From contig JAJYLG010000008.1 in assembly GCA_021787985.1 (NCBI GenBank), positions 2,821-66,820 on the forward strand: DNA of 64,000 nt, in the 5' to 3' direction. How positions within the stretch are numbered: position 1 is the first letter of the stretch; every line of letters begins with the position of its first letter. Position numbers and translations under genes: made by a program. Below the pieces are notes generated by a model. The model saw only the letters and a list, made by a program, of their open reading frames with translations, made no database searches and had not been told where the DNA came from. Shown piece by piece: positions 1 to 64,000 of this stretch. This DNA is from Chloroflexota bacterium. Its GTDB lineage: Bacteria; Chloroflexota; Dehalococcoidia; DSGV01.

Positions 1-1
1 C

Positions 2-646
2 GCGGACCTCAAGTACGTGCGGGAGAAGGGCGACGAGCAGGACTTCTCCTATCTGCAGCCGGAAGGCAGGCAGCCGGACGCGGGATTCGGCACCAGCTTC
101 AAGGAGATCCTGGAGTACATCCACAGCACGATCTCGGAGATCAAGCGGGCCAACAAGCCGTTCATCGCCGCCGTGAAGGGGGTGGCCGCCGCCGGAGGGT
201 TCGGGCTGGCGATGGCGTGCGACCTCGTGTACGCGTCCGACGACGCCGCGTTCGAGTGGGCGTACCGCAAGACCGGCCTGACGGGCGCCGAGAGCTCGAC
301 CTTCTTTCTGCCGCGGCTCGTCGGCCTGCGCAAGGCCATGGAGCTCGTGCTGTTGAACCCCCGACTGACGGCGGCCCAGGCGCTGGAGCTCGGCCTGGTC
401 AACGCGGTCTTCTCTCGCGCGACCTTCGACGCCTCGGTGATGGCGGTAGCCGAGAAGCTGGCCGAGGGACCGACACGCGCGCTGGGCATCGCCAAGACCT
501 TGATCCACTCGGCGGTGGCCGGTGACCGCCTCGACTACCACCTGGACTTGGAGCTGGAGCACCTGGCCCGCATCGCGGAGACGAGGGAGTTCGCCGAGGG
601 GCTCGACGCGTTTCTCGAGAAGCGCGAGCCGAAGTTCGACAGCTAG
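2..646 (+). CDS. Enoyl-CoA hydratase/isomerase (crotonase) family protein, 5' partial; HypX-like Tyr/Glu signature
   Basis: The frame is open from the window edge (ADLKYVREK...). Crotonase motifs IAAVKGVAAAGGFGLAMACD, LPRLVG and C-terminal EGLDAFLEKREPKF are present. Confidence 0.85.
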   Translation, partial: ADLKYVREKGDEQDFSYLQPEGRQPDAGFGTSFKEILEYIHSTISEIKRANKPFIAAVKGVAAAGGFGLAMACDLVYASDDAAFEWAYRKTGLTGAESSTFFLPRLVGLRKAMELVLLNPRLTAAQALELGLVNAVFSRATFDASVMAVAEKLAEGPTRALGIAKTLIHSAVAGDRLDYHLDLELEHLARIAETREFAEGLDAFLEKREPKFDS

Positions 647-692
647 TCGCTCGGTCGCGCGCGGCAGACCAGGGCGGGGAGCGGGTGCCACG

Positions 693-1787
693 ATGAAGCC
701 AGTGCGGCACGAGGCCGGGGGAAGCGAAAGCGGCGAGACACGGCAGCGAAGCCGGCTGTTTTTCGGCGACGAGCGAGTATCGATGGCGCACGGCAGCGGT
801 GGCCGGGCGAGCCACACGCTGGTCAACCGGCTCTTCCTCGAGCTCTTCCGCAATCCCCTGCTCGAGAAGCTGGATGACCAGGCCGTGTTCGCGCTGGACG
901 AGGACAGCGGTCCGCGACTCGCCCTCACCACCGATTCGTTCGTGATCCATCCGCTCTTCTTTCCGGGCGGCGACATCGGCAAGCTGGCGGTCCACGGCAC
1001 CATCAACGACCTCGCCATGTCCGGCGCACGTCCGCTGCACCTCTCGGCCGGCTTCATCCTCGAGGAGGGCTTGCCGCTCGGCGACCTGCAGCGCATCGCC
1101 GAGTCGATGGCCGAGGCCTGCGCCCGCTGCGGCGTGGCGATCGTGACCGGCGACACGAAAGTGGTGAACCGCGGCAAGGGCGATGGCGTCTTCATCAACA
1201 CGACGGGGATCGGAATCGTCCCAGATGGCGTGAGCATCTCCGCTTCCAACGCCCGGCCGGGTGACCGGGTGATCGTCAGCGGTCCCATCGGCGAGCACGG
1301 GGTCGCCATCATGATCGCCCGCGGTGGGCTGGACTTCGAGGCGGAGATCGCCAGCGACACGGCCGCGCTGCACTCGCTGGTGGGGACGATGCTCGCGGTG
1401 ACACCTCGCATCCACTGTTTGCGGGACCCGACGCGCGGCGGGGTGGCGACCGTGCTCAACGAGATCGCGGAGCGGTCGGAGGTAGGGATCGTCATCGACG
1501 AGGCCCGCGTCCCGGTCTCCGAGCCGGTCCGCAGCGCGTGCGAGGTGCTGGGCATCGACCCGCTCTACGTCGCCAACGAGGGCAAGCTGGTGGCGGTCGT
1601 GCCGGGCGACGTGGCCGAGGACGTCGTATCCGCCATGCGCCAATGCGATTGTGGGCTGGGACGGGAGGCAACCATCGTGGGTGAGGTGGTGGAAGAGCCG
1701 CGGCGGCGAGTGCTGCTGCGCACCGCGCTGGGGGGAACTCGCATCGTGGACATGCTCGTTGGCGACCCGCTCCCTCGCATCTGCTGA
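693..1787 (+). CDS. hypE: Hydrogenase maturation carbamoyl dehydratase HypE
   Basis: Motifs MAHGSGG, TTDSFVI.PLFFPGGDIGKLAVHGTINDL, GDTKVV and RDPTRGG, plus the diagnostic C-terminal PRIC. Start taken at ATG 693. Confidence 0.95.
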   Translation: MKPVRHEAGGSESGETRQRSRLFFGDERVSMAHGSGGRASHTLVNRLFLELFRNPLLEKLDDQAVFALDEDSGPRLALTTDSFVIHPLFFPGGDIGKLAVHGTINDLAMSGARPLHLSAGFILEEGLPLGDLQRIAESMAEACARCGVAIVTGDTKVVNRGKGDGVFINTTGIGIVPDGVSISASNARPGDRVIVSGPIGEHGVAIMIARGGLDFEAEIASDTAALHSLVGTMLAVTPRIHCLRDPTRGGVATVLNEIAERSEVGIVIDEARVPVSEPVRSACEVLGIDPLYVANEGKLVAVVPGDVAEDVVSAMRQCDCGLGREATIVGEVVEEPRRRVLLRTALGGTRIVDMLVGDPLPRIC

Positions 1788-1803
1788 TGGTGGTGCCCTT
1801 GCC

Positions 1804-2358
1804 GTGCTCAACGCATGTGGACCAGATGACCCTCGCGAGCCGCGGGTGCTCGTCGCCGGCATGGGGACCGTCCTGCGGAAGGACGACGGGTTCGGCGTGG
1901 CGGTGGTCCGTCACCTGATGGAGACCTGGCGGCCACGTCCCGCGAACGTCACGCTGGTCGACTGCGGGGCGGCTGGGATCAGCCTCGTGCAGGAGCTTCT
2001 GGACGGATACGACGCCCTGATCGTGGTGGACGCGGTGCGGCGCCACGGGCGTCCGGGAACGATCTACGTGCTGGAGCCGCGGGTCCAAGCGCTGATGGAG
2101 CGGGATGATTCCCTGCGCCAAGCGTCTCTCACGGACGCCCATCTGATGGAGCCGGGCCAGGTGTTCGCCGTCGCACACGGTCTGGGTGTGTTGCCGCCGT
2201 ACGTGCGCGTGGTGGGCTGCGAACCGGCCGAGGTCGATGAGGCCGAGATCGGCCTGTCGGCCAGCCTGCAGCACGCGCTCCGCCCGGCGGCGCACCGCGT
2301 CCGCGCGCTGGCGGAGGAGCTGGTCGCGCCGCCGCGGAGCGGTTCGTCCTCGGAGTAG
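1804..2358 (+). CDS. Hydrogenase maturation endopeptidase (HyaD/HybD family)
   Basis: RVLVAGMGTVLRKDDGFG, IVVDAV..G.PGTIY, DAH and VVGCEP motifs. The start (GTG 1804) is uncertain. Confidence 0.85.
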   Translation: MLNACGPDDPREPRVLVAGMGTVLRKDDGFGVAVVRHLMETWRPRPANVTLVDCGAAGISLVQELLDGYDALIVVDAVRRHGRPGTIYVLEPRVQALMERDDSLRQASLTDAHLMEPGQVFAVAHGLGVLPPYVRVVGCEPAEVDEAEIGLSASLQHALRPAAHRVRALAEELVAPPRSGSSSE

Positions 2359-2387
2359 CGCTGCGCGCCGCGACCAAGAACGGGCGG

Positions 2388-2408
2388 CGGCCGGTCACTG
2401 ACCGGCCG
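2388..2408. terminator. Inverted repeat between convergent genes (possible bidirectional terminator)
   Basis: CGGCCGGTCA-C-TGACCGGCCG is a perfect 10-bp inverted repeat. It has no U-tract. Confidence 0.45.
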
Positions 2409-2423
2409 GAGCTGTGGGTGGCG

Positions 2424-2801
2424 CTAACGCCCGAGGTGCGAGGGACAGGGCTCGCCGGCGTGCGCGGGGTCATGGCACCAGCACCCCGGGATGCACTCGC
2501 CGTGCGCCAGCCGGGTCATGTCACGAAAGGTATCTCGGAAGCGCATCGCCCCCTCGCGCTCGCCGCGTTCGGTCAGTCGATAACGCTCGTCCTCGCGTTT
2601 CAGGTCACCCTCTCGGGCGAGGCGGTCCATCTGTGCCTCGACTACGGCGACGTCCCCGGCAAGGAAACCGGCCAGCCCCTGGGCGTTCACCTCGCTGGCA
2701 AGCCCCTCGCCGCGAAGCCAGTACATCGCTTCCAGGATCTCGTCCCGCCAGAACAGGTCGTCGAGCGCGCCGTTGTCGTGCATCCGGCGTTCGCTCCTCA
2801 C
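2424..2801 (-). CDS. Hydrogenase-associated winged-helix-like protein with a C-terminal His/Cys cluster
   Basis: Helical core (FWRDEILEAMYWLRGEG...YRLTERG) and tail HGECIPGCWCHDPAH...CPSH. It overlaps the stop of the upstream protease, consistent with coupling. Confidence 0.7.
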   Translation of the reverse strand: MRSERRMHDNGALDDLFWRDEILEAMYWLRGEGLASEVNAQGLAGFLAGDVAVVEAQMDRLAREGDLKREDERYRLTERGEREGAMRFRDTFRDMTRLAHGECIPGCWCHDPAHAGEPCPSHLGR

Positions 2802-3424
2802 GGAAGGGGCGCGCCGGCGCGGGCGCGCTCAACCAGATCGCGCACGACGATCTGCGCGCGTTGCAGCGCCGCCTCGGCCGCCCGGCTGAGATCCGGACCC
2901 CAGTGCTGATCGGAGGGCTGTACCTCGACCGTCAGGGTGCGCCGCGGGAGCGCGTCGAAATGGTCGAGGATCATCAGGAGGTTCTCGAGGCTCACGACGC
3001 CGGTGACCGCCTCGCCGATACGCCGCTGTAGCTCGTCCGCCGATGGACGCCTCCCCCGCCACGGAGCAACAGTCACCGTGCCGGGTTCGAGGCCCCGGTC
3101 GACCGCGGCGAGGAATACCCCCACGCTGAAGCGGGCGACAGCCTGCAACTGGAACAGGACGTCGATCGGGCCGTAGCTCAGGTCTGCCACGACCACCTCT
3201 GGAGGCCAGTCAAGCCGCTGCAAGCGCTCGATCAGCAATGGGCCCGCGGACATGTCACGCAGATTCGTGTAACCCACTCCGCCCACCAGCACTCGCCGCC
3301 CGTCCCCGCCGGAAGAGTCGGTCGCTGGCGGCAGCGAAGACACGTCCGGTGCGAGCGGCTCGCCCGGGCTGAGGATGGCCGCGAGCGGGTTGAAGGTGCG
3401 CTCGATACGTCCGGCGGAGGGCAT
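2798..3424 (-). CDS. Divergent hydrogenase maturation protease-like protein
   Basis: RVLVGGVGYTNLRDMSAGP, DLSYGPID and VEVQP are HyaD-like. ATG 3424 lies 4 nt after the large-subunit stop. Confidence 0.75.
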   Translation of the reverse strand: MPSAGRIERTFNPLAAILSPGEPLAPDVSSLPPATDSSGGDGRRVLVGGVGYTNLRDMSAGPLLIERLQRLDWPPEVVVADLSYGPIDVLFQLQAVARFSVGVFLAAVDRGLEPGTVTVAPWRGRRPSADELQRRIGEAVTGVVSLENLLMILDHFDALPRRTLTVEVQPSDQHWGPDLSRAAEAALQRAQIVVRDLVERARAGAPLP

Positions 3425-3428
3425 GTCC

Positions 3429-5303
3429 CTATTCTTCCTCCAAGAGGCAGGCGCAGGTGTTGACCTCGCGGACGATCGCCCTATCGCCGGCAAAGACGTG
3501 GGTGGTGCAGGGCATGCACGGGTCGAAGCTGCGGATGGCACGCAGGATGTCGATCCCCTTGAAATCCTCCTGGCGGTCGAACCGCTCGATGACCGGCGTG
3601 CTGAGCACCGCTTCCTCGTAGGGTCCCGGATTCCCCCAGGGGTCCCGCGGCGAGGCGTTCAGGGTGGACGGGGTGATGATCTGGTAGTTGGTCACCACTC
3701 CCTTGTCCATGACGAGATGGTGGGTGAGGTAGCCGCGGCCGGCGCCCCAGAATCCGGCGCCGAGCCGCTGGTCGTTGGGCACGCGGTAGTCACGGCTTAC
3801 GGCAACGTCGCCGCGCTTCATCAGATCGTACGCCGCCATGAGGTTGCTGAGCGCCACCAGTGCCGTGTAGGCCACGGCGTACGCCCGCGCGCGGTTGCGC
3901 TCGATGGCATTCCACTCGTCCGGGATGTGCCACTCGAGCTCCGTCTCCGGCAGCCTGCCCTTCGGCACGACCATCTTGAGACTGTGGCCGGTGGACTCGA
4001 TGAACGGGTTCGCCGGCAGTTTCTGAGCCGCGGCCGTGGTCCACATCCGCACGTACACGCCGGCCTCCACCGCCACCCGGTCCCAGCGCGGCGCCGTGTC
4101 CCAGGTGTACTTCTCCTTCCAGCTCCGGCCGACGGGCTTCGGTCGTGTCTCCTTGTTCCACGGATGGAACGGGCTGAGCGGGTATCCGGCGGGATCCGTC
4201 GGGAATTTCTGCCCGCTCCAGTCTTCGTAATAGGAGTGCTCGACGAACTCCTCGAGGCCCGCGTTCATGGCGTGAAGGTTCGTCGTGACCAGCTCGCCGT
4301 CGCGCACGACGCCGGGGGTGTTCCATCGTCGCTCACCCCACTGGGCCGCGTGTTCGTAGACCGCGTCGTATGCCTCGTGGTGGTCCCAGATCCCGGCGTC
4401 GATCAGGTTCTTCGGTCGTGCGCCCACCTGGCGAAAGCGCGGCTCGACCGCGTAGAGGAAGTCGTACACGTCGTCCCACAGGGGCGCGACCTTCTTGGCG
4501 TAGTCGAGGATGTCGAACAGGCGGGACTGGTACTCGTTGAAGACGCGAAACGATATTGTCGTGCTGATGCCGCCGGGCACGATCGTCTGGGGGTGTGGGT
4601 ACTTGCCCCACACCAGCACCGTCATCTCCCGGGCCTTACGCGTGATCTCGAGCGCTTCCAGGTATAGGGAGCCGCTCAGCGGGTTGAGCGCCGCCATGAT
4701 GTCACCGATCGTGCCGAATCCGTGCACGGCGGCGTGCGGCGCGGCGGTGTGCTCGGCGCGCTCCCAGATCTCGGGGTTAGTGGCGCGAATCGCGGACTCG
4801 GAGTAGTCCGGTCCGCCGAGCAGGAAGAGGTGCAACGGGTTGTCGTAGAGGAACTCGGCCGTCTGCCCGAGATTGCGCACGACGATGCCCATCGGCGGCG
4901 GCTGCACACCGAAGGCCATCTCGATCGCCTCTGCCGAGCAGTTGGCGTGGACCCCACCGCAGACGCCGCACGCGCGGCTGCTGATGAAGATCGCGTCCCG
5001 CGGATCGCGCCCCTTGAGGATGACCTCGTAGCCGCGGAATAGGGTCGCCATCGCGTGCGCGTCGAGCACACGGCCCTCGTTCAGGTCGACGACCGCGTGG
5101 AACGCCAGGGCGCCGGCCACGCGCGTCACCGGGTCGATGCTCACCTCCTGGATGTGGCCGTTGCGGCGCAGCAACTCCTCGATGCGTTCCTGCTGGGTCG
5201 CCACCGTTGTCGTCGCGCGAACTCCATATGGGTCGGCGACGTTGGCCTTGAGGCGTGCTCTGCCGGACTCGTCGAACTCAATCGGCAGGTTCTTGAAGCA
5301 CAT
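3429..5303 (-). CDS. hylL: [NiFe]-hydrogenase large subunit, group 1 (probably 1l/Hyl)
   Basis: L1 motif SRACGVCGGVH, L2 motif DPCMPCTTH followed by a cleavable C-terminal extension, and a GGAGGAG RBS. The subgroup and symbol are inferred from gene architecture. Confidence 0.9.
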   Translation of the reverse strand: MCFKNLPIEFDESGRARLKANVADPYGVRATTTVATQQERIEELLRRNGHIQEVSIDPVTRVAGALAFHAVVDLNEGRVLDAHAMATLFRGYEVILKGRDPRDAIFISSRACGVCGGVHANCSAEAIEMAFGVQPPPMGIVVRNLGQTAEFLYDNPLHLFLLGGPDYSESAIRATNPEIWERAEHTAAPHAAVHGFGTIGDIMAALNPLSGSLYLEALEITRKAREMTVLVWGKYPHPQTIVPGGISTTISFRVFNEYQSRLFDILDYAKKVAPLWDDVYDFLYAVEPRFRQVGARPKNLIDAGIWDHHEAYDAVYEHAAQWGERRWNTPGVVRDGELVTTNLHAMNAGLEEFVEHSYYEDWSGQKFPTDPAGYPLSPFHPWNKETRPKPVGRSWKEKYTWDTAPRWDRVAVEAGVYVRMWTTAAAQKLPANPFIESTGHSLKMVVPKGRLPETELEWHIPDEWNAIERNRARAYAVAYTALVALSNLMAAYDLMKRGDVAVSRDYRVPNDQRLGAGFWGAGRGYLTHHLVMDKGVVTNYQIITPSTLNASPRDPWGNPGPYEEAVLSTPVIERFDRQEDFKGIDILRAIRSFDPCMPCTTHVFAGDRAIVREVNTCACLLEEE

Positions 5304-5327
5304 GGCGTCTCCTCCCCGTGTCCCGCG

Positions 5328-5621
5328 CTAGGGGGCTGTTCGCCCGGGCGCACCAGGCGGCAAGCGGTTGTTCAGCGACCGCAGGTTGGCAGTCAGGCCG
5401 TCGGCGCCCGTCGCGAGCGCTTCCAAGCCGCGCCGGAGCGGCGGCACCTGCCCCTCGAGGAGAGCGGTCTGACGGTCGATAGCCGCGACCCCCCAGACGA
5501 TCTTCGCGGCGGTAAGGCGGATGCGCTCCAGGGAGCGCCGTATCCGGTTCAGGGCCAGCGCCAGCAGCGCGAGGAAGAGAAGGAGGAGCACGGCCGAGAG
5601 GATCGCCAGGATCACCGTCAT
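5328..5621 (-). CDS. Single-pass membrane protein with coiled-coil tail (HylTM-like #4)
   Basis: N-terminal hydrophobic helix (VILAILSAVLLLLFLALLALAL), amphipathic tail and RBS AGGTGG. The ATG overlaps the upstream stop. Confidence 0.75.
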   Translation of the reverse strand: MTVILAILSAVLLLLFLALLALALNRIRRSLERIRLTAAKIVWGVAAIDRQTALLEGQVPPLRRGLEALATGADGLTANLRSLNNRLPPGAPGRTAP

Positions 5622-5923
5622 CTTGTCCCACCTTCGTTCACCAGGCCCGCGGTTCTCAGCCTCGCGCCCAGGTCGACGGCGACCTGCGCGATTCCGTCCG
5701 CCCCGACGCCGAGCCGCTGGGCGGTGCTCGCCAGGGGGCCGAGCTCCGGGAGCGCGGCCGAGTTGCGGCCGATGCCCTCAATTGAACGGAGCGCCGTTCG
5801 AGCCTGCAGGTCGATGGCTCGCAGGTGCACGACGATTCGGGTCACCATCAGCACCGCCACCAGCGTCAGCGGGAGCGCGGCCAGCAGCGCCACGAGCCAG
5901 ACAATCGCCGCCGTTAGGTTCAT
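5618..5923 (-). CDS. Single-pass membrane protein (HylTM-like #3)
   Basis: N-terminal TM helix, L..I...A...L.SI.GI..N pattern and RBS GAGGAG. Confidence 0.75.
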   Translation of the reverse strand: MNLTAAIVWLVALLAALPLTLVAVLMVTRIVVHLRAIDLQARTALRSIEGIGRNSAALPELGPLASTAQRLGVGADGIAQVAVDLGARLRTAGLVNEGGTR

Positions 5924-5933
5924 ATGCCGCTCC

Positions 5934-6230
5934 TCACGCTGCCGCCGAGCGGCTGCTGCCGGCGGCGTCCGGCTCGCCGCCGAGATCTCCGGACGTGGCC
6001 TCGAGGTCGGAGGCTACGCGACCGAGGGCCGCGTTCACCTGCCCGAGCTGCTCGTTGAGAGGCCGCGTCACATCTTCGACCACCGCCATCAGGCGCGAGA
6101 TCCGGACGAACGAGTCGCCTACCCTGCGCAGGTAGACGAGGATCGTCACCAGGCTGACCGCAAGCACGAGCGCGACAACGACCGCGTACACGAGCGAGAT
6201 GATCTGGACTACGAGGATGAACGTGTCCAC
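5934..6230 (-). CDS. Single-pass membrane protein (HylTM-like #2)
   Basis: GTG start after GGAGG, a TM helix, then LRRVGDSF.RISRLM.VVEDVTRPL...LGQVN. Confidence 0.75.
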   Translation of the reverse strand: MDTFILVVQIISLVYAVVVALVLAVSLVTILVYLRRVGDSFVRISRLMAVVEDVTRPLNEQLGQVNAALGRVASDLEATSGDLGGEPDAAGSSRSAAA

Positions 6231-6242
6231 AGCATCCTCCGG

Positions 6243-6539
6243 CTAGGACGGTCCCGGCCGCTGTGCCGCCAGCTTGTCATCGAGGGCGGCGGTCGCCGCG
6301 GCGATGGCAACCACCGCGGCGAGAATGCGGCCCGCGGTCTGATTCGTCTGCGCAAGGAGTGGGATGCTGGTCGTGTTCGACGCGATGCCCTTGCCAGCCT
6401 GCCACACCTCGAGGGCGTGGCGATCGATTCGCTCGGCCGCGCGCCAGATCGCGATCAGCAGCACGGCAACGACCAGCAGCACGACGACCGCGATGATGAG
6501 GATGATCCACCAGAACTGCGGGATGGTAGCGTCGGGCAT
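6243..6539 (-). CDS. Single-pass membrane protein (HylTM-like #1)
   Basis: RBS AGGAGG, TM helix FWWIILIIAVVVLLVVAVLLIAI, then RI...A.EVW..GKGIASNT. Confidence 0.75.
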   Translation of the reverse strand: MPDATIPQFWWIILIIAVVVLLVVAVLLIAIWRAAERIDRHALEVWQAGKGIASNTTSIPLLAQTNQTAGRILAAVVAIAAATAALDDKLAAQRPGPS

Positions 6540-6588
6540 GTGGGATTCCTCCTCCTCCCGTCCCGACCGTTCGCTCGCGCGAACGGTC

Positions 6589-7830
6589 CTACTCCGGCTT
6601 GGCGGCCGTGCCGTGACGCTGGCGCCGGTTGTAGAGGAACTCCAGCGTCCGGTCCACCACGGGCAGCTCGTACTCGGCGCCCCAGCCGCTGGGGATGCGC
6701 TTCTCCCGGTCCCAGCGGGTCGAGTGATTGCGGTCTCGCTGGGTCACTCTGCGAAGCGCGCGCACCAGCGCCCCGCCGGTCTTCGAGATGCTGCTGGACA
6801 CGAGGACGCCCGGTGCAGCCTTGTAGAAGGGCGCGAACTTGTCCGGGAAGCCCGGCATGGTGCAGCCGATGCAGACGCCCCCCGCGTGCATGCAGCCGCC
6901 GACGCCGTTGATGGCGCCTCGTGAGGTGATGTTGCAGTTCACCACGGGGCCCCAGCAGCCGATCTCGACCAGGCACTCGCGGTCGCCGGGGGAGTCGGCG
7001 AAGGTGCCCTCCTCGTAGTAGCCCGCGCGATTGCACTGGCGGTGGACCGTCTCGCTGAAGAGCCAGGCTGGTCGTCCCAGCTCGTCGAACTCCGGCACCG
7101 GTCCGAGGCCCTGCAAGAACAGCAGCACGGCGGCGACCGTCTCCGTGAAGTTGTCTCCGACCGGCGCGCAGCCCGGGATGTTGACGACCGGCAGGCCGAG
7201 CGCGCTGCGATACTCGGGTCCCAAGAAGTCCATCACACCCATCGCGCCCGTGGGATTGTGGTAGGCGGCGGGGATGCCGCCCCACGTGGCGCAGGTGCCG
7301 ATGGCGATGACCGCCGCCGCGCCCGGGGCCATGCGCTTGAGCCACGTCGCCGACGGCACGGCGCGGGCTTCACCTCGTGCCTCGTCGAGCTCCTCGCCCA
7401 CCGCCGACCAGTAGCCCTCACCGGCTCGCGCCTCGTCGGCAACCGAACCCTCGTAGACGACTACATAGGGGACGCCCAGCGTGCCTTCCGCCGCGCTGCG
7501 TGCGGCCCGCATGAACGGCTCGCCTGCCTCGACGTTGATCGCCGTGTGATGGAGGAAAACCTGCGGCAGCCCCGGCAACGTGCCCAGCAGCAGGTCCTCG
7601 ACGCGCGGCGCGGTCGCCCCGAGGACCGCGATGCTGCATCCGTCGCAGCTCATCCCCGCCAGCCAGAAAACGTGGACGGCGGTGTACGGACCGAGCAGGC
7701 TATCCTTGCCAAGCCGCTCCCGCGCCTGCCGCGCGATCTCCTCGGTGGTCGCGCCGGCAATGTTGCCGACCATCCCCATGCCGCGGCCCGGTGCGACCCC
7801 GACGGACGGTTTCTCCGTGGTCACCATCAC
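6589..7830 (-). CDS. hylS: [NiFe]-hydrogenase small subunit without a Tat signal
   Basis: Fe-S ligand motifs SCDGCS, GTCATWGG, PGCAP, HRQC, CL..IGC.GP..NC and GGC...GGVCIGC..PGFPD. RBS GAGGAGG. No RRxFLK motif. Confidence 0.9.
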   Translation of the reverse strand: MMVTTEKPSVGVAPGRGMGMVGNIAGATTEEIARQARERLGKDSLLGPYTAVHVFWLAGMSCDGCSIAVLGATAPRVEDLLLGTLPGLPQVFLHHTAINVEAGEPFMRAARSAAEGTLGVPYVVVYEGSVADEARAGEGYWSAVGEELDEARGEARAVPSATWLKRMAPGAAAVIAIGTCATWGGIPAAYHNPTGAMGVMDFLGPEYRSALGLPVVNIPGCAPVGDNFTETVAAVLLFLQGLGPVPEFDELGRPAWLFSETVHRQCNRAGYYEEGTFADSPGDRECLVEIGCWGPVVNCNITSRGAINGVGGCMHAGGVCIGCTMPGFPDKFAPFYKAAPGVLVSSSISKTGGALVRALRRVTQRDRNHSTRWDREKRIPSGWGAEYELPVVDRTLEFLYNRRQRHGTAAKPE

Positions 7831-7857
7831 CCGTGCTCCTCCTCCCCCCGCCGGCCG

Positions 7858-8643
7858 TCAGCGCGCGACTTCGCGCGTCAGCGTCTCGACCAGCGCGCCG
7901 ATAGCCCGCACCGCCGGCGCCGACGGCCGATAGTCAATCGCCGATCGATTCTCCCGATCGGCATCTTGAACGGACTCATCGAACGGGACCACCCCCGCCA
8001 CCGCCACGCCAAGGCGCTGGCTGTACTCGCGGATGGCGGCCTCGTCCCGTGGCGAACGGACCTTGTTCGCGACCGCGTGAACGCGAGGGAGACCCAGCCC
8101 GCGCGCCAGCGGCACCGTTCGCCCCATCGTCTCCAGCGCTCGGTAGTAGGGCTCCGTCACCACCAGCAGCGTGTCCACGTTGCGCACGGTGCCACGGCTG
8201 AGGTGCTCGATGGACGCTTCCATGTCGAGGATCGTCACCTCGTTGCGCGACGAGGACGGCAGCTCCGCGATCACGCCACGCACCGTGGCGTGCTGTCCGC
8301 ACAGTCAGCCCTTGCCCGCGCCCAGGAGGCCGGTCATAGAGAGCACTCGCATCCCGGCAGGACCGACCACGCCGTACTCCGACACGATCTCGTCGAAGGG
8401 ACGCCGCAGCCGCAGGCTGGCCCGCCCTTCTTCGTCTACCAGCTCGTCGAATATCGCTTCTCGGGGGACGCGGCGCAGCGCGCTGATCTGTTCTGGCGCC
8501 AAGCCGAGGGCCGCCGCCAGATTCGGATTCGGGTCATCGTCGAGGGCGTTGACGCGGTAGCCACGTTCGGCGAACACGCGCGCCATCGTGGCCGCCACCG
8601 TCGTCTTGCCGGCGCCGCCCTTCCCCGCGACGGCGATTCTCAC
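7858..8643 (-). CDS. cooC: CooC/AcsF-type Ni-insertion ATPase with in-frame UGA (predicted selenocysteine, U113-L-C115)
   Basis: The two ORF-track pieces (8305-8745 and 7858-8283) are one reading frame separated only by TGA 8305-8307. Motifs GKGGAGKTT, DDDPNPNL and DMEASIEHLSRGT are present. GTG start at 8643 follows GGGAGG, giving 261 codons. Confidence 0.85.
8272..8307 (-). other. Candidate bacterial SECIS element
   Basis: UGA, then 12 nt, then the perfect hairpin CACGCCACG-GUG-CGUGGCGUG (8272-8292). The apical loop starts with G about 20 nt after the UGA. Confidence 0.65.
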
Positions 8644-8817
8644 GCCCCGCTCTCCCTCCCAGCACGGCGAGCGATCATCGCTCCGGCCATGCGCTGGCGT
8701 GCGAGCGGCTCTCCCTCCGCTCCACCCTTCGCCCGGGTAGTCCACGGCCGCCCCGCACGCTGGGCGGTCAGGCGGCCGATGAGATGGACAACCGGGCGCC
8801 TCCCTCGGGATGCTCGC

Positions 8818-8846
8818 ATGTTAGTGCGGGATTTCCCATATTTCAA
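8818..8846 (-). promoter_or_regulatory. Sigma70-type promoter for the cooC-hydrogenase operon
   Basis: TTGAAA (8841-8846), 17-nt spacer, TAACAT (8818-8823), in a locally AT-richer patch. Confidence 0.6.
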
Positions 8847-8929
8847 GCCAGGGTCGGAGGACCGCCGCCTGCCCGCCGACTCCGGAAGCCGGCGGCGTTG
8901 GCCCGTACTCTCGTGCGGCTCGAAGCGAC

Positions 8930-10615
8930 TCAGCTTGCACCGCGGATTTGCGTTCCCACCGGCTGTCCCGTCACGAAGACTTGCTTGAAGCAGCCGTTCG
9001 TGCCGCTGCCGTACCAGCCATGGGCGAAGTACCAGGCATCCAGCACCGCCGCACGGTAGATCCAGTAGCCCGTCGGATAGTACAGGTCGATCGTGGGCAG
9101 GTCTTGGGCGAGGATGACCTGCATCCGGTCGACGATGGCCTTGCGCGCGGCCTCGTCGATGGTCGAGAGCTGCTGCGCGGCAAGGCTGTCGAACGTCGGA
9201 TTGGCGTAGCCGTGGACCCGGGTGAAGCTCTTGCTCTTGCTGTGACTGTCGAACTTCGCGCGCAGGCCATCGGGGTCGCCTCCCAGCCCGCCGAAGCCGA
9301 CCAGCGCAAGGTCGTAGCGACCCTGGGCCGCCGCGCTGTCGCGCGCTTGCCCGTCCATGACCTGCGGCGTGACCTGGATCCCGGCCGCTTTCAGGTAGGA
9401 CTGGAGCAGCTCGGCAACACGGATCGGATCGCTGTTGGCCAGGATCAGTGGGAAGCGCAGCGGGGTGCCCGTCGCGGTCTCCCGGACTCCATCGTGGTCG
9501 CGGTCGAGATAGCCGGCGTCGTCGAGGAGCCGCTGCGCCTTTGCCGTATCGAATGGGTACTGTGGCACCCGGGGGTTATGCCAGGGGCTGGTCGGCGCGA
9601 CCTGGCCGGGATTCCCGACCACCCCCTGGCCCTGGAGGAAGCGCGCGACCAGGTCGTCCAAGTTCAACGCGTAGCCGACCGCCTGCCGGAATCGGACGTC
9701 GGCCAGCGGACCGCCCTTCGCCATGTTGAAGAACAGCGCGAACGTCCATTCCAATGGCGAGCTGATTGTCTTGAATCTGTTGTCTCGCTTAAACGAATCG
9801 AGGACGCCCGGCGGGGCCGCCTGGTTGAACCCGAGGCCGCCGGCGTCGATCCCACCCTGCTGCAGCGCCAGCAGCTCGTTGGGGGCGGGCACCTGTTCGA
9901 TCCGCCGCACGTAGGGACGGCCGAGGAAGAAGCTATCGTTCGCTTCGAACAGATAGCTGCCCTGTGCTTCGTTGTACTGCTGCAGGCGATATGGCCCGGT
10001 TCCGACCGTGGCGCTCGGTGCGTCGAACTTGGTCGGGTCACTGACCGGTTCCCAGACGTGCCTGGGCAGGATGAACACCGACGTGGCGATCGACGGGATC
10101 AACGGCGCGTAGGGCTCCTTGAGGCGCAATCGGATCGAGGTCTCCGTCACCTTCTCGGCACCCGCGACCACCTGCAGGCTAGACGCCCACCATGGGGTCG
10201 GGTGCGCAGCCAGGTACTCGAAGGTGAAAACCACGTCGTCGGCCGTGAACGGTTGGCCGTCCTGCCACTTCACATCCGGGCGGAGGCTGAAGGTCCAGGC
10301 GCGCCCTCCCTGCTCCGGCGCCCAACTGGTCGCGAGCCACGGTATGACTCCGCGCGAGTCGTGCCACGCGAGGGTGTCGAAGACGTAGCTCGTGTTCACG
10401 TGTCCCGGACCGCGCGAGAACATGAACGGCGTGGGTCGCCCGTAGTCCCCGCCCGCCAGTCGCACTGTCGGCCGAGGGGCGGCCGTCGCGGTCGCGGTCA
10501 CGGCCTGCTGTGCCCCGCCGCTGCACGCATTGAGCAGCCAGGGGGCGGCGGCGACGATCCCGCCGGCGCCGGCCGCCCGCAACAATGCTCGCCTGGTCAG
10601 ACCTCGACTCGCCAT
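8930..10615 (-). CDS. ABC transporter substrate-binding protein, family 5 (Opp/Dpp/Nik), Tat lipoprotein
   Basis: TRRALL twin-arginine motif, lipobox LNAC, and LRPDVKWQDGQPFTADDVVFTF and VGTGPY family 5 motifs. Confidence 0.88.
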   Translation of the reverse strand: MASRGLTRRALLRAAGAGGIVAAAPWLLNACSGGAQQAVTATATAAPRPTVRLAGGDYGRPTPFMFSRGPGHVNTSYVFDTLAWHDSRGVIPWLATSWAPEQGGRAWTFSLRPDVKWQDGQPFTADDVVFTFEYLAAHPTPWWASSLQVVAGAEKVTETSIRLRLKEPYAPLIPSIATSVFILPRHVWEPVSDPTKFDAPSATVGTGPYRLQQYNEAQGSYLFEANDSFFLGRPYVRRIEQVPAPNELLALQQGGIDAGGLGFNQAAPPGVLDSFKRDNRFKTISSPLEWTFALFFNMAKGGPLADVRFRQAVGYALNLDDLVARFLQGQGVVGNPGQVAPTSPWHNPRVPQYPFDTAKAQRLLDDAGYLDRDHDGVRETATGTPLRFPLILANSDPIRVAELLQSYLKAAGIQVTPQVMDGQARDSAAAQGRYDLALVGFGGLGGDPDGLRAKFDSHSKSKSFTRVHGYANPTFDSLAAQQLSTIDEAARKAIVDRMQVILAQDLPTIDLYYPTGYWIYRAAVLDAWYFAHGWYGSGTNGCFKQVFVTGQPVGTQIRGAS

Positions 10616-10697
10616 GCCCCCTCGCCTCCGATCGCTCTTCCCATCGCGGAACCAGTCCGTCCGGCTCGATGCCCGAGCCGCCGGCGGATTCGCGCGC

Positions 10698-12620
10698 CTA
10701 CTCTTCCGCCGCCGCACCCGCCTGGATCTCGCGCCCCGAACCGGGCGGCTTCCAAGCAGGCAAACGGTCGTCCGCCGCCTCAGCCTCGACTGTCTCTGGG
10801 GCCGCGCGACCGTTCGCGCGCAACGCTTGGGACCTGGCGCCGGCAGCCGCGACGAGCAGCCGCCGCGTGTAGGGATGCCGCGGCTCGCTCACCACTTGCT
10901 CCGAGGGCCCGGCCTCCACGATCCGTCCGTGCTCCATGACGATCACGCGGTCGGCGACTTTACGGACCAGGGGTAGGTCGTGGGAGACGAGCAGGAGCGC
11001 GGTGCCGTGGTCGTTCTGGAGGTCCTTGAGCAGGCGCAACACGCGGGCTTGCTCGCTCGGGTCGAGCATCGAGGTCGGTTCGTCCGCCACGATGACCTTG
11101 GGGCGTACGACCAGGGCCCGCGCGATGGCAATGCGCTGCAACTGACCGCCTGACAGCTCGTGCACGCGCTTGGCCAGGAACTCCCGCGTCGTGGGCAGCC
11201 GGGCGGCGGCCAGCGCTGCCCGCGCCGTCTCGTCTCGTTCCGCGCGGTTCCCGATCCGCTGGATGTCGAGCGGCTCCCGCACCAGCTCGAGCGCAGTGAG
11301 GCGTGGGCTCAACGCCTCGTACGGGTCCTGGAAGATGAACTGCAGGAGTCGGCGCGCGGCTCTGCGCGCCTCCCCTCTCAGCGAATGGAGCGGCTGGCCC
11401 TGCAACTGCACGTCGCCCCGGTCCGGTTCGAGGAGGCCCACGATCATCCTGGCGAGCGTGGTCTTCCCGCTTCCCGTCTGGCCAACGACCGCGACCACCT
11501 CGCCCTCGCCCAGATGGAGGCTCGCGTCCTGCACGGCCTGCACCGGTGGGCCCGGGCCGTCGCGGAACGTCTTGCTGAGTCGCCGCGCCTCCAGCAGCAG
11601 GCGAAGACCGCCCAGGTGGCAGGCAACCAGCCGGTCGAGCTGGGGCATGAGCGCCGGGATCTCGGCCTGGCAGCGATCGATGGTTTGCGTGCAGCGCGGC
11701 GCGAACGCACAACCGGAAGGAGGGCACATGGGGTCGGGCGCTTCGCCGCGGATTCCCCAGAGGTCCTTCGAGCGCGTCATGGTGGGGTAGGCGTTGACCA
11801 GACCCCAGGTGTACGGATGGCGCGGGCTTTCGATCACGTCGTGAGCCTCGCCGACCTCCACTGCCCGTCCCGCGTAGAGCACGAGCGCGCGCTGCGCCAG
11901 TTGGCGCACGTCGTCGGGGTTGTGGGAGATCACCAGCATCGCGAGGTCGTGCTCCGCGTGCAGCCGCCGCAGAAGGTCGAGGATCGCCACGCGGGTAAAG
12001 GAGTCGAGGCCGCTGGTCGGCTCGTCGAGGATGAGAAGCGCCGGGGCGCCGGCGAGGGCCATCGCCAGCATGGCGCGCCTCTTCTCGCCTCCGCTGAGCT
12101 GATGGGGATAGTGGCCGAAGCGCTGGGCTGGCAGGCCGACCTCATCCCACGCGCGGAGCGCGCGCTCGCGAGCCGCGTCGCGGCGCAGACCGCGCCGCTC
12201 TTGGAGTGGCTCGATCAACTGGTCGCCTACCCGCTGTACCGGATCGAAGCCAGTGCCGCTCGCCTGCGCGACCAGCGCGATCTGCGACCAGCGGAATCGG
12301 TTCATGGCGCGGTCGTCGCGGAGCGGCAGTGGCGTCCCGCCGAATTCGACGACTCCCTCAACCTCCGCCGTGGGCACGAGGCCCAGCAGGGCAAGCGCCA
12401 GCGTGGTCTTGCCTGAACCCGATTCGCCGATGACTCCAAGGGTGTCGCCACGGCCGAGCTCGAACGTGACCCCGCGGAGCGCCGGGAGCATGAGGTCATT
12501 CGGCAGGCGGTAGCGCACGCTCAGCTCGCGAACCGCGAGCAACGACCGGTGCGCGACGGCGCCGTCCGTCGAGGGTCGCTCAGGCCCGCGTTTGCAGTCG
12601 GTCGACTCGTGCGTTTCCAT
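10698..12620 (-). CDS. Fused dual-domain ABC ATPase (OppD/OppF-like)
   Basis: Two Walker A motifs (GESGSGKT, GQTGSGKT), two LSGG signatures and a PSGC.F.PRC...ACH Cys motif. The start is uncertain. Confidence 0.88.
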   Translation of the reverse strand: METHESTDCKRGPERPSTDGAVAHRSLLAVRELSVRYRLPNDLMLPALRGVTFELGRGDTLGVIGESGSGKTTLALALLGLVPTAEVEGVVEFGGTPLPLRDDRAMNRFRWSQIALVAQASGTGFDPVQRVGDQLIEPLQERRGLRRDAARERALRAWDEVGLPAQRFGHYPHQLSGGEKRRAMLAMALAGAPALLILDEPTSGLDSFTRVAILDLLRRLHAEHDLAMLVISHNPDDVRQLAQRALVLYAGRAVEVGEAHDVIESPRHPYTWGLVNAYPTMTRSKDLWGIRGEAPDPMCPPSGCAFAPRCTQTIDRCQAEIPALMPQLDRLVACHLGGLRLLLEARRLSKTFRDGPGPPVQAVQDASLHLGEGEVVAVVGQTGSGKTTLARMIVGLLEPDRGDVQLQGQPLHSLRGEARRAARRLLQFIFQDPYEALSPRLTALELVREPLDIQRIGNRAERDETARAALAAARLPTTREFLAKRVHELSGGQLQRIAIARALVVRPKVIVADEPTSMLDPSEQARVLRLLKDLQNDHGTALLLVSHDLPLVRKVADRVIVMEHGRIVEAGPSEQVVSEPRHPYTRRLLVAAAGARSQALRANGRAAPETVEAEAADDRLPAWKPPGSGREIQAGAAAEE

Positions 12621-13464
12621 AGCGCTCCAGCGCGGTGCCCCACAGCGTGAACCCCACGACGAGCAGCGAGATGCAGGCTCCGGCGGGGAGGGCCCACCAC
12701 AACCAATAAGGCGTGAGGTAGATCCCGTCGAAGTTCAGCGCTGCACGGAGGACCCCTCCCCAGCTCTTGAGGGTCGGGTCGCCCAGGCCGAGAAAAGCCA
12801 GCCCGGCCTCCATCATCACGGCCCGTCCGGCCAGCGACACGAACGCGGCCGCGGCGACGGGCGTGACCGCCGGCAGCAGGTGGCGGCGCATCAGGTAGAA
12901 GTGGCTGCCTCCCAACAGGCGCGCGGACTTGACGTGAGCGCGCTCGCGCAAGGTCAGGACCTGGGCGCGGATCACCCGTGCGGGCCCGGCCCACATTACC
13001 AGCACGACCACCAGGATCACGCTGTTGAGCCCCGGCCCGAGAAAGGCGGCCAGGACGATCATCAGCGGAAGGTGCGGCACGGCCATGAAGACGTCCACGA
13101 CGCGCATCAGCAACGCGTCGAACCAACCGCCGACGGTCGCCGCGCTAACGCCGACGAGCAGCGCGAGCGCCAGGCTCAAGCCGGCTCCCAGGAGTGCGAC
13201 CGTCAAGGAGACGCGAGCGCCATAGATGAGCTCGCTCAGGATGTCCTGGCCGACATCGTTCGTGCCGAGCAGATACGCGCCGGTCGGGCGCAGCAGTGGC
13301 GCGGCGACGTACGCGGTCGGATGGTACGGCGCGACCAGTGGCGCGAGGACGGCCGTGGCCGCGAACCCGGCCACGATGCCGGCACCCAGCCACGCCGCGC
13401 TCAGGCGCAGCCGTCGTCGGGAGACGAGGGCGGGGCGTGGCAGCGGCGTCGCGAGGGAGCTCAT
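12580..13464 (-). CDS. ABC permease (OppC/DppC/NikC-like)
   Basis: LLGTNDVGQDILSELIYGARVSL, EAA-loop region and LAFLGLGDP...SWG. Confidence 0.9.
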   Translation of the reverse strand: MSSLATPLPRPALVSRRRLRLSAAWLGAGIVAGFAATAVLAPLVAPYHPTAYVAAPLLRPTGAYLLGTNDVGQDILSELIYGARVSLTVALLGAGLSLALALLVGVSAATVGGWFDALLMRVVDVFMAVPHLPLMIVLAAFLGPGLNSVILVVVLVMWAGPARVIRAQVLTLRERAHVKSARLLGGSHFYLMRRHLLPAVTPVAAAAFVSLAGRAVMMEAGLAFLGLGDPTLKSWGGVLRAALNFDGIYLTPYWLWWALPAGACISLLVVGFTLWGTALERYGNARVDRLQTRA

Positions 13465-14492
13465 CGGGTCCTCACGCGCGGGTCAAGCCGGGCATAGGCC
13501 AGGTCGGCGATCAAGTTGGCGGTGAGCACCGACACCGTGAAGACGAGGAAGACTCCCTGCAGCACGGGATAGTCCCGAGCGGAGACCGCCTGAAACGCCA
13601 GCGTGCCCATGCCGGGATAGGCGAACACCGCTTCGACGAAGATGGAGCCGGTCACGGCGAAACCGAGCTGGATCGAGAGCACGGTGACGAAGGGGAGCAG
13701 CGCGTTGCGCAAGGCATGACGGTACTTCAGGCTGCGGTCGGACAATCCTTTTGCCTTGGCCACGAGCATGAAATCGTCGCCCAGCACGGAGATGACGCTG
13801 TTGCGCATCAAGAGGAACTGGCCGCCCAGCATCTCGATCGTCAAGACCAGCGCCGGCAACGCCCAGTGGTGGAGCAGGTCGGCCAGCGCGCCCCACGGTG
13901 AGCGGTAGTGGGCGAACGGCGTCTGGGCGCCGGCGAGCGGGAACCAGCCGAGCCGGACGCTGAACAGCAGCAAGGCGAGCACGCCGAGGAAGAAAGCCGG
14001 GAGGGTCCGAATGCCGGCGAAGAGGACGATCAGGCCGCGGTCCAGCGGCGAGCCGCGATGCCAACCGGCGTGCAGGCCGGCGACCATGCTGACCAGTGAC
14101 GCCGCGAGCATGGCCGGGAAGATGAGCAGGACGGTCCAGAGGATGCGGTGCTGGATGAGCAGGCTCACGGGCGCATTCAGGCGAATGGACCAGCCGAGGT
14201 CCCCCGTGGCCAGGCCACGGAGGTACCTCCCGTATTGCACGATCAGCGACTGATCGAGCCCATAGTAGTGCGAGAGCGCGGCGCGGCTGGCCTGATCGCT
14301 GACGTAGAGGCTGCTCTCCGGGTCCTGCAACGCCGTGATCGGGTCTCCCGGCATCATCCGTGGCAAGGCGAAGTTCAGCGTGATGACGGCGAACAGCGTC
14401 AGCACGAAGGCCGCGCAGCGTCCGGCCAACCAGCGGGGAGGGCCGGTACGCTGCCACCGCATCCGTCGTGCCGCCCGTGCCACGGCTAGCAT
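13461..14492 (-). CDS. ABC permease (OppB/DppB/NikB-like)
   Basis: RMMPGDP, GLDQSLIVQYGRYL..L..GDLGWS, AKAKGLS and RDYPVLQG. Confidence 0.9.
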   Translation of the reverse strand: MLAVARAARRMRWQRTGPPRWLAGRCAAFVLTLFAVITLNFALPRMMPGDPITALQDPESSLYVSDQASRAALSHYYGLDQSLIVQYGRYLRGLATGDLGWSIRLNAPVSLLIQHRILWTVLLIFPAMLAASLVSMVAGLHAGWHRGSPLDRGLIVLFAGIRTLPAFFLGVLALLLFSVRLGWFPLAGAQTPFAHYRSPWGALADLLHHWALPALVLTIEMLGGQFLLMRNSVISVLGDDFMLVAKAKGLSDRSLKYRHALRNALLPFVTVLSIQLGFAVTGSIFVEAVFAYPGMGTLAFQAVSARDYPVLQGVFLVFTVSVLTANLIADLAYARLDPRVRTR

Positions 14493-14564
14493 CGCGTGCG
14501 GACCCCCCTCCTCCCCCGGCGCCTTCCGTTTGGCGCCTCCGGACTCACCTCGTGGAGCGGCCTG

Positions 14565-15191
14565 CTAGAGCCGTCGCGGCCAGCGAGAGTCCAGCCGTTC
14601 GAAGCACGGGATGCACAGCATCTGTCCGCGGAAGCGTCGCAGGCGCGTCTCCATCGTCATCTCTCCGCATCGCTCGCACGGGACGGACTCGTGGACGCGC
14701 GCGTGCGCCGGCACAACGGGCTCTGCCGCGCGGACCGCGTACAGCCGTTCCTCCGGAGCGTCCAGGACGGCTTGCGCTCGCTGCTGGTGGAGCGCCTGGA
14801 ACCGCGCTCGCTGCTCGGGTGTCGCCTCGCCGGCTCGCACCTTCGCGAACAGCGCGGACCATTCCGGGTCCGCCGGAAGCGCCTGTGGCAGGCTTACCAG
14901 CCGGATCGCCTTGCCATCGCTGCGGCGGATGAACGTGTAGGCGTTCTTGCCGTGATCCAGGTGGATCAGGTTGCCCTTGCCGAACGTGCAGCCGGTGAGG
15001 TACTGGATGGCGTCCACGGCGCACATGTCGGTCTCGACGACCGCCACCACCTCCTCGTCCGACGAGTGGGACCCGATCTCGCGCAAGGCGATCTGCGCGG
15101 CGCGGATACCGAGCGCCAAACCGGGGCACATGTGCCCGTGGAACCGGACGACCTCCGCGACCGCCGACGGGGCGTCGATTGCTCCCGCCAT
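14565..15191 (-). CDS. FmdE/FwdE-family protein with a C-terminal zinc finger
   Basis: FHGHMCPGLALG, VETDMCAVDAIQ..TGCTFGKGNL and C..CGE...E......LCIPC. ATG 15191 follows GGAGGAG. Confidence 0.88.
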   Translation of the reverse strand: MAGAIDAPSAVAEVVRFHGHMCPGLALGIRAAQIALREIGSHSSDEEVVAVVETDMCAVDAIQYLTGCTFGKGNLIHLDHGKNAYTFIRRSDGKAIRLVSLPQALPADPEWSALFAKVRAGEATPEQRARFQALHQQRAQAVLDAPEERLYAVRAAEPVVPAHARVHESVPCERCGEMTMETRLRRFRGQMLCIPCFERLDSRWPRRL

Positions 15192-15237
15192 CGCTCTCCT
15201 CCTCCCGCTCCCGCCGTCTTCCCCAGCGGGTCGACCG

Positions 15238-15537
15238 TCAGGCCGCGCAGTTGCAGTCGCCGCAGGCGCAGCGACCGTGGAAGAGCTCCCGCTCGAGCCT
15301 GGCCACGTCACGCAGCCTCTTGAGCTCCTCAGGTGCGAGCGCCGCCACAAGCGCCGGCACCAGGAGCAACAGGTCGACGAGGTGGGCGAAGTCGGGGCGG
15401 GCACCGCCCCACTCCCAGAGCGATATGGCCGACTGGTCAACGCCGACCATCCGCGCGAGCTCCGCCTGCGTCCAGCCGTGGGTGGCGCGCGCGGCGCGGA
15501 TCGCCGTCGCCAGGTCCGCTGTCTGCTGCGACATCAC
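15238..15537 (-). CDS. XRE-family HTH transcriptional regulator with a Cys-rich C-terminal tail
   Basis: IRAAR..HGWTQAELARMVGVDQSAISLWE.G..RP HTH. The protein ends in HGRCACGDCNCAA. Confidence 0.85.
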   Translation of the reverse strand: MMSQQTADLATAIRAARATHGWTQAELARMVGVDQSAISLWEWGGARPDFAHLVDLLLLVPALVAALAPEELKRLRDVARLERELFHGRCACGDCNCAA

Positions 15538-15572
15538 GCATCTCTCCCCTGCGCGAGCGCCAGCTCGGAGTT

Positions 15573-15629
15573 ATGAGTGGGCTCATGTTACGCACACGCG
15601 CGGCAGCGGGTCAAGCGCAAGTCAAGCGC
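15573..15629 (-). promoter_or_regulatory. Promoter and candidate operators for the XRE-fmdE-ABC operon
   Basis: TTGACC (15609-15614), 18-nt spacer, TAACAT (15585-15590). An ATGAG-N4-CTCAT palindrome lies at 15573-15586. GTCAAGCGC direct repeats lie at 15610 and 15621. Confidence 0.55.
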
Positions 15630-15841
15630 CTGACCGAGGCCACCTGACGGAGGAAGGAGGGACACGAGGCGCTCTCGCGCGCCTCGCGCGTAACACTCGG
15701 CCGGACGCTGGCGGTTTGGGCCAGCGGAGAGATGCCACAAGGAGGGGATGCGGCATGAGGAGAGGCCGGCGGTCTCGGACCGCGGCATGGAGCAAGGATT
15801 GAACGCCGGGCGACCCCGAACGTCAGCCTGAGGAGGTCGGC

Positions 15842-17482
15842 ATGGAATACCGAAGCCGCCGGCCGGGAGCGCAACCGTGGTTGCTCCTGCCGGCGCTTGC
15901 GCTGGTCCTGATCGTCGCGCTGCTTGCCGGGCCGGGTGGCGCTGGCTCCGGCAGAATTGGGGCGGCGGCGGATGGAACGCGGTCGCAGGGAACCAGCACA
16001 AACTTCATCACGGGCGTGCTGCCTCCGCCACCGCCCGGATCGACCGTCAACTACAATCTTGCCGGCGAACCACAGATCCGGGCAGCGGCCGACGGCAGCC
16101 TGTACATCTCCTCGGAGAACGGCCTGAGCGCGGGGACGGACGCTTGGAAGTCGACGGACGGTGGCCTGCAGTACTCGGCGCTGGCACAGCCGAACGCCAT
16201 CTCCAGCGCCAACACGAGCGCGAACAGCGGCTTTGCCCCCGGCGGGGGCGACACGGATCTTGCCATCGCACCGGTGAAGAACGGCCCGACGAGCAACGGC
16301 CAGTACAACGTGTATGTCGCCAGCTTGACGCTCGGGGACGTGACGGTGAGCGCCTCGCAGGACGGGGGCCTGACCTGGAGCTCGTCCGAGCTTGGCGCGA
16401 CGGTGCCGGCGGACGACCGAGAGTGGATCGCGGCCTACGACGCGAATATCTACTATCTTTCGTATCACAACATCGCCACGGGATTCCAGATTATCGTCAA
16501 CGAAGGCGCGCTCGTCAGCGGCGTGCCGACCACCGTGCAGACCTACTCCGCCATCAATCCGGCCCAGACCGACATCTACCTCGGGACGGCGGCGGACAAC
16601 GAGTTGGGCAACATCGCCGTCGACCCGACGAGCGGGGCGGTAGCTCAGATCTTCGTGGGCTGTCCTCCGAGCCCCACCGCCGTCGCGAGCTGCTCGAGCT
16701 TCAACACGGTGTACATGGCGGTCGGCACGCCTACGGGCGTGAACGCTGCCGGCCAGCCGATGCTCGCGTTCTGGGATTACATCGTCTACCAGGACTCGAA
16801 CCCGAACGCGAACTTCGCGAACCAGTTCCCGAACGTCGCCATCGACCGGGCGGGCAACATGTACGCGGCCTGGTCGGACGATCAGAACGTCTATGTCAGC
16901 TTTTCCCGGGACCACGGGAAGAGCTGGAGCGCGCCGCAGCGGGTGAATCAGGGCAGCGCGGTGACGGCTATCTTCCCGTGGATGGCGGCGGGCGACGCGG
17001 GCAAGGTGGACATCGTGTACTACGGTACGCCCGCGCCGCAGAATTACCAGACGTGCACGGCGGGCACGCCCGGCCAGTACGACTGCCAGAATGAGCCCTG
17101 GTACGTCTTCTTCGCGCAGGACCTGAACGCGGTTGGTGGCGGGCGCTGGCAGCAGCAGCAGGTCACCGGCGTCGTGCACTACGGCGGCGTATGTCAGGGT
17201 GGCGTCGGCTGCTCGTCCAACGGCAACGACAACCGCGATCTATACGACGACTTCGGCGTGGCAGTTAGCCCGACCACGGGACTCGCCTCCATCGCCTACA
17301 CGAGCGACCAGTGGGACGAGCTGCAGGGGACCGCCGACGCCGGGGCTTGCAGCGCGAGCCAGTCCAACACCGTGAGCTGCGTTCACACGGACTTCGCGAC
17401 GCAGGTCGGTGGTACTCCGATCTTGGGCGTCGCGGACAGCGCGCGCGCGTCGAGTCGGCGAGGACCGTACCGAGACCGCTAG
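15842..17482 (+). CDS. Secreted Asp-box/BNR (sialidase-like beta-propeller) protein
   Basis: Signal peptide, three Asp boxes (STDGGLQY, SQDGGLTW, SRDHGKSW), paired cysteines and RBS GGAGG. Confidence 0.75.
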   Translation: MEYRSRRPGAQPWLLLPALALVLIVALLAGPGGAGSGRIGAAADGTRSQGTSTNFITGVLPPPPPGSTVNYNLAGEPQIRAAADGSLYISSENGLSAGTDAWKSTDGGLQYSALAQPNAISSANTSANSGFAPGGGDTDLAIAPVKNGPTSNGQYNVYVASLTLGDVTVSASQDGGLTWSSSELGATVPADDREWIAAYDANIYYLSYHNIATGFQIIVNEGALVSGVPTTVQTYSAINPAQTDIYLGTAADNELGNIAVDPTSGAVAQIFVGCPPSPTAVASCSSFNTVYMAVGTPTGVNAAGQPMLAFWDYIVYQDSNPNANFANQFPNVAIDRAGNMYAAWSDDQNVYVSFSRDHGKSWSAPQRVNQGSAVTAIFPWMAAGDAGKVDIVYYGTPAPQNYQTCTAGTPGQYDCQNEPWYVFFAQDLNAVGGGRWQQQQVTGVVHYGGVCQGGVGCSSNGNDNRDLYDDFGVAVSPTTGLASIAYTSDQWDELQGTADAGACSASQSNTVSCVHTDFATQVGGTPILGVADSARASSRRGPYRDR

Positions 17483-17736
17483 GGAGGGCGAGCGAGGTCG
17501 GAGGCCGCGGGCGTGCCGCGGCCTCCGGCGCTGCCTAGCTCGAGTGATGGGGTGGGTCTTTGTGCCCCGATGGCACGGCGGCGCTCCCGGCGGGGCCCTT
17601 GTCGGCCCTTTGGGAAGTGGCACGGCTGGGGGAGTGTAACCGTGGGCCACGCGGCCGGTTTCCGTCAAGGCCGCCGCCGGACGTTCGCGGAGCCGCCGAG
17701 TAAGATGACGGTGGGTTTCGGTTTCGGGTTCGCCGC

Positions 17737-17821
17737 GCCGGGGTGGCGGAACTGGCAGACGCGGCAGACTTAAAATCTGCGGCCGGAAGGCATGCGGGTT
17801 CGAATCCCGCCCCCGGCACCA
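17737..17821 (+). tRNA. tRNA-Leu (anticodon TAA), CCA encoded
   Basis: Acceptor stem GCCGGGG/CCCCGGC, anticodon arm GCAGA-CTTAAAA-TCTGC, long variable arm, GGTTCGAATCC T-loop and 3' ACCA. Confidence 0.95.
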
Positions 17822-17832
17822 TCTCGCGACAA

Positions 17833-17853
17833 CCGGGCCGTTTTCCGGCCCGG
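17833..17853. terminator. Hairpin downstream of tRNA-Leu
   Basis: CCGGGCCG-TTTTC-CGGCCCGG forms an 8-bp stem. Confidence 0.4.
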
Positions 17854-18145
17854 GCCGCCGCGGAGCGTCGGCAGGCCGTAGCGCGCGTTGCCCCACGCTC
17901 CCTCCCCGGTTGCGTGAATCCCGCCTGATCCTGATCACTCGCTGTGGGGCGACGCCCTACAGCGGAGACGGAGGTTGCCCGACAGCGCGGACGGCCGATG
18001 TCCGCTCGCGTCCGGCATACTCGCTTGACAGCGGGCGGCACGATGGAGGCGAAAGACCAAGGCAGGGGGAGATGGTTGCGCCGCCGGCCGGCGGACCGTC
18101 CGGCCGGACCGCGGGCGATGGCGGCGCGCAGCGGGGGGAGGGCGG

Positions 18146-19228
18146 ATGAGCCGCGTCTGCTTCGAGGGGGTGACGAAGCGCTTCGGCGACGTCGTCGCGG
18201 TGGACGACCTGCGCCTGGAGGTCGCGGATCGCGAGTTCCTGGTGCTGGTCGGCCCGTCGGGCTGCGGTAAGACGACGGTTCTGCGGCTGGTCGCCGGCCT
18301 CGACGAGCCGGACGCCGGCCTCATCCACATCGGCGATCGCCTGGTGAACGGTGTGGAGCCAAAGGACCGGGACGTGGCGATGGTCTTCCAGAGCTACGCG
18401 TTGTACCCGCACATGACCGTGCGGCGGAACATGGAGTTCCCATTGCGCACGCGGCGGGTGCCGAAGGAGGAGCGCGCGCGCCTGGTAGGTGAGGCAGCGG
18501 AAACGCTCGGCCTGGTCGACCTGCTCGGTCGCAGGCCATCGCAGCTTTCCGGGGGGCAGCGCCAGCGCGTGGCGCTCGGCCGCGCGATCGTCCGGCGTCC
18601 CGCGGTCTTTCTGATGGACGAGCCGCTCTCCAACCTGGACGCAAAGCTACGCGCGCAGACACGCGCCGAGCTGATCGAGCTCCATCGGCGGCTTCAGACC
18701 ACCGTGCTCTACGTCACGCATGACCAGGTGGAAGCGATGACCATGGGCTCGCGCATCGCCGTGATGGACCGCGGCGCGCTGCAACAGGTGGGCCGGCCGC
18801 AGGAGGTCTACGAGCGGCCGGCGAACGTCTTCGTGGCGCAGTTCATCGGCAGCCCGCCGACGAACCTGGTGCGTGGCTCGGTGGAGCGGGAGGGCGAGAC
18901 GCTGGTCGTGCGGGTGCCGGGCGGCGTTGTGCCGCTCACTCCCGACCGCGCGGCCGTCGTGAGCGAGCGGTCGCTGGCCGAGGTGCTGGTGGGTGTCCGG
19001 CCGGAGCACCTCGCCGTCGATGCCGGGCCAGTGGCGGCGACCGTGCGTGTCGTGGTCTCTCTGGGGCACGAGCGACAAGGAGTGTTCGCGTTGGACGACG
19101 GGCAGCTCGTCGTGGCGCGGATGGCAACGGACGGGCCAGGACTCCGAGAGGGCGCCCGCGTGCAGTTGATGGCGCGGCCCGAGCATGTGCATCTGTTCGA
19201 CCCGGCGACCGGAACGCGGTTGGGATGA
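18146..19228 (+). CDS. ugpC: Carbohydrate/G3P ABC ATPase (UgpC/MalK family)
   Basis: GPSGCGKTT, VFQSYALYPHMTV, LSGGQRQRVALGRA, DEPLSNLDAKLR and a TOBE tail. Confidence 0.85.
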   Translation: MSRVCFEGVTKRFGDVVAVDDLRLEVADREFLVLVGPSGCGKTTVLRLVAGLDEPDAGLIHIGDRLVNGVEPKDRDVAMVFQSYALYPHMTVRRNMEFPLRTRRVPKEERARLVGEAAETLGLVDLLGRRPSQLSGGQRQRVALGRAIVRRPAVFLMDEPLSNLDAKLRAQTRAELIELHRRLQTTVLYVTHDQVEAMTMGSRIAVMDRGALQQVGRPQEVYERPANVFVAQFIGSPPTNLVRGSVEREGETLVVRVPGGVVPLTPDRAAVVSERSLAEVLVGVRPEHLAVDAGPVAATVRVVVSLGHERQGVFALDDGQLVVARMATDGPGLREGARVQLMARPEHVHLFDPATGTRLG

Positions 19229-20172
19229 TGGACGCGACCGGAGGGACGCCGACGGCCCGCGAGGCAGCATACCGCCGGCATGGGCTGTTCAGCCGGGCGC
19301 GGGTCCGCGAGTGGCTCTACGGGCTGGCGCTGCTCTCGCCGTCGTTCGCCTTGTTCGCGGTGTTCACCTTCTATCCGTTGGTGAAGGGCGCATACCTTGG
19401 CCTCTACCGCAGCGACCCGTTCGGGTTGCACCGGGTCTTCATCGGGTTCGACCAGTACCTGCATGTGCTGCGTTCCGGCGGCTTCCAGAGCAGCCTGGGG
19501 GTCACGTTCTGGTTCGCGGTGTACACGGTGCCGGCCGGGCTGGTCCTCGGCCTGGCGCTGGCGCTGCTCGCGCACCAGCGGCTGCGCGGGATGATCATCT
19601 ACCGCGCGGTTTTCTCCTCCACGCTCGCGTCGTCCGTCGCGGTGGCGTCGGTGATGTGGCTGACGCTGCTGAACCCGTCGGTCGGCATCCTGAACTACGG
19701 GCTGCGCGAGTCGGGCGTCGGCGCGATCCAGTGGCTGAACGACCCGCGCTGGGCGCTGCTGGCCGTCTCGCTGACGACGACCTGGCTCAACCTGAGCTTC
19801 ACCTTCATCGTCTTGCTGGCCGGGCTGCAGACGATCCCGGAGCAGATGTACGAGAGCGCGAAGATCGACGGCGCCGGGGCGTGGTCCAGATTCCGCAACG
19901 TCACGCTGCCGATGCTTTCGCCTACGATCTTCTTCTCGCTGGTGGTCCTCACGATCCGTGCATTCGAGTCGTTCGGCCAGATCGACATCCTGACGCAGGG
20001 CGGTCCGCTGAAGCGGACGAATGTGATCGTCTACTCCATCTACACGGAGGCCTTCAAGAATTTCAACGAGGGAGTGGCGGCGGCCCAGGCGATCTTCCTC
20101 TTCCTGATCATTCTGGTCCTCACGCTGGTGCAGTTCCGCTTCCTGGAACGGCGGGTGTTCTATGGCTCGTAG
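19225..20172 (+). CDS. ugpA: Carbohydrate/G3P ABC permease (UgpA-like)
   Basis: EAA loop LQTIPEQMYESAKIDGAG and multiple TM helices. Confidence 0.8.
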   Translation: MMDATGGTPTAREAAYRRHGLFSRARVREWLYGLALLSPSFALFAVFTFYPLVKGAYLGLYRSDPFGLHRVFIGFDQYLHVLRSGGFQSSLGVTFWFAVYTVPAGLVLGLALALLAHQRLRGMIIYRAVFSSTLASSVAVASVMWLTLLNPSVGILNYGLRESGVGAIQWLNDPRWALLAVSLTTTWLNLSFTFIVLLAGLQTIPEQMYESAKIDGAGAWSRFRNVTLPMLSPTIFFSLVVLTIRAFESFGQIDILTQGGPLKRTNVIVYSIYTEAFKNFNEGVAAAQAIFLFLIILVLTLVQFRFLERRVFYGS

Positions 20173-21025
20173 GGTTGTTCCGGCCATCCGCCCCGCAGGC
20201 TCGCGCCGGCGCGTCCTGGTCCGGGTCGGCCAGTACGCCCTGCTGACGCTAGCGGCGGCGCTGATCCTGGTGCCGGTCTACTTCTCCGTGGTCGATTCGC
20301 TGCTGCCGCCGGAGAAGATCTTCGCCTACCCACCGGCGCTCTGGATCACGCACCCGCAGTGGGACACCTACCGGCGGGCCTTCGAGACCGGCTCCCTAGG
20401 GCGATACCTCGTCAACAGCTTCGCCGTTTCCGCGGTCATCACGGCCGGGCAGGTGTTCACCTCGATCCTGGCGGCCTACGCCTTCGCCTTCCTGCGGTTC
20501 CCGCTGCGCAACTTCCTCTTCCTGGTCTTCCTCACCACCCTCATGGTGCCGGCCGAGGTGACCATCATCCCCAACTACCACACGGTCGCCACGCTGGGCT
20601 GGCTCGACTCGTACCAGGGGCTCACGGTGCCCTTCCTGGCGACCGCGTTCGGCACGTTCCTGCTACGGCAGGCGTTTCTCACGGTGCCGCGCGACCTGCG
20701 CGACGCGGCGGCGATCGACGGCTACGGCCACCTCGGCTTCGTGTGGCGGGTGGTTGTGCCGCTCTCGCGTCCGGTGATCGCCTCCCTCGCCGTCTTCTCC
20801 TTCTTGATGGCGTGGAACCAGTACCTGTGGCCGCTCCTCATCACGAACAGCGACGAGTACCGCACGGTGCAGATCGGGCTCAAAACGCTCGTTTCCCAGA
20901 ACCTCGACCAGTTCAACGTGGTCATGGCCGGGACCGTGGTCGCCGCGATCCCGATGTTCCTGCTCCTGGTGCTCTTCCAACGGCATCTCGTCCGCGGCCT
21001 GACCGCGGGCGCGATCAAGGGGTAA
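20162..21025 (+). CDS. ugpE: Carbohydrate/G3P ABC permease (UgpE-like)
   Basis: PRDLRDAAAIDG, AWNQYLWPLL and GLTAGAIKG. Confidence 0.8.
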   Translation: MARRVVPAIRPAGSRRRVLVRVGQYALLTLAAALILVPVYFSVVDSLLPPEKIFAYPPALWITHPQWDTYRRAFETGSLGRYLVNSFAVSAVITAGQVFTSILAAYAFAFLRFPLRNFLFLVFLTTLMVPAEVTIIPNYHTVATLGWLDSYQGLTVPFLATAFGTFLLRQAFLTVPRDLRDAAAIDGYGHLGFVWRVVVPLSRPVIASLAVFSFLMAWNQYLWPLLITNSDEYRTVQIGLKTLVSQNLDQFNVVMAGTVVAAIPMFLLLVLFQRHLVRGLTAGAIKG

Positions 21026-21030
21026 GGACG

Positions 21031-22443
21031 ATGAACCGGCTCTCATCTTGTGCGCTCCGACTGGCCGAGGTGCTGCTGGCCGTGGTCGTGGGGCTCGCGG
21101 CTGCCTCCTGCGGAGGTAGGGCCAAGCCCACGGCGACGCCGACCCCGACCCCGCCCCCCTGCCCGACCGGTCTGCTCGGCAACGTCACTTCACCGGTCGA
21201 TATCACCCTGTGGCACAGCATGACGGCGGCCAACCAGGACACGCTCGCCCGCCTGGTTGACCGGTTCAACGCAGCGCAGGACAAGGTCCGGGTCAAGCTC
21301 GTGTTCCAGGGGAGCTACACGGAGCTGCGGAACAAGTACGTGGCCGCGCTCAGCGGAGGCGAGCTGCCCGACGTGGTCCAGATGGAGGACATCTCCACGC
21401 AACTGATGATCGACAGCGGCAGCGCCGTGCCCGCCCAGTACTGCGTCGATGCCGATAAGTACGACCTATCGGATTTCCTACCGCGGGTGCTCGCCTACTG
21501 GACGGTCGAGGGCAAGCTCTGGGCGATGCCCTTCAACGTCTCGGTCCCGCTGCTCTACTACAACAAGACCGCGTTCGTGAAGGCGGGTCTCGATCCGAAC
21601 AAGGCGCCGGCCTCGCTCGCGGAGGTGCAGGCCGACTCGCAGAAGATCGTCTCTTCGGGTGCCGCGCGCCACGGGATCGCCCTCGAGCTCAGCCCGTTCT
21701 ACGTCGAGCACTGGTTCGCCGGCGCCGACCAGCCGCTCGTGGACAGCGACAACGGCCGTGCCGGCCGTGCGAGGAAGGTACTGTTCAACGGTCCGCTCGG
21801 GCTGCGGATCTTCACCTGGCTCCAGGAGATGGTCGCCAGCAAGCTCGCGCTTGACGTGGGACTCAACCCGCAGGGGTCGCAGCAGTATCTGGCGGTAGCG
21901 ACGGGCGACGCGGCGATGACGATCGGCACGTCGGCGGCGCTGGGATCAATCATGGCGGTGCTGCAGAGCGGGCAGTTCAAGGACGTGTCGATCGGGGTGG
22001 CGCCGCTGCCCGGCGTCAACGGCACCGGGGCAGTGCTGGTGGGTGGCGCCGCGCTGTGGGTCGTCGGCCGCTCCACGCCGGTCAAGCAGGAGGCGGCGCG
22101 CCGGTTCATTCGCTGGCTGCTCGAGCCACAACAGCTTGCCGAGTGGGCGGCAGGCACCGGCTACCTGCCGATCCGTAGGTCGGCGGTGGAGCTCCCGGCC
22201 ATCCAGCAGCTCTGGAGCAAGCTGCCGGAGTTCAAGACGGCCTACGACGAGCTGCTGGTCGGCGGCACGGGTGTGGCGAGTTCCGGGCCGGTGATCGGGG
22301 CGTATGGCCAGGTTCGTAACGCGATCGCCGGTGGGATGGAGGCGATGTGGGTCGGCGGGGCGACGCCGCAGGCGGCGCTGACGCAGGCCGCGAGCAACGC
22401 GGACGCCGCCATCGCCGACTACAACAGCCGCGTGGGCAGGTAG
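21031..22443 (+). CDS. ugpB: ABC substrate-binding lipoprotein (UgpB-like, family 1)
   Basis: Lipobox AASC, PT linker, ITLWHSM and MPFNVSVPLLYYNK. Start taken at ATG 21031. Confidence 0.8.
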   Translation: MNRLSSCALRLAEVLLAVVVGLAAASCGGRAKPTATPTPTPPPCPTGLLGNVTSPVDITLWHSMTAANQDTLARLVDRFNAAQDKVRVKLVFQGSYTELRNKYVAALSGGELPDVVQMEDISTQLMIDSGSAVPAQYCVDADKYDLSDFLPRVLAYWTVEGKLWAMPFNVSVPLLYYNKTAFVKAGLDPNKAPASLAEVQADSQKIVSSGAARHGIALELSPFYVEHWFAGADQPLVDSDNGRAGRARKVLFNGPLGLRIFTWLQEMVASKLALDVGLNPQGSQQYLAVATGDAAMTIGTSAALGSIMAVLQSGQFKDVSIGVAPLPGVNGTGAVLVGGAALWVVGRSTPVKQEAARRFIRWLLEPQQLAEWAAGTGYLPIRRSAVELPAIQQLWSKLPEFKTAYDELLVGGTGVASSGPVIGAYGQVRNAIAGGMEAMWVGGATPQAALTQAASNADAAIADYNSRVGR

Positions 22444-22687
22444 CGAACGGTCGCAATCCCGCGCGGGCGTTTTGCGCCGCCGCGCCGTGCGGCGCGGGCG
22501 GTGAGCTGGCCGAGCGGACCGCCCGCGAGGTGCGGTTTCGGGGTAACGCGCGGCTATTTGCCAGCGGTATGACGGGTAAACCGTGGTCGGCCACCGCCTC
22601 TTGGCCGTGTCGGGCTTCGGTTCTCTGCCGGACGAGCGGGGTTGTGCGACGGGATGTCGCCCCCGGTCCCGGCCTGGGAGGTGACCT

Positions 22688-23326
22688 ATGCGTCACGCAA
22701 GCCGATTCGTGCTGCTGCTCACTGCCTCCAGCGTCATCGCCCTCGGAGGGTATCTCGTTGCGCTGGCGTGGCTGCGCGGTGGCTCAAGGGTGCTCAGCAT
22801 CGGCGGACTCAACGCCAGCCTGGGCGTCAGCGGAGGCTCGCTGGCCCGGGGAGCGCTCACGGCGGCGGTTGCGGCGGTCAGTGGCCTGATCGTCGCGGCG
22901 ATCGTGACCGAGCTGCTCCCTCGGCGTGACGCCCGCCTGCGCTTGCGCGGACCCGACGGGCGCTGGCTGCCGGTGCCGCGCGCGACGGTGGAGGCGCGCC
23001 TTGCCGAAGACGCCCGTTCGGTGGCCCACGTGCTCGGCGCGACGGCCTGCGCTCGCGCGCGCCATGGGCGGGTGTCGGCAACGGTGACGGTGCAGGTGGA
23101 CCGCTACGCGGCGTTGCCGCGGCTCATCGACGAGATCCGGACGGCAATGCGGGAGGGCCTGCGGACACACGTGGGCGTCGAGCTGACGTCGCTGCCCGAC
23201 ATCGTGGCGCTCTACGAGGACCTGGGGGTGGAGCAGCGGCACACCAGAGTTTCGGAGCAGGTCGCCATGGCGCTCGCGGGCGAGGCGCCAGAGCCATCGC
23301 CCCTGGTCGCCGCGCGCGACCGGTAA
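22688..23326 (+). CDS. Alkaline shock response membrane anchor (AmaP/Asp23-Gls24-like)
   Basis: Two N-terminal TM helices followed by an Asp23-like domain (ATVEARL...VQV...L..L.DEIR..MREGL...VGV). Confidence 0.6.
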   Translation: MRHASRFVLLLTASSVIALGGYLVALAWLRGGSRVLSIGGLNASLGVSGGSLARGALTAAVAAVSGLIVAAIVTELLPRRDARLRLRGPDGRWLPVPRATVEARLAEDARSVAHVLGATACARARHGRVSATVTVQVDRYAALPRLIDEIRTAMREGLRTHVGVELTSLPDIVALYEDLGVEQRHTRVSEQVAMALAGEAPEPSPLVAARDR

Positions 23327-23374
23327 GACGCCGGCGCGCCGGCCCCGCGGCCGCGTCCCGGCGACTGAGCGGAG

Positions 23375-24307
23375 CTACGCCCGCAGCGCGGCGCGGAGGG
23401 CGGCAGCGACGTCGTCCACGGCGCGGCGGCCCTGGCTCAGCATCCCGCCGAGCTGGAAGAAGCCGTGGATCATGCCGTCATAGCGCTTGAGCGTGACCGG
23501 CACGCCGGACCCCGCGAGGCGTCCGGCGTACGCTTCGCCCTCGTCGCGCAGCGGGTCGAACTCGGCGGTGATCACCAGCGCCGGTGGCAGGCCGTGCAGG
23601 TCCGCGGCGCGCAACGGCGAGGCATAGGGCCGCTCACCGTCGGCCGGGCTGTGCAAGTAGTGGCTCCAGAACCACTCCATGCCGCTGCGGGTGAGCAGGT
23701 ATCCGTCGCCGTTGGCGCGGTATGATCCGGAGTCGAGGTTGAAGTCGGTCACCGGATAGATCAGGAGCTGGAAAGCGAGTCGCGGGCCGCCGCGGTCGCG
23801 CATGGCGAGCGCCACCGCGGCGGCCAAGTTGCCGCCGGCGCTGTCGCCGCCGATGGCGATGCGGTCGAGGTCCACGCCGAGCGCGTTGGCATTCTCGGCG
23901 ACCCAGCGCGTGGCCGCATAGCAGTCCTCCAGCGGGGTGGGGAACTTGTGCTCGGGCGCGAGCCGGTAGTCGACCGAGACGGCCACACATCCGGCGCGGT
24001 TCACCAGCGCGCGGACCGGCACATCGACCGTCTCCAGGTTGCCGATGACCCAGCCGCCGCCGTGGAGGTAGACGAGCACGGGCAACGCCCCGCGATCCGG
24101 CGGGCGGTAGACACGGACCGCGATCTGGCCCGCCGGCCCCGAGATGCGGCGGTCCTCGACGGACGCGACGGGCTCGGGCGGGCCCGCCAACTCGCGGAGC
24201 GCCTGGAAGCTCTCCCGCGCCTGCTCCACCGTCTGTTGCTCGACCGGCGGCGCCCCGGCTTGACGAAGCGCCTCGAGCAGGGCCGTTGCTTCAGGATCGA
24301 GCGGCAT
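23375..24307 (-). CDS. Alpha/beta hydrolase, HSL-family esterase/lipase
   Basis: HGGG oxyanion motif, GDSAGG nucleophile, EFDPLRDEG and MIHGF. Confidence 0.92.
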   Translation of the reverse strand: MPLDPEATALLEALRQAGAPPVEQQTVEQARESFQALRELAGPPEPVASVEDRRISGPAGQIAVRVYRPPDRGALPVLVYLHGGGWVIGNLETVDVPVRALVNRAGCVAVSVDYRLAPEHKFPTPLEDCYAATRWVAENANALGVDLDRIAIGGDSAGGNLAAAVALAMRDRGGPRLAFQLLIYPVTDFNLDSGSYRANGDGYLLTRSGMEWFWSHYLHSPADGERPYASPLRAADLHGLPPALVITAEFDPLRDEGEAYAGRLAGSGVPVTLKRYDGMIHGFFQLGGMLSQGRRAVDDVAAALRAALRA

Positions 24308-24369
24308 CGATCGTCCTTTCCTCCTCGATCGCCGGCGGCCCGGTCGTTCCGCTCACGACTGGGCGGCCG

Positions 24370-25317
24370 TCAATCGCGCCGGGCGGTGATGCGTTCCACC
24401 TCCTGGGCCTCATCGGCGGTCATCTTCCATTCCAGGGCGCGCACGTTCTGCTCGACCTGCTCTGGGGATGTCGCACCGGCGATCACCACGTCCACGGCCG
24501 GACGAGTGGCGAGCCACGCGAGGGCGATCTCCACCATCGGTCTGCCAGCCGATTCGGCGAAGCGCCGTACCGCCTCGACGACCTGCCAGTTGCGGTCTGT
24601 CAGGAACCGCGAGGCGTTGGGGCCGGAGAGCGCCAGCCGCGTGCCTGCGGGGAGCGGCTCGCCCTGGCGGTACTTGCCCGTGAGCAGTCCGGACGCCAGG
24701 GGGTAGTACGGGATCAGGCTCAGCCCGTACTTCTCGCAGACGGGCGTGAGCTCGCGCTCGACGCGTCGGTCGAGCAGGCTGTACTGGTCTTGCGTCGAGA
24801 CGAGCTTGGCTCCGTGGAACGCGCGCGCGGTCCACTGCGCCTCGACGACCTGCCAGGCGGGAAAGTTCGAGCAGCCGATGTAGCGCACATGCCCCGCCCG
24901 GACGAGGTCGTCCAGCGCCCGCATGGTCTCCTCGATCGGGGTGTGTGGATCCGGGAAGTGAATCTGGTAGAGGTCGATGTAGTCCGTCCGCAGCCGGCGC
25001 AGGCTGTCACGGCAGGCGTCCACGATGTGGCGGCGCGAGGCGCCCGTGCTGAGGGGGTCGTCGCCCATCGGGCTACCGACCTTGCTGGCCAGCACGACCT
25101 GGTGCCGGTGACCCTCGAGCGCCTGGCCGAGGTACTCCTCGCTGAGCCCCCGCGGCCCGTAGACGTCCGCTGTGTCGAAGAAGGTGACGCCCAGGCCGAG
25201 CGCACGCTCGACGATGGCGGCGGTAATGCGCGCGTCGCACCGCCGGCCGAAGTTGTTGCAGCCGAGGCCGGCGACCGAGGTCTTGAGCCCGGTCGCCCCG
25301 AGATTGCGGTGCTCCAT
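24370..25317 (-). CDS. Aldo/keto reductase
   Basis: GLGCNNFG, FFDTADVYG, LASK, LRTDYIDLYQIH and IGCSN. Start taken at ATG 25317. Confidence 0.92.
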   Translation of the reverse strand: MEHRNLGATGLKTSVAGLGCNNFGRRCDARITAAIVERALGLGVTFFDTADVYGPRGLSEEYLGQALEGHRHQVVLASKVGSPMGDDPLSTGASRRHIVDACRDSLRRLRTDYIDLYQIHFPDPHTPIEETMRALDDLVRAGHVRYIGCSNFPAWQVVEAQWTARAFHGAKLVSTQDQYSLLDRRVERELTPVCEKYGLSLIPYYPLASGLLTGKYRQGEPLPAGTRLALSGPNASRFLTDRNWQVVEAVRRFAESAGRPMVEIALAWLATRPAVDVVIAGATSPEQVEQNVRALEWKMTADEAQEVERITARRD

Positions 25318-25441
25318 CAGCGGCGATCTCCCAACGCACGGTCGCTGGCGTCCTCCGGACGGCAACCGCGACGGAGCACAGCGTACCATCCGCTGGCGGC
25401 GGGCGTGCCCGCGGCAGTCAGCCCGCGCACCGCCGCGGGGG

Positions 25442-26563
25442 TCAGAAGCCGCTGTCGGGCTGGTCGCCGCGACAGCGTGGGGTGGCGCGCACATAGCCGT
25501 TGCGCACGTACCACTCGGCCGCGGCGCGCAGCGCGGTTGCCGCCGGCCTGCTCTGATAGCCGAGCTCGGCGCGCGCACGGGACGTGTCGACCCACATGCG
25601 CATCCTCGCTTCGCGGGCCGCGGCGCGCGGGACTGCCGGTGGCCGGCGGAGCAGCGGGGCGAGCAGCCGCTCGTCCAGCTCGGCCGCGAGCAGCACGGTC
25701 GGATACGGCACGCGCAAGCGGGGGGCGCGCAGGCCCGTCTCGGCGGCGAGCAGTTGCATCGCCCGCCGCATGGTCACGTTGTCACCGCCCAGGATGTACC
25801 GTCGGCCGCTTTGTCCGCGTTCCAGGGCCAGGAGATGGCCTTCCGCGACGTCGCGCGCGTCCACCAGGTTGAAGCCGGCGGCCGCCAGGTAGCCGTACAT
25901 CCGCCCACGCAGGAAGCGCAGCACCATGGCGCCCGTGGGCGTCGGTCGCCAGTCCCACGGGCCGACCGGCGTCGTCGGGCAGACGATGACCACGTCCAGG
26001 CCGCGCTCGACCCAGCGGCGCGCCTCGGCTTCCGCCAGGACCTTGCTGCGAGCATAGGGGCCGGGTGCGGCTTGCGGGGACTGCAAGTCGCGCTCGTCCG
26101 CCAGGCGACCGTCCCGCGCCGGCCCGACGGTGGACACGCTGCTGGTGTAGACGACACGGCCGATGCCGAGCTCGGCGGCGGTCTGGAGGACGGTGCGGGT
26201 GCCGACGACGTTGTCGCGGACGAAGGCGTCCGGATGGCGGTCCCAGAGGGCGTAGCGGGCCGCCGCGTGGATCAGCGCGCCGCTGCCGCGGAGGGCGGCG
26301 CGCACCGCCGCCGCGTCGGTGATGTCGGCCCGGCGGAGGTCCACCGGCAGCCCGGCGAGGGTGTGAGCGGGGGCGGCTGGGTGCTCAACCACGCGGACTT
26401 CCCAGCCGCCTGCCAGCGCCCGCCGCACGATGTTCGTGCCGAGGAAGCCCGCGCCACCGGTCACGGCGAGCACACCCGGAGGTCCCGCTCCCGCGGCTCC
26501 TGTCAGCGCGGCCGGGGCCGCCGTCGGGTCCAGGTTGGGCGAGTCCAGGCTCGGTCCGGGCAC
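25442..26563 (-). CDS. NAD-dependent epimerase/dehydratase (HpnA/dihydroflavonol reductase-like)
   Basis: TGGAGFLG, HAAARY, YTSSVS, YARSK and PTTPVGP.D..PTPTG. The start is uncertain. Confidence 0.85.
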   Translation of the reverse strand: MPGPSLDSPNLDPTAAPAALTGAAGAGPPGVLAVTGGAGFLGTNIVRRALAGGWEVRVVEHPAAPAHTLAGLPVDLRRADITDAAAVRAALRGSGALIHAAARYALWDRHPDAFVRDNVVGTRTVLQTAAELGIGRVVYTSSVSTVGPARDGRLADERDLQSPQAAPGPYARSKVLAEAEARRWVERGLDVVIVCPTTPVGPWDWRPTPTGAMVLRFLRGRMYGYLAAAGFNLVDARDVAEGHLLALERGQSGRRYILGGDNVTMRRAMQLLAAETGLRAPRLRVPYPTVLLAAELDERLLAPLLRRPPAVPRAAAREARMRMWVDTSRARAELGYQSRPAATALRAAAEWYVRNGYVRATPRCRGDQPDSGF

Positions 26564-26633
26564 GGCTGAAGGCTAGAGAGCCCCGCTCGGGGTCGCAAGC
26601 CCCCTCGGCCGGGCTGTCGGCGCAAGCGCAAGG

Positions 26634-27110
26634 CTACTGCCCGCCGCCGCTACCAAAGGGAGTGCCCAAGCCTCGCGTCCCGTTCGTGCCCGGGGGTACG
26701 ACGGTGACCGCCGTCGCCTGGAACGAGCCGTCAGTCTGGGCTTGGCCCGTGATGACCACATCCTCGCCGGACTTCAACTGGTCTACCTGGCTCGTCTGGA
26801 GCTGCTCCACCCGTGGGCTGTGCGCGAGGTCGACCTTCGTCTGAGTGCCATCGGCGCTCTTCACCGTCATCGTCGTGCCGGAGACGGACTCGATGGTGCC
26901 GCTGACTCCGGCGCCTCCGAAGCGCCCCGTGCGCCCGGACGGACTCGACGCCCGCCCACTGCCGGCCTGATCCTGAGTCGTCGGGAGCACCTGCACGGTC
27001 TGCGCCTTCGCCGCGTGGGTGCGGCCGAAGAGGACACCGCCACCGAAGGCGATGCCTGCCGCCAGCCCCGCCACCGCGATCCATGTCAGGAATGTGCTCT
27101 TGCTTCGCAT
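26634..27110 (-). CDS. Membrane-anchored DUF5666-like protein associated with the exporter
   Basis: N-terminal TM helix, G/R-rich linker, GTIESVSGTTMTVK...LKSGEDVVITG OB-like repeat and RBS AGGAG. Confidence 0.6.
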   Translation of the reverse strand: MRSKSTFLTWIAVAGLAAGIAFGGGVLFGRTHAAKAQTVQVLPTTQDQAGSGRASSPSGRTGRFGGAGVSGTIESVSGTTMTVKSADGTQTKVDLAHSPRVEQLQTSQVDQLKSGEDVVITGQAQTDGSFQATAVTVVPPGTNGTRGLGTPFGSGGGQ

Positions 27111-27150
27111 CGTCGCTTCCTTCTCCTGAGTCCGTCTCACCGCTGCTCGG

Positions 27151-28410
27151 CTACTCGTAGCGGAGCGCCTGGATGGGGTCGAGGCGCGCCGCCCGTGTTG
27201 CCGGGTACATGCCGAAGAAAAGGCCGATCGCCACCGAGACCCCCACCGCCAGCAGCACGGAGCCGCCGGAGACCACGGTGTGGAGCGGTTGGCCGTTGAG
27301 TGACTTGCCGTCGATGAGCCGCGAGGCGAAGATGCCGACCGCGACGCCCACGATCCCGCCCGCCAGGCTCACCACCAGCGACTCGGTGAGGAACTGCGAC
27401 AGGATGTCGCGAGTGCGCGCGCCCACCGCCTTGCGAATGCCGATCTCGCGCGTCCGCTCGACCACGGAGACCAGCATGATATTCATGATCCCGATGCCGC
27501 CCACCAGCAGCGAGATCCCAGCGATGAAGCCGAGGACGATCGTCAGGTTGCGCGTCACCGACTCGTACGCGGCGCTCACGTCTTGCTGGGAGACGACGGT
27601 GAAGTCGGGCGTTGCGACCTGGTGGCGCGCGTCGAGCAGCGAGGTGATGCCCTGCTGCACCTGCGGTACCAGGGAGGCCCGCTGCGCCTGCACCGCGACC
27701 AGGTTCACGAGCTGCTCGCCGTTGGCGGCGCGCTGGCGGGAGAGGTATTGCGACAGGGAGCTGATCGGCATCAGTACCTGGTCGTCCACGTTGGCGATCC
27801 CGGTGCCGCCCTTGCTCCGCAGCACGCCGAGCACTCGAACGTGAAGCGAGGTCCGCGCCGCCGGGACGAAGATCAGCATCTGCTGGCCCACCGGATCGGC
27901 GCTGCCGAACACCTCCTGGGCAACCGTGGCGCCGAGCACGGCCACCGTCGAGCGCGATTGGACTTCCTGGTCGGTGAAGAACGATCCCTCGGCGAGGGAG
28001 GCATCGTACGCCTGGGCGTACTCGGCCGTGGTACCGACCAGCCGGGTAAAGGCGTTTCGACCCGTGCCCACGAGCTGCGCGCCCGTGAGGATCTCGGGCA
28101 CGACGGCGGATATCCCCTGGACCTGGGTCGGGTCCCCGATCGCCTGCGCATCCTGGATGGTGAGCGTTTGCGCGCTGCCGATGCCGCCACGGACGCCGCC
28201 GGTGTTGGTGGCGCCGGGCGTGATGAAGATCAGGTTCGTTCCAAGGCTCTGGATCTGGCGCTGCACGGTTACCTGCGCGCCGTTGCCGATGCTGATGAGC
28301 GCGATCACCGCGCCCACGCCGATCACGATGCCGAGGGTGGTCAGCGCCGTCCGCAACGCGTTCGCCGTCAGCGCGGCCAAGGAGACACGCAGCGTCTGGA
28401 GCGCGCTCAT
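27151..28410 (-). CDS. MacB/FtsX-family ABC permease
   Basis: [47 protein letters not shown] and [10 protein letters not shown]. Confidence 0.92.
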
Positions 28411-29090
28411 CGCGCCGCCTCCGCGCGCGCGTCCTGGACGACGCACCCGTCACGCAGCGCCACGACGCGATGTGCGCGTCCGGCGATCTCGGGCTCGTGC
28501 GTTACCACGACCAGGGTGATGCCACGCGCCCGGTTCATCTCCTCCAGCAGGTGCATGACCTCGTCCTTCTGGCCGCTGGCGAGGTTGCCGGTCGGCTCAT
28601 CCGCGAGGATGAAGCTAGGCTCGCTCACGATGGCACGGGCGATCGCCACGCGCTGCTGCTGCCCACCGGAGAGCTCGTTCGGCCGGTGATCGACGCGGTC
28701 GCCCAAGCCCACGGCGCGCAGCGCCTCGAGTGCCCGTGCTCGGGAGTCGGGGACGCGCTGATAGAGGAGCGGCAGCTCGACCTGCTCGACGGCGGGCACG
28801 CGCGGCAGCAGGTTGAACGACTGGAAGACGAAGCCGAGCTTGCGTCCGCGGACCGTCGCGAGCTCGTCGGGCGAGAGCGTGCTGACGTCCTGGCCGTCCA
28901 GCTCGTACGTGCCCTGGTCCGGCCGGTCGAGGCAGCCGAGCAGATTCATCAGCGTGCTCTTGCCGCTGCCGCTCGGGCCAGTGATGGCCAGGTACTCGCC
29001 GTTCTCCACGTCGAGCGAGACGTCGTCAAGGGCGCGGACCTCGGTTCCGCCCAGGTGGTAGATGCGCGAAACGTGGCTGAGCCGGATCAC
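28407..29090 (-). CDS. MacB/LolD-type ABC ATPase
   Basis: [31 protein letters not shown] and VTHE. Confidence 0.92.
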
Positions 29091-29092
29091 GA

Positions 29093-30889
29093 CTACCGCC
29101 TGCCCCGCCCGCCGATGCCGCCCAGACCGCCGACCCCGCCGACCGGTCCGATCAGATTCGGGATCCGGGACGGCTGGGCGGTGCCGCCGGTCAGCGGCGT
29201 TACCAGCACCAGGTCTCCCGGTGTCAGGCCGCTGAGCACCTGAATGTTCGTCCCATCGCTGATCCCGGTGGTGACCGTCACCGAGTGCATCGCGCCGCTG
29301 GGGTCGATGACGGTCACGGTCTCTCCCGCCGCGCTCCGCTGGACCGCTCGCACGGGGACCGTCAGCGCGTCTGCGACCGAGTTCACCGTCACCGACGCGT
29401 TCGCGGTCAGCCCCGACTGAAGCGTCACGCCCGGGTGGACGATGCTGACCGTGACCGGAAACGTGACCACTCCCTGACTGTTCGTTCCGGATGGCGTGAC
29501 CGTGGCAACCGTGCCCGAGAACGACTGCCCCGGCAGCGCGTCGAACGTCACCTGCACCGGCTGGCCGTCGTGAAGCTGGACGACGGACTCCTCATCTGCC
29601 GCACCGACGACCTGCGCGTGCGCCAGGTCGACCAGCTCGACCGCCTCGCCGTTGTTGGGCGGGACCGCGCCGACGACGGCGTTCACCGCCGCGACCACGC
29701 CGTCGAACGGCGCCCGGATCGTGTCCTCGGCGATCGAGCGTTGCGTGTCATCCACGTTCACTTGCGCGCTGTCGATCGCCGCCTGGGCTGCGGCAAGGTC
29801 GGCCGCAAGTGGACCGGCGCTGAGCTGCTGCAGCTTGGCTTGCGCGGCGGCAACACCGGACTTCGCCGAGCTTATCTGGGCCGCGGTCTGCTGAAGCTGT
29901 TGCGCCGTCGGCGGCTGGGTGAGGGCAGCGACGGCGGCGTTGGCCGAAGCGAGGTCCGCCTGCGCGGAGGCGAGCTGCGCCTGCTGGGCGGCGGCCGTGG
30001 CCGCTGATGGGTTGAGCAGCGCGTCCAGGGCGTCGTTCGCCGCCTGAACCTCCGCCTTGGCGTTCGTCACCTGCACCTGGGCCGACTGGACGTTGCGCTG
30101 TGCGGAGGGGCAATCGATGGGCGCCGGCTGGTACGTCGGCTGCTTGCTGCCGGGCAGCACCACGATCGGTGGGACATAACAATTCTGCTCCTGCTGCTGC
30201 GCGGCCTGCAGCGCGAGGTTGGCGTTGGTCAGGTCGCCGTTGGCCTTGGTGACCTGCTGCTTCGCGGCCGAGATCTGGGCTTGCGTTGGCCCGGCCGTGG
30301 CCTGCTGCGCGCTGAGCAGCGCGGCGCTCGCATGGGCGACGGCGGCCTGAGCGGCCGCCATCTGGCTGGGCGTGGGGCCAGCCTGCAGCGCCTGCAGGTT
30401 GGTGGTGGCCGAGTCGTAGGACGCCTGCGCCGCGACCAGCGCCTGCTCGGCCGCCTGGACATCGGCCGGGGCGGAGGTCTGCAACAGGTCAACCAGATGC
30501 CCGCGCGCCTGCACGACGCCGTCCTGGGCCTGCCGGAGCTTGCTCTGGAGCGAGGTCGGGTCGAGCTGAATGAGCGGGTCGCCCGCTTTGACCTGTTGCC
30601 CCGGGGTTACGTAGACTTTCGTGACGCGGTCGCTGGCAGGGAAGTTGATCTTGAGGTCCTGCCCGGGCTCGACATAACCCGTGAAGCTGACGGTCTGCGC
30701 GATCGTTCCCCGGCTCACGCGCGTCGCCTGGAGCGTCGGAAGGGACTGGGAGCCGTCGCCCTTGACCGTGTGGAATCCAACCCACCCCAGGGCGAAGGCG
30801 GCGGCGAACATCAAGATCGCGAGCAGCACGCGGCCAAGCGAACGACCGCGGAAAGGTACGGGACGCGCCACGGATGCGGGCGCACTCAT
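29093..30889 (-). CDS. Periplasmic adaptor/membrane fusion protein (MacA/HlyD-like) with a very long coiled coil
   Basis: TM anchor, lipoyl half-motifs (VYVTPGQQVKAGDPL and IRAPFDGVV), A/Q-rich hairpin and LSGLTPGD.V. Confidence 0.85.
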   Translation of the reverse strand: MSAPASVARPVPFRGRSLGRVLLAILMFAAAFALGWVGFHTVKGDGSQSLPTLQATRVSRGTIAQTVSFTGYVEPGQDLKINFPASDRVTKVYVTPGQQVKAGDPLIQLDPTSLQSKLRQAQDGVVQARGHLVDLLQTSAPADVQAAEQALVAAQASYDSATTNLQALQAGPTPSQMAAAQAAVAHASAALLSAQQATAGPTQAQISAAKQQVTKANGDLTNANLALQAAQQQEQNCYVPPIVVLPGSKQPTYQPAPIDCPSAQRNVQSAQVQVTNAKAEVQAANDALDALLNPSAATAAAQQAQLASAQADLASANAAVAALTQPPTAQQLQQTAAQISSAKSGVAAAQAKLQQLSAGPLAADLAAAQAAIDSAQVNVDDTQRSIAEDTIRAPFDGVVAAVNAVVGAVPPNNGEAVELVDLAHAQVVGAADEESVVQLHDGQPVQVTFDALPGQSFSGTVATVTPSGTNSQGVVTFPVTVSIVHPGVTLQSGLTANASVTVNSVADALTVPVRAVQRSAAGETVTVIDPSGAMHSVTVTTGISDGTNIQVLSGLTPGDLVLVTPLTGGTAQPSRIPNLIGPVGGVGGLGGIGGRGRR

Positions 30890-31041
30890 CGGCTACCTCC
30901 GGGAGCGAGCGAAGTTCACACGTACTCACTCTAGTACCCCCCGTGGGTGTTTTGCCGCAACTCAATTAAGCCTGTGTAAACGCGGTGTTATGCGGGTGCT
31001 GGCGGCGCCGTCGATCCCCCGCGACCAGGGCTCGGCCCGTC

Positions 31042-33162
31042 TCAGCCTGCGTCCCTGCTGCCTCCGGCCGCCTCGTGCGATGGGGCCGCGCCGAGCTTCT
31101 CGAGCGCGGCGCGCAACCGTGGCCGCTCCACCACCAGCAGGACACGGTCCCCCGGCAGCAGGAGCGTATCGCCGGAGGGGACCGATGCCCGGTCCCTGCG
31201 CAGGACGAGCACGGCCAGCGCTCCCGGCGGCAGCGCCAACGAGGCAAGGGTCGCCGGGGCCGGCCTGCCGTACGGCGCCTCGTAGAAGACGACGGCACGC
31301 CTGCGACGGGATGGGGCGCGCTCGCCTGTTGCGCGGACCTTCGCCTCGTAGGTTCTCAGAATTCGTTCGCGGGTGAGCACGCCGGCAAGCTTGCCTCGGT
31401 ACACCACCGGGATCACTGGGCTCGCGGCGGCGCCAGACCGCCGCAGCACGTCGTCCAGGTACTCATCGGGAGCTGCCGTGACGATGCCCTGGCGGCGGGT
31501 AAGCTCGCCCACCGCGCTCGCCTCGTCTGACTCCCCCGCCAGGCGCTCCAGGTCGGCGCGCGTGGCTACGCCGACCAGGCGCCCCTCCTCGTCTACCACG
31601 GGTAGCGCCAGGTAGTCGGAGGCTTCCATGACCTCGCGCAGCGCACCGGCCGACACGTTGCCGGCCACGCGCGGGTAGGAGACGGACATCACCTCGCGCA
31701 CGCGGGTCTCACGCAGCGGGTGGGGCATGGCGGAGCGCGGGGTTACGCCGAACCGCTTCAGCTCCGCGGTGTTGATCGAGTCGCGGCGCACCACTCGGGC
31801 CACGCCCACGCTCACGCCGGAGGCGAGCAGCAGGGGCAGCACCATGCGGTAGTCGCGCGTGATCTCGAAGATGAGCAACGTGCTGGTGATCGGCGCGTGC
31901 TCTTGGGCGGAGAGCACGGCCGCCATGCCCACCAGGGCATACGCGCCCGGCAAAGCGACGGACGGGCCCCAGACGAGGCTGGCCAGGTGCCCGAACGCGC
32001 CGCCTGTCATCGCGCCGATGAACAGACCCGGGGCAAAGAGTCCGCCCGAGCCGCCAGAGCCGAGGGTGACGCTGGTGGTTCCGATTTTGGCGAAGGCCAG
32101 AGCGAACATCAGCCAACCGCCGAACGCGCCCGCCAACGCCGTGCCGATCTCCGTGTAGCCACCGCCGAGCGGGTGCAGCGACCAGAGCGCGACCATTCCG
32201 ACGGCGAGGCCGCCCAGCATGGGTCGCAGCACCGGCTGCGGCACGAGCCGCGCGCTGACCCGCGGCACCGCCTCGAGCGCAGCGACGAAGAGCAGCGCCG
32301 CCAGGGCGGACAGGATGCCAAGCGGCACGAACAGAAGCAGCTCGCCGGGGTGCACCACTCCGTAGTCGGGCACGGAGAACGCGGGGTACTGCCCCTGGGT
32401 TGCCTGCGTCACGGCGCCCGCGGCGACGGTGGCCAGCACGACGATCGCGAACGACCGGAAGCCGAAGTCGGCCAGCAGCACCTCTCCGGCGAAGAATGCG
32501 CCGGCCAGCGGGGCGTTGAAGATGGCCGCGATGCCGGCCCCGCCGCCGGCGGCGACGAGCGCCGTGAGGTCGGTCGGGCGCAGGCGCAGGCGCCGGCCGA
32601 CGAAGCTCGCGGTGCCCGCGCCGATGCTTACGGCAGGGCCCTCGCGTCCGGCGCTACCCAGAAAGCCGATTGTCAGTGCGGAGGCGATCGTCTTGGTCAC
32701 GGTCACGCGCAGCGGGATCCGTCCGCCCCGGCGTTCGATCGCCAGCATGATCTCGGGCGTGCCGTGGCCGTGGGAATCGCGGGCGAACCAGTGGATCAGC
32801 AGGCCGGTGACGAGGCCGCCGACTGCGGGCAGGAGGATGTAGCTCGGGCGGTCGCCGGCGAAAAGAAAGGCGCGACGGACGTCGTCCACCGCCACCTGGT
32901 TGACCAGCCGCAGCAGCTCGACGAAGCCCCACACCGCCAGCGCCGCGACCGCGCCGATGAGCGGGGCCAGCAGCAGGACGGGAAGTGGAGCGCCCACGAT
33001 CTCCGCGGAACGCACGCGGGCCCACGCCGCGCGCGCCGCACCGGCTACGTCCGGTGGGTGGTGTGGCGTCCGCACGCCCCGAGCGCCTCGCAGTGGTTTG
33101 GCCGCGGTTGTTCGTGACACGGCGATCGCGTTCAGGTTCGGCGTTCGCCGCCCGCGATTCAA
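31042..33162 (-). CDS. CLC chloride channel/transporter with CBS domains and a C-terminal TrkA-C-like domain
   Basis: GHGTPE, GSAGREGP, GSGGLFAP, CBS pair and LVLRR.....PSGDT.L.PGD.VL. The start is uncertain. Confidence 0.88.
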   Translation of the reverse strand: MNRGRRTPNLNAIAVSRTTAAKPLRGARGVRTPHHPPDVAGAARAAWARVRSAEIVGAPLPVLLLAPLIGAVAALAVWGFVELLRLVNQVAVDDVRRAFLFAGDRPSYILLPAVGGLVTGLLIHWFARDSHGHGTPEIMLAIERRGGRIPLRVTVTKTIASALTIGFLGSAGREGPAVSIGAGTASFVGRRLRLRPTDLTALVAAGGGAGIAAIFNAPLAGAFFAGEVLLADFGFRSFAIVVLATVAAGAVTQATQGQYPAFSVPDYGVVHPGELLLFVPLGILSALAALLFVAALEAVPRVSARLVPQPVLRPMLGGLAVGMVALWSLHPLGGGYTEIGTALAGAFGGWLMFALAFAKIGTTSVTLGSGGSGGLFAPGLFIGAMTGGAFGHLASLVWGPSVALPGAYALVGMAAVLSAQEHAPITSTLLIFEITRDYRMVLPLLLASGVSVGVARVVRRDSINTAELKRFGVTPRSAMPHPLRETRVREVMSVSYPRVAGNVSAGALREVMEASDYLALPVVDEEGRLVGVATRADLERLAGESDEASAVGELTRRQGIVTAAPDEYLDDVLRRSGAAASPVIPVVYRGKLAGVLTRERILRTYEAKVRATGERAPSRRRRAVVFYEAPYGRPAPATLASLALPPGALAVLVLRRDRASVPSGDTLLLPGDRVLLVVERPRLRAALEKLGAAPSHEAAGGSRDAG

Positions 33163-33169
33163 GCGCGGG

Positions 33170-33664
33170 CTAGGCCGACCCTTGCTGCGGGAGCAGCCGG
33201 TCCGCGATCTCGCGCAGCAGGCGGAGCTGCTCGTCGTTCACGTCGTAGAGGTGCGACCAGGCGCGGTGGTCGGCCTCGTCCTTGATCCGGTCGCGCTCGG
33301 CGGCGCGGTTGGAGGCGGTGAGCATCGTGGGCACGAAGAGCGACTGCATGATGCCGCCGAGGATGAAGAAGAGGAACGGATAGGGGAACGGGTCGAACCC
33401 GCGGTTGTGGTCCACGGCGCTCTGCCAGAGTGACCACGCGCTCATGACGAGGCAGAGGAAGTAGAAGAACACCATCGTGCCGGCCAGGCCGACAAGGTGG
33501 TCTGCCAGCCAGCCGTTGAAGCGGGCGGCGGCAGGCCGCTCGGCCCGCATGCGCTGGATTACGCGTTGCGGGTGTACCAGCGCGGCGGTCTCGCTCTCGA
33601 GGCGGTCAACCAGCCGGCGGATGTCCTCCGGCGGGCGGTAGGGGTGGACGTTCACGGAGCTCAT
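33170..33664 (-). CDS. DUF1003-like membrane protein
   Basis: AARFNGWLAD..V..AGT..F, FDPFPYPFL and SNRAAERDR. Confidence 0.7.
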   Translation of the reverse strand: MSSVNVHPYRPPEDIRRLVDRLESETAALVHPQRVIQRMRAERPAAARFNGWLADHLVGLAGTMVFFYFLCLVMSAWSLWQSAVDHNRGFDPFPYPFLFFILGGIMQSLFVPTMLTASNRAAERDRIKDEADHRAWSHLYDVNDEQLRLLREIADRLLPQQGSA

Positions 33665-33745
33665 GCTGCGGCGCCTCCCTTCGCGGCGGACTCGGGGGAA
33701 GCGTAGCGGTTCGGCGGACGGGGAGGAATCTCAGGGCGGTGTCGC

Positions 33746-33940
33746 TCAGTGGCGGGAGGTCTCGCGCTGGGCCAGCCATCCCAGCCAGGCGCCAGCCGCG
33801 AGGATCAGGAGAGCCGAGGGGAGGAGCGCCCACGAGAGCGCCGAGTTGTCCGACACGTCGGCGAGCACGGCCGCGGCGATCATGCCGGCGCTTACCAGGG
33901 TCGCGACCATCAAGCCGAAGCGACGTCTTCGCGTGCTCAC
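33746..33940 (-). CDS. Small two-TM hypothetical protein
   Basis: 64 aa with two hydrophobic stretches, co-directional with its neighbours. Confidence 0.45.
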   Translation of the reverse strand: MSTRRRRFGLMVATLVSAGMIAAAVLADVSDNSALSWALLPSALLILAAGAWLGWLAQRETSRH

Positions 33941-34033
33941 GCTGCCCCCGGCCCGATACCTGGGCCGGCTTCAGCGTAAGAGAGCCGCGCCGCGGCAGCC
34001 TAAAGGACGGGTGGGTAGCTTATCAAGAAGGTG

Positions 34034-34729
34034 TCAGCTTTCGGGAGCGCGGAAGCGATAGCCGACGCCGAGCTCCGTCAGGATGTAGGTCGGGTTTGCC
34101 GGGTCGTCCTCGAGCTTGCGGCGGAGCTGCGCGATGAAGACGCGCAGGTAGTGGGTCTCGGCGACGTACTCGGGCCCCCACACCTCCCGCAGCAGCATGC
34201 GATGCGTCAGCACACGCCCGGCATGACGCGTCAGCAGCGCCAGCAGCTCGTACTCGGTGCGGGTGAGTCGCGCCTCTTCGCCCCGCAGAGTAACGATCCG
34301 GCGGTAGTAGTCGACCTCGATCTCGCCGCAGCGAAAGACGGAGGACTCGTCGTCGCTCGGCCGGTGGCGCAGCGCCGCCCTCAGCCGGGCGAGCAGCTCC
34401 GCCGTCCCGAAGGGCTTCACCAGGTAGTCGTCGGCGCCCAGGTCAAGGGCATCCACCTTGTCGCGCTCGTCACCCCGGACAGAAAGGACGATGATGGGGA
34501 CCGCGCTCCATTGGCGGATGCGGCGCGTCGCCTCGAAGCCATCGAGGGCTGGCATCATCAGGTCCATCAGCACGGCGTCCGGCCGCCGCAACGCTACCGC
34601 GTCGACGGCGCGGGAACCGTCCTCGGCCAGGACCACGTCGTAGCCGGCCTGGGTGAGGACACCACGCAACGCGCGGCGGATTGGGGCCTCATCGTCGGCG
34701 ACGAGCACGGTGGTTCTTCGGTCAGTCAT
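34034..34729 (-). CDS. OmpR-family response regulator (KdpE-like)
   Basis: VLVADDE, DLMMP (phospho-Asp), DYLVKPF, LT.TEY..L and YLRVFIAQLRRKLEDDP. Confidence 0.9.
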   Translation of the reverse strand: MTDRRTTVLVADDEAPIRRALRGVLTQAGYDVVLAEDGSRAVDAVALRRPDAVLMDLMMPALDGFEATRRIRQWSAVPIIVLSVRGDERDKVDALDLGADDYLVKPFGTAELLARLRAALRHRPSDDESSVFRCGEIEVDYYRRIVTLRGEEARLTRTEYELLALLTRHAGRVLTHRMLLREVWGPEYVAETHYLRVFIAQLRRKLEDDPANPTYILTELGVGYRFRAPES

Positions 34730-36222
34730 TCCATCTCCTCCGGGATCGCCGGCAGCTCTGGCTGAGGCAAACGGATGCGGAACAGGGTGCCTTCCCCAAT
34801 ACTACTCTCCACTTGGACGGTCGCGCCGTGCGCGTCCGCGATCGCCTTGACAATGCTCAGACCGAGGCCCGCACCCTCAGGCCGAGCCTGCCGTGCTGTC
34901 GAGCCCCGGTAGAAGCGCTCGAAGATCCGCTCCTGCTCGTCGGCCGAGATGCCGGGCCCCTGGTCGGCGACGGAGAAGATCGCGGCGTGCTCGGCGTGCC
35001 TTGCCTCAATGCGCACGGTCGTGCCGGGCGGCGAATAGAAGACGGCGTTTTCCACCAGATTGCCGAGGAGCTGGCGCATCAAACCGAAGTCGCACCAGAC
35101 GAGCGGCAGCGCGGGATCGATCGCGGGTTCGATGCGGTGCTGGGCACCGAGTCCGCCGCCCGCGGGCACGACCGACGCGATCAGGTCTGCCGGGTCCTGC
35201 CAGTCGCAGTCCGGTCGCAGCGCGCCGGACTCGATGCGCGACATGGAGAGCATGCTGCCGACCATGCGGTTCAGGCGGTCGGCCTGCTGCGAGATCGCGT
35301 TCGCGAGCTCGCCGCGGCTGGCGGCGTCGGTCTCGTCAGTCGCCAGCAGCTCCGCGTTGGCGCGGATCGACACGAGCGGCGTGCGCAGGTCGTGCGATAC
35401 CTGGCTGAGGAGTGCCGTCCGGAACTCTTCGCTGCGTCGCAGGCTCTCCGCCTCGGCGGCATCGCGTTCGAGCCGCTCGCGCTCCAGCTCGAGGGCCAGG
35501 AGCTGGGCGGTGCCCCTGAGTACCGTGTCGGTGAGGACGCCGCGCTCGGCCATCTTCTCCATGCCGCCCCACAGGCGCAGAACTCGCCGCGGTTCGCCCG
35601 GGACGACGGCGGTCACCGTCGGGATGGGCCCATCGGCGGCGGGCTCACGCTCGGCCGGGGAGATCTCGCCGGTCGCCAGTGGCGGATCGAGAGCGGCACG
35701 CTGCGCAGCGAAAATGCGGCGGATGGTTTCGAGCGGGCCGACGCCCGCGCCCCGGGAGGCGAGCAGCGTGGCCCCGAGCTCGGTGAGGAAATCGGCCTCG
35801 CGGCGGCCGCGCTCGGCCTCGATCGTGCGGACGCGAAGCTGCGCCGAGAGCTGGCCCGTCACGATCGCGGCCAGCAGGAAGGCGACGAGCGCCAGGATGT
35901 CGAGCTCGCCCGGCGTGCTGACTCCCGCGCTGAACGGCCGCAGGGAGAAGACCCACAACCAGGCGGCCGCCACCAGGGACGTGGCGAGCCCGGCGCCGAG
36001 GCCCCATACCACGGAGGCCACCAGCACGATCACGATGTAGCCGAGCGAAAGGTTGGCGTAGCGGACGCTTGCGCGGAACGGCTGCAGCGCCACTCCGAGC
36101 GCGACGATCGCCGGCAGTGTCGCCAGCGCGCCAGTCGCCCATGCGGGCATGCGCCGGATGAGCCGCAGCGCCAAGCGCCGCACTGCGAGCCCCTCGGTGC
36201 TGGGAGCGGTCGCTTCGATCAT
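34726..36222 (-). CDS. Sensor histidine kinase with a KdpD-like TM domain (DUF4118), lacking the KdpD N-terminal and Usp domains
   Basis: Four TM helices, SHDLRTPL H-box, NLVENA, DQGPGI and GLGLSI. Start taken at ATG 36222. Confidence 0.85.
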   Translation of the reverse strand: MIEATAPSTEGLAVRRLALRLIRRMPAWATGALATLPAIVALGVALQPFRASVRYANLSLGYIVIVLVASVVWGLGAGLATSLVAAAWLWVFSLRPFSAGVSTPGELDILALVAFLLAAIVTGQLSAQLRVRTIEAERGRREADFLTELGATLLASRGAGVGPLETIRRIFAAQRAALDPPLATGEISPAEREPAADGPIPTVTAVVPGEPRRVLRLWGGMEKMAERGVLTDTVLRGTAQLLALELERERLERDAAEAESLRRSEEFRTALLSQVSHDLRTPLVSIRANAELLATDETDAASRGELANAISQQADRLNRMVGSMLSMSRIESGALRPDCDWQDPADLIASVVPAGGGLGAQHRIEPAIDPALPLVWCDFGLMRQLLGNLVENAVFYSPPGTTVRIEARHAEHAAIFSVADQGPGISADEQERIFERFYRGSTARQARPEGAGLGLSIVKAIADAHGATVQVESSIGEGTLFRIRLPQPELPAIPEEME

Positions 36223-36428
36223 TGCGTGCCGTGCTGCCTCGGGCCGACCGGGCAGGCCAGGCTGTGGCGGGTCACGCGTACGCTCATGCCGAACTCGCCC
36301 TGCTGGCGAGCGGCACCCCGGCCGCGTCTGCCCTGCCATGCCGCCCTTTCACGGCCTTGCTCCCGCAGGCGACAGTATACGTGGTAGCGAGGAAGTTCGC
36401 TCGCCACGCGCGACCACCCTGGCCGCGG

Positions 36429-37340
36429 CTACTGCCCGCCCCGCGTGACGGTGAACGAGCTGCCGGCGAGGTCTCCCGCGCGCGCCAAAGTTACCCCGCC
36501 GCGCTGCAACGTGACGCGCATGACCCGCAGGTCCTCGAGAGAGGTCCAGCGCTGGCCGTACCGGACCTGGGCATTGGTGAACGTCACCGGGGCAAAATCC
36601 GGCAGCGAGTAGTAGGGCGGGCCGTTGTTGGCCGTCGCATTCGGTGACTCGACGATGAAGTCCGCGAACTCCTGGTCGGAGCGGAACGTGGCCGTCGTCT
36701 CGAAACTGCGGCCGCTGGTGAGGTCGCGCAGCGTCATGCGCCAGCGCTGCGGGCTGGCCTGCACGAGCTCCACGGTCGCCTCGATCTCGTCGCCGGGCGC
36801 CACCGCCACGGAGGTGAGGTTCCAATGGTTCGGCGGCAGCGTCTCCCACCAGACGATATGCTGGACCGAACGGTCCGGGAGGACCGAGGCGAGCGTGCCG
36901 ACCTGCACGATGTTGTTGTAGGTGGCGTCCCAGCCGCCGATGCCGACCCAGATGACGACGTGATCGTCCGGTGTGCCGCTCACGGTCGGTTCGGTCCAGC
37001 GGGAGCGGAAACCCGTTACGCCGTCCCCTGGCACCGTGTAGCCGCTCCAGTTCGGGCTGGTGCCTTGGTAGTCGGGTGGCCGTGCGCGCGGAGTGGCGGT
37101 CGGCGTGGGCGAGGGTGTCGGCGAGGGCGTTGGCGAGGGCGTTGGTGAGGGCGCTGGCGTCGCCGAACGGGTTGGGGCCGGGGTGAAGGTGGCGAACCCC
37201 GGCGGCGGGGTGGGCGGTCCCGACCGGCCGCCGCACGCGGCCAGCGCGGCCGCGGCGACGAGCGTGACGGCCGTACCGAGGACGCGGATTCTCGACGGTG
37301 CCTTCTTCGCGGCCGAGTGCGCAACGGTTCGGTTCGTCAC
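36429..37340 (-). CDS. G1-family (eqolisin) glutamic peptidase-like lipoprotein
   Basis: Lipobox LAAC, PT/PS linker, NWSGY, WVGIGG, VQVGT (catalytic Q) and ADFIVE (catalytic E). Start taken at GTG 37340. Confidence 0.75.
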   Translation of the reverse strand: MTNRTVAHSAAKKAPSRIRVLGTAVTLVAAAALAACGGRSGPPTPPPGFATFTPAPTRSATPAPSPTPSPTPSPTPSPTPTATPRARPPDYQGTSPNWSGYTVPGDGVTGFRSRWTEPTVSGTPDDHVVIWVGIGGWDATYNNIVQVGTLASVLPDRSVQHIVWWETLPPNHWNLTSVAVAPGDEIEATVELVQASPQRWRMTLRDLTSGRSFETTATFRSDQEFADFIVESPNATANNGPPYYSLPDFAPVTFTNAQVRYGQRWTSLEDLRVMRVTLQRGGVTLARAGDLAGSSFTVTRGGQ

Positions 37341-37425
37341 GTCGTTATCCCTATGGGTCCCCCGCACGCCGCGGTGTGCGGGGACGCTTACGGAAGCTTG
37401 ATGTCCCGCCGGCCTGACACGGCGG

Positions 37426-38796
37426 GTGACGCAGGTAGGCTGGATCGTGATGCATTCGAGAACCACCCGCGGCCAGGTTCGGCGCCGAGCGTTTCAGTGG
37501 ACGGTGGTGCTGTCCGCGGTCGCGGCGCTGAGCTGCTACCTGGCAGCATACGCGGTGTTGCACGTCGAGCACTGGTACGTGCCGTCCAACCCGCTCTCGC
37601 TGCCAGGACCGCTTGGCACCCTTCCCGGCGTGACGAAAGGTGACATCCCCGTCGGTCGGCGGGTGACGATAGCCCTGCTGGGCATGGACACGCGGCCCTC
37701 GGAGAAGGTGCACGACACGCGCAGCGACTCCCTGATGCTGCTGACGGTCGACCCCAAGACGAAAACCGGCGGGATCCTCAGCATCCCTCGCGACTCGTAC
37801 GTGAAGATCCCGGACCCGCGGCGCCGGGGCGGTTACCTCTGGGATCGGGTGAACACGGCCTTCGAGTACGGCTACATCTACCACTACTCGGGCGGCGGGC
37901 CGCAGCTCCTCAAGGACACCCTGATGCTGAATTACGGCATCAAGGTGGACTACTACGTCGTCGTCGACTGGCCCGCGTTCGTCAAGGTCGTGGACTCGGT
38001 CGGCGGCATCGATATCAAGGTCGACAAGTACCTGTACTCGGACCAGGTGCAGATCCCAGAGCTCCACCAGAACTGGGCGCGTTTCACGCCGGGGACCTAT
38101 CACATGGACGGGCAGACCGCGCTGGCATACGCGCGCATGCGGCCGGACAGCGACTTCGGGCGGATCGAGCGCCAGCAGCAGGTGCTCGTGGCGGTCGCCC
38201 ACAAGGCGCTGTCGCTCGGGCTGATCACCACGCCGACGAAGGTGCTGCAGCTCTACAAGGAGTACCAGAGCTCGGTGCAGACCGATCTGCCGGACGTGCA
38301 GGCGCCCGGCCTTGCGCAGCTCGGCCTCTCGATCGGGCTCGACAACCTGCGCCGTGGCTCGTTCGGTGACGGCGCGGTTGTCGGCTACGTCGGTCCCGGC
38401 TGCGCCGACCTGCTGCTGCCGCTGCCGCAGAAGTCCGGTGAGATCGCGGCACAGGTCTTCGACGACCCGTCGGTCGGCGAGACGGCCGGCCAGCACCTCG
38501 CGGCCCAGGGGTTCGGCAACCCGGCCAACTTCCGGGATTACTCCAGCGCGTGCAGCGGAACAGCGCCCGATAGCGGGAGCAGCCCCGGGCCGGTGCCGCG
38601 AACGCCGACGCCCTCCGCTACACCGCATCCGTCGGTGACGCCCACGCCAACGTCGACCGTGCACCCGTCTGTGACGCCCACGCGGACGCCGACGGCGAAG
38701 GCGACCGCGACGCCGACCGCGACGAAGTCGCGGGTCTTCCAGACCCCCATTGCGCCGGGGGCACAGGTCGGTGGGACAACGCCGGCTCGACGCTGA
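37426..38796 (+). CDS. LCP (LytR-CpsA-Psr) family glycopolymer transferase
   Basis: LLGMDTR, RSDSLML, SIPRDSYV, DGQTALAYARMR..SDFGRIERQQ and a PT-rich tail. Confidence 0.92.
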   Translation: MTQVGWIVMHSRTTRGQVRRRAFQWTVVLSAVAALSCYLAAYAVLHVEHWYVPSNPLSLPGPLGTLPGVTKGDIPVGRRVTIALLGMDTRPSEKVHDTRSDSLMLLTVDPKTKTGGILSIPRDSYVKIPDPRRRGGYLWDRVNTAFEYGYIYHYSGGGPQLLKDTLMLNYGIKVDYYVVVDWPAFVKVVDSVGGIDIKVDKYLYSDQVQIPELHQNWARFTPGTYHMDGQTALAYARMRPDSDFGRIERQQQVLVAVAHKALSLGLITTPTKVLQLYKEYQSSVQTDLPDVQAPGLAQLGLSIGLDNLRRGSFGDGAVVGYVGPGCADLLLPLPQKSGEIAAQVFDDPSVGETAGQHLAAQGFGNPANFRDYSSACSGTAPDSGSSPGPVPRTPTPSATPHPSVTPTPTSTVHPSVTPTRTPTAKATATPTATKSRVFQTPIAPGAQVGGTTPARR

Positions 38797-38822
38797 GGGG
38801 CGCAGCCGCGGCGCCTGCCCCC

Positions 38823-38842
38823 GCCCCCGCCTCCGCGGGGGC
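38823..38842. terminator. Hairpin between convergent genes
   Basis: GCCCCCGC-CTCC-GCGGGGGC forms an 8-bp stem. Confidence 0.35.
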
Positions 38843-38910
38843 GCGGCACCGGCCATCCCGGGTTGATCACTGGCCTCGGGGCGGGAGGAGCACGCGCCGA
38901 CCGGCGACGG

Positions 38911-40107
38911 TCAGTCCGTCGGCGGGGCGTCCACGTCGTGAGTGAGATACAGGACGAAGACATCGCCGGGGGCGATGCCCTCCAACGTCGCTGACTCACC
39001 CTGTGGGAAGAGCGCGAGCCAGTCGAGCCGGCCGTCGGCGGTCAGGACGGGCTGGAAGCAGGCGGTCCAGGCTTCGCCGTAGCGGGCGGTGAGGGCGCCA
39101 CGGAGATCCTGCGTCGTCGGCGCTTCCTCCCACGGCCACTCGGCCACGGTGAAGCCGGAGCCATGGGGCGGCCGAGGTGTGCTGCCCGACTCGGGCCACG
39201 TGGCGACGGTCGCCTGGCGGAGCGCCAGGGCGTAGACCTTGCCTCGTTCGAGCGCGGCCATGCTGCCCGAGGCGCCCCGCGGGAAGAGCCAGCGATAGGC
39301 CAGCGGGTCGGTGCCCGGCACGGGATAGGCGAGCGCCGACCAGGCGCCCGCCAGGCCGACCTGGTCGAGGGCGCGGCGTACACGGTCGGCCCCCGTGACA
39401 CGCTTCCCATGCCAGACGACGAAGCTCACGCCCTGAGCGAGCGGCAGCGCCCGCACCGGGGCAACGGTGGGCGTTGGCCGGGGTGTGCGCGTGCGCGTCG
39501 GCGTGGCGGTGCGGCGAGGCTTGGACGTGCGTGACGGCGTCGGGGACCTCGTCGTGGTTGGCGAGCGAGTCGCCGACGGCGAGACGGATGCGCCGACGGT
39601 GGGCGAGCCGGGCGGACCGGGCGTCGCCGCGGGCGTGTCCGTCGGACCGGGCGTGGCGGTCTCGGTCGGTGAAGGCGGCGGGGGCGGCGAGCAGGCCGCG
39701 AGGCTGAAGACGGCGAGGTCCGCCGGCAGCGGCAGCTCCTCGGGCCAGGCGCAGATCATGAGCTGAGCGCCCGGCTGCACGACGTCGAACACCAGCGGTT
39801 GTGGCAGCGTGGCCGCCGGCAATATCGTTTCCCAGGGCACCGCAACGCCGCTTCCCGGGTCGACGCTGACGTCGAACGCGCCCGGGTCCTCGGCCAGCGC
39901 GACCTCAACGGAGACGGTGCCGACGTTCTGCAGGTCCACCTGGTCGCCAGCGTGGACGAAGTGGACGCCGGGGTTGGCGTACGGACGCGCGTCGCCACGG
40001 ACCTGGATCGCGGCGGATGCGCCCTGGACCCGCCGACCGGCGGAAACGACGACGAGCGTCGCCACCAGCATCGCGAGCGCCCAGCCGCCGACGGACCGTT
40101 GCGCCAT
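38911..40107 (-). CDS. Secreted hypothetical protein with a Pro/Thr/Arg linker and a duplicated C-terminal module
   Basis: Signal peptide after ATG 40107, long P/T-rich linker and two similar segments of about 75 aa. Confidence 0.6.
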   Translation of the reverse strand: MAQRSVGGWALAMLVATLVVVSAGRRVQGASAAIQVRGDARPYANPGVHFVHAGDQVDLQNVGTVSVEVALAEDPGAFDVSVDPGSGVAVPWETILPAATLPQPLVFDVVQPGAQLMICAWPEELPLPADLAVFSLAACSPPPPPSPTETATPGPTDTPAATPGPPGSPTVGASVSPSATRSPTTTRSPTPSRTSKPRRTATPTRTRTPRPTPTVAPVRALPLAQGVSFVVWHGKRVTGADRVRRALDQVGLAGAWSALAYPVPGTDPLAYRWLFPRGASGSMAALERGKVYALALRQATVATWPESGSTPRPPHGSGFTVAEWPWEEAPTTQDLRGALTARYGEAWTACFQPVLTADGRLDWLALFPQGESATLEGIAPGDVFVLYLTHDVDAPPTD

Positions 40108-40338
40108 CGTCCTCGTCCCTTCAGCCGTAGCGATTAGTATGCGCAGCGATGACAGCAACGGCAACTGGTGTCCTCAGTGCAACTGAGTAGCGCGCGCGCT
40201 GCCTGGCCAAGTGGCGTCGGTTCGGCCACGGCTGGTCCGGGGTGACGCCGCGGGGCTCGGATCGGGGCACCGGTCGGAGGCGGCCGCGGCTTCCCGGCCA
40301 CGCGCGGCGAACGCAAGCGCGCCCTTCCTGACGCCATA

Positions 40339-40367
40339 TTGACGGTAGACGACCGAAAGGCCATACT
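40339..40367 (+). promoter_or_regulatory. Sigma70-type promoter upstream of the large surface protein
   Basis: TTGACG (40339-40344), 17-nt spacer, CATACT (40362-40367). Confidence 0.55.
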
Positions 40368-40469
40368 ACCGCCAATTGTGTGCCGTTGCCCGTTGGCGGA
40401 CGATTTCGACTGCGGAAGGCTGATGCGGCGGCTCGAGTCCCATCGCCGGAGATAGGAGGGCGGTACCCG

Positions 40470-43400
40470 ATGATGCGACCGCGATCCGCTGCCCGCTGGC
40501 TCGCGAGCACGCTCTTGCTGCTGTTAACGCCGATCGTTCTGACCGTCGCGGTCTCGCCCGGGACACTCGATGACTCGCGCCCTCCTGCGGATGCGGCTTC
40601 CCCGGCGCGTTCGCATCGGTCGAGCGCGACGGCCGCCGAGGTCGAGCTCTCCGTTCGTGCGGTCCAGGGGCCATCTGGCGGCCGCGTAGACGTTACCGAG
40701 GTCACTCCCGGTGACGAGCTGATCTGGGTGTTCGAAGCACGCTGGACCAATCCGGAGGTCACTCTGACACCGGTGTGCGATCCCCGCACCGGCAAGTGCT
40801 TCGCCTTCCCGATCTTCGACCTGTCCGGCGCGTTCTCAGCCTCACGCTACGACCTGCTGTGGTCGAACAGCGGCTCGGGACCGGGATGGTGCTTGGCAGC
40901 CAATGACATCCAGTGCTCCTCGCTCGTGGGGCTGCGTACCGGCGATCCCCGCACGCTGCTCGTGGGGCTCCGGGTCAAGGCCGGCTTGTGTGACTCGCTG
41001 TCCGTGACTCCGGCGGGGGTCGCCACCTCATGGTCGCCGCCGGTGCACTTCACCATCCTCCCTTCGCCAACCGTGGCGATCGCCGGGTGCGAGACGGCAA
41101 CGCCGACGCCCACGCCCACGCCCACGCCGACGCCGACGCCCACGCCGACGCCGACGCCCACACCACCGACACGAACCGTCCGCATCCAAGAGGTGACGAC
41201 GAGCCCCTCGCACCCCGCGCAGGCGTTCGCAGGTTCGGTTTCGCCCGGCGGCACGGACACCAGCTTCGATGTCTCGCTCGTGCAGGATGGCGCCTCGTCG
41301 GACGTCGAGACGCTCACCGTCAGCGCGGACGCGCAGACGGTCGCCGAGACGGTGCCCGACAACTGGGCGCTCGACGGCTACGCGGTCAAGCCAGATCCCG
41401 ACGGCACCGCGACCTGCTCGACCACGGATAGCTACACCCAGACCGCCGGGGCGGCCGCCGTCCCGCAGGGCGTTAACAGCTATCTGGTGTGCATCCTGGA
41501 CCGATACCTGGGCCACGAGGAGATTACGCTCGCGAAGCTGTGGGCGGACGGCGTCCCGGCCACGCTGCAGCCGGGCGAGAGCGTCGGCTTCGCCATCCGG
41601 CTGAAGTACACGGCCGTCGGTGGCGGCCTGCCGACGACCGTCAACCTTCGCGACGTGCTCGACGACCTCGACCGTCACGTGACGCTTGCGGCTGTCGAAA
41701 CCTCCAGCCTGCCGTCCGGCGTGACCACCGACTGCACGCTGGCCAACATCGCGACTCCCGGCGGCTGCACCGTCGACCTGCCCGCCGGCAGCGGCGGCGC
41801 CGACATCAACCTCACGGCGACGGTCGACGATACCCCCTTGGAGGCAAGCGGGATCTGCGGCCAGGCGTCCAACCGCGCGCGCGTCATCGCCGCGGACGAG
41901 CCTGGCTCCAAGACCAGCCCATCCGCCGAGATCGTGGCTGGCGACCAGGTGGCGACTCCAAGGCCGATCGCCTGCCTGCCGCTGAAGGCAGCCAAGACAG
42001 CGGACCGCACGAGCGCGCATCAGGACCAGGAGCTGCAGTTCGCCGTCACGGTGAGCAACCCGAACTCGTTCCCCGTTCCGGGAGTCCACGTCGTCGACGC
42101 GGTCGACCCGCGCGCCGCTGTCAGCTCCGTGACGACCGATGCCGGCCCCTGCGCCAACGGCCCGGGTTTCATCGGCCAGAGCGTCGACTGCGAGGTGATC
42201 GTTCCGGCCGACGGGAGCGTCGACGTCATCGTCGCCGCGACGGTGAGCCTTGCCGCCGGCGAGCCCGACTGCGCTGCTATCGACAACACGGCCCTGGTTC
42301 AGGGCCCGCTGACCCCGGGTCCGGAGACCGAGGGGCTCCTCGCCCGTGTGATCCCGAGCGGCCTCCGGACCTCCTTGAAGCAGCCGGTGGCCATTCAGTG
42401 CGCCGATCTCGCGGTCAGCAAGGCTGGGCCGACGGTTCCGCAGCCGGTGGGGACGCCTTTCACCTACACCATCACGGTGGCGAACACCGGCGACGCCCCC
42501 GGCTCCGTCACCGTCAACGACGCCGTGGGGGCGCCCTTCGTGCTGGTGAGCTCCGATGACAACGGCAGCGCGCCCGGTGGCAGCCCCTGGTGCTCGGGAA
42601 CGAGCTGCGCGGCGACCGTCGCCGTCCCGGCCGGCGGCACGGTCGAGCTCACCGTCACTGTCCAGGTCTACGAGACACCCAACGCCGACGGCGCCTGCGA
42701 CGCCGTGACCGACATGGCCACCCTGAATGTGCCCGGCGGCGGGACCGCCATCAGCACCCCCGCTGCCCAGACCACCACCGCGATCCTTTGCGCCGTGGCC
42801 GGCGCCGAGCTCGCCATCGAGAAGACCGCCGACCGGCAAACCGCCGAGTGGGGCGAGCAGGTCAGCTACAGTATCACCATCAGCAACAGCGGCACGGGCG
42901 CCGGCGACGTCGTGGTGGTAGACGCTCTCGACGCCCGCCTCACCGGCGCCCGGCTCGCAGCTCCGGAGGACTGCACCGACCGCGCGCCCGGCGACCCCTG
43001 GACCGGCCGGTGCACCGTCCACTTCACCGGCGGAACGACCAATGAGATCCGTACCGTTACGCTCGTGGCGAGCCTGGTCACCGCTCCACCGCGCGACGCG
43101 GAGGGCGACTACTCCTGTGGTCCGGTGCTCAACTCCGCCACCATGCTCGTCGGCGACCAGCCTACCGGCGCGCTTGGTCAGGCGACCGTTGCGCCTGTCT
43201 GCGACCCCCTCACCCTGACCAAGACGGCCGAGCCCGCCTCGGTCGGCCACGGCGACACGCTGACCTTCGCCATCACCGTCGGCAACGGCAACGCCTTCCC
43301 CGTCAGCGGGCTGCGCGTCAGTGACACGCTCGACCCGCGCGCTGTCGTCGCCGCCGTGGCGACCGATGCCGGCCCTTGCGCCAACGGCCCCGGCTTCTCC

Positions 43401-44264
43401 GGCCAGGCGGTCGACTGCGAGACTGACGTCCCGGCCCACGGCTCCCGCACCCTCACCGTCACCGCCCGGGTCGACTTGGCCCGTCCTTCCGGGGAGGGGG
43501 GCGACCCCTGCGGCGCCATCGCCAACGCGGCCCGGCTGCACGACCCCGTCGCCGGTCTGGACCTGGCTGCCGATCTCAGCTCGACGGTGTCCATCTCGTG
43601 CCGGCCCGGCCAACTGAGCATCGTCAAGTCCGGTCCAGCCCGCGGCCAGGGCGGCGATCGTCTCATGTACACCCTCTTTGTCGCCAACCACGGCGACAAC
43701 GCCGTGGGCGCTACCGTCTATGACCCGCTCGACCCGCGGCTGGTACTGCTCGGCCTCAGCGGGAGCGGCGCCGCCGCCGGCTGCTCCGCTCTGCCCTGCG
43801 GCTTCACCCTCCAGGGACACGCCCAGGCGACGCTCACCCTCTCTGTTCGCGTCAACCCGGGGGCCTGCAACGCCCTGGCCAACGTCGCCCACGCCGTCGT
43901 GCCCGGACAGGGAGCCGCCGCCTCCAACACGGTCACCACCGTCCTGCCGCCCTGTCCGCGCACTCCGACGGGCACGCCCACGTCCGCTCCGACACGCACG
44001 CCAGCGCCGAGTCGAACCGCCATATCGACGCCGCCCGTCGTTCCCGGTGGCGTGGTGAGCACGCCGACGCCTGTGGCCTCGGACCCGCCCGGGTCCCCCG
44101 TCCCCGACCCGACGTCTGAAGCGCGGGGCATCATCCAGCCGCCCGACACCGGTGGCGGTCCGTTCCCCGGCGGCCGGACGGCCGCGAGCTGGCTCCTCCT
44201 CGCGCTCGCCGGCCTGACGCTGGCCGCCGCGGGCGTCCTCTTCCGACGGCATGGAGCACGATGA
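40470..44264 (+). CDS. Large cell-surface protein with DUF11-type repeats and a PPDTG sorting-signal-like C-terminus
   Basis: RBS AGGAGG, signal peptide, several K....G..L.Y/F.I.V.N...V.D.LD repeats, and PPDTGG followed by a TM helix and RRHGAR. Confidence 0.8.
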   Translation: MMRPRSAARWLASTLLLLLTPIVLTVAVSPGTLDDSRPPADAASPARSHRSSATAAEVELSVRAVQGPSGGRVDVTEVTPGDELIWVFEARWTNPEVTLTPVCDPRTGKCFAFPIFDLSGAFSASRYDLLWSNSGSGPGWCLAANDIQCSSLVGLRTGDPRTLLVGLRVKAGLCDSLSVTPAGVATSWSPPVHFTILPSPTVAIAGCETATPTPTPTPTPTPTPTPTPTPTPPTRTVRIQEVTTSPSHPAQAFAGSVSPGGTDTSFDVSLVQDGASSDVETLTVSADAQTVAETVPDNWALDGYAVKPDPDGTATCSTTDSYTQTAGAAAVPQGVNSYLVCILDRYLGHEEITLAKLWADGVPATLQPGESVGFAIRLKYTAVGGGLPTTVNLRDVLDDLDRHVTLAAVETSSLPSGVTTDCTLANIATPGGCTVDLPAGSGGADINLTATVDDTPLEASGICGQASNRARVIAADEPGSKTSPSAEIVAGDQVATPRPIACLPLKAAKTADRTSAHQDQELQFAVTVSNPNSFPVPGVHVVDAVDPRAAVSSVTTDAGPCANGPGFIGQSVDCEVIVPADGSVDVIVAATVSLAAGEPDCAAIDNTALVQGPLTPGPETEGLLARVIPSGLRTSLKQPVAIQCADLAVSKAGPTVPQPVGTPFTYTITVANTGDAPGSVTVNDAVGAPFVLVSSDDNGSAPGGSPWCSGTSCAATVAVPAGGTVELTVTVQVYETPNADGACDAVTDMATLNVPGGGTAISTPAAQTTTAILCAVAGAELAIEKTADRQTAEWGEQVSYSITISNSGTGAGDVVVVDALDARLTGARLAAPEDCTDRAPGDPWTGRCTVHFTGGTTNEIRTVTLVASLVTAPPRDAEGDYSCGPVLNSATMLVGDQPTGALGQATVAPVCDPLTLTKTAEPASVGHGDTLTFAITVGNGNAFPVSGLRVSDTLDPRAVVAAVATDAGPCANGPGFSGQAVDCETDVPAHGSRTLTVTARVDLARPSGEGGDPCGAIANAARLHDPVAGLDLAADLSSTVSISCRPGQLSIVKSGPARGQGGDRLMYTLFVANHGDNAVGATVYDPLDPRLVLLGLSGSGAAAGCSALPCGFTLQGHAQATLTLSVRVNPGACNALANVAHAVVPGQGAAASNTVTTVLPPCPRTPTGTPTSAPTRTPAPSRTAISTPPVVPGGVVSTPTPVASDPPGSPVPDPTSEARGIIQPPDTGGGPFPGGRTAASWLLLALAGLTLAAAGVLFRRHGAR
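41100..41168 (+). repeat. In-frame hexamer repeat ACGCC(C/G) encoding a (TP)n linker
   Basis: About 11 tandem copies visible in the sequence. Confidence 0.85.
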
Positions 44265-44294
44265 GAGGGGAAGGACAGCCGTGGAGGAGATCTC

Positions 44295-44642
44295 ATGCGC
44301 GCGCTCTGTCTGGTGCAAGAGTTGATGTCGCGGGAACGTGTCCACGCCGCCTGCGCCGCCGCTGGCTGGCAGTGTGCGGATGGCGACGCGCCACAGGTGC
44401 GGTGGGACGGGATCGACGTCGTATTTGCCGACCTCGGCGAGGAGAACGCATGGGTGCGCGAGACGCTGGCGACACGGCCGCCCGCGGTTCGGCTGTTCGC
44501 GTGGTACCCGCACGTGCGTGGCGACCTGCGCGAGGCCGGACGCGTGCTGCGGGCCGATGTGATCGTGCCGCGTTCCCGCTTCTTCCGTGACCCGCTGCCG
44601 CTCTTGCGGTCGGTTACGGCGGGCGAGACGATCGCGGACTAG
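44295..44642 (+). CDS. Small degenerate receiver-like (CheY-fold) protein
   Basis: RBS GGAGGAG, DVVFADL and AD.IVPRSRFF. The canonical DD and K residues are missing. Confidence 0.55.
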   Translation: MRALCLVQELMSRERVHAACAAAGWQCADGDAPQVRWDGIDVVFADLGEENAWVRETLATRPPAVRLFAWYPHVRGDLREAGRVLRADVIVPRSRFFRDPLPLLRSVTAGETIAD

Positions 44643-44647
44643 GCGGG

Positions 44648-46324
44648 CTACGCGGCGCCGTCCGCCTCCGAGAACGCCACGAACGCTCCCACGATGTCAC
44701 CGGCGTCGCTTCGGAGCGGCGTGCCCCAGCCGAGCAGCCGTCGGCCGCTGGCGGGCACGCGCACGAGCGCACGCGTCACTTGGATGCCCATCTCGGCCGC
44801 CATCACGGCCGGGTGGCGCTCGCGCGGGAGCGGCTCACCGCTCGGGCCGGACAGCTCGATCTCGCTGCAGTGGAGTCCCAGCAGATCATGCAGGGACAGG
44901 GCGAGCAAGGGCTCGGTCGCGCGGCTGCAGTCGACCACGCATCCGGTCTCGTCGAAGACGAGCAGGCCGGTCGGCATCCAGTCGAAGAGCGCGAGGCGCT
45001 CGGCGGCGAGATGGGCTTGCTCCTCGTGCTCACGCCAACGTTCGTACTCCGCCGTCGCGTCCTCGAGCAGCAGCAGACCGCCGGCGATGGAGTTGTCCGC
45101 GGCGGTCAGCGGTCGCCCACGAACGCGCACTACGGCCTGCGGGCGGGAAGTGAGCCGCAACATCTGGTTCTCCACGCGCTCGCCGTTCAGGACGCGGCGG
45201 CAGGGGCGCTCGGCCGGAGGGATGGGCGTGCCGTCCAGGTGAAGGTGGATGGATATCTCGTCCACATGGCGTCCCAGCAGGTCGGCGGCGTTCAGACCTG
45301 CGACCGTGACGACGGCCTGGTTCACGTCCCGCACCACGCCGTCGGGGCCCACCAGGAGGACGCCCACGGGCAGGGCGTCAAGCAGGTTGGCCCGCTCCTG
45401 CTGCAGCCGCAGGACCTCGCGCAGCGTGTGCTCACGGTCGCGCTCCTCGGTGACGTCGCGCAGCACGGTGACCGCGCCGATGATGTTGCCGTCCGCGCCT
45501 CGGAGCGGGGTGCTGACCGAGTGCCACGTGCGGCACGGATCGTCCGCGTAGCGGTACAGGCCGACCGCCGGCGACTCGCCCCGCAAGGCCCGGAAGGTCG
45601 CGTATCGGGCGGGCGGGAGCGGCTCGCCGGAGTCCGGGTCGATGTGGGTGCTGCGGCCCGGCAGGTAGTTGAGCCCCTCGATCGTGGATCGCGGCCGCGC
45701 GCGGAGCTGCTCATAGGCGGCGTTGCAGTCCCGGAACGCGCCGTTGGCGTCGACCACGAACACGGGATCCGCGATGGCGTCAAAGAGGGCCTGCTGCGCG
45801 GCCTCTCGCTGGTGGGCGACGATGACGGCGGCCGTGTACTCGGCCAGGACGATCATGCGCCGAACATCGTCCGGCGAGATCGTGCGGTGCGAACGGGCGG
45901 CCGCCAGCATGACGCCCAGGCGCGCCTCGTCCAGCACGAGGGAAACGCCCACGCCGCTGGCCAGACGCTCGCGTCGGACGACCGCGTAGCGCTCGCGGGC
46001 AACGGCGGTCGTCAGGTCCGGCAGGACGAGCGCCGGCGCAGCTCCGGCGATGTCGTGCGCCAGCGTCAGCTCGGCCGCGCCGCCCGCGGACGGCGGCTGG
46101 GCGAGCAGCGAGCCGGCGACGCCGTACCCGCGTGTCTCTGACAGCGCCGCGTCCGTGAGGACGACCTCGCAATACTCCCACCCGGAGATGCGCAGCGCGC
46201 GGTCGGCCAGGCGCGAGAGCTCGAGACGCGCGCCGGCGGCACGACGGCCCTGCCCGTCGGCCATGTCCTCGGGATCCGCGGGCGAGTCGCGGCTCGCACG
46301 AAGCCCGTCATCGTGCTTGTTCAT
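44648..46324 (-). CDS. GAF + multi-PAS sensory protein without an output domain
   Basis: GAF-like N-terminus, then three PAS/PAC units (IADPVFVVDANG, LPVGVLLVGPDG, MPTGLLVFDETG). The protein ends at the last PAC. Confidence 0.75.
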   Translation of the reverse strand: MNKHDDGLRASRDSPADPEDMADGQGRRAAGARLELSRLADRALRISGWEYCEVVLTDAALSETRGYGVAGSLLAQPPSAGGAAELTLAHDIAGAAPALVLPDLTTAVARERYAVVRRERLASGVGVSLVLDEARLGVMLAAARSHRTISPDDVRRMIVLAEYTAAVIVAHQREAAQQALFDAIADPVFVVDANGAFRDCNAAYEQLRARPRSTIEGLNYLPGRSTHIDPDSGEPLPPARYATFRALRGESPAVGLYRYADDPCRTWHSVSTPLRGADGNIIGAVTVLRDVTEERDREHTLREVLRLQQERANLLDALPVGVLLVGPDGVVRDVNQAVVTVAGLNAADLLGRHVDEISIHLHLDGTPIPPAERPCRRVLNGERVENQMLRLTSRPQAVVRVRGRPLTAADNSIAGGLLLLEDATAEYERWREHEEQAHLAAERLALFDWMPTGLLVFDETGCVVDCSRATEPLLALSLHDLLGLHCSEIELSGPSGEPLPRERHPAVMAAEMGIQVTRALVRVPASGRRLLGWGTPLRSDAGDIVGAFVAFSEADGAA

Positions 46325-46504
46325 CCGCAATGCAACCACCGGGAACGCGGCGCGGCGACGCCGGCGGGCGCCCGTTCCCTCCTCATCGATCATCGGTCGC
46401 CACGCGCCCAGCCGTAGGCCGGGGCCCCGCCCGCGGCGGGCAGGCGGGCGCCGGTACCCGGCGGCAGGTATGCTGGAGGCGATGCACGGCAGCGGGGGCG
46501 CGAA

Positions 46505-47986
46505 GTGACGACGGTCGCGACCGACTACGAGGTGGTCATCGGGCTGGAGGTGCATGCGCAGCTCCTCACCCGCAGCAAGATGTTCTGCGGCTGTAGCGCC
46601 GAGTACTCGGCCGCGCCGCCCAACACGCACGTCTGCCCGGTGTGTCTGGGAATGCCGGGCGTGCTGCCGGTCATCAATCGTCGCGCTGTCGAGCTGACGA
46701 TCATGACCGCGCTCGCGCTGGACTGCGAGATCCCGGAGCAGAGCAAGTTCGACCGCAAGAACTACCATTACCCGGACCTGATGAAGGGCTACCAGGTCTC
46801 GCAGTACGATCTGCCGCTCAGCCGTGACGGGTGGCTGACGATCGAGACGGAGGAAGGCGAGCGGAGGGTCGGGGTCACGCGGGTGCACCTGGAGGAGGAC
46901 ACCGCGCGGCTCACGCACGTGGACGGGCCCGACGGGAGCTTCTCCTTGGTGGACGTGAACCGTTCCGGTGTGCCGTTGATGGAGATCGTCTCCGAGCCGG
47001 ACATGCGCTCGCCCGAGGAGGCGCGGCTCTACCTGGTGAAGCTGCGCCAGGTGCTGCGCTACGCGGGCGTGAGCCTGGCCAACATGGAGGAGGGCAACTT
47101 CCGCTGCGACGCCAACGTCAGCCTGCGGCCGCGCGGGTCGTCCTCCTTGGGCGTCAAGGTCGAGGTCAAGAACATGAACTCCTTCCGCTCGGTGCAGCGC
47201 GCCCTGGAGTACGAGGTGGAGCGCCAGACGCGCCTGCTGGACGGCGGCGAGGCGGTCGTGCAGGAGACGCGAGGCTGGGTGGAGTCCGAGGGCAAGACCG
47301 TGTCGCAGCGGTCGAAGGAGTACGCGCACGATTACCGGTACTTCCCTGAGCCGGACCTTCCGCCGATGCAGGTCAACCGGGAGCTGGTATCCCGACTCCG
47401 TGCTGCCCTGCCCGAGCTGCCGGACGAGAAGCGCCGGCGGTTCGAGGAGGCGTACGGGCTGACCCGGTACGAGGCAGAGCTGCTGGTCGAGTCGCGGGCG
47501 CGGGCCGACTACCACGAGGCGGCCGTGGCGGCCTCTGGCTTGCGCGGCGACGCTCGCCTGCAGCGCGCGAAGCAGGTCGCGAACTGGATGCTGGGCGACA
47601 TGGCCCGGCTGCAGAACGCGCAGAACGTTGACATCGAGGCGGTCCGCATCCAGCCGGAGCAGCTCGGCCAGCTCGTCGCAATGGTGGAAGGCGGGCAGAT
47701 CACCGGCCGCAGCGCCAAGGCGGTGTTCGAGCGGATGTGGCGCGAAGGCCGGTCGCCGCACGAGATCGTGGCGGAGGAAGGGCTGGCGCAGATCTCGGGC
47801 GTGGACGAGTTGCGTGGTATTGTTGAGCGGGTGATCGCGGCCAGCGACAGGGCCGTCGCCGACTATCGGGCGGGGAAGACGGAGGCGGTACAGTTCCTCG
47901 TCGGCCAGGTCATGAAACAGACCAAGGGGCGGGCCAATCCCGGGACGGTGCGGGATCTCCTGCTGGAGATCCTGCAGAACGGGTAG
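46505..47986 (+). CDS. gatB: Asp-tRNA(Asn)/Glu-tRNA(Gln) amidotransferase subunit B
   Basis: VIGLEVHAQL.T.SK.FC, RKNYHYPDL, HLEED, EVKNMNS and YRYFPEPDL. Confidence 0.97.
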   Translation: MTTVATDYEVVIGLEVHAQLLTRSKMFCGCSAEYSAAPPNTHVCPVCLGMPGVLPVINRRAVELTIMTALALDCEIPEQSKFDRKNYHYPDLMKGYQVSQYDLPLSRDGWLTIETEEGERRVGVTRVHLEEDTARLTHVDGPDGSFSLVDVNRSGVPLMEIVSEPDMRSPEEARLYLVKLRQVLRYAGVSLANMEEGNFRCDANVSLRPRGSSSLGVKVEVKNMNSFRSVQRALEYEVERQTRLLDGGEAVVQETRGWVESEGKTVSQRSKEYAHDYRYFPEPDLPPMQVNRELVSRLRAALPELPDEKRRRFEEAYGLTRYEAELLVESRARADYHEAAVAASGLRGDARLQRAKQVANWMLGDMARLQNAQNVDIEAVRIQPEQLGQLVAMVEGGQITGRSAKAVFERMWREGRSPHEIVAEEGLAQISGVDELRGIVERVIAASDRAVADYRAGKTEAVQFLVGQVMKQTKGRANPGTVRDLLLEILQNG

Positions 47987-48154
47987 CAGCTCCGGTCGGA
48001 TGACCGGTCATACGGAGGGGTACCATCCGCCGTTCACAGTGCGAGAACCGTGCGGCGCGCGTGCCGACCTGCCGAGAGGCGCACGGCGGGAGCGCCACGC
48101 GAGCCGGTGCGCCGCTGGGCCTTGCGGCGTCGACCCGGGGTACGTGACGGGCTG

Positions 48155-49513
48155 ATGGAGACGCAGGCTCCCGTGAGCAACGGGAGGTCGCGGGACTGGC
48201 GCATGCTCCTCTGGCTGCGTCCGGGGATGCACGTCAAGCGCTGGCTGCTGCTGCTCTTCCTGGGCGTCGTACTGATGGGCCTCGGAGTGGCCTACCTGCT
48301 TCGCGAGGCCTACCTCACCTACACCTTCCCGGGCGTCGCCTACTACCTCACCATCCAATTCATCCCGCGCTTCCTTCGCGGACTGATCTTCGCCGTGCTC
48401 AGCGTGGCGATGATCGGCACGGCGGTTTGGAAGCTGAACCACTCCTTGCTGGAGGCAGTGCAGGGCTACCGCGGCGGCGCCAGCCTGGTCGACAGGGTGT
48501 ACACCTACCGGTTCCGCAACCAGGGCCCGCGTGTCGTGGTCATCGGCGGCGGCACCGGTCTCTCCACGCTGCTCCGTGGGCTGAAGCAGTACACGACCAA
48601 TCTCACCACCATCGTCACGGTCGCCGATGACGGCGGTTCCAGCGGCCGGCTGCGGCGCGACATGGGCGTGCTGCCGCCGGGTGACATCCGCAAGAACATC
48701 GCCGCGCTGGCCGACGAGGAACAGCTCATGACGCGGCTCTTCCAGTACCGCTTCGATGAGGGCAGCGGCGACCTGGAGGGCCACTCGTTCGGCAACCTGT
48801 TCATCGTGGCCATGACCGCGGTCACCGGCTCGTTCGAGGAGGCGGTGCGCGCTACCAGCCGCGTGCTCAACGTGCGCGGCACGATCCTGCCGAGCACGCT
48901 CGAGGACCTGACGTTGGTGGCGGAGGTGGAGGGCGTGGGGACCGTGCGCGGTGAGTCCGCGATCACGGAGCGGGGCGGGCGCGTGAAGGCGATCCGCATC
49001 GAGCCGGCGGACGCGGAGGCGAACCAGGAGGCGGTGCAGGCGCTCTTGGCGGCGGACATGATCATCGTCGGTCCGGGCAGCCTCTACACGAGCGTGCTGC
49101 CCAACTTCCTGGTGCGTGGCGTCCGCGACGCCGCCATGGCCTCGCCGGCGTTCAAGGCCTACGTCTGCAACGTGGCGACGCAGCATGGCGAGACGGACCG
49201 CTTCGGCGTGGCCGACCATCTGGGGGTGCTGGAGCGCGAGGTGGGCAAGCATTTCTTCAACGCGGTGCTGGCGAACAGCAACCTGGTGGACGAGCTGCCG
49301 CCGCAGTGGCACAGCGAGCCGGTGCGGCCGGATCCCGGCCCGGTCCGCGGAACACCGGTGGTGCTGGCGGACGTGGTCAGCGACCAGAACCGCTACCGGC
49401 ATGACCCCGACAAGCTTGCGACCGCCCTCATGCAGCTTTACGATGTTCGAGTCCGTGTGCCGCTCCTCGCCCCGACGAGCGCGGAGCCGCAGGCTATGGC
49501 AATGACCAGGTGA
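48155..49513 (+). CDS. yvcK: YvcK/GlmR (CofD-like) protein with an N-terminal TM domain
   Basis: GGGTGLS.LLRGLK, DDGGSSGRLR, PPGDIR, GHSFGNL and GPGSLYTS. Start taken at ATG 48155. Confidence 0.88.
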   Translation: METQAPVSNGRSRDWRMLLWLRPGMHVKRWLLLLFLGVVLMGLGVAYLLREAYLTYTFPGVAYYLTIQFIPRFLRGLIFAVLSVAMIGTAVWKLNHSLLEAVQGYRGGASLVDRVYTYRFRNQGPRVVVIGGGTGLSTLLRGLKQYTTNLTTIVTVADDGGSSGRLRRDMGVLPPGDIRKNIAALADEEQLMTRLFQYRFDEGSGDLEGHSFGNLFIVAMTAVTGSFEEAVRATSRVLNVRGTILPSTLEDLTLVAEVEGVGTVRGESAITERGGRVKAIRIEPADAEANQEAVQALLAADMIIVGPGSLYTSVLPNFLVRGVRDAAMASPAFKAYVCNVATQHGETDRFGVADHLGVLEREVGKHFFNAVLANSNLVDELPPQWHSEPVRPDPGPVRGTPVVLADVVSDQNRYRHDPDKLATALMQLYDVRVRVPLLAPTSAEPQAMAMTR

Positions 49514-49517
49514 ACCG

Positions 49518-49742
49518 ATGACCTTCCGTGACGCCGTTAACATCGGCATGATCCTCATTTCCGCGCTGCTTGTCGGCGTGGTGCTGCTGCAACTGAAGGG
49601 AAACACCCTGAGCGGCATGCTCGGAGGTTCCGGCTCGATGTATCGCACGCGGCGCGGCGTGGAGAAGACCCTGCTCCAGGTCACGGTGGTCCTGGTCGTC
49701 GTGCTCGTGATCCTGGCGGTAGTCACCGTCCGGGCTCACTGA
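49518..49742 (+). CDS. secG: Preprotein translocase subunit SecG
   Basis: Two TM helices around LLQ.KG..LSG..GG....YRTRRGVEKTL. Confidence 0.88.
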   Translation: MTFRDAVNIGMILISALLVGVVLLQLKGNTLSGMLGGSGSMYRTRRGVEKTLLQVTVVLVVVLVILAVVTVRAH

Positions 49743-49747
49743 GCGGT

Positions 49748-51415
49748 TTGACCGCCAGGTCCCGAAGTCCCCGATACCCTTCGCTCCAGCGCGAGACCCG
49801 TCGCCGCGGATGGCTGCTCCTGCTGGCCGCGGGCGTCGCAGCGGCCGCGCTCGGCGGGATCTGGTGGTTCGGTCTGCGGGCGCCTGGTGACCGGCCCGCG
49901 TTTGGCGGCACCTACGTCGAAGCGGAAATTGGTCAGGCGCGTCGGGTGAACCCGCTCTATGCGTCGTTCAACCAGGCGGACCAAGATCTCGCCGCCCTGG
50001 TGTTCAGCGGTCTCGTGCGCATGGGCGCCCATGGTGAGGTGCTTCCCGGCATCGCCGAGCGCTGGGACATCAATGCGGACGCCACCGAGTTCACCTTCCA
50101 CCTCCGGCGCAACGCGCTGTGGCAGGACGGCAAGCCGGTGACGGCCGATGACGTGGTCTTCACCGCCGCCCTGCTGGGCTCGCCGGACTACGCGGGGGAC
50201 CCGGCACTTCAGCAGGTCTGGCGCGGGGCCACCGCGGTGAAGATCGACGAGTACACCGTGCGCTTCGTCCTCAAGCAGCCGTTCGCGCCGTTCCTGGCGT
50301 ACTGCTCCATCGGGCTGCTGCCGCGCCACCTGCTGGAAGGGATGTCCGCCTCCCGCCTCGCGGACGCAGGGTTCAATCGCCAACCCGTGGGAAGCGGGCC
50401 GTACCGCCTCGTCGCGCTCGATTCCGCGCACGCGGTGCTCGAGGCGGTCTCCGGGTACTATCTCGGCGGTCCCTACATCAAGACGATCGAGATCCGCTTC
50501 TTCCGCGACCCCCGTGAGGCGATGAACGCCGTCTTGCGGAAAGAGGCCGATGGCGCGCTGCTGCCCCCGGTCTTCCAGGCGAACGAGTGGGCGGCGCTGG
50601 CCGCCCGGCAGGACGTCAGGCTGCTCCGCGAGACGCGGACCAACTCGCTCGTCCTCTACCTGAACAACGGCCAGCCGCCGTTCACCGATAGCCGTGTTCG
50701 CCAGGCGCTCTCGCTGGCCATCGACCGCGGCCGCGTCGCGGACCTGGCCGCCGGCGGTCGGGCGACGCCGAGCGATCTGCCCATTCCCCCCGGCGCCTGG
50801 GCGGCGCCGGCCGAAGCCGTCGCGCCGTCGGCGGACCCCGCGCGCGCGAAATCGCTGCTGGCTGAGGCCGGCTGGACGCCCGGCCCGGACGGGACGCTGA
50901 CCCGCCAGGGGAAGGCGATCGAGTTCACGCTGGTGGCGAACAACGATCCCGGCCGCGTCGCCGCGGCCACGGAGGTCGCGCGCCAGCTCGCCGTCATCGG
51001 CGTGAAGGTGCAGGTGGCCACCGCCGGCGCCACCGAGGTGCTGCGTGACTTCATCGCGCCGCGCAGGTATGAGGCCGTCCTGTATGGTTGGGACCCAGGG
51101 ATCGACCCTGATCCCTACCCGGCCTGGGACAGCGCGCGGGATACGCCGGACGGCGGAAACGTGGCACGCTACCACAACAGCGAGGTCGACCGGCTGCTGG
51201 AGCGCGCGCGGCAGACACCCGACCAGGCCGCCCGGCGCTCGTTGTACGACCAGTTCGTGGCGCGTTTCCGGGCCGACGCACCCTCGATCGTGCTCTACTA
51301 CGCGCAGGACACGTACCTGCTCCGGCGCGATATCCACGGGATCGAGCCCGCGGTCCTCGCGCAGCCGTCCGCCCGCTTCTGGGACGTCGCCGACTGGTAC
51401 GTGAAGACGAGGTGA
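49748..51415 (+). CDS. Peptide ABC transporter substrate-binding protein (family 5)
   Basis: N-terminal TM helix, GG.YVEA.IG...RVNP, WQDGKPVTADDV.FT and PVGSGPY. Confidence 0.88.
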   Translation: MTARSRSPRYPSLQRETRRRGWLLLLAAGVAAAALGGIWWFGLRAPGDRPAFGGTYVEAEIGQARRVNPLYASFNQADQDLAALVFSGLVRMGAHGEVLPGIAERWDINADATEFTFHLRRNALWQDGKPVTADDVVFTAALLGSPDYAGDPALQQVWRGATAVKIDEYTVRFVLKQPFAPFLAYCSIGLLPRHLLEGMSASRLADAGFNRQPVGSGPYRLVALDSAHAVLEAVSGYYLGGPYIKTIEIRFFRDPREAMNAVLRKEADGALLPPVFQANEWAALAARQDVRLLRETRTNSLVLYLNNGQPPFTDSRVRQALSLAIDRGRVADLAAGGRATPSDLPIPPGAWAAPAEAVAPSADPARAKSLLAEAGWTPGPDGTLTRQGKAIEFTLVANNDPGRVAAATEVARQLAVIGVKVQVATAGATEVLRDFIAPRRYEAVLYGWDPGIDPDPYPAWDSARDTPDGGNVARYHNSEVDRLLERARQTPDQAARRSLYDQFVARFRADAPSIVLYYAQDTYLLRRDIHGIEPAVLAQPSARFWDVADWYVKTR

Positions 51416-51421
51416 TCGTCG

Positions 51422-52261
51422 ATGTCGCGACCGGTCATCACGTTGCTTACCGACTTCGGGACGCGTGACGCCTACGTCGCGGCCATGCGCGGCGTCCTGC
51501 TGGCCCTGGCGCCGGAGTCGCTGCCGGTGGACATCACCCACCACGTCCCGCCGCAGGATGTGCTCGTCGGCTCGCTGGTCGCGGCGCAGGCGTGGCCGTA
51601 TTTCCCGCAGGGCTCCGTCCACGTAGCGGTGGTCGACCCGGGCGTCGGCACCGCGCGCGCTTCGCTGGCGGTCGAAGCCGGTGGCTCGTGGTTCGTCGGT
51701 CCAGACAACGGCCTGCTCTCGCCCGCCGTGCCGGTGGGCTCGCGGCCGCAGGGGGACCCGACCGTCGCGGCCGTCTGTCCGCTGCCCGAGGGTGTCCGCC
51801 TGTGGCGGATCGATCACGGGCGGCTGTCCCCCGGACGGCCGGTGAGCTCGACGTTCCAGGGACGTGATGTCTTCGCGCCCGCGGCGGCCCGACTGGCACG
51901 CGGCGAACCGGCGGACGCCTTCGCCGCGCCGGCCGACCGACTGTGGTGCTTCCCCGTGCCACAGGCGCGGCGCAGCGTGCGCGGCGTCCTCTCCGGGGTG
52001 GTCCTCTACATCGACCACTTCGGGAACGCGGTCACCAGCATCCGGGAGGAGCAGCTCGTCGCAGGGCTCACCGTCGAGGCGCTGGCGCGTGACCTGGGTG
52101 CGCCGGTGCGCACCTTCGGCGACCTGCACCCCGGGCAGCCGGGGGCGCTGGTCGGCAGCGCCGGCTTCCTCGAAGTGGTCATGCGGGACGGGAGCGCCGC
52201 CGCGGCCCTCGGCATCGGCCGCGGCGACGTGGTCGTCTGCCGGCCGCTGGAGCGGCGATGA
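51422..52261 (+). CDS. SAM hydrolase/halogenase (DUF62) family protein
   Basis: LLTDFG..D, VVDPGVGT.R, GPDNG, STFQGRDVF and YIDHFGN. Confidence 0.88.
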   Translation: MSRPVITLLTDFGTRDAYVAAMRGVLLALAPESLPVDITHHVPPQDVLVGSLVAAQAWPYFPQGSVHVAVVDPGVGTARASLAVEAGGSWFVGPDNGLLSPAVPVGSRPQGDPTVAAVCPLPEGVRLWRIDHGRLSPGRPVSSTFQGRDVFAPAAARLARGEPADAFAAPADRLWCFPVPQARRSVRGVLSGVVLYIDHFGNAVTSIREEQLVAGLTVEALARDLGAPVRTFGDLHPGQPGALVGSAGFLEVVMRDGSAAAALGIGRGDVVVCRPLERR

Positions 52262-53220
52262 CGCGCGTCGTCTTCATGGGCTCCGACCCGTTTTCGCTCC
52301 CCACGTTGCGCGCGCTGCTGGAGTCCGGCTATGAGGTCGTGGCGGCGTATACGCAGCCGTCCAAGCCCGCGGGCCGTGGGCGACGCTCGCTGCCCACGCC
52401 CGTACAGGCTGAGGCCGAGCTTCAGGGGCTGCCCGTCCGCACGCCGGTGACGCTGCGCGACGGCGCCGAGGTGGCGGCGCTGCGTGCGCTGGCCCCCGAC
52501 CTCATCGTCGTCGCCGCCTACGGCCAGATCCTCCGTCCGGCCGTGCTCCACCTGCCGCGCCACGGCTGCATCAACGTGCACGCCTCGCTGCTACCGCGCT
52601 GGCGCGGGGCGGCGCCGGTGGCCGCCGCTATCGCCGCAGGCGATGAGGAGACGGGCGTCTCGATCATGCTGATGGATCCGGGTCTGGACACTGGCCCGGT
52701 GCTCGCGCAGCGCTCCGAGCGTATCCTGCCGGACGACACGACCGCCTCAGTGTCGGAGCGACTGGCAAGGCTTGGTGGTGCGCTACTGATGGAAGTCTTG
52801 CCGGGCTGGCTCAAGGGGGAGCTCGCACCACGGCCGCAGGACGACGCGCGCGCCACGCATGCGCCGCGGCTCAGCCGTGGGGACGGCGAGCTCGACCTGG
52901 CGCGCCCGGCGGCCGAGCTCGAGCGGGCGGTGCGAGCGCTCCACCCGTGGCCGGGCGCGTGGCTCCGGTACGATGGGATCGGGCTGCGGGTGTTGCGCGC
53001 CCTGGCGATTGACGGCTCGGCCGACCCGGGCGCGGTGGTCACGCCGGCGCCGGCAGGGGGGCGGCTGGCGGCGTTTGCGGTCGGGACGGGCAGCGGGTTG
53101 CTGGTGCCGCTCCAGGTGCAGCGTGAGGGACGCAGGCCCGCGACCGCGGCCGAGTGGGCGCGTGGCGAGCGGGCGTTCTCGTCGCTGCGCTTCCAGCCTG
53201 GGCCCGGAAAGGATGCGTGA
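52258..53220 (+). CDS. fmt: Methionyl-tRNA formyltransferase
   Basis: VVFMGS, TQP.KPAGRG, VAAYG.IL and NVHASLLPRWRGAAP. Confidence 0.95.
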   Translation: MTRVVFMGSDPFSLPTLRALLESGYEVVAAYTQPSKPAGRGRRSLPTPVQAEAELQGLPVRTPVTLRDGAEVAALRALAPDLIVVAAYGQILRPAVLHLPRHGCINVHASLLPRWRGAAPVAAAIAAGDEETGVSIMLMDPGLDTGPVLAQRSERILPDDTTASVSERLARLGGALLMEVLPGWLKGELAPRPQDDARATHAPRLSRGDGELDLARPAAELERAVRALHPWPGAWLRYDGIGLRVLRALAIDGSADPGAVVTPAPAGGRLAAFAVGTGSGLLVPLQVQREGRRPATAAEWARGERAFSSLRFQPGPGKDA

Positions 53221-54325
53221 TCCGGTGACGGTGCCGGCCTTCCCTTCCATCTGGGGGCTCGACGACGAAGAGCTCCGGCGGCGTGTGGTCGCGGCGGGGC
53301 TCGATGCGTATCGCGCGCGTCAGCTCCGCGCCTTCACGCTGCGACACCCTGGCGAGGTGGCGACCGACAGCAGCGTGCTTGGGCCGCGGGTGGGCGCGCG
53401 GCTGAGCGCGGTCGTCGACCTCGCGCTGCCGCCCGAGATCGCCCAGCAGCGCAGCGCCGATGGACAGACCGTGAAGTCGCTCCTGCGTCTCGCCGACGGG
53501 GTGACCGTCGAGGCGGTGCTGATGTGCTATTCGCCGGAGGCGGGCAAGCGCGAGCGGCGCACGTTGTGCGTATCGACCCAGGCGGGCTGCGCAATGGGCT
53601 GTGTCTTCTGCGCTACCGGACAGCAGGGACTGGTAAGGGACCTCGACGCCGCGGAGATCGTGGCGCAGGTGACTCACGCGATGCGGCTGCCCGCATCTCG
53701 CGGCCGGTGCCCGACGAACGTGGTCTTCATGGGCATGGGCGAGCCGCTGGCCAACTACCGCGCCACGGTTCGCGCCGTGCGACTGCTGGGCGAGGTGCTC
53801 GGTCTCGGTGAGCGCCGCATCACCCTGTCGACCGTCGGCCTCGTGCCGGCCATGCGTCGCCTGGCGCGCGAGGGGTTGCGGGTCGGGCTGGCAGTGTCGC
53901 TGCACAGCCCGGACGACGCGCTGCGGCGGGAGCTGGTGCCGACGGCGCGGTTCGGCGTGCGCGAGATCCTCGATGCGGCGGACGAGTACACGACGCGGAC
54001 CGGTCGCCGCTACTCGGTCGAGTACGTGCTGATCGAGGGGAGAAACGATTCGTTGCACCTTGCCGGCCGGCTGGCGGACCTGCTGCGCGGGCGCACGTGC
54101 CACGTCAACCTCATCCCGTGGAACTCCGTGCCTGGTCTGCGGGGAGGGCGGCCGTCGCGCAAGCGTACGCTCGCGTTCGAGGCGGCACTGAGCGGACGGG
54201 GCGTCAACGTGACCGTGCGGGTGGAAAAGGGCGTGGAGATCGCGGCCGGGTGCGGGCAGCTCCGCGGGCAAGAAGCAGGCCGGTCCGCCGAAGGCGGACG
54301 GGCGCCGGCCTTCCCGATCTCCTGA
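53213..54325 (+). CDS. rlmN: 23S rRNA/tRNA m2A methyltransferase RlmN (radical SAM)
   Basis: CVSTQAGCAMGCVFC, FMGMGEP, SLH and AAGCGQL. Start taken at ATG 53213. Confidence 0.92.
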   Translation: MRDPVTVPAFPSIWGLDDEELRRRVVAAGLDAYRARQLRAFTLRHPGEVATDSSVLGPRVGARLSAVVDLALPPEIAQQRSADGQTVKSLLRLADGVTVEAVLMCYSPEAGKRERRTLCVSTQAGCAMGCVFCATGQQGLVRDLDAAEIVAQVTHAMRLPASRGRCPTNVVFMGMGEPLANYRATVRAVRLLGEVLGLGERRITLSTVGLVPAMRRLAREGLRVGLAVSLHSPDDALRRELVPTARFGVREILDAADEYTTRTGRRYSVEYVLIEGRNDSLHLAGRLADLLRGRTCHVNLIPWNSVPGLRGGRPSRKRTLAFEAALSGRGVNVTVRVEKGVEIAAGCGQLRGQEAGRSAEGGRAPAFPIS

Positions 54326-54332
54326 CGCGGGG

Positions 54333-54977
54333 CTACTCGGCCTCTTCCCCCTCCGCCCGCTTCCGTTCGACGCGCGCCGGCTCGGCCATCTCCTCGGGCG
54401 CGGCCTCGACCTCCTCAGCCGCGATGCCAGTGGTGATGCGGGCGACCACCAGCGCGGGGTCGGTCAGCAGCGCCACCCCGGGCGGGACGCGCAGGTCGCG
54501 CACATGGATCATCGCGTCTGGCGAATCGAGGGTCGTCACGTCGACTTGGATGTGTTGCGGGATGTCACCCGGCAGGCACTCCACCTCCACGGCGGAGAGG
54601 CTGTGGAAGACGGTCAGGTCGGCGGCGGCTGCCGGCGCCTCGCCCACGAAGGCCAGCGGCACCTCGAGGCGCATCTTCTCCTGCATGGAGACAGCCTGGA
54701 AGTCGATGTGGAGCAGGTCGTCGGTCGCCGGGTCGCGGGCGATCTCGCGCACGACCGCGTGTATCGGCTGGCCGTCGCCGGCGATGCGGAGCTCGATGAG
54801 CGAGGTGCGCGCCACGTGGCGGAGCGACCGCAGGAGCTGGTCCGTCTTTACCTGGACGGCGCGCGACTCAAACCGGTGCCCATAGACGTGGCCCGGGGTG
54901 ATGCCCGCGCGGCGCAGGTGGCGGACTCGCTTGCCGAGCACCACGCGCGGCTCGACGTCGAGAGTGATAGCTGCCAT
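54333..54977 (-). CDS. rplY: 50S ribosomal protein L25/Ctc
   Basis: R.V.GK....LRR.G..PG.VYG, HIDFQ and EVECLPGDIP..I.VD. Confidence 0.93.
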   Translation of the reverse strand: MAAITLDVEPRVVLGKRVRHLRRAGITPGHVYGHRFESRAVQVKTDQLLRSLRHVARTSLIELRIAGDGQPIHAVVREIARDPATDDLLHIDFQAVSMQEKMRLEVPLAFVGEAPAAAADLTVFHSLSAVEVECLPGDIPQHIQVDVTTLDSPDAMIHVRDLRVPPGVALLTDPALVVARITTGIAAEEVEAAPEEMAEPARVERKRAEGEEAE

Positions 54978-55025
54978 GGTGGGCGTGACCTCCGTGATAT
55001 TGGGCAGGATGAGTGTGGGGAGCCG

Positions 55026-55403
55026 TCAGGCGAGCGTGCGTCGCAGCCAGCGAAGCGCGGCCCGCGCCAGGAAGTACCCCGCGCCGAAGGCGAGCGCGCC
55101 GCGCATGTCGAAGAGCGCGCGCACGTCGCCGCGCGAACGCAGCGACACGACGACCAGCGCACGCGTCTGTGTGCACTCGACCTCGCGCGCCGCCAGCACG
55201 CCGACGTTGCTCGATTCCACCCGCGCATAGCCGGCACGAACCAGCCCCGCCGCGCTCCCCGTGAGCCGAGCGTGCTCGGCGGCGAGCTGGCGCACCGCGC
55301 TTGCCTCGGCGTGCACGTCCTCCCCGTGGACCTCGCGCACCGCCGAGGCGCGAACTTCGACTCGCTCCGCGCCTGCGCCGCCGATGCTGCCGTTGTGGTT
55401 CAC
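55026..55403 (-). CDS. Hypothetical protein with repetitive V/A beta-strand pattern and a C-terminal TM helix
   Basis: GTG 55403 after a purine-rich RBS, repeated V....SAV..V.A motif and a hydrophobic C-terminus. Confidence 0.5.
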   Translation of the reverse strand: MNHNGSIGGAGAERVEVRASAVREVHGEDVHAEASAVRQLAAEHARLTGSAAGLVRAGYARVESSNVGVLAAREVECTQTRALVVVSLRSRGDVRALFDMRGALAFGAGYFLARAALRWLRRTLA

Positions 55404-55573
55404 GACTCGTCCTGCTTCCGGCTGACCGCGGCCACGGGCGACTCCGCGCGGCCGGCAGACTGTGGGCAATGTACCGGACACGGTGACGGCCGGTCAAACG
55501 GCTGGCGTCCGCGCAGCGGGGACGCGGGACGTCGGCTGCGCGGACCGATGGTCTATCTGGCTGACGACCGAGC

Positions 55574-56932
55574 TCAGAGCGCCGCGCGGACGGCGAGGAC
55601 CGCGTCGCGGGTCACCTCCACCACGCGGTCCACCTCGTCGGGCTCGATGATCAGCGGCGGGGCGAAGCAGATCGCCTCGTTGCGATGGCGCGTGATGACG
55701 CCGCGGGCGCGCATCTCCGCGACGACCCTGGCGCCCACGCCACCGGGCGGGTCGAAAGGCGCGCCGCTGGCCTTGTCACGGACCAGCCCGACGGCGGCCA
55801 GCAGGCCGAGCCCGCGCACGTCGCCGACGATGTCGATGTCGTCGAGCGACTTCAGCCCGTTGAGCAGCCGCTCGCCCATCCGGGCAGCGTTCTCGGCCAG
55901 GCGTTCTTCCTTGAGGATCTGGAGGTGGCGCAACGCCACCGCGCACGACACCGGGTGACCCGACGCCGTGAACGTGTGCATGAACTTGAGGCTCGGTGGC
56001 GCCGACACCATCGCCTCCAGAATGCGGTCGGAGACGAAGGTGGCGCCCAGCGGCGTATAGCCGGAGTTGATGCCCTTGGCCACGCTCATCAGGTCCGGCT
56101 CGATGCCCCAGCGGGTCAGGGCGAACCAGTCGCCCGTGCGCCCGAAGCCGGTGATCACCTCATCCGCGATCAAGAGGATGTCGTGGCGGTCGCACAGGTC
56201 GCGCAGCGCGCGCCAGTAGTCCGGCGGCGGCGGGATCACGCCGCCCGCGCCCTGCACCGGCTCCGCGATGACGGCCGCGATCGTGTCCGCGCCCTCACGC
56301 TCGATGATCGCTTCGATGGAGCGGACGGCGCGTGCGGTGCGATCGCCCCAACCGCGGTCGAGCTGAGCGCGATACTCCCAGGGCGCCTCGGCCTGGAAGA
56401 AACCCGGCATCACCGGACTGAAGTACTCGTGGTAGACCGGCATGCCGGTGGCGCTCATGGTCGCGAACGTGACGCCGTGGTAGGAATCGACCCGCGAGAT
56501 GAACTTGGTCTTGGTTGGCTTTCCGAGCAGCTTCCAGTAGAAGCGCGCGACCTTGAAAGCGCTCTCGTTCGCCTCGCCGCCTCCCGAGCTGAAGAAGACC
56601 GCGTTGAGCGAAGGGTAGGTCACCTCAGCGAGCGCCGCGGCGAGCCGGATCGACGGCTCATTCGCGTAGCCGGTGTAGCTGGACGTGAACGCGACCGCGC
56701 GCATCTGCTCGGCCGCCGCCTCGGCGAGCTCCCGTCGGCCGTGCCCGACGTTGACGTTCCAGAGCGAGGAGAGGCCATCGATGTAGCGGCGGCCTTCCGT
56801 GTCGTAGAGGTAGATCCCTTCGCCGCGCTCGAAGATCAGGGCGTTCCTCTGGGCCTCCCGATGCCAAAGTGGATGGATGAGGTGGGCCAGGTCGAGATCT
56901 TGGAGCTCCTGGTAGCGAGTCGAGGTCGTCAA
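55574..56932 (-). CDS. Class III PLP aminotransferase
   Basis: YIDGLSSLWNVNVGHG, AEPVQGAGG, ADEVITGFGRTG and AKG (PLP Lys). The start (TTG 56932) is uncertain. Confidence 0.9.
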   Translation of the reverse strand: MTTSTRYQELQDLDLAHLIHPLWHREAQRNALIFERGEGIYLYDTEGRRYIDGLSSLWNVNVGHGRRELAEAAAEQMRAVAFTSSYTGYANEPSIRLAAALAEVTYPSLNAVFFSSGGGEANESAFKVARFYWKLLGKPTKTKFISRVDSYHGVTFATMSATGMPVYHEYFSPVMPGFFQAEAPWEYRAQLDRGWGDRTARAVRSIEAIIEREGADTIAAVIAEPVQGAGGVIPPPPDYWRALRDLCDRHDILLIADEVITGFGRTGDWFALTRWGIEPDLMSVAKGINSGYTPLGATFVSDRILEAMVSAPPSLKFMHTFTASGHPVSCAVALRHLQILKEERLAENAARMGERLLNGLKSLDDIDIVGDVRGLGLLAAVGLVRDKASGAPFDPPGGVGARVVAEMRARGVITRHRNEAICFAPPLIIEPDEVDRVVEVTRDAVLAVRAAL

Positions 56933-57230
56933 TGCCTGCCCCCGGTGAGAGCGGGCGGCGAAACCGCCCGCCCGAGTTGGCTCCATTCTCCCACCCGGCC
57001 GGCCGTGGGCTCAAACCGCGGTGCGACAGGCCGCACGCGCAGCGTGCCGCAGCCCGGGGGGGCGGGTCCGGTATTGACCAGGTTCGCGCATGGGACGCCG
57101 ACGAATAGGCCACCCCTATCGAGGGCATCACAACTAGCGATTGGCTGCTGCGGGCGCACGAACGCTACGCTCGTTGTGGACGCCGGTTCTCGACGCCACT
57201 TGCCATGAGCGGCATCCCGGAGGCGACACC

Positions 57231-58301
57231 GTGAAAGCGGTCGTGTTTGACCAGCATGGCGGGCCTGAGGTCCTGCACCACAGCGAGGTTCCGGAGCCCG
57301 AGCTGACGCCCAATGAGGTGATCGTCAAGGTTCGGGCGGCAGCCTGCAACTTCAACGACATCTGGGCACGCCGCGGGCTTCCGGGCATGAAGGTGATCCT
57401 GCCGCACGTGTCGGGTTCGGATGTCGCTGGCGAAGTCGTAGCCGTCGGCTCGGAGGTCGGTCAGGGGGACCGGGCCACAGGCTTCAACAACCTGCCGATC
57501 AAGGTCGGCGATGAGGTCGTGGTGCACTGCGGGCTGTCCTGCCGGGTGTGTGAGGCGTGCACGCGTGGCGACGAGTTCTTTTGCAAACAGTTCAAGATCT
57601 GGGGCTTCCAGACCGGTCCGCTCGACGGCGGCCATGCCGAGTACATTCGCATCCCGGCGGCAAACCTGCTGCCCAAGCCGAAGAACCTCTCCTGGGAGGC
57701 TGCGGCCTCGATCCCACTGGTGCTGGTAACCGTGTGGCGCATGCTGGTCACCCGCGCCCGCATCCGGCCGAACGACTCGGTGCTCATCTGGGGCGCGGCG
57801 GGGGGCCTGGGCTCGATGGCGGTCCAGATCGCGCGACTGTTCAACGCCCATCCGATCGCCGTGATCGGCAGCAGTAAGAAGGAGGAGTTCGTCCGCTGCC
57901 TGGGCGCGGAGCACGTGATCGACCGCTCGCGCGAGAGCGTGCCCGAGGCGGTCAAGCGCATCACCGACCGGCGTGGCGTCGACATCGTGTTCGAGCACAC
58001 CGGCGCTGAGACCTGGCAGGATGGCGTACAGTCGCTGCGCTGGGGCGGCACCCTGGTCACCTGTGGCGCCACCACCGGCTTCATCGGCCAGACCGACATC
58101 CGCTTCTTGTGGAACAAGCAGATGAATCTCCTCGGCTCCCACCTCGGAAACAAGGGCGAGCTGATCGACGCGATGAAGTTCGTGGAGTCGGGACACATTC
58201 GGCCGGTCGTGCATCGCACGCTGCCGCTGAGGGATGCCGCCGAGGCCCAGCGGATCATGGAGAATGCGGAGGTGCAGGGCAAGCTCGTCCTCGTGCCCTG
58301 A
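57231..58301 (+). CDS. Zn-binding medium-chain dehydrogenase/enoyl-CoA reductase-like protein
   Basis: GroES domain, structural Zn motif C..C..C......C, CNFND in place of the catalytic-Zn CHSD, and [11 protein letters not shown] 57231 follows GGAGG. Confidence 0.85.
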
Positions 58302-58323
58302 CCGCTTGCCGCGAGGTGGCTCC

Positions 58324-60000
58324 ATGAACGACGGCCGTGAGCTGGAACGGATCGACCGGGCGCTGCACGCCTGGGAAGAGGGGACGCTGGGGAAAGCGCT
58401 GGGCCGCTCGCCCGAGCGACAGGAGCGGTTCGCGACGTCGAGCGTGGAGGCACGGCGGCTCTACACGCCCCTGGACACGGCGGAGGTCGACTACTCGCGC
58501 GACATCGGCTTTCCCGGTGAGTATCCCTACACGCGCGGCATCCAGCCGACGATGTATCGCGGCCGGCTGTGGACGATGCGCCAGTACGCCGGATACGGCA
58601 CGGCTGAGGAGTCGAACCAACGCTTCCGCTACCTGCTCTCGCAAGGACAGACTGGCCTCTCCGTGGCGTTCGACCTGCCGACACAGCTCGGCTACGACAG
58701 CGACGATCCGATCGCGGCGGATGAGGTCGGCCAGGTCGGTGTCGCCATCGACTCCCTGGCCGACATGGAGACGCTCTTCGCCGGCATCCCGCTGGACCGC
58801 GTCTCCACCTCGATGACGATCAACGCGCCGGCGCCGATCCTGGTGGCGATGTACGTGGCCGTCGGAAAGAAGCAGGGCGTCCGCCCGGACCAGCTCGACG
58901 GAACAGCCCAGAATGACGTGCTCAAGGAGTACGTGGCGCGCGGGACGTACATCTACCCGCCGCGAGCGTCGCTCCGCCTCGCCGGGGACCTGATCGCCTA
59001 CTGCGCGCGGGACGTGCCGAAGTTCAACAGCATCTCCATCTCTGGCTACCACATCCGCGACGCCGGCTCGACCGCCGTGCAAGAGATCGCCTTCACCTTC
59101 GCCAACGCGCTCGAGTACATCGTCGCCGCACAGCGCGCGGGCGCGGATGTGGACGGGTTCGCGCCGCGGATTTCGTGGATCTTCAACACGCATAACCACT
59201 TCTTCGAGGAGGTGGCCAAGTACCGGGCGCTGCGCCGACTGTGGGCCCGGATCATGCGTGAGCGCGTCGGTGCGAAAGACCCTCGCTCGTGGATGCTGCG
59301 CACGCACAGCCAGACCGGTGGCTCGACGCTGATGGCACAGCAGCCGGAGAACAACATCGTGCGCGCGGCGATCCAGGCGCTGGCGGCCGTGCTGGGCGGT
59401 GTGCAGTCGATCGCGCTGTCGTGCTACGACGAAGCGCTGGCGCTGCCCACCGAGGAGGCGCAGCGGATTGCCCTGCGCACGCAGCAGGTCATCGCGCACG
59501 AGTCCGGCGCCGCCGACGTGGTGGACCCGCTGGGCGGCTCGTGGTACGTGGAGCGGCTGACGTCCGAGCTGGAACAGGGCGCGGAGGCGCTGATGGCGGA
59601 GATCGAGTCGATGGGCGGCGCCGTCGCCGTCATCGAGTCCGGCTGGATGCAGCGGCAGATCCAGGACGCCGCCTATCGCTACCAGCAGGCGATCGAGGCC
59701 GGAGGCCAGGTGATCGTCGGCGTGAACCGGTACCGGGTGGAGTCGGAGGAGGCGAAGATCATCTTTCGCGTCGACCCACGGCTGCGCGACGCCCAGTTGG
59801 AGCGTCTGCGGCGGCTGCGGGGGGAGCGCGATGGGACGGCCGCGGGGGCCGCGCTGGCGCGGCTCGAGGAAGCCTGCCGGGACGAGGGCAATGTGATGCC
59901 CGCGATCCTCGAGGCGGTCGAGGCGTACGCCACGCTGGGCGAGATCAGCGGCGCGATGCGCCGGGTGTTCGGCGAGTACCGGGCACCAGTGGCCGTATGA
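58324..60000 (+). CDS. B12-dependent acyl-CoA mutase, substrate-binding (large) subunit
   Basis: [55 protein letters not shown] and DPLGGS. There is no DxH cobalamin-binding domain. Confidence 0.9.
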
Positions 60001-60058
60001 GCGAGGGGGACTGACGCCAGCCCGTGCGTAGGGCCGGCGTGGAGCAGGAGGTAGGTCG

Positions 60059-60808
60059 ATGGGACCGCTGACAGGCAAGGTCGCGGTGGTCACCGGTGCA
60101 TCTCGAGGGCTCGGTCGCTCGATCGCGTTCGAGCTGGCGAGCAGCGGTGCGCAGGTAGCCGTCAACTACAACACGAGCGCCGAGCCTGCCATGGAGGTCG
60201 CGCGCTGCATCAGCTCCGACGGGTCGCGCGCCGTCACGGTCCAGGCCGACGTGTCGCGCGAGGAGGACGTCCGCCGCATGGTGGACGAGGTGGTTCAGGA
60301 GTTCGGCGGGGTGGACATCCTGGTGAACAACGCGGGTATCAACCGCGACCGGACGCTGCGCAAGATGACTTCTGCTGAGTGGCACGAAGTCATGCGCACG
60401 AACCTGGACTCGGTCTTCTACTGCACGCAGGCGGTGGTCCCGCACATGAGCCAGCGCGGCGGGGGCGTCGTGGTCAACATGTCGAGCATCATCGGCCGGA
60501 TGGGCAATGTCGGGCAGGCGAACTACGCCGCCTCGAAGGCCGGCATGATCGGCTTCACCAAGGCGGCGGCGCGCGAGCTGGCGCGCGATAACATCCGCGT
60601 GGTGGCGGTGTGCCCCGGCTTCGTCGAGACGGACATGCTCGCCGGCGTGCCGGAGCAGGCCCGCGAGCGGCTGCTGACACAGGTGCCGCTGGGCCGGTTT
60701 GGGAAGCCGGGGGACGTGGCGCGGCTGGTCCGCTTCCTGTGCAGCGAGGCCGGTTGGATGACCGGCGCGATCCTCGACCTGAACGGCGGACACTACATCC
60801 CGAGCTGA
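60059..60808 (+). CDS. SDR oxidoreductase, PhaB/FabG-like (acetoacetyl-CoA reductase-like)
   Basis: TGASRGLG, NNAGINRD..LRKM, GQANYAASK and PGF.ETDM. Confidence 0.88.
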   Translation: MGPLTGKVAVVTGASRGLGRSIAFELASSGAQVAVNYNTSAEPAMEVARCISSDGSRAVTVQADVSREEDVRRMVDEVVQEFGGVDILVNNAGINRDRTLRKMTSAEWHEVMRTNLDSVFYCTQAVVPHMSQRGGGVVVNMSSIIGRMGNVGQANYAASKAGMIGFTKAAARELARDNIRVVAVCPGFVETDMLAGVPEQARERLLTQVPLGRFGKPGDVARLVRFLCSEAGWMTGAILDLNGGHYIPS

Positions 60809-60907
60809 CATCGGGGGGGAGGGGTGAGCGCGCGGGGGTACGCCTTCTCCAGCCGGCCCCCGCGCGCTACCTTTGCCGTGGGCCGATTGCCCCGATCGGA
60901 GGCGCAG

Positions 60908-61906
60908 ATGACCACCGTCGAACAGGCCGCCAGCTCGCCTGCGCGCTCGTTCCGGCGCGAGCTGCCCACCGTCCGCGCGGCCGTCATCCAGGCGGAGTCG
61001 CCATTCCTGGACATCGATGCCGGCGTGGAGAAGGCGTGTCGGCTGATCGAGGAGGCACGTCGAGGCGGGGCGCGCGTGATCGCCTTCCCGGAGACCTGGC
61101 TGCCTGGCTATCCGTTCTGGCTGTGGACCGAGCGCACGATCTCCTCCGGCCTCTTCCTCGACTTGTTCGAGAACGCCGTCGAGATCCCCGGCCGGGTGAC
61201 CGAGACGCTCGGCGAGGCAGCGCGGCGCGCCGGAGCGTGGACCGTCATCGGAGTGAACGAGCGAACGACACTGGTCCCGGGAACGCTCTACAATACCCAG
61301 CTCTTCCTCGCGCCGGACGGCTCGGTCGCGCTGGCGCGGCGCAAGGTGATGCCGACGCACGTGGAGCGCACCGTGTGGGGCTGGGGTGGCGCCGAGGGGT
61401 TGCGGGTGCTCGACACGCCCGCCGGCCGGCTCGGCGGGCTCATCTGCTGGGAGCACGAGATGCCACTGGTGCGCCAGGCGTTGCACGAGCAGGGCGAGCA
61501 GGTGCACGTCGCCGCCTGGCCGGCGATGCGCAGCCAGAACAAGCACATCGACTTCGGCTGTCGGCAGTACGCCTTCGAGGGCGCCTGCTTCGTCCTGGTT
61601 GCGGGCGGACTGTTCGACCCCGCTCGCTGGGAAGGACGGTTCGGGCAGCAGACCGGTCGCGCGGCGGCCAACGGCGGCTCGGCGATCATCGCGCCATCGG
61701 GCGAGTACCTGGCGGGGCCGGTCTACGATGCAGAGGTGGTGCTGTACGCGGACCTGGACCTGCGGATGTGCGCACAGCACAAGTACTGGGTGGACGTGGC
61801 CGGTCACTACCATCGCCCCGACCTGCTGCGGCTCGACTGGCCCGCGGGCCGGCCGTACGAGGGCGGGACGCGTCCGGAGGTGGAGGAGCCGGCGGACGAG
61901 GAGTGA
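60908..61906 (+). CDS. Nitrilase (carbon-nitrogen hydrolase)
   Basis: E-K-C triad in FPETW.PGYP, RRKVMPT..ER and LICWEH, plus DVAGHY.RPD. The start may be GTG 60824. Confidence 0.88.
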   Translation: MTTVEQAASSPARSFRRELPTVRAAVIQAESPFLDIDAGVEKACRLIEEARRGGARVIAFPETWLPGYPFWLWTERTISSGLFLDLFENAVEIPGRVTETLGEAARRAGAWTVIGVNERTTLVPGTLYNTQLFLAPDGSVALARRKVMPTHVERTVWGWGGAEGLRVLDTPAGRLGGLICWEHEMPLVRQALHEQGEQVHVAAWPAMRSQNKHIDFGCRQYAFEGACFVLVAGGLFDPARWEGRFGQQTGRAAANGGSAIIAPSGEYLAGPVYDAEVVLYADLDLRMCAQHKYWVDVAGHYHRPDLLRLDWPAGRPYEGGTRPEVEEPADEE

Positions 61907-61963
61907 GCCCGGCCTGCCGTGCGCGGAGGGGAGGCGCAGTCAGGCGACATAAGGAGGATACAC

Positions 61964-63148
61964 GTGAACGAAGCCGTCATCGTTAGCGCGGCGCGGACGC
62001 CGATCGGCACCTTCGGCGGTGTCTTCACCGACGTTCCGGCCACGACGCTGGGCGAGGTGGCCATCCGCGCGGCCCTGGAGCGCGCCGAGGTCGAGCCGTC
62101 AGCGGTCGACGAGGTGATCATGGGCAACGTCCTGCAGGCGGGCCTGGGGATGAACCCGGCACGGCAGGCGGCGCTGGCGGCAGGTATCCCCGACTCGGTC
62201 CCGGCGATGACGATCAACTTCGTCTGCGGCTCGGGTTTGCGCGCCGTCGCGCTGGCGGCGCAGGCGATCCGGCAGGGCGACGCTGAGATCGTGGTGGCCG
62301 GCGGTATGGAGAACATGAGCCGCGCGCCGTACCTGCTACAGAACGCGCGCTTCGGCTACCGAATGAACGACGGCACGCTCCACGACAGCATGACCACGGA
62401 TGGTTTGACCTGCGCCCTGGAGCACTGCCACATGGGCGTCACTGCCGAGAACGTGGCGGCCGACTGGGGCGTGAGCCGCGAGGACCAGGACGCCTTCGCC
62501 CTCGAAAGCCAGCGACGGGCCGCCGCGGCCTGGGAGGCGGGCCGCTTCGCCGACGAGGTCGTGCCGGTGACCGTGCCCGGCCGCAAAGGCAGTATGACCG
62601 TGGACCGTGACGAGCATCCGCGACCGCAGACGTCGCGAGAGGCGCTCGCCGGCCTGCGGTCCGCGTTCAAGCGGGACGGTACGGTGACGGCCGGGAACGC
62701 TTCGGGGATCAACGATGGCGCCGCTGCGACGGTAGTCATGTCGCGCGCGCGGGCCGTTGAACTGGGGCTGAAGCCGCTGGCTGTCATCCGGTCGTACGCC
62801 TGGGCGGGCGTGGCGCCCCGGGTGATGGGCATCGGTCCGGTGCCGGCGACGCGCAAGGCGCTGGCTCGCGCGGAGATCAGCGCCGAGGACCTGGACCTGG
62901 TCGAGGCGAACGAGGCCTTCGCCGCCCAGTCGGTGGTGGTCGCCCGTGAGCTCGGGCTGGACGCGGCCAAGCTGAACGTCAACGGCGGGGCGATCGCGCT
63001 GGGGCATCCGATCGGGGCTAGCGGCGCGCGCATTCTGACGACGTTGCTGTACGAGATGAAGCGCCGCAACGCGCACCTGGGGCTGGCGACGCTCTGCATC
63101 GGCGGCGGCATGGGCATCGCCATGGTCGTGCAGAACGGCGACCATTGA
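61964..63148 (+). CDS. Acetyl-CoA C-acetyltransferase (thiolase)
   Basis: [19 protein letters not shown] and LCIGGG. GTG start follows AAGGAGG. Confidence 0.93.
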
Positions 63149-63176
63149 CCCCGGGGAGGGGGACAACAAGCGCTGG

Positions 63177-63998
63177 TTAGCCGCGAGGCGCCGCGAAGCC
63201 GCGGTCGCGCAGCGCGCGTTCGAGCTCCGTACGGTCGTCCCAAGGGTGGGCAGTCTCAGCGAAGATGAGCGTGGGCTCGCGGCCCTTGCCGGCCAGCAGC
63301 ACCAGGTCACCGGGCCGCGCGCGGCGTAGCGCCTCGACGATCGCGGCGCGCCGGTCGGCGATCTTGACGTAATCGACGCGCTCCCGGCGCCCGCCCGCCT
63401 CCATCGCCGCGGCGATGCGATGGATGATCGCCATCCGGTCCTCCGTCCGTGGATTCTCGTCGGTGAGCACGGCGAAGTCGGCCAGCTCGGCGGCCACGGC
63501 GCCCATGCCGTCGCGGCGCGCGGGGTCGCGCTCGCCGGCGCAGCCGAAGACCACGATGAGCCGCGACCGGGTGAGCGGCCGCAGGGTGGCGAGCGCCTGG
63601 CGGAAGGAGTCGGCGGTCGAGGCGGCATCGACCACGCAGGTGAACGGCTGCCCCAGGTCGATGATCTCCATCCGGCCGGGCGAGCCGGGGAACGCGCCGA
63701 TCGCGTCGGACACGGTTTCCCACGGCAGGCCGAGCGCCAGCCCGGTCGCCATCGTGGCGAGCGCGTTCTCCACGTTGAAACGGCCGAGCAGCCGCGTACG
63801 CACCTCGCGACGGGTCCCGCGCCAGGCGACGGTGAAGCGGGCGCCGGCCGCGCTGAGCTGTGGCTCGTCGGCCGCCAGATCGGCGGCGAGGCCGATGCCG
63901 TACGTCAGCGCTGGGCGGGAGGTCGCCGAACGCATGCGCGGCCACCACGGGCTGGCCGCGTTGCCGATGGCGAGACGCGGCCACGGCTTCGCCGACGG
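63177..63998 (-). CDS. murE: Mur ligase, MurE-like, 5' partial
   Basis: [30 protein letters not shown] and LLAGKG.E. The frame stays open to the window edge. Confidence 0.75.
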
Positions 63999-64000
63999 CG

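Follow-up and report, generated by a model that had tools for sequence, protein, structure and literature searches.

The SECIS of the E. coli genes fdhF and fdnG is an experimentally defined SelB-binding hairpin; in the minimal fdhF element, the upper hairpin starts 11 nt after the UGA and carries a bulged U together with a GGUC-type loop. For bacteria in general, the bSECIS model (bSECISearch, Zhang and Gladyshev; summarised in PMC13188914) describes an upper stem of 4-16 bp capped by a loop of 3-9 nt, with a G in the first two loop positions that is usually followed by G or U, a UGA-to-loop distance of 16-37 nt and a folding energy of -7.5 kcal/mol or lower. On the protein side, the described counterpart of the gene considered here is CooC1 of Carboxydothermus hydrogenoformans (PDB 3KJE, 3KJG, 3KJH and 3KJI), the ATPase that inserts Ni into CO dehydrogenase. 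Here, we analysed an in-frame UGA and the hairpin that follows it in a 64,000-nt stretch of DNA from a Chloroflexota bacterium (GCA_021787985.1 JAJYLG010000008.1:2821-66820), hereafter referred to as the window. Based on comparative sequence analysis, we consider it highly probable that the hairpin at 8292..8272 on the minus strand is the functional SECIS of a selenoprotein gene encoding a CooC-type ATPase.

The first-pass annotation, which left the strand unnamed, had described a perfect 9-bp hairpin directly 3′ of an in-frame UGA, with a G-starting apical loop about 20 nt from that codon. Both elements were recovered at 8307-8272 on the minus strand, where the RNA reads GGC UGA CUG UGC GGA CAG CAC GCC ACG GUG CGU GGC GUG AUC. 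The open reading frames at 8745..8305 and 8283..7858 share one common frame, so the UGA is in frame; the two arms pair through nine Watson-Crick pairs with no bulge, the upper hairpin falls within codons His118-Val124, and the first loop G lies 21 nt from the UGA, inside the 16-37 nt of the bSECIS model. The positions of these and the neighbouring features are collected in the table, together with four further hairpins of the same genome that are discussed below.

Features of the CooC-type ATPase locus, given as window positions, and predicted hairpins of other Sec-UGA genes of the genome
Feature	Position	Strand	Details
[NiFe]-hydrogenase large-subunit gene	3429..5303	-	Pfam NiFeSe_Hases, 1.4e-72; Cys type, C-terminal DPCMPC
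[NiFe]-hydrogenase small-subunit gene	6589..7830	-	Pfam NiFe_hyd_SSU_C and Oxidored_q6; 27 nt downstream of the ATPase gene
CooC-type P-loop ATPase gene	7858..8643	-	262 codons; assigned from Pfam, the CooC1 match and full-length homologues
In-frame UGA, codon 113	8307..8305	-	predicted to be read as selenocysteine; first position of the G-U-L-C-G-Q-H motif, CxC metal site
Spacer CUGUGCGGACAG, 12 nt	8304..8293	-	between the UGA and the hairpin
Putative SECIS upper hairpin, 5′ arm CACGCCACG	8292..8284	-	
Apical loop GUG	8283..8281	-	
Putative SECIS upper hairpin, 3′ arm CGUGGCGUG	8280..8272	-	
Opp/Nik-type ABC transporter	8930..14492	-	upstream of the ATPase gene; Pfam BPD_transp_1 twice, ABC_tran with oligo_HPY, SBP_bac_5
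FdhA			SCNRT-U-HAPSVV; hairpin CGUCGUCG-GUC-UGGCGACG; loop starts 19 nt after the UGA
FdnG-like, Tat-type			QQARV-U-HGPTVV; hairpin GGUGGUCA-GUU-UGGCCACC; loop starts 19 nt after the UGA
SelD			TACGG-U-ASKLG; hairpin CUGGCGCAG-GUA-CUGCGCCGG; loop starts 33 nt after the UGA
UGSC-family candidate			SAD-U-GSC; hairpin CGUCGUGGA-GUA-UCCACGGCG; loop starts 19 nt after the UGA

The ATPase gene is split in two at the UGA by gene callers. Read through, it starts with GTG at 8643, preceded 8 nt upstream by GGGAGGGAG, and ends with its own TGA stop at 7860..7858, leaving one internal in-frame UGA. The protein begins MRIAVAGKGGAGKTT, and full-length homologues that are up to 67% identical begin MRIAVAGKGG, the same as here. 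Pfam returned CbiA/ParA/MinD-type matches, the deviant Walker A motif (sought as GKGGxGKT) is present as GKGGAGKTT at residues 7-15, and the best PDB match is CooC1 (3KJE, E = 5e-30, residues 1-224). Like CooC1, the window protein is a MinD-type P-loop ATPase, and the two are of equal length, although their sequence identity is low and the first Cys of the CxC metal motif would be Sec in our case, U113-L-C115 being aligned with Cys112-Tyr-Cys114 of CooC1. This position is otherwise invariant: U113 is aligned with Cys in all 25 full-length homologues that were compared, Cys113, Cys115 and His118 are invariant in the 26-row alignment, and among 120 full-length database homologues (at most 67% identity) the motif is G-C-[IL]-C wherever the pattern search located it (104/120). 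Sequence and motif mark the protein as a CooC homologue, whereas its genomic setting does not: the gene heads a [NiFe]-hydrogenase operon, and the link to CO dehydrogenase that characterizes CooC1 is absent here, with no CO dehydrogenase gene among the window ORFs scanned.

Family-alignment scans of species-representative genomes and metagenome contigs yielded 160 loci, which after removal of duplicates gave 55 distinct Sec (UGA) sequences and 74 distinct Cys sequences. In the former set, made up of the window and 54 others, the pattern search placed the TGA exactly at the codon of the first Cys. The named genome records carrying Sec forms belong to Chloroflexota, Thermomicrobiota, Acidobacteriota, Actinomycetota, Verrucomicrobiota, Dormibacterota and SAR324. 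A strong tRNA-Sec match was found in 18 of the 23 Sec-form genomes, which are incomplete MAGs; the presence of tRNA-Sec does not separate the two kinds of genomes, as many Cys-form genomes have it too. Sixty genomes of relatives from the same class contained Cys-type homologues only and not a single UGA form, and at 24-40% identity these homologues are too distant for a test of the hairpin. A search of sequencing runs recovered the sequence in the source mine-drainage DNA run only, and in no RNA run.

With this set in hand, the UGA can be weighed against the simplest objection, namely that it is a true stop in a pseudogene, a split gene or an erroneous assembly, and that the hairpin next to it is irrelevant. 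TGA is an ordinary stop in this genome, closing 6 of the 11 Pfam-supported genes of the window, that of the ATPase included, which rules out a genome-wide reassignment of this codon; moreover, the full-length homologues found in databases are Cys forms only. Such a reading is nevertheless hardly credible, given that 55 distinct sequences, spread over several phyla, have a TGA at this very codon and a frame that is conserved before and after it, and that the TGA always falls on the invariant metal-binding Cys. Matches obtained by tblastn cross the TGA in a single frame, as exemplified by the Sec form L047, which is 67% identical over residues 1-258. The absence of full-length Sec forms from the databases is explained by gene callers, which break selenoprotein genes at the UGA.

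The genome also holds everything that decoding of this UGA as Sec would demand. It encodes selA, selB, selC and selD, and thereby a complete Sec machinery, which again speaks against a true stop: the matches reach 489.8 bits for selA, 341.6 bits for selB and 331.6 bits for selD, the latter with an in-frame TGA at the canonical position, and the tRNA-Sec, at 78.7 bits, has a UCA anticodon according to ARAGORN. Four other genes, encoding two formate dehydrogenases (FdhA and an FdnG-like protein), SelD and a UGSC-family candidate, have a hairpin downstream of their UGA. These hairpins, which are predictions themselves, have a common design with that of the ATPase gene, i.e. a GC-rich stem of 8-9 bp and a GUN triloop located 19-33 nt past the UGA, whereas the stem sequences are unrelated and the spacing differs (21 nt in the ATPase gene versus 19, 19, 33 and 19 nt).

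Compared with the described elements, the window hairpin agrees with the bSECIS model in every structural respect, having a 3-nt GUG loop, 9 bp, a distance of 21 nt and an energy of -14.7 kcal/mol, and in lying within coding sequence directly 3′ of a UGA that is aligned with Cys. No structural difference from the model was found; what sets the locus apart is its gene family, which is not listed among selenoproteins. The relationship to the E. coli fdhF/fdnG element is looser. Both hairpins start about 11-12 nt after the UGA (12 nt here) and expose a loop G-U, and the partner would in both cases be the C-terminal domain of SelB. Unlike the E. coli element, however, the window hairpin has no bulged U, it is capped by a GUG triloop (or GGUGC, should the closing pair open) instead of a loop of the GGUC type, its stem is longer and perfectly paired, and its lower stem is not conserved. 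Judged by these sequence features, it fits the general bacterial SECIS model and is not an fdhF-type copy. A lower stem pairing 8304..8297 with 8270..8263 was predicted for the window sequence only and was dropped from our model, because Sec forms do not preserve it in register (3.9 of 7 pairs, versus 3.35 of 7 in Cys forms). According to the fold predictions, the spacer CUGUGCGGACAG can form either the 5′ side of such a lower stem or a weak 4-bp hairpin (CUGU/ACAG).

RNAfold predicted the upper hairpin in 40-, 48-, 71- and 141-nt contexts, while one differently framed 71-nt stretch had a different minimum-energy fold. Taken alone, the hairpin is the joint most stable among the 55 Sec forms, tied with that of L174, and the 40-nt stretch around it reaches -19.4 kcal/mol. 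Against shuffled sequences, the energy gave z = -2.2 for 40 nt (6 of 200 shuffles as good) and z = -1.9 for 48 nt (9 of 200), and the longer contexts, two of 71 nt and one of 141 nt, were not significant at z = -0.4 to -1.0, as is to be expected of a sequence with 65-70% GC. In such GC-rich DNA, fold energy by itself cannot decide. Bacterial SECIS models in Rfam are lineage-specific, and an Rfam scan of 8150..8400 returned no SECIS family at E up to 10. A CRISPR-DR match at E = 5 in the hairpin region is attributable to chance, and a terminator was ruled out on either strand, there being neither a T-run nor a terminator call at the hairpin.

More informative is the comparison of Sec and Cys forms. 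Counted in register, the Sec forms form 6.9 of the nine pairs and the Cys forms 4.85 (p = 1e-13). An intact inner core of 5 bp is seen in 43 of 55 Sec forms versus 4 of 74 Cys forms (Fisher 1e-18), and the best G-loop hairpin in any register has a median energy of -8.0 kcal/mol in Sec forms as opposed to -3.1 kcal/mol in Cys forms. The distance from the UGA to the apical loop is 20-21 nt in 47 of the 55 Sec forms, and the three central letters of the 5-nt loop region read GUN in 54 of the 55.

The pairing is also maintained through changes on both arms. Among the 55 Sec forms, 76.8% of cells are paired in register, compared with 22-48% when the 3′ partner is slid, and 54 double-sided changes were counted against 18.8 +/- 5.2 in shuffles (0/500 reaching this number). 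A subset of 25 Sec sequences behaves in the same way, with 75.6% of cells paired (25-47% slid) and 24 double-sided changes versus 8.2 +/- 2.7 in shuffles (0/500). In the 74 Cys forms, 53.9% of cells are paired and the shuffle mean is 53.6%, i.e. their pairing is at shuffle level. Thus, the covariation among UGA-containing homologues and the loss in Cys-containing ones, which the first-pass annotation had named as checks on the hairpin, are both borne out. An independent run of RNAalifold on 25 Sec forms found the same register, recovering the three best-conserved pairs only and with a weak energy of -1.36 kcal/mol; this supports the register, without amounting to a strong prediction alone.

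The cleanest evidence tying the hairpin to the UGA is the covariation at synonymous sites. Across the stem, codon 120 contributes its first base to a pair with the third base of the Arg122 codon, and the latter base follows the former: where codon 120 starts with A (mostly Thr), Arg122 is encoded by the otherwise rare CGU in 21 of 22 Sec forms, and where it starts with G (Ala), by CGC in 24 of 28. Among the Cys forms that have Arg, the A-U match occurs in only 4 of 11. An Ala codon across the stem shows the same dependence in Sec forms, GCC pairing with G and GCU with A (51 of 55 cells paired). Arg122 itself is present in all 55 Sec forms and in about half of the Cys forms; the SECIS would accordingly dictate part of the protein sequence, if our reading of these alignments is correct.

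The hairpin is not uniform among Sec forms, the core being out of register or broken in 12 of 55. Several of these have a shifted hairpin, for example AUGCCGC-GGU-GCGGCAU in a Verrucomicrobia clade and GCGCACC-GGUC-GGUGCGC in L060, and L051, which does not have the full core, retains four of its five pairs. In four core-less Sec forms (L050, L137, L068 and L076), a simple hairpin search found no stable alternative.

Because the stem lies inside a coding sequence, its pairing has to be separated from what the peptide imposes. The peptide H-A-T-V-R-G-V is codon-palindromic, and the loop G-U forms the first two bases of an invariant Val codon that is found in Cys forms too. When the window peptide was resampled with synonymous codons, 6.7 of 9 pairs formed on average. 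These properties, along with the energy z-scores that are not significant in long contexts and a Cys form, L110, with 8 of 9 pairs, would be expected if the hairpin were a mere by-product of this peptide written in GC-rich codons, with no function at the RNA level and the UGA perhaps recoded by other means. We consider this very unlikely: Cys forms with the same V-R dipeptide have fewer pairs (5.3 versus 6.8, p = 1e-4), it is only in Sec forms that the third base of the Arg and Ala codons varies with the base facing it, and the observed pairs exceed the number expected from synonymous resampling by 1.5 in Sec forms and by 0.5 in Cys forms. The shuffle-level pairing of the Cys forms and the occurrence of the same hairpin type in unrelated selenoprotein genes of this genome argue in the same direction.

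Nor is the perfect stem a chance feature of the site. The amino-acid sequence does predispose to pairing, yet all nine pairs were obtained in only 2.1% of the resamples, and stems of at least 8 bp with a GUN triloop (G-U allowed) number 246 in the 7.0 M strand-bases of the genome, corresponding to P ~0.0008 for one such GUN-capped stem in a given 22-nt segment. The stem is not equally present in Cys homologues or in resampled codons, and compensatory changes do occur. The first-pass annotation took the hairpin as support for recoding that does not depend on the protein motif, and this view stands, with two qualifications: some 6.7 of the nine pairs come from the peptide, and one clade of Cys paralogues keeps the hairpin.

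In a maximum-likelihood tree of 127 proteins, well-supported branches force at least seven switches between Sec and Cys. The window protein groups with the Thermomicrobiales Sec form L047 (67% identity) in a clade of 15 rows that is supported and contains 9 Sec and 6 Cys forms; the larger clade around it comprises 34 Sec and 10 Cys forms. Within the window's own clade, the six Cys members (L048, L130, L138, L127, L131 and L134) have 3-6 of 9 pairs only.

The Cys paralogue clade mentioned above behaves differently, as L141, L143b, L149b and L152 keep the hairpin in register with 8, 7, 9 and 6 of 9 pairs, respectively, and show a compensatory C-G to U-A change relative to the sister Sec clade. 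In two contigs, the Cys paralogue gene lies ~1.5 kb upstream of a Sec-type copy. Retention of this kind could point to another role for the hairpin, in addition to recruiting SelB or in its place, for example in pausing translation or stabilising the mRNA, of which some Cys copies would also make use. We regard this as improbable. This small clade branches directly beside the Sec clade, at a short distance, so its hairpin can equally well be accounted for as a relic SECIS; such a hairpin is missing from the remaining 70 Cys forms, and in position and loop the hairpin agrees with the SECIS model as well as with the genome's other selenoprotein genes. The simplest reading, based on the sister relationship, is a recent Sec-to-Cys switch that left a relic SECIS behind, and a SECIS may persist after reversion from Sec to Cys.

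Taking the hairpin to be a SECIS, we propose the following sequence of events. On reaching UGA113 of the ATPase mRNA, the ribosome would encounter the 9-bp GC-rich stem, which, starting 12 nt past the UGA, would stand at the mRNA entrance and present its G-U-containing apical loop. SelB carrying GTP and Sec-tRNA(Sec) would bind this loop through its C-terminal winged-helix domains and, competing with release factor 2, bring Sec to the A site. The predicted product is the full-length ATPase of 262 residues, with a U-x-C metal site instead of C-x-C. By homology with CooC1, this site probably binds a metal, most plausibly Ni, at the dimer interface.

The gene neighbourhood suggests what this ATPase may be for. 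Its position directly ahead of a [NiFe]-hydrogenase small-subunit gene suggests that it probably serves the maturation of the adjacent hydrogenase. This arrangement recurs, with a small-subunit homologue as the next gene after that of the ATPase in 26 of 54 Sec-form loci, or in 22 of the 39 with enough flanking DNA. The DPCMPC ending of the large subunit rules out a NiFeSe hydrogenase, and inspection of the N-terminal sequence of the small subunit by eye revealed no twin-arginine (RRxF) signal motif. Between the small- and large-subunit genes, four ORFs of ~100 aa, each with a single transmembrane segment, lie on the same strand, and a HypE-like gene and a HycI-type protease gene are located nearby. 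The Opp/Nik-type transporter, composed of two permeases, a fused double ATPase and a family-5 solute-binding protein, is possibly a nickel importer.

The mechanism outlined here is the standard bacterial SECIS mechanism, and it is the CooC-type gene family that appears not to have been described among selenoproteins before. Prokaryotic selenoprotein families are tabulated in the May 2026 review PMC13188914, where CooC, MinD, P-loop and PF01656 have no entry, and no CooC, MinD or PF01656 entry was found in the main texts of BSepDB and deep-Sep or in the deep-Sep supplements. Full-text literature outside subscription journals that contains CooC together with selenocysteine or selenoprotein mentions the two separately only. 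It seems likely to us that the Sec forms constitute an uncatalogued and widespread selenoprotein family, composed of CooC-type metallochaperone ATPases of [NiFe]-hydrogenase clusters, in which Sec acts as a ligand of the metal, probably Ni, and not as a redox residue.

The hairpin provides evidence at the RNA level, independent of the protein motif, that an apparently 'broken' ATPase gene is a selenoprotein gene. With 55 Sec and 74 Cys forms and at least seven switches between them, the family illustrates how a SECIS in a coding region is gained or lost together with its codon. If confirmed, it would add a case of Sec serving as a ligand in a metal chaperone. It would also link selenium supply to the maturation of [NiFe] hydrogenases in Chloroflexota, Acidobacteriota, Actinomycetota and other phyla, and hydrogenase maturation would then be selenium-dependent in many uncultured bacteria, mostly known from environmental metagenomes.

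The ATPase gene ends in TGA, the same triplet as its predicted internal Sec codon, and this terminal TGA shares its frame with the hydrogenase small-subunit ORF, which starts 27 nt downstream at 7830. Because homologues of the ATPase end close to the same position, we read it as an ordinary stop. About 175 nt 5′ of the start codon, TTGAAA and TAACAT hexamers separated by 17 nt form a sigma-70-like promoter match (9/12), and shuffling of the region yielded a mean of 0.1 sites of this kind.

Within the same genome, on contigs outside the window, further in-frame TGA codons are followed 3′ by an 8–9-bp stem with a GUN triloop, and the genes concerned are two of the formate-dehydrogenase type and that of SelD, together with two candidates, one of the UGSC family and one without a family name.

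Features of the window, the other contigs of the genome and the homologue loci
Feature	Position	Strand	Protein context
HypE-like (AIR-synthase-related) and HycI/HupD-type hydrogenase maturation protease genes	522..2358	plus	
Tandem ~100-aa ORFs	6539..6243, 6230..5934, 5923..5618, 5621..5328	minus	
Terminal TGA of ATPase gene	7858..7860	minus	
Codon 122 (CGN)	8280..8278	minus	
Sigma-70-like promoter match	8818..8846	minus	
Opp/Nik-type ABC transporter	8930..14492	minus	
In-frame TGA with hairpin, other contigs	C112:41210, C181:51886, C22:37792, C60:45339, C54:564	+, +, +, -, +	
Formate-dehydrogenase-type gene			SCNRT-U-HAPSVV
Second formate-dehydrogenase-type gene			QQARV-U-HGPTVV
SelD gene			TACGG-U-ASKLG
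Candidate UGSC-family selenoprotein gene			VIVGSAD-U-GSCTSW
Candidate gene without family name			IEVLEGC-U-PPEPVV
Cys-type paralogue clade, sites	L141:457, L143:342, L149:288, L152:1837		

The HypE-like and HycI/HupD-type protease genes adjoin the large-subunit gene on the opposite strand and confirm a hydrogenase maturation neighbourhood. Immediately 5′ of the ATPase gene, an Opp/Nik-type ABC transporter (a family-5 solute-binding protein, a fused double ATPase and two permeases) is plausibly a nickel importer serving the hydrogenase cluster. Separately, the stretch 5328..6539 between the small- and large-subunit genes holds a tandem array of four ORFs, each about 100 aa long with a single N-terminal hydrophobic helix, that look like mutual paralogues.

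The SECIS-like hairpin extends to a clade of Cys-type paralogues with the motif C-L-C-[GS]-E-H-I-T-[VI]-R-D-[ML], in which it is kept in register with 6–9 of 9 pairs (RNA, CAU AUC ACG gug CGU GAU AUG). At two of the four loci, L143 and L149, a Sec-type copy lies about 1.5 kb downstream of the Cys-type paralogue on the same contig. The hairpin in this clade is either a relic of a recent Sec-to-Cys switch or the sign of a second function.

Codon 122 opens the 3′ arm of the SECIS. In the alignment of 55 distinct UGA-containing (Sec) and 74 distinct Cys-containing forms, every Sec form has Arg122, whereas roughly half of the Cys forms have it and the others carry Ser, Ala or Gln at this position. 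This difference suggests that the SECIS constrains the protein sequence.

Follow-up and report, generated by a model that had tools for sequence, protein, structure and literature searches.

Gene content and transcription of the locus

In the 64,000-nucleotide stretch of Chloroflexota DNA analysed here (the window; GCA_021787985.1 JAJYLG010000008.1:2821-66820), Pfam and NCBIfam searches identified six co-directional genes on the minus strand. They code for an XRE regulator, an FmdE-family protein, two permeases, a fused double ATPase and a family-5 binding lipoprotein. They are followed downstream by cooC and the genes of a [NiFe] hydrogenase; no other NiFe hydrogenase was found in the assembly.

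15585..15614, minus strand: sigma-70-like promoter, TTGACC-18-TAACAT, 5' of the XRE gene (consensus match only)
15238..15537, minus strand: XRE-family HTH regulator, 99 aa (HTH_3, 39.8 bits)
14565..15191, minus strand: FmdE-family protein, 208 aa (PF02663, 161.2 bits; PF01258, 29.8 bits)
13461..14492, minus strand: ABC permease of the NikB/OppB/DppB type, 343 aa (BPD_transp_1, 118 bits)
12580..13464, minus strand: ABC permease of the NikC/OppC/DppC type, 294 aa (BPD_transp_1, 83.5 bits)
10698..12620, minus strand: fused double ATP-binding subunit, DppD-DppF-like as in GsiA/YejF, 640 aa (two ABC_tran stretches, with C-terminal oligo_HPY regions)
8930..10615, minus strand: family-5 solute-binding lipoprotein, 561 aa from ATG 10615 (SBP_bac_5, 266 bits)
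8818..8846, minus strand: second sigma-70-like promoter, TTGAAA-17-TAACAT, within the 286-nt spacer 5' of cooC (consensus match)
7858..8643, minus strand: CooC-type P-loop NTPase (cooC), GTG start at 8643 (context gene)
6589-7830, minus strand: [NiFe]-hydrogenase small subunit (context gene)
3429-5303, minus strand: [NiFe]-hydrogenase large subunit (context gene)

The gene set, its domains and its common direction had been described in an earlier, sequence-only reading of the window and were confirmed. The gap before cooC, given there as about 290 bp, was counted as 286 nt from the stop of the binding-protein gene to the GTG of cooC. The gene extents needed revision: all six genes are present, but those of FmdE and the binding protein are shorter than the longest open reading frames. 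FmdE starts at ATG 15191 behind the ribosome-binding site GGAGGAGGAG and stops at 14565. The open reading frame of the binding protein spans 8930-10717, and its likely start is ATG 10615 behind GGAGGCGAGGGGG. The two permease genes overlap by 4 nt.

Because sigma-70-like sites are located at 15614-15585 and 8846-8818 (2 observed vs 0.4 expected), the importer operon and the cooC-hydrogenase genes probably have separate promoters. Inspection of the two promoter regions by eye for a shared operator yielded only the common TAACATG of the -10 region. As a terminator 3' of the binding-protein gene we considered a GC-rich hairpin; it has no U tract, was not more stable than shuffled sequences (z = 0.96) and was rejected. 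An Rfam scan of positions 1-24000 of the window returned nothing but one tRNA. In cooC an in-frame TGA is present at 8305-8307, in the position of the metal-binding C-x-C.

The importer, FmdE and the XRE regulator

The importer set is complete: a family-5 binding protein, two BPD_transp_1 permeases and two ATP-binding domains are encoded in one operon. Among NCBIfam models, the binding protein scored highest with NikA (TIGR02294; 142.4 bits vs a cut-off of 393) and next with CntA (116 vs 800). The protein was below every NCBIfam cut-off, including those of DppA (99 vs 1005) and OppA (61 vs 947). It scored 130 bits against both E. coli NikA (29% identity) and E. coli DppA, and its top PDB matches were NikA proteins (E 1e-38 to 6e-35), followed by AppA and DppA. 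The first permease matched best with the Opp2B nickel permease model (237 bits vs a cut-off of 350), the second with Opp4C (186 bits), Opp2C (164) and NikC (163), all below cut-off. The fused ATPase passed NF008453, the generic 'dipeptide ABC transporter ATP-binding' subfamily (453 vs 408 bits). We inspected the positions of NikA Arg97, Arg137, Trp398, Tyr402 and His416, which we take to be the residues holding the nickel-histidine complex. In the binding protein these are Thr, an unaligned gap, Gly, Gly and Lys, in an alignment that is uncertain in the loops; a His is located two residues before the His416 position. The Asp-Pro motif, aligning with the peptide-amine-binding Asp of DppA, is kept.

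Seven further family-5 binding-protein matches were obtained in the genome, of which five are full length. In a tree with five paralogues from the genome and, as references, only NikA, DppA, OppA and GsiB of E. coli, binding proteins adjoining FmdE formed clades of their own, apart from all of these. That of the window was in the FmdE-linked clade A (support 98), and E. coli NikA joined DppA outside. Thus the phylogeny which the sequence-only reading had called for did not group the protein with NikA; on score, ligand residues and tree we rejected NikA orthology. That NikABCDE importers belong to this family lends no support either, since the binding protein is equidistant from NikA and DppA. 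Its N-terminus has a twin-arginine motif (TRRALL) and a lipobox-like LNAC with Cys31, and Tat export had been cited as often marking cofactor-loaded proteins. Because two other family-5 binding proteins of the genome also have twin-arginine lipoprotein signals and most orthologues are Sec-type, Tat export is neither specific nor conserved, and this argument was dropped as uninformative.

The operon shares its component set with E. coli NikABCDE and sits with a nickel enzyme system. It differs in that the ATPases are fused and carry oligo_HPY, an XRE regulator with a cysteine tail replaces NikR, and the FmdE gene is part of the operon. No NikR_C match was obtained in the genome and no NikR box in the window. 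CntABCDF of Staphylococcus aureus, the staphylopine-metal importer, and Opp2/NikBCDE belong to the same transporter family. CntABCDF imports metal as a chelate, and CntA and Opp2B are the second-best model of the binding protein and the best of the first permease, respectively. However, the CntA score is far under cut-off here, and with regard to an opine metallophore the genome gave no match to a nicotianamine-synthase gene (PF03059).

The second gene is a clear FmdE-family member (PF02663, gathering score 22.9). Its core metal site, His18-His20-Cys22-Cys57 (His-x-His-x-Cys...Cys), was invariant in 20 aligned sequences, as were Cys172, 175, 193 and 196 of a C-terminal C4 zinc ribbon. Sites of the His2Cys2 kind typically bind zinc. 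The protein matched PDB entries 2glz, 2gvi and 3d00, with which it shares the two-domain build, the His-His-Cys-Cys site and the C-terminal C4 zinc finger, and was aligned to 2glz and 2gvi. FmdE proteins are widespread in bacteria and archaea and, to our knowledge, have been without a function for about thirty years. The metal site of 2glz and 2gvi has been described; that of 2glz held mixed zinc and nickel, and zinc is the dominant metal in crystal structures of the family (PMC2954224). The same work noted that most PF02663 genes adjoin metal-ion transporter genes and that fmd genes are next to just 13 of 208 family members (Axelrod et al., 2010; PMC2954224). The earlier reading's remark that the role of FmdE outside methanogens is unknown must be qualified to this extent, as the metal-transporter neighbourhood has been in print since 2010. 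A subunit E of formylmethanofuran dehydrogenase in the strict sense was discarded: the partners in the operon are ABC transporter genes, not fmd/fwd catalytic genes. A literature search for FmdE with nickel, NikR or siderophore returned nothing beyond PMC2954224.

The XRE regulator ends in a C-x-C-x2-C-x-C tail (HGRCACGDCNC). The pattern G-x-C-x-C-x-G-C-x-C is kept at FmdE/ABC/CooC loci of Chloroflexota and Deinococcota, and in the XRE protein of G272, the closest hydrogenase relative. In one instance, contig L118, the cysteine-tailed XRE is fused to CooC.

FmdE and nickel enzymes in other genomes

We examined 80 genome loci with FmdE orthologues (43-66% identity). Nik/Opp-type ABC genes were neighbours in 35, FecCD with Peripla_BP_2 in 16 and both in one, i.e. 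an importer of either class adjoined FmdE in 52 of 80 loci, among which related loci do not count as independent samples. The order FmdE-permease-permease-ATPase-binding protein was also present in metagenome contigs L126, L128, L131, L139, L140 and L143, and in four proteins (P0128, P0129, P0131, P0144) FmdE is naturally fused to the C-terminus of an ABC ATPase. The FecCD-type importers (17/80 in total) are reminiscent of Helicobacter FecDE/CeuE and of NikR-regulated FecCD-type nickel importers, yet this is not the transporter class of the operon in the window. Corrinoid transport was considered for the FecCD-type loci and set aside, as no cobalamin riboswitch was found in 10 of them. FmdE orthologues further adjoin ABC-3/ZnuA-type (L054) and TonB-dependent (L049) transporters and are fused to HD, DUF89 and cupin enzymes. 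Members of these families commonly use divalent metals. With such different transporters and fusion partners, the metal of FmdE may therefore differ between loci.

The comparison of gene order which the earlier reading had proposed placed the FmdE/ABC module, or FmdE or the ABC genes alone, beside CooC and group-1l-like [NiFe] hydrogenases in two phyla, Chloroflexota and Actinomycetota, in at least four different gene orders. Within 10 kb of FmdE, CooC was located in seven genome loci and a group-1l-like hydrogenase in six; CooC adjoined FmdE in ten further metagenome contigs. Contig L118 has genes for HydL, XRE-CooC, FmdE and two Nik-like ABC systems, all in the same orientation. When the search began at the hydrogenase, three of its 10 orthologous loci within the phylum had permeases and a Nik-like binding protein no more than about 6 kb away, without FmdE; in two of the three the ABC genes directly adjoined CooC (genomes G304 and G208 were counted solely in this tally). 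FmdE was not found in G371, G089 and G047, three of five group-1l relatives searched.

Other nickel links were observed as well. FmdE is directly 5' of LarE, LarB and LarC in L044 and L051. In two Synergistota loci (L074 and L079, the latter a FecCD-type locus of Synergistales) the palindrome GTGTTAC-N14-GTCACAC lies 46 and 70 nt 5' of FmdE and matches the published NikR signal GTGTTAC-N13/14-GTAACAC (PMC545781). These were the only NikR-type boxes, and a tblastn search with E. coli NikR detected no NikR gene near FmdE in 177 loci. An association unique to one genome, which by the earlier reading would have refuted the idea, is thus not what was found: in several phyla nickel enzymes are neighbours of this gene set. 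While the structure paper named no metal, transporter class or partner for the FmdE family (PMC2954224), here its partners can be named: ABC importers of two classes, ABC ATPases to which FmdE is fused, CooC, hydrogenase, LarBCE and a NikR-type box.

Neither HypA nor HypB was detected in the 95.6%-complete assembly of the window (G000), although HypD is present; this leaves room for a CooC-based nickel route. The two genes were likewise not found in G299, G371 and G047, and in three of these four genomes a Nik-like ABC system adjoins CooC-hydrogenase. G272 and G067 have HypA and HypB, and the adjacent ABC genes are absent.

Proposed nickel supply and alternative functions

We propose, with moderate confidence, that the operon encodes an ABC importer of the Opp/Dpp/Nik family which most likely provides the adjoining CooC-type chaperone and [NiFe] hydrogenase with nickel, probably imported as a small chelate complex, with FmdE and the XRE protein as helpers. 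It is the genomic context that points to nickel as the substrate; in addition, by PDB and NCBIfam matches of the binding protein and the first permease, the closest relatives of known function are nickel systems. The metal or metal-chelate importer with a cytoplasmic FmdE partner, as suggested in the sequence-only reading, is supported by comparative linkage and fusions and not by the arguments given there.

The pump might instead import a chelate of another transition metal such as zinc, cobalt or iron, with FmdE as a general metal acceptor and the proximity of the hydrogenase reflecting a need other than nickel. The zinc-like His2Cys2 site and the prevalence of zinc in family structures agree with this, and so do the FmdE orthologues next to ZnuA-type, TonB-dependent and FecCD-type importers, the fusions to diverse enzymes and the lack of the NikA nickel-complex residues in the binding protein. 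Yet the recurrent partners, i.e. CooC, [NiFe] hydrogenase, LarBCE and NikR-type boxes, are nickel-specific, and no cobalamin riboswitch was found in the 10 FecCD-type loci inspected; we consider another metal unlikely. An ordinary oligopeptide or dipeptide importer, adjoining the hydrogenase by chance and with unrelated roles for FmdE and XRE, would account for the ATPase passing a generic dipeptide model, the equal alignment with DppA and NikA, the Asp-Pro motif and the many family-5 paralogues in the genome. It is quite improbable, however, given the low DppA and OppA scores, the position of the binding protein in an FmdE-linked clade outside that of the paralogues and OppA/DppA/GsiB, and a linkage of FmdE, CooC and hydrogenase maintained across phyla despite rearrangement.

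Alternatively, FmdE may serve chiefly in hydrogenase maturation, as a HypA-like nickel metallochaperone that acts with CooC and is only loosely coupled to the pump. HypA has a metal site and a C4 zinc site, and FmdE pairs the same two elements. In many loci (L025, L121, L124, L141, L182) CooC directly adjoins FmdE and ABC genes are not visible, and HypA and HypB were not found in the assembly. On the other hand, FmdE is fused to ABC ATPases, importers are far commoner FmdE neighbours than hydrogenases, and three genomes whose hydrogenase is of the same type gave no FmdE match; in two of these (G371, G089) CooC adjoins the hydrogenase. This makes a primary maturation role rather improbable.

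For nickel import we propose the following sequence of events. The lipid-anchored binding protein would catch the substrate outside the cell, and the two permeases with the fused double ATPase would transfer it inward. FmdE, as a cytoplasmic dimer with exposed His2Cys2 site and zinc ribbon, may act at the ATPase face of the pump, where it would accept the metal or strip it off its chelator and then hand it on; the direction of this hand-over is predicted from context. At the head of the operon the XRE regulator may sense metal via its four-cysteine tail and set transcription. Against the proposal, nickel could also be supplied by NiCoT alone, of which the genome encodes a full-length copy (NicO, 303 bits).

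If so, FmdE would gain a specific role which is now testable, that of a cytoplasmic acceptor serving metal-chelate ABC importers at their ATPase face, for the most part in nickel contexts. A new metal-sensing XRE subtype, if true, would join the few nickel sensors known. A bolder version, which we put forward only tentatively and regard as unlikely, is a self-contained nickel route replacing the HypA/HypB step for group-1l hydrogenases. Its members would be a cysteine-tailed XRE sensor, a dedicated Nik-like importer, an ATPase-docked FmdE and a CooC-type NTPase, here with selenocysteine, and FmdE would be the long-sought carrier of nickel from ABC pump to insertase. The distribution of HypA, HypB and adjacent ABC genes among the genomes compared above lends this thin but tangible support. 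For group-1l hydrogenases the locus suggests a module of nickel supply and regulation; the literature that could be searched held no description of nickel acquisition or regulation in organisms with these enzymes. In Antarctic desert soils group-1l is the most prevalent hydrogenase group and has been implicated in mixotrophic growth (PMC13554262).

Operon layout and gene starts

For the operon on the minus strand, running from 15537 to 8930, the best reading is an ABC importer of the nickel (metal-chelate) type, to which an FmdE accessory protein and a cysteine-tailed XRE regulator belong. Pfam and NCBIfam domain searches returned six co-directional genes with all of the domains named in the sequence-only reading.

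Features of the operon (gene starts of FmdE and the binding protein were taken from a reading of the DNA)
15537, first gene of the 15537-8930 operon, minus strand: XRE/HTH_3 regulator, 99 aa
start ATG 15191 behind GGAGGAGGAG, minus strand: FmdE protein, core and C4 zinc ribbon
minus strand: two permeases, BPD_transp_1
minus strand: fused double ATPase, 640 aa, with oligo_HPY regions
start ATG 10615 behind GGAGGCGAGGGGG, to the operon end at 8930, minus strand: family-5 solute-binding protein

The operon is followed by cooC (GTG 8643), which carries an in-frame TGA at its C-x-C motif, and by the small and large hydrogenase subunits. The gap before cooC, previously estimated at about 290 bp, measured 286 nt. 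In this window with a G+C content of about 70%, two sigma-70-like sites were observed versus 0.4 expected, one 5' of the XRE gene and one within the 286-nt spacer, both with TAACAT as -10 element. A convincing terminator was not detected 3' of the binding-protein gene. Further 5' of the XRE gene, two long ORFs of 522 and 546 aa overlap on opposite strands (15611-17482); neither had a significant Pfam match. Beyond this pair lies a tRNA gene (17737-17818).

The binding protein and the characterised importers

The NCBIfam ranking of the binding protein was headed by NikA (142 bits, cut-off 393), followed by CntA, Opp4A and DppA. The nearest NCBIfam model of the first permease was the Opp2B nickel permease. 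The ATPase was the sole importer component to score above a cut-off, that of a generic dipeptide-type subfamily. Among solved structures NikA proteins were on top (E 1e-38 to 6e-35), with AppA and DppA close behind. In pairwise alignments E. coli NikA was 29% identical and E. coli DppA 24%, yet both scored 130 bits. The NikA residues compared, those holding the nickel-histidine complex, are not conserved. Judged by the sub-cut-off score, the equal bits of DppA and the unconserved ligand residues, the binding protein is therefore not a NikA orthologue. Its N-terminus reads TRRALL followed by a lipobox-like LNAC. Tat export had been taken as a clue to function; this lost its weight as the twin-arginine signal also occurs in two other paralogues of the genome and is not conserved among orthologues.

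A tree was built from 33 FmdE-linked binding proteins, five other full-length paralogues of the source assembly G000 and E. coli NikA, DppA, OppA and GsiB. In this quick build with few references, in which long branches were flagged, the FmdE-linked proteins formed three strongly supported clades, jointly apart from every reference and paralogue (SH-aLRT 93). Clade A (support 98) holds the binding protein of the window together with Chloroflexota and Actinomycetota members, clade B comprises ANME/Methanosarcinales and Desulfobacterota, and clade C Gaiellaceae, Chloroflexia and Deinococcota; A and B were joined with a support of 100. His186 in a P-x-H-x-W motif is invariant across all three clades, whereas NikA has a glutamine. 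Of the earlier proposal, a metal or metal-chelate importer with FmdE as partner, the core gained support from the operon, from a recurrent linkage of FmdE with importers and from ATPase fusions; an identity with NikA did not stand up to score, residues and tree. We infer both the substrate of the importer, presumably nickel or a metal-chelate, and the mechanism of FmdE.

The G000 genome contains eight family-5 binding-protein matches. One of them is a second gene in the window (50036-51136, plus strand; G000:C152:52856-53956), which sits on a very long branch far from the FmdE-linked clades.

FmdE, its fusions and its gene neighbours

The FmdE protein matches PDB entries 2glz, 2gvi and 3d00. 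Twenty orthologues (59-73% identity), drawn from several phyla, were aligned; His18, His20, Cys22 and Cys57 were invariant among them, as were the four cysteines of the zinc ribbon. The His-His-Cys-Cys site is located at the base of a 30 Å cleft and contains zinc, in one structure mixed zinc and nickel (PMC2954224). Only 13 of 208 FmdE family genes lie in an fmd-gene neighbourhood and most adjoin metal-ion transporter genes (PMC2954224). Hence the link of FmdE with metal transport was, in general form, already published in 2010; a literature search beyond that paper did not find details on importer class, fusions and nickel partners of FmdE.

A search for longer proteins retrieved four with FmdE at the C-terminus of an ABC ATPase, with or without oligo_HPY (P0128, P0129, P0131 and P0144), and Pfam confirmed the domain order. 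Because of these fusions, the strongest support available, FmdE probably works on the cytoplasmic side of the pump. Within the series P0125-P0146, FmdE was also joined to O-methyltransferases, TrmO_N, an HD phosphohydrolase, DUF89 (PF01937), cupin_5, a luciferase-like oxygenase and an acetyltransferase.

The genome scan, with one genome per species, yielded 80 loci with FmdE orthologues (43-66% identity), whose neighbours were typed by combining tblastn with ORF clustering. At 35 of the 80 they included binding-protein or permease genes of Nik/Opp type. FecCD, Peripla_BP_2 and an ABC ATPase were found at 16 of 80, both importer types together at one, and neither at 28, many of which are on short contigs. 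Further direct neighbours were an ABC-3/ZnuA-type importer and a TonB-dependent receptor. In two Anaerolineae genomes the same strand continues directly from FmdE with LarE-like, LarB and LarC genes, which make up the set for synthesis of the nickel-pincer cofactor (L044:1737-5555; L051:2903-6989).

CooC was within 10 kb of FmdE at 7/80 loci; at 6/80 a hydrogenase sharing 60-67% identity with that of the window was within this distance. At least four arrangements occur among these loci, which belong to Chloroflexota, Rubrobacteraceae, Gaiellaceae and other Actinomycetota; the association is not confined to this genome. At L016 and L024 the order downstream of the hydrogenase is XRE, CooC, a PF09819 membrane protein, FmdE, binding protein and permeases. 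PF09819 ('ABC_cobalt', ECF S-component-like) separates CooC from FmdE at L016:9209-9961, L024:2818-3480 and L177 (Chloroflexota). A metagenome scan added six contigs with the exact order of the window from FmdE through the binding protein, and ten new contigs in which CooC adjoins FmdE; of the duplicates, L137 equals L016 and L143 probably L018. On contig L118, one strand carries HydL, XRE fused to CooC, two Nik-like ABC systems that differ from each other, and FmdE.

A cassette of FmdE, a TrmO_N protein, FecCD and Peripla_BP_2 recurred (L120, L136, L138, L152; also ORF cluster 19 of the genome scan); its TrmO-like protein is SAM-binding and has no obvious role in transport. In Deinococcota (L084:2814-10615 and L072) an operon headed by a cysteine-tailed XRE gene also contains an ABC system of NitT/TauT type and a DsrE-like gene, both ahead of the genes for a Nik-like binding protein, its permeases and FmdE.

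NikR was not found in the G000 genome. At two Synergistota loci a GTGTTAC-N14-GTCACAC palindrome lies 70 nt (L074:759-786) and, in a FecCD-type cassette, 46 nt (L079:9955-9982) 5' of FmdE. These were the only sites with at most one mismatch in 2.1 Mb, and they agree with the published delta-proteobacterial NikR signal (PMC545781).

The hydrogenase loci and other nickel genes

The best reading gives the predicted importer a functional link with the CooC-hydrogenase cluster next to it. Large subunits with at least 60% identity were present in 11 genomes besides G000, among 401 of the same phylum; one unpublished genome was set aside and the other ten loci were examined. CooC adjoins the hydrogenase at eight of the ten. 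In the compared genomes G299 and G371 a Nik-like binding protein and permeases are directly beside CooC; in G089 they are about 6 kb from the hydrogenase. FmdE was absent from all ten loci and was not found anywhere in the G371, G089 and G047 genomes. Therefore, the link between importer and hydrogenase is independent of FmdE, which is an optional accessory.

HypD lies beside the hydrogenase, immediately outside the window on its upstream side. G000, a 189-contig assembly of 95.6% completeness, yielded neither HypA nor HypB when family models and the G272 proteins served as queries. The two were also missing from G299, G371 and G047; G272 and G067 have both. In this small sample, three of three genomes with a Nik-like ABC system beside CooC-hydrogenase are without HypAB. 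CbiM, HupE/UreJ and nicotianamine synthase were not found in G000; one full-length NiCoT/NicO gene (C156:14689-15795) lies at a contig end with uninformative neighbours.

The C-x-C-x2-C-x-C tail of the XRE regulator recurs in the XRE genes of L016, L024, L072 and L084, in five metagenome contigs and in the XRE-CooC fusion of L118. There, a single 399-aa open frame (L118:4917-6116) joins a cysteine-tailed XRE domain and a complete CooC domain with a GCRC motif, either by natural fusion or by read-through in a metagenome contig. The tail is also present in G272, the closest hydrogenase relative (83%), where the XRE gene diverges from cooC and FmdE and ABC genes are absent nearby. In G272 cooC is split in two ORFs (L099:4404-5318), consistent with a putative in-frame stop like that in cooC of the window.

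Follow-up and report, generated by a model that had tools for sequence, protein, structure and literature searches.

On balance, the five co-directional genes described here probably form a variant ethylmalonyl-CoA module working from acetyl-CoA, in which a gene set conserved in Dehalococcoidia carries a lineage-specific nitrilase insert. No report of an ethylmalonyl-CoA pathway in Dehalococcoidia was found in the searchable literature. A sequence-only reading had proposed the catabolism of a branched or unsaturated nitrile and had named an ethylmalonyl-CoA-like assimilation variant as its alternative. The alternative is the part that stood, being favoured by synteny and by co-occurrence with Ccr, the CO2-fixing crotonyl-CoA carboxylase/reductase. 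A nitrile-degrading pathway is not supported because the nitrilase is found at the cluster in this genome only, and the four other genes are a conserved set. The features of the locus, within a window of 64,000 nucleotides (the whole stretch of DNA that was analysed), are as follows.

55574-56986, - strand: class-III aminotransferase, flanking, strand opposite to the cluster
56987-57230, no strand: intergenic region between the divergent aminotransferase (-) and MDR genes, presumed from position only to hold the operon promoter
57231-58301, + strand: compact MDR, 356 aa; Pfam ADH_N and ADH_zinc_N
58324-60000, + strand: acyl-CoA mutase large subunit, 558 aa; MM_CoA_mutase PF01642 only, 731 bits
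60059-60808, + strand: SDR, FabG/PhaB-like; adh_short, 220 bits
60908-61906, + strand: branch-1 nitrilase, 332 aa; CN_hydrolase, 166 bits
61964-63148, + strand: thiolase of the acetyl-CoA C-acetyltransferase type; Thiolase_N and Thiolase_C; TIGR01930, 510 (cut-off 240)
From 63177, - strand: murE, flanking, strand opposite to the cluster

The five genes span 57231-63148 on the + strand in the order MDR, mutase, SDR, nitrilase, thiolase. Successive genes are separated by 22, 58, 99 and 57 bp, in agreement with the 22-100 bp given earlier, and the earlier identifications of a nitrilase, a B12 mutase, an MDR, a PhaB-like reductase and a thiolase were right. The thiolase starts at GTG 61964 with AAGGAGG 6 nt upstream and the nitrilase at ATG 60908, preceded at 5 nt by GGAGG; for the nitrilase, GTG 60824 was rejected as a start because its Shine-Dalgarno sequence is too close. 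Scanning showed no intrinsic-terminator-like site within the cluster and no consensus sigma-70-like site in 56987-57230. The five genes look like a single operon. The metatranscriptomes of the same mine-drainage study contain no sequence from the locus. As had been stated, the CoA ligase, the B12-binding subunit and MeaB lie outside the window: its six frames are free of AMP-ligase PROSITE signatures, the mutase has no B12-binding domain, all nine B12-binding matches of the genome are on other contigs and the MeaB genes are on contigs C31 and C53.

The mutase shares its fold and the residues Tyr89, Gln197, Arg207, Tyr243, His244, His328 and Gln330 (P. shermanii numbering) with MCM (P. shermanii 1REQ, human 2XIJ and the split archaeal/Chloroflexota type). 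The first five of these make up the dicarboxylyl-CoA (methylmalonyl/ethylmalonyl) pocket, Tyr89 and Arg207 being the carboxylate-anchoring residues of methylmalonyl- and ethylmalonyl-CoA mutases. Positions 89/207 are Phe/Gln in isobutyryl-CoA mutase and Ile/Gln in 2-hydroxyisobutyryl-CoA mutase, which also has Asp117; assignment to either type was rejected as the mutase has neither Phe or Ile nor Gln at these positions. The top-scoring PDB chain is nonetheless the 2-hydroxyisobutyryl-CoA mutase HcmA (4R3U, 577 bits), of the same split architecture and length. However, Tyr89 and Arg207 are replaced in HcmA by Ile and Gln, and its SVAFD motif contributes an Asp, whereas the mutase here agrees with MCM at each of these three positions. 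By identity, the mutase belongs with the split MCM/ICM/HCM set (62% to the canonical MCM-type subunit of the genome, 55% to its ICM-type subunit and 42% to MeaA).

The mutase differs from MCM in falling below the MCM equivalog cut-off (NF006944, 645 against 876) and in its motifs. It carries a different 11-residue segment and ISWIFNTHN where others have QSLHTNSxDEA and LSFFF, and these changes are common to 118 other homologues within the best 120 matches. The signature of this 'ALS-motif' subfamily is QS[ILM]ALSC in place of QSLHTNS, with QSIALSC in the mutase itself and ISWI for LSFF. MeaA, with a fused B12 domain and 661 aa, has RTYAGH and keeps SFF, whereas the mutase here has RQYAGY and SWI; in both, the His-Thr-Asn of QSLHTN is replaced, by Gln-Leu-Pro in MeaA and by Ala-Leu-Ser here. 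Like Ecm/MeaA, the mutase keeps the Tyr89 and Arg207 equivalents and is linked genomically to Ccr. It is proposed to be the catalytic subunit of an ethylmalonyl-CoA mutase.

Synteny was examined in 44 loci around mutase orthologues of 65-75% identity. An SDR orthologue (49-60% identity) lies directly 3' of the mutase in 21 loci and a thiolase orthologue (62-70% identity) is present in 11, in 10 after the mutase-SDR pair and in one (L104) directly after the mutase. A MaoC hydratase and an ACAD are directly 5' of the mutase in 8/44 loci, a CitE/HpcH lyase is found in 9/44, and the mutase is adjoined by Ccr in 4/44 and by the compact MDR in 2/44. The recurring core in Dehalococcoidia is ACAD, MaoC hydratase, mutase, SDR and thiolase, often with the lyase and a bona fide Ccr. 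One locus (L152) reads compact MDR, HpcH, ACAD, MaoC, mutase, SDR, thiolase, and in another (L147) a bona fide Ccr adjoins the mutase, an MDR of 415 aa with 573 bits for TIGR01751 (cut-off 378.55). In half of the 44 loci no pathway gene is beside the mutase, and many orthologues are solitary, near central-metabolism genes. The ACAD of these clusters is ordinary (386-413 aa), its best model being of butyryl/acryloyl type and not a recognised methylsuccinyl-CoA dehydrogenase, and the lyase is scored higher by the CitE and RipC models than by the malyl-CoA lyase model. The SDR exceeds the cut-off of the FabG subfamily NF009466 (267 against 222) and is under the respective cut-off of every acetoacetyl-CoA reductase model; acetoacetyl-CoA reductase is its proposed function.

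The ethylmalonyl-CoA gene sets of Alphaproteobacteria and Streptomyces contain ccr with meaA/ecm, phaA, phaB, croR, mcd, mch and mcl; in Ruegeria sp. TM1040, for example, ccrA and meaA are 1.7 kb apart. As in those sets, thiolase, 3-ketoacyl-CoA reductase, MaoC-type hydratase, Ccr-type MDR, B12 mutase, ACAD and CitE/HpcH lyase are found in one neighbourhood. Unlike in those sets, a split large subunit lacking the B12 domain, 42% identical to MeaA and with other motifs, serves as the mutase, a 356-aa MDR stands in for Ccr in this genome, the ACAD is of ordinary length and the hydratase genes encode a single MaoC.

Ccr scored above its cut-off in 36/41 genomes with an ALS-motif mutase versus 2/40 without one (Fisher p = 3.6e-15, for related genomes whose counts are not phylogenetically independent). 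The compact MDR (at least 52% identity) is present in four of the five mutase genomes that lack Ccr (G000, G181, G125 and G277, the source genome included) and in none of the 36 that have it. The best NCBIfam model for the MDR is that of Ccr itself (TIGR01751, 270 bits), under the cut-off of 378.55. Like Ccr (K. setae ECR 6NA3/6OWE), the MDR has HxxGSD, the NADPH-type MDR fold and three of the four CO2-pocket residues (N81, F170 and H365); unlike Ccr, it has 356 rather than ~415-450 aa and Gln at E171. The three retained residues, the Gln and a Cys4 lobe occur together in 55/57 family members. Such a structural-zinc lobe is also found in the T. thermophilus MDR 2EIH and in Zn-ADHs. Of the solved structures 2EIH comes closest, with 276 bits against ~200 bits for Ccr/ECR chains, and it lacks all four CO2-pocket residues. 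Elsewhere, relatives of the compact MDR have an HpcH lyase as their neighbour (L065, L182) or a fused, MeaA-like mutase (L097). The MDR is proposed to be a Ccr look-alike, a crotonyl-CoA (or acryloyl-CoA) reductase that is possibly carboxylating; it may be restricted to reduction, or be active on acryloyl-CoA.

This last activity would suit a different reading, in which the mutase serves as an additional isozyme of methylmalonyl-CoA mutase and the MDR as an acryloyl-CoA reductase or a direct acryloyl-CoA carboxylase/reductase; propionyl-/acryloyl-CoA would be converted to succinyl-CoA, and the thiolase and SDR would act on odd- or short-chain acyl-CoAs. The mutase could be such an isozyme because the MCM substrate-contact residues checked are all kept. 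The 62% identity to the canonical subunit and the many solitary orthologues point the same way, as do weak matches of the MDR to the models for AcuI/YhdH and for archaeal acryloyl-CoA reductase; acryloyl-CoA is also a substrate of Ccr enzymes. However, a complete canonical MCM operon already exists in every genome tested. In the source genome it lies on contig C31, with a large subunit (QSLHTNS), two DinB genes, two epimerases, a B12 small subunit and MeaB, and in 8/8 other genomes it combines a large subunit with a B12 small subunit and one or two epimerases, MeaB being included in 7/8. Unlike MCM, the ALS-motif mutases have neither a small subunit nor MeaB nor an epimerase encoded within 8 kb in any of the 44 loci. 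Given also that QSLHTNS and SFF, which are conserved elsewhere, are changed invariantly across the subfamily, that the mutase co-occurs tightly with Ccr and that thiolase, SDR and MaoC neighbours suit C4 chemistry, a second isozyme is unlikely.

In the favoured ethylmalonyl-CoA route, the thiolase would form acetoacetyl-CoA from two acetyl-CoA, the SDR would reduce this to 3-hydroxybutyryl-CoA and a MaoC hydratase encoded elsewhere in the genome would give crotonyl-CoA. The compact MDR, replacing Ccr, would act on crotonyl-CoA and, given a functional Ccr-like pocket, would carboxylate it reductively to ethylmalonyl-CoA. The ALS-motif large subunit would then produce methylsuccinyl-CoA, with the B12-binding small subunit, MeaB and epimerase on loan from the canonical operon on C31. 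The mesaconyl-/methylmalyl-CoA end may be handled by a cluster on contig C173, MaoC-ACAD-MaoC with a succinyl-CoA:mesaconate CoA-transferase-like gene and a CitE/RipC-like lyase. What the sequences show directly is the identity of the genes, the active-site residues, the synteny and the phylogenetic co-occurrence; we infer all functions and substrates, the direction of flux, the sharing of the small subunit and co-transcription. The same genes could be run catabolically: a C5 dicarboxylate (methylsuccinate, mesaconate, itaconate or ethylmalonate) would be activated, and the mutase would give ethylmalonyl-CoA, decarboxylated to butyryl-CoA and taken to acetyl-CoA by ACAD, MaoC, SDR and thiolase. 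Around the mutase, these four do make up a full turn of (R)-type beta-oxidation, and the transferase-like gene and lyase on C173 are adjoined by a chemoreceptor gene. Nevertheless, the strong link of the mutase to Ccr and to its compact substitute favours the carboxylating, assimilatory direction, and a catabolic role appears quite unlikely.

The nitrilase would feed the operon if a branched or unsaturated nitrile were converted to an acid and a CoA ester, rearranged by the mutase and degraded to acetyl-CoA. Its position inside a tight co-directional cluster with no internal terminator and its own Shine-Dalgarno sequence are in keeping with this, as is the presence of the catalytic motifs described below. 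We nevertheless judge the nitrile route very improbable. The Tyr89/Arg207 pocket requires a free carboxylate, the window lacks a CoA ligase signature and a nitrilase gene is present in 0/44 loci surrounding orthologous mutases. The closest nitrilase homologues (55-58% identity) have no mutase nearby and adjoin an HhH-GPD glycosylase gene and the housekeeping genes ksgA/ispE, so the nitrilase is not syntenic with the mutase elsewhere, an outcome that the sequence-only reading had itself named as refuting the nitrile proposal. A paralogue on contig C26, 2.4 kb from the ICM-type mutase of the genome, would speak for the route, but an opposite-strand TPR gene divides the pair and hopanoid genes flank it. 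Among distant nitrilase-paralogue loci, 3/12 have a thiolase within 7 kb, which also favours the route and is above our chance expectation.

Between the SDR and thiolase genes the interval is variable: in five loci it measures 57-416 bp, and in five others it contains small genes of various kinds. In 8/44 loci the HhH-GPD gene, a neighbour of nitrilase orthologues elsewhere, occurs within 8 kb of the mutase and, where its position was checked, lies between the SDR and thiolase genes or just past them. From this comparison, the nitrilase is taken to be a lineage-specific insert, in this genome only, in the variable SDR-thiolase slot and outside the route. It is not compositionally foreign, since its GC3 matches that of the mutase, SDR and thiolase (0.89-0.91 for the genes scored). 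Its score with the Nit6803 model is 237, below the cut-off of 502.6. Its best PDB chain is Nit6803 of Synechocystis (3WUY, 213 bits), likewise a branch-1 nitrilase, with which it aligns at the catalytic motifs of Glu (FPETW), Lys (RRKVMPT) and Cys (ICWEH), and it is a genuine and probably active enzyme.

The DNA comes from a mine-drainage metagenome, and the source genome is a metagenome-assembled one of 3.5 Mb in 189 contigs, the window lying within contig C152. The nearest protein homologues are named as Dehalococcoidia or Chloroflexota. Because the G+C content is ~70%, spurious open reading frames are plentiful, and the real genes were picked by their domain content and a GC3 of ~0.9. The genes of the cluster and its upstream neighbour are as follows.

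55574-56986, - strand: class-III (omega-type) aminotransferase, upstream of and divergent from the operon, scoring below every equivalog cut-off
57231-58301, + strand: MDR reductase of 356 aa (open reading frame and domain content)
58324-60000, + strand: large subunit of an acyl-CoA mutase, lacking a B12 domain (PF01642)
60059-60808, + strand: SDR (open reading frame and domain content)
60908-61906, + strand: nitrilase (PF00795; ATG at 60908 with a good Shine-Dalgarno site)
61964-63148, + strand: thiolase (GTG at 61964 with a good Shine-Dalgarno site)

As the Shine-Dalgarno sites fix the starts of the nitrilase and the thiolase, the gaps between the five genes are 22, 58, 99 and 57 bp, in agreement with the sequence-only reading of five co-directional genes spaced by 22-100 bp. 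A promoter and terminator scan found no terminator-like sites within the cluster and one weak, uninformative promoter-like site inside the nitrilase gene. The locus was present only in DNA runs; all that matched in three metatranscriptomes of the mine-drainage study were conserved fragments of 20-40 bases from other organisms. The downstream flank is murE on the opposite strand. The upstream genes (CofD-like, SecG, solute-binding protein, SAM hydroxide adenosyltransferase, Fmt, radical-SAM protein, L25) were rejected as pathway partners, all being unrelated housekeeping genes. The SAM hydroxide adenosyltransferase (SAM_HAT_N plus SAM_HAT_C, 51422-52261, between the solute-binding protein gene and fmt) belongs to a family akin to fluorinases and chlorinases.

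The cluster had been proposed to hydrolyse a branched or unsaturated nitrile to an acid whose CoA ester would be rearranged by the mutase and cleaved to acetyl-CoA. The mutase belongs to the superfamily as a dicarboxylyl-CoA type (PF01642, 731 bits), with Tyr89, Gln197, Arg207 and Tyr243-His244 on alignment to 1REQ, and His328 and Gln330 are also retained. At the positions that reportedly govern specificity it reads RQYAGY (Tyr), KEYVARG (Arg) and SVAFD (Ala), whereas HcmA, the 2-hydroxyisobutyryl-CoA mutase (HCM) structure, reads RQIAGF, KEYMAQK and STDFD in the same alignment. Tyr therefore replaces the Ile of HcmA, Arg its Gln and Ala its hydroxyl-binding Asp, while relative to isobutyryl-CoA mutase (ICM) Tyr replaces Phe and Arg replaces Gln. 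What we take to be the ICM/HCM signature, namely Phe (ICM) or Ile (HCM) for Tyr89, Gln for Arg207 and, in HCM, also Asp117, is absent from the window's mutase. HcmA is the top-scoring solved structure (577 bits; human methylmalonyl-CoA mutase, MCM, 486) because the two share a split architecture, and identification as HCM was rejected since its specificity residues match those of MCM. Judged from these residues, the pocket should anchor a free carboxylate such as that of methylmalonyl- or ethylmalonyl-CoA, and is predicted to be unsuited to isobutyryl- or 2-hydroxyisobutyryl-CoA.

Such a pocket would also fit a second MCM isozyme, with an acryloyl-CoA reductase as its partner, an explanation that we consider improbable. 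The protein falls below the MCM equivalog cut-off (NF006944, 644.9 against 876), and the MCM motifs QSLHTNSxDEA and LSFF are replaced, the window's mutase having a different 11-residue motif at the first and ISWIF at the second. The form QS[ILM]ALSC[FY]DEA was found in 120/120 of the closest homologues at the site where MCM, ICM and HCM have QSLHTNSxDEA, and ISWIFNTHN in 102/120, as against LSFF in others, the search pattern having missed the anchor in 18. Neither does this ALS-motif mutase fall in the MeaA/Ecm clade of ethylmalonyl-CoA mutases, presumably marked by a fused B12 domain, RTYAGH and a QLP motif; it lacks the B12 domain, its motifs differ and its identity to Ruegeria MeaA is 42%. 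Ruegeria MeaA, a true ethylmalonyl-CoA mutase encoded 1.7 kb from ccrA, resembles the ALS-motif mutase in lacking His-Thr-Asn at the motif (RAVQLPAWNEA) but is otherwise dissimilar. An ethylmalonyl-CoA mutase role for the window's protein would be a functional analogy, drawn only from linkage to crotonyl-CoA carboxylase/reductase (Ccr).

That linkage was examined in 44 loci around orthologues of the mutase with 65-75% identity, 40 from species-representative genomes of the class and 4 from a contig scan and look-ups in metagenome and NCBI assemblies. Immediately 3' of the mutase, 21/44 loci carry an orthologue of the SDR (49-60% identity); 11 loci contain one of the thiolase (62-70%) and nine a CitE/HpcH-type lyase, and in eight the mutase is immediately preceded by genes for a MaoC hydratase and an acyl-CoA dehydrogenase. 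An MDR of 415 aa, which is a bona fide Ccr (TIGR01751, 573 bits against a cut-off of 378.55), adjoins in 4/44 loci, and the 356-aa reductase of the window, here called the compact MDR, does so in two. One complete-looking locus (L152) holds compact MDR, HpcH lyase, acyl-CoA dehydrogenase, MaoC, mutase, SDR and thiolase. The association extends to whole genomes. Forty-one carriers of the mutase subfamily, namely this genome together with 40 relatives, were compared with 40 genomes holding only the canonical type, and a Ccr above the NCBIfam cut-off was found in 36/41 carriers against 2/40 non-carriers (Fisher p = 3.6e-15, which is not a true probability as the genomes are related). In five of the conserved clusters (L147 13885-14838, L152 13095-14015, L173 16008-16952, L144 and L154) a gene of ~310 aa without a Pfam match lies directly 3' of the thiolase, and a 35%-identical homologue is found on contig C25 of this genome.

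Synteny and co-occurrence with Ccr make an ethylmalonyl-CoA-like assimilation variant, which the sequence-only reading had listed as its alternative, the best-supported explanation. The operon is thus probably, though by no means certainly, a variant ethylmalonyl-CoA-type module carrying a lineage-specific nitrilase insert, in which the thiolase, an acetoacetyl-CoA reductase, a Ccr substitute and an ethylmalonyl-CoA-type mutase would be the working parts; all of the substrates are ones that we infer. The thiolase is a member of the thiolase II family (TIGR01930, 509.6 bits against 240.55). The SDR falls short of the PhaB equivalogs (NF042966, 200 against 436; TIGR01829, 270 against 302; NF009546, 285 against 418) and passes only the FabG subfamily NF009466, so its putative acetoacetyl-CoA reductase role comes from context. 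Catabolic use of these same enzymes for C5 dicarboxylates is considered improbable, slightly more so than the second MCM isozyme.

The nitrilase has the Glu-Lys-Cys triad of branch 1 (FPETW, RRKVMPT and ICWEH, aligned to Nit6803, 3WUY; PF00795, 166 bits) and scores below the cut-off of the Nit6803-family equivalog. Its closest homologues, 55-58% identical and from Dehalococcoidia MAGs, have a G5/3D-domain gene on one side and an HhH-GPD glycosylase gene on the other, with ksgA and ispE close by and no mutase, SDR or thiolase in the neighbourhood. No nitrilase was found in any of the 44 loci around the mutase orthologues, so the synteny expected from a nitrile pathway is missing. The interval between SDR and thiolase, where the nitrilase sits in the window, is 57-416 bp in five loci; in five more it is occupied by assorted small genes, DinB and HhH-GPD among them. 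The HhH-GPD gene of this interval is the orthologue of the one flanking nitrilases elsewhere, and it lies <8 kb from the mutase in 8/44 loci. Most simply, the nitrilase would occupy a variable slot of a drifting neighbourhood and stand outside the pathway. At 12 more distant nitrilase loci of class-level relatives the five-gene operon was not found (0/12); three of these (L033, L035 and L036, in genomes G012, G015 and G021) have a thiolase 45-52% identical to that of the window within 7 kb, in differing arrangements, where ~0.3 would be expected by chance.

A second nitrilase of 41% identity lies 2.4 kb from an ICM-type mutase on contig C26. This pair was rejected as independent support for the nitrile route since it is not an operon: between the two lie a TPR gene on the opposite strand and an ORF without annotation, and the flanks are hopanoid genes (squalene-hopene cyclase, squalene synthase and an HpnE-like oxidase). 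With pocket residues of the wrong type and no synteny for the nitrilase, the nitrile route, which the co-directional nitrilase gene had suggested and which would have been new, now appears very unlikely.

The compact MDR falls below the Ccr equivalog cut-off (TIGR01751, 270.5 bits against 378.55, compared with 573 for the Ccr of L147). Among solved structures it comes nearest to the uncharacterised T. thermophilus 2EIH (276 bits), ahead of the Ccr/ECR structures at ~200 bits. The CO2 pocket of Ccr reportedly comprises N81, F170, E171 and H365 (K. setae numbering). The compact MDR keeps the equivalents of N81, F170 and H365, has Gln for E171 and bears a Cys4 structural-zinc lobe, whereas 2EIH does not retain N81, F170 and H365. 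This N/F/Q/H pocket with the Cys4 pattern occurs in 55/57 family members from three phyla. The carriers lacking Ccr are this genome, G181, G125, G277 and G032, and the first four are exactly those with a compact-MDR homologue (at least 52% identity), which is found in 0/36 of the Ccr-bearing genomes. The compact MDR adjoins an HpcH lyase in G096 and G181, and outside the phylum its neighbour is an HpcH lyase in Binataceae (L065) and a fused MeaA-like mutase at L097. Found, among the carriers, only in those without Ccr and adjoining such genes, the compact MDR therefore appears, on comparative evidence, to behave as a Ccr substitute. In many Binataceae (L065 8548-14062) it is flanked by a divergent HpcH/malyl-CoA-lyase-like gene on one side and, on the other, by a gene fusing FAD-linked oxidase, Fe-S and CCG domains (956 aa, GlcD-GlcF-like).

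A B12-binding domain or subunit and MeaB are absent from the mutase protein, from the window, as had been noted, and from all 44 orthologous loci, and no small subunit, MeaB or epimerase occurs within 8 kb of the ALS-motif mutase in these loci. Candidates for both were located on contig C31, in an operon of an MCM-type large subunit, two DinB-like genes, two epimerases, a B12 small subunit and MeaB. The canonical MCM operon was present in 8/8 other genomes with a large subunit, one or two epimerases and a small subunit, and with MeaB in 7/8. We infer that the orphan ALS-motif large subunit borrows the B12 subunit, MeaB and epimerase of the canonical operon. Tandem glyoxalase-family epimerase paralogues are found in the canonical operon of this genome and of 6/8 others (L043 630-6183; L184-L191), and on C31 the two DinB-family genes separate the large subunit from the epimerases.

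The full set of pathway families was sought in the genome as thiolase, reductase, hydratase, Ccr, epimerase, mutase, Mcd, Mch and Mcl. No canonical Ccr was found in this genome. Contig C173 (L176 7573-13983) holds MaoC, an acyl-CoA dehydrogenase, a second MaoC, a succinyl-CoA:mesaconate CoA-transferase-like gene (471 bits, under its cut-off) and a CitE/RipC-like lyase, directly followed by a methyl-accepting chemotaxis protein gene, and an HpcH-MaoC pair lies on C145. The window with C31, C173 and C145 thus supplies candidates for every family, Ccr, Mcd and Mcl being represented by non-equivalog look-alikes only.

It is tentatively suggested, as a possibility that we hold at rather less than even, that the ALS-motif mutases and the compact MDR are two linked, undescribed Chloroflexota enzymes of the ethylmalonyl-CoA pathway. 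The split mutase would then be an ethylmalonyl-CoA mutase that evolved independently, from the MCM/ICM/HCM side and not the MeaA clade, and, having no small subunit of its own, would share the B12 subunit, MeaB and epimerase of the canonical operon. The 356-aa MDR, whose pocket reads N/F/Q/H, would represent a minimal enoyl-CoA carboxylase/reductase of natural origin that takes the place of Ccr in this genome and in G181, G125 and G277, and perhaps also in Binataceae and Planctomycetota. The locus as a whole predicts ethylmalonyl-CoA-type acetyl-CoA assimilation in aerobic, heterotrophic Dehalococcoidia, for which no description of the pathway was found in the searchable open literature; cultured Dehalococcoidia (Tepidiforma) are reported to incorporate acetate yet to have no complete glyoxylate cycle (PMC10284905). 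It also predicts a large, tightly conserved acyl-CoA mutase subfamily, publicly annotated as 'methylmalonyl-CoA mutase', with the genomic behaviour of an ethylmalonyl-CoA mutase, and a small zinc-lobe MDR naturally bearing most of the CO2 pocket of Ccr, which would be of interest for engineering reductive carboxylases in synthetic CO2 fixation.

For a genome of 3.5 Mb, this one encodes unusually many mutases. The ICM-type paralogue (Phe/Gln) on C26 has no adjoining B12 subunit (L029 7834-13074). Four more, very divergent paralogues with the MM_CoA_mutase domain are found on C13, C25/C86, C10 and C53 (L012-L016), and these lack Tyr89, Arg207 and His244 (for example, LYDLRE or TYYISD instead of GYH). 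Those on C13, C10 and C53 each have their own adjoining B12-binding subunit, while that on C25 extends to the edge of its contig; the rest of it probably lies on C86, at whose start a mutase C-terminus and a B12 subunit are encoded.

What the first reader, a model, noticed from the sequence alone, without database searches (positions are those of the whole stretch)
58324..60000. Acyl-CoA mutase with a non-canonical substrate pocket ([11 protein letters not shown] in place of QSLHTNSxDEA)
Seen: it keeps the MCM-type Tyr in MRQY, the Arg in EYVARGT and the His in LRTHSQT, but the conserved QSLHTN strand reads QSIALS. Established (recalled): substitutions at the MCM His/Asn pocket positions define ethylmalonyl-CoA mutase, and Tyr to Phe/Ile defines ICM/HCM. 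This combination fits none of them. Inference: an uncharacterised mutase subfamily with a new substrate.
Basis: partly seen in the sequence, partly recalled or inferred. Interest (0 to 1): 0.55.

Follow-up and report, generated by a model that had tools for sequence, protein, structure and literature searches.

The report
Probable ethylmalonyl-CoA mutase of new lineage
This gene belongs to an undescribed, conserved branch of the vitamin-B12 acyl-CoA mutases that split off from ordinary methylmalonyl-CoA mutase, has a remodelled pocket wall, and in related bacteria sits next to crotonyl-CoA carboxylase/reductase, so it most likely does the ethylmalonyl-CoA mutase step rather than acting on a new substrate.

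Summary
The 558-aa mutase catalytic subunit (58324-60000, +) keeps Tyr88, Arg206, His243, His328 and Gln330. The invariant QSLHTNS strand reads QSIALSC.

The change is not a one-off. More than 130 homologues from Chloroflexota and Dormibacterota MAGs share the A-L-S-C change, along with W285, I286 and T327. These lie on three neighbouring barrel strands. The group forms one clade (SH-aLRT 96-98) beside the canonical split MCMs. Every genome that carries it also has a canonical MCM.

Gene context points to ethylmalonyl-CoA chemistry.
- A bona fide crotonyl-CoA carboxylase/reductase (CCR) lies within 4 kb, on the same strand, in at least 10 loci.
- In a 201-genome phylum sample, 7 of 8 CCR-positive genomes carry the motif, against 2 of 193 others.
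- The CCR-positive relatives whose mutases were listed hold no canonical ECM.
- PhaB-like reductase, MaoC hydratase, acyl-CoA dehydrogenase, CitE/HpcH lyase and thiolase recur nearby.
- A canonical ECM reads Q-L-P at the same three positions.

Caveats:
- This genome has no CCR. A CCR-related Zn-MDR occupies that slot, and a nitrilase sits in the operon.
- No B12 subunit is adjacent.
- Nothing has been tested biochemically.

The scan reached a similar reading earlier on other DNA (e1-773204).

The parts
58324..60000 (+). Acyl-CoA mutase catalytic (large) subunit, 558 aa, 'ALS-type'; no B12-binding domain
   Evidence: PF01642 at 731 bits and TIGR00641 at 748 bits. It falls below the MCM equivalog cut-off (645 < 876). 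The best solved relatives are HCM large subunit 4r3u (577 bits) and human MCM (486 bits). The AF2 model has pLDDT 86 and shows a (beta/alpha)8 barrel.
58313..58319 (+). Shine-Dalgarno-like GAGGTGG, 4 nt before the ATG at 58324
   Evidence: Read directly from the sequence.
58585..58587 (+). Tyr88, the MCM-type Tyr (P. shermanii Tyr89)
   Evidence: It aligns with Tyr in all MCM-type sequences.
58939..58941 (+). Arg206, the carboxylate-binding Arg of MCM/ECM (P. shermanii Arg207)
   Evidence: The residue's role is recalled from the MCM literature.
59176..59181 (+). Trp285-Ile286 on barrel strand 283-289; canonical split MCMs have Phe-Phe
   Evidence: Clade-defining difference: 100% in each group. 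Strand assignment from the model.
59302..59313 (+). Thr327-His328-Ser329-Gln330 on strand 327-331. His328 and Gln330 are kept. Thr327 replaces the Phe of split MCMs.
   Evidence: The canonical ECM (L174) has Gly at 328.
59404..59436 (+). [11 protein letters not shown] strand. Ala364-Leu365-Ser366-Cys367 replace His-Thr-Asn-Ser. Glu370 is kept.
   Evidence: The residues sit at the C-terminal end of the last barrel strand, 362-364.
57141..58301 (+). Zn-type MDR reductase related to CCR but not a CCR; stops 22 nt before the mutase start
   Evidence: TIGR01751 at 270 bits against a cut-off of 378.55. It lacks the CCR-specific insert and carries a Cys-rich structural-zinc motif. It occupies the position that bona fide CCR holds in G029, G081, G148 and G156.
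60059..60808 (+). PhaB/FabG-like SDR (acetoacetyl-CoA reductase type)
   Evidence: An orthologous SDR lies directly downstream of the ALS mutase in 7 further loci, and 3 kb downstream in an eighth.
60824..61906 (+). CN-hydrolase / nitrilase-family gene inside the operon; role unexplained
   Evidence: PF00795 at 166 bits. TIGR04048 at 237 bits against a cut-off of 503. It was not found beside any other ALS locus.
61919..63148 (+). Acetyl-CoA C-acetyltransferase (thiolase)
   Evidence: TIGR01930 at 510 bits. Orthologues lie near the ALS mutase in L037, L043 and L049.

Best explanation
The gene encodes the catalytic subunit of an adenosylcobalamin-dependent acyl-CoA mutase. It belongs to a distinct paralogous clade, here called 'ALS-type', that arose beside the split-type methylmalonyl-CoA mutases.

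The clade keeps the residues that hold a substrate carboxylate and thioester: Tyr88, Arg206, Tyr242/His243, Gln196, His328 and Gln330. It also keeps Glu370. One wall of the pocket is rebuilt on three adjacent barrel strands: F285W, F286I, F327T, H364A, T365L, N366S and S367C.

The most likely reaction is (2R)-ethylmalonyl-CoA <-> (2S)-methylsuccinyl-CoA, the ethylmalonyl-CoA mutase step. The enlarged, more hydrophobic wall would make room for the extra methyl group on the carbon that carries the radical. As a bare large subunit, the protein must pair with a B12-binding small subunit encoded elsewhere. The probable partner is the one in the canonical MCM operon on contig C31, which also encodes MeaB and an epimerase.

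Shown: the residues, the clade, its conservation, and its genomic linkage to CCR and other enzyme types of the ethylmalonyl-CoA (EMC) pathway.
Inferred: the substrate, the pocket geometry and the sharing of the small subunit.

This genome has no CCR. The adjacent Zn-MDR, SDR and thiolase could make butyryl-CoA from acetyl-CoA. An acyl-CoA carboxylase would then have to carboxylate it to ethylmalonyl-CoA. That step is speculation.
For: 1. The signature is conserved in all 120 best homologues. It is also present in MAGs of Tepidiformaceae, Dehalococcoidia, Caldilineales and Dormibacterota.
2. The clade is monophyletic: FastTree 98, IQ-TREE LG+G4 98, LG+C20 96.
3. Eleven positions separate it cleanly from 73 canonical split MCMs. 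Eight of them (285, 286, 327, 360, 364-367) lie on three adjacent strands.
4. A canonical ECM from a CCR-positive Binatia MAG (664 aa, fused) reads Gly328 and Q364-L365-P366. ALS and ECM therefore share T365L and the loss of His364 and Asn366.
5. Bona fide CCR (TIGR01751, 526-583 bits, cut-off 378.55) lies on the same strand within 0.15-4 kb in G029, G081, G148, G156, G121, G092, L103 and L077, and within 7 kb in L068 and L089.
6. In the class sample of 41 genomes, 6 of 7 CCR-positive genomes are ALS-positive, against 3 of 34 CCR-negative ones.
7. In the phylum sample of 201 genomes, 7 of 8 CCR-positive genomes carry the motif, against 2 of 193 others. One of the 7 is the unpublished G209.
8. 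The six CCR-positive, ALS-positive relatives contain only canonical MCM, an ICM-type mutase and the ALS type. None has a canonical ECM.
9. Recurrent neighbours are a PhaB-like SDR, a MaoC or HadAB-like hydratase, an acyl-CoA dehydrogenase, an HpcH/CitE-like or DUF6986 lyase-like protein, and a thiolase. This matches the content of the actinobacterial ccr-ecm-mml-mch-mcd operon (PMC4606968).
10. Every ALS-positive genome examined also has a canonical MCM-type gene (H-T-N; H-V-N in G005).
11. There is precedent for a CCR working with a split mutase whose B12 subunit is encoded elsewhere: ActD/MatB (PMC5719088).
Against: - There is no biochemical data for any member of the clade.
- The window's own genome (95.6% complete) has no bona fide CCR and no hit to the HpcH lyase of the relatives. 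G005 (100% complete) and G032 also lack CCR.
- His328, which is Gly in the canonical ECM, is retained.
- G032 carries an additional 'H-V-P' mutase.
- G019 has CCR but no mutase at all, so CCR does not strictly require one.
- That positions 364-366 contact the substrate rests on recalled literature and on their place at the catalytic end of the barrel, not on a measured distance.
- The genomes are related to one another, so the co-occurrence counts overstate independence.
- The nitrilase in this operon is unexplained.
Confidence: 0.55

Rival explanations
1. It is simply a second methylmalonyl-CoA mutase isozyme. The A-L-S-C strand would be a tolerated or regulatory variation, for example altered sensitivity to inhibitory CoA esters or different cofactor handling.
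For: All residues known to bind the methylmalonyl/succinyl group are kept: Tyr88, Arg206, His243, Gln196, His328 and Gln330. Its closest characterised-type relatives are split MCMs, at 62% identity to the genome's own canonical MCM. Some canonical-clade members vary at 366, reading HTC or HSC. Three ALS-positive genomes lack CCR.
Against: Every ALS-positive genome already has a canonical MCM, with its own small subunit, MeaB and epimerase. H-T-N is invariant in 73 of 73 canonical split MCMs, and also in fused MCM and ICM-type sequences. The changes are concerted over three strands and conserved across two phyla. The clade is tightly linked to CCR and not to propionyl-CoA carboxylase genes. A substitution in this strand of human MCM (p.Thr387Pro) is listed among methylmalonic aciduria patients (PMC11097538).
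Confidence: 0.2
2. It acts on another 2-substituted malonyl-CoA or succinyl-CoA derivative that is not yet assigned to any mutase. Examples are a longer alkylmalonyl-CoA as proposed for ActD/MatB, or a hydroxylated dicarboxylyl-CoA.
For: The signature matches no characterised class. His328 is retained, unlike in ECM. In this genome the operon has a non-CCR MDR and a nitrilase. An A-L-[S/C] strand recurs in unrelated uncharacterised clades. Split mutases next to CCR homologues are proposed to take hexylmalonyl-CoA (PMC5719088).
Against: The CCRs linked to the clade score as equivalogs of primary-metabolism crotonyl-CoA carboxylase/reductase. The neighbours are the C4/C5 EMC enzyme types rather than secondary-metabolite genes. 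The clade is widespread in small-genome heterotrophs.
Confidence: 0.2
3. It is a catalytically dead or non-B12 paralogue, for instance a regulatory or scaffolding protein, because no B12-binding subunit is encoded nearby.
For: No B12 small subunit lies near any of the 25 ALS loci examined for it. Only one MCM-type small subunit was found in G005 and in G015.
Against: All catalytic and CoA-binding positions that are invariant across the family are kept. The clade is strongly conserved over two phyla. Unlinked small subunits are known for split mutases such as ActD (PMC5719088).
Confidence: 0.05

Closest known systems
Split-type methylmalonyl-CoA mutase large subunit (archaeal/Chloroflexota/Firmicutes type, McmA-like; EC 5.4.99.2)
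   Same: Same fold, length and subunit organisation. The two groups are nearest neighbours in the tree, with 55-63% identity. Tyr88, Arg206, Tyr242/His243, Gln196, His328, Gln330 and Glu370 are identical.
   Different: Eleven clade-defining substitutions, including H364A, T365L, N366S, S367C, F285W, F286I and F327T. The gene is not in the mcm-epimerase-small subunit-meaB operon. It is linked to CCR instead.
Ethylmalonyl-CoA mutase (Ecm/MeaA; EC 5.4.99.63), as in Rhodobacter sphaeroides (Erb et al. 2008, recalled) and the Streptomyces emc operon (PMC4606968)
   Same: Tyr and Arg are kept. The H-T-N strand is altered, with Leu at 365 and loss of His364 and Asn366. Both are genomically linked to ccr and to hydratase, dehydrogenase and lyase genes.
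   Different: ECM is a fused protein of about 660 aa with a C-terminal B12 domain, Gly at 328 and Pro at 366. It sits on a separate long branch. The ALS type is a bare 558-aa large subunit with His328 and Ser366.
ActD/MatB mutases of actinonin and matlystatin biosynthesis (PMC5719088)
   Same: A split large subunit working with a CCR homologue. In ActD the B12 subunit is encoded elsewhere in the genome.
   Different: Those enzymes are described as members of the HCM subclass in secondary-metabolite clusters, with hexylmalonyl-CoA as the proposed substrate.
2-Hydroxyisobutyryl-CoA mutase large subunit HcmA (PDB 4r3u)
   Same: It is the best-scoring solved structure by sequence (577 bits) and has the same split architecture.
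   Different: HcmA has Ile for Tyr88, Gln for Arg206, Asp in STDFD and the canonical QSLHTN strand (alignment).

Membership tests
Acyl-CoA mutase large subunit family (PF01642 / TIGR00641) | Full-length match to the mutase TIM-barrel domain above the curated cut-offs | tested here: met
   PF01642 at 730.8 bits (cut-off 22.1). TIGR00641 at 747.8 bits (cut-off 303.8).
Methylmalonyl-CoA mutase (EC 5.4.99.2) | Tyr89, Arg207 and His244 (P. shermanii numbering), which bind the substrate carboxylate and thioester | tested here: met
   Tyr88, Arg206 and His243 are present.
Methylmalonyl-CoA mutase (EC 5.4.99.2) | Invariant QSLHTN strand (His364-Thr365-Asn366) | tested here: not met
   The strand reads QSIALS. 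H-T-N is found in 73 of 73 canonical split MCMs, and A-L-S in the ALS clade.
Methylmalonyl-CoA mutase (EC 5.4.99.2) | Score above NCBIfam's MCM equivalog cut-off (PRK09426) | tested here: not met
   644.9 bits against a cut-off of 876. The model describes the fused form, so a split subunit is penalised.
Methylmalonyl-CoA mutase (EC 5.4.99.2) | Operon with a B12 small subunit, MeaB and an epimerase | tested here: not met
   None of these is in the window operon. The canonical paralogue on C31 has all three.
Ethylmalonyl-CoA mutase (EC 5.4.99.63) | Replacement of His328 and Asn366 (Gly and Pro in canonical ECM) with Tyr and Arg kept | tested here: inconclusive
   Asn366 is replaced (Ser) and Thr365 becomes Leu, as in the ECM reference L174. 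His328 is retained.
Ethylmalonyl-CoA mutase (EC 5.4.99.63) | Membership of the ECM/MeaA clade; fused C-terminal B12 domain | tested here: not met
   The ALS clade is separate from L174 and from the P0136/P0126 groups. The ORF has no B12 domain.
Ethylmalonyl-CoA mutase (EC 5.4.99.63) | Genomic association with crotonyl-CoA carboxylase/reductase and other EMC-pathway genes | tested here: inconclusive
   This is met for the clade: at least 10 loci have CCR within 7 kb, and 7 of 8 CCR-positive genomes in the phylum sample carry the motif. It is not met in the window's own genome, which has no CCR and only a related Zn-MDR.
Ethylmalonyl-CoA mutase (EC 5.4.99.63) | Catalysis of ethylmalonyl-CoA <-> methylsuccinyl-CoA | not testable with these tools
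   Needs an enzyme assay.
Isobutyryl-, 2-hydroxyisobutyryl- and pivalyl-CoA mutases (ICM/HCM/RCM/PCM) | Phe, Ile or Leu in place of Tyr89 and Gln in place of Arg207 (plus Asp117 in HCM) | tested here: not met
   The query has Tyr88, Arg206 and Ala115. The genome's ICM-type paralogue C26 has Phe and Gln.
AdoCbl-dependent enzyme (holoenzyme) | A B12-binding domain with DxHxxG, in cis or as a partner subunit | tested here: inconclusive
   There is none in the ORF or the operon. Five mutase-type B12 subunits lie elsewhere in the genome, each next to another large subunit. G005 and G015 have only one MCM-type small subunit for 2-3 large subunits.

The most novel reading that the evidence does not exclude
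The ALS-type mutases are a third, independently evolved solution for rearranging 2-substituted malonyl-CoA esters. They borrow the B12 subunit and chaperone of methylmalonyl-CoA mutase.

In CCR-less genomes such as this one, they would act on a substrate or in a route not yet described. Two possibilities are a CCR-independent path from butyryl-CoA and a nitrile- or amide-linked branched acid route involving the operon's nitrilase.
Probability: 0.2. Interest if true: 0.7.

Novelty: new variant of a known kind. Interest (0 to 1): 0.55.

Why it matters
If the ALS type is an ethylmalonyl-CoA mutase, several things follow.
- Ethylmalonyl-CoA chemistry would be present in Chloroflexota and Dormibacterota. 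It goes unrecognised there because annotation pipelines label this gene a generic MCM-family protein and find no ecm.
- ECM activity would have evolved at least twice from MCM-like ancestors, by remodelling the same pocket strand in different ways. That gives enzyme engineers a second natural template for retuning B12 mutases.
- One B12-binding subunit would serve two or three different catalytic subunits.

Tepidiforma genomes are reported to lack a complete glyoxylate cycle (PMC10284905). An alternative acetyl-CoA assimilation module in their relatives therefore bears on carbon metabolism in these abundant uncultured groups.

Tried and rejected
Contexts came from the genome search, the fetch from genomes and the search for related loci instead.
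- The key structural papers could not be read: Jost 2015, Erb 2008 and Kurteva-Yaneva 2015. Full-text searches for Asn366/His328 found nothing useful. The pocket role of residues 364-366 therefore rests on recall, on the barrel position in the model, and on comparison with an ECM-type sequence.
- I first took representative P0136 ('HVP') for canonical ECM. NCBIfam showed that its B12 domain is N-terminal, and a plasmid search found no named meaA. I replaced it with the 664-aa Binatia protein L174, which has Gly328 and Pro366. L174 is ECM by signature and CCR co-occurrence, not by name.
- Regex-based signature calls were unreliable and were replaced by alignment columns.
- The idea that the window's MDR is a CCR was rejected: it scores 270 bits against a cut-off of 378.55 and lacks the CCR insert.
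- The HCM/RCM reading suggested by the thiolase-plus-PhaB context was rejected, because Tyr88 and Arg206 are kept and Asp117 is absent.
- A single-sequence AF2 model of DUF6986 was unusable (pLDDT 37).
- A test for gene conversion in L055 showed no clear mosaic.
- Cluster look-ups gave no organism names, so I could not tell whether a cultured strain carries the gene.

Full report
**What is there**

The ORF 58324-60000 (+) encodes a 558-aa protein. It is a complete acyl-CoA mutase TIM-barrel domain: PF01642 at 731 bits and TIGR00641 at 748 bits. It has no B12-binding domain. The start codon is preceded by GAGGTGG, and many 558-aa homologues cover the query end to end.

- MRQY (Tyr88)
- EYVARGT (Arg206)
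- GYH (Tyr242/His243)
- LRTHSQT (His328, Gln330)
- [11 protein letters not shown] (residues 361-371)

By sequence, the nearest solved structures are the HCM large subunit 4r3u and then the human and bacterial MCMs. HCM's Ile, Gln and Asp signature is absent. The score stays below NCBIfam's MCM equivalog cut-off (645 < 876).

**The genome**

The window is contig C152 of a 3.5-Mb draft with 70% G+C, 95.6% complete. Its nearest database relatives are Dehalococcoidia/Tepidiformaceae MAGs.

The genome holds seven mutase large subunits:
- a canonical MCM on C31 (Tyr/Arg, QSLHTNS), in an operon with an epimerase, a B12 small subunit and MeaB
- an ICM-type on C26 (Phe/Gln)
- the gene studied here
- four divergent ones

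Neither this gene nor C26 has a B12 subunit beside it.

**A conserved clade, not a one-off**

- All 120 best homologues (70-75% identity) read QS[ILM]ALSC[YF]DEA with Tyr, Arg and LRTH.QTGG.
- The same type occurs in 9 of 41 class-level relatives.
- It also occurs in MAGs labelled Tepidiformaceae, Dehalococcoidia, Caldilineales and Dormibacterota.
- Trees recover it as one clade: FastTree 98, IQ-TREE LG+G4 98, LG+C20 96. It sits among the canonical split MCM, ICM-type and fused MCM groups. It is 62% identical to the genome's own canonical MCM.
- One AVS variant (L055) carries the full constellation but groups with canonical MCMs. It shows no clear mosaic, and its placement is left unresolved.

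**The remodelled pocket wall**

I compared 50 ALS sequences with 73 canonical split MCMs. Eleven positions are fixed differently:

| Position | ALS type | Canonical split MCM |
|---|---|---|
| 221 | A | T |
| 285 | W | F |
| 286 | I | F |
| 303 | L | A |
| 327 | T | F |
| 360 | V | T |
| 364 | A | H |
| 365 | L | T |
| 366 | S | N |
| 367 | C | S |
| 481 | F | L |

In an AF2 model (pLDDT 86, pTM 0.89), residues 283-289, 327-331 and 362-364 are the last three strands of the barrel. Residues 364-366 sit at the C-terminal end of the last strand. The known catalytic residues Tyr88, Gln196, Tyr242/His243, His328 and Gln330 lie at that same end. No coordinates or ligand distances were available, so contact with the substrate is inferred and not shown.

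I also identified a canonical ECM-type protein in a CCR-positive Binatia MAG. It is 664 aa and, by its length, fused to a B12 domain; this was not checked. It reads Tyr, Arg, Gly328 and R-A-M-Q-L-P. This matches the recalled ECM signature, in which His328 and Asn366 are replaced. ALS and ECM therefore alter the same strand and share Leu365, but ALS keeps His328.

An A-L-[S/C] strand also appears in two unrelated uncharacterised clades. This suggests it is a recurrent way of reshaping this wall.

**Gene context**

In this window the genes are packed 12-58 nt apart, in this order:
1. Zn-MDR
2. mutase
3. PhaB-like SDR
4. nitrilase-family gene
5. thiolase

Counts across 20 ALS loci, including the window:
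- The SDR is directly downstream in 8.
- A MaoC hydratase is close by, mostly directly upstream, in 6.
- A thiolase is nearby in 4.
- An HpcH/CitE-like lyase is nearby in 4.
- An acyl-CoA dehydrogenase is nearby in 3.

A bona fide crotonyl-CoA carboxylase/reductase (TIGR01751 well above cut-off) lies on the same strand:
- 0.15-4 kb from the mutase in G029, G081, G148, G156, G121, G092, L103 and L077
- within 7 kb in L068 and L089

The Caldilineales operon (L103) reads CCR, acyl-CoA dehydrogenase, DUF6986, ALS mutase, HadA/HadB-like hydratase. DUF6986 clusters partly carry HpcH and malate-synthase barrel hits. In enzyme types this equals the actinobacterial ccr-ecm-mml-mch-mcd operon (PMC4606968).

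**Co-occurrence with CCR**

| Sample | CCR-positive genomes with ALS | Other genomes with ALS |
|---|---|---|
| Class, 41 genomes | 6 of 7 | 3 of 34 |
| Phylum, 201 genomes | 7 of 8 | 2 of 193 |

- One of the seven in the phylum sample is G209, which is unpublished.
- The reversed-pattern control gave no matches.
- The genomes are related to one another, so Fisher values of 1e-4 and 1e-10 overstate independence.
- The six CCR-positive, ALS-positive relatives have only canonical MCM, an ICM-type mutase and the ALS type. No canonical ECM was found.
- Every ALS-positive genome also has a canonical MCM-type gene.
- G005 and G015 have a single MCM-type small subunit, next to the canonical MCM. The ALS subunit probably shares it. 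ActD offers a precedent for an unlinked small subunit (PMC5719088).

**Reading**

The clade is best explained as a mutase for ethylmalonyl-CoA, or a close 2-alkylmalonyl-CoA, that arose separately from the known ECM lineage. I put this at about 0.55.

**Against this reading**

- The window's genome has no CCR and no hit to the relatives' lyase. Its MDR is CCR-related, but it lacks the CCR insert and has a structural-zinc motif.
- G005 and G032 also lack CCR.
- G032 has an extra 'HVP' mutase.
- G019 has CCR but no mutase.
- His328 is kept.
- The nitrilase is unexplained.

In CCR-less genomes ethylmalonyl-CoA could come from carboxylation of butyryl-CoA. That is speculation.

**Rivals**

- An MCM isozyme: 0.2.
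- A dead paralogue: 0.05.

**Prior knowledge**

No paper in the library links the EMC pathway to these phyla or describes this clade. Sources name the protein only 'methylmalonyl-CoA mutase (family protein)'.

Earlier notes of this scan, on other genomes, reached a similar view. They describe a variant EMC-type operon with an unusual split mutase (e1-773204) and MaoC-mutase-PhaB clusters. I saw these after forming the reading (note), and they are not independent evidence.

**Verdict**

The 'uncharacterised subfamily' claim is supported. The 'new substrate' claim is not favoured. This is a new variant of a known kind of enzyme, of moderate interest, and it can be tested directly by a substrate screen.

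Noticed in passing
own genome contigs C13, C25+C86, C10, C53 (loci L004-L008, L009-L014): Besides MCM, the ICM-type and the ALS-type, the genome has four more mutase large subunits whose pocket residues match no known class (for example Val or Leu at 88, and QSLHCCS, QSLSVNS, QAVEISA or GMELKAY strands). Each sits next to its own B12 subunit. Relative G032 has 14 mutase genes.
   Followed up: partly
window 60824-61906: A CN-hydrolase/nitrilase-family gene is embedded between the SDR and the thiolase. It scores well below the Nit6803 family cut-off (237 bits against 503). It was not found beside any other ALS-type mutase locus, so it is specific to this genome's operon.
   Followed up: partly
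L103:4317-6662: In a Caldilineales MAG, the crotonyl-CoA carboxylase/reductase is fused to C-terminal CBS-domain pairs and heads the CCR-ACAD-DUF6986-mutase-hydratase operon.
   Followed up: partly
L103:7872-9359: DUF6986 (PF22484, 574 bits) sits where the lyase would be expected in an EMC-type operon. Atlas clusters of this family partly carry HpcH_HpaI and malate-synthase barrel hits. It has no PDB relative by sequence, and the single-sequence AF2 model failed.
   Followed up: partly
L055:9971-11632: A QSLAVSC variant has the full W285/I286/T327 constellation but groups with canonical MCMs in two trees and shows no clear mosaic. This could be independent origin, a deep branch or an artefact.
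   Followed up: partly
proteins P0144, P0167, P0170; genomes G089, G101: An A-L-[S/C] strand at 364-366 recurs in unrelated mutase clades. One is HCM-like with Asp115. The other reads QTMALCC and has also lost His328 and Gln330.
   Followed up: no
genome G019: A class-level relative (96% complete) has a bona fide CCR but no PF01642 mutase gene at all.
   Followed up: no
window 51422-54325: A SAM hydroxide adenosyltransferase-family gene, a formyltransferase and a radical SAM gene lie in a row on the + strand, downstream of a family-5 solute-binding protein.
   Followed up: no
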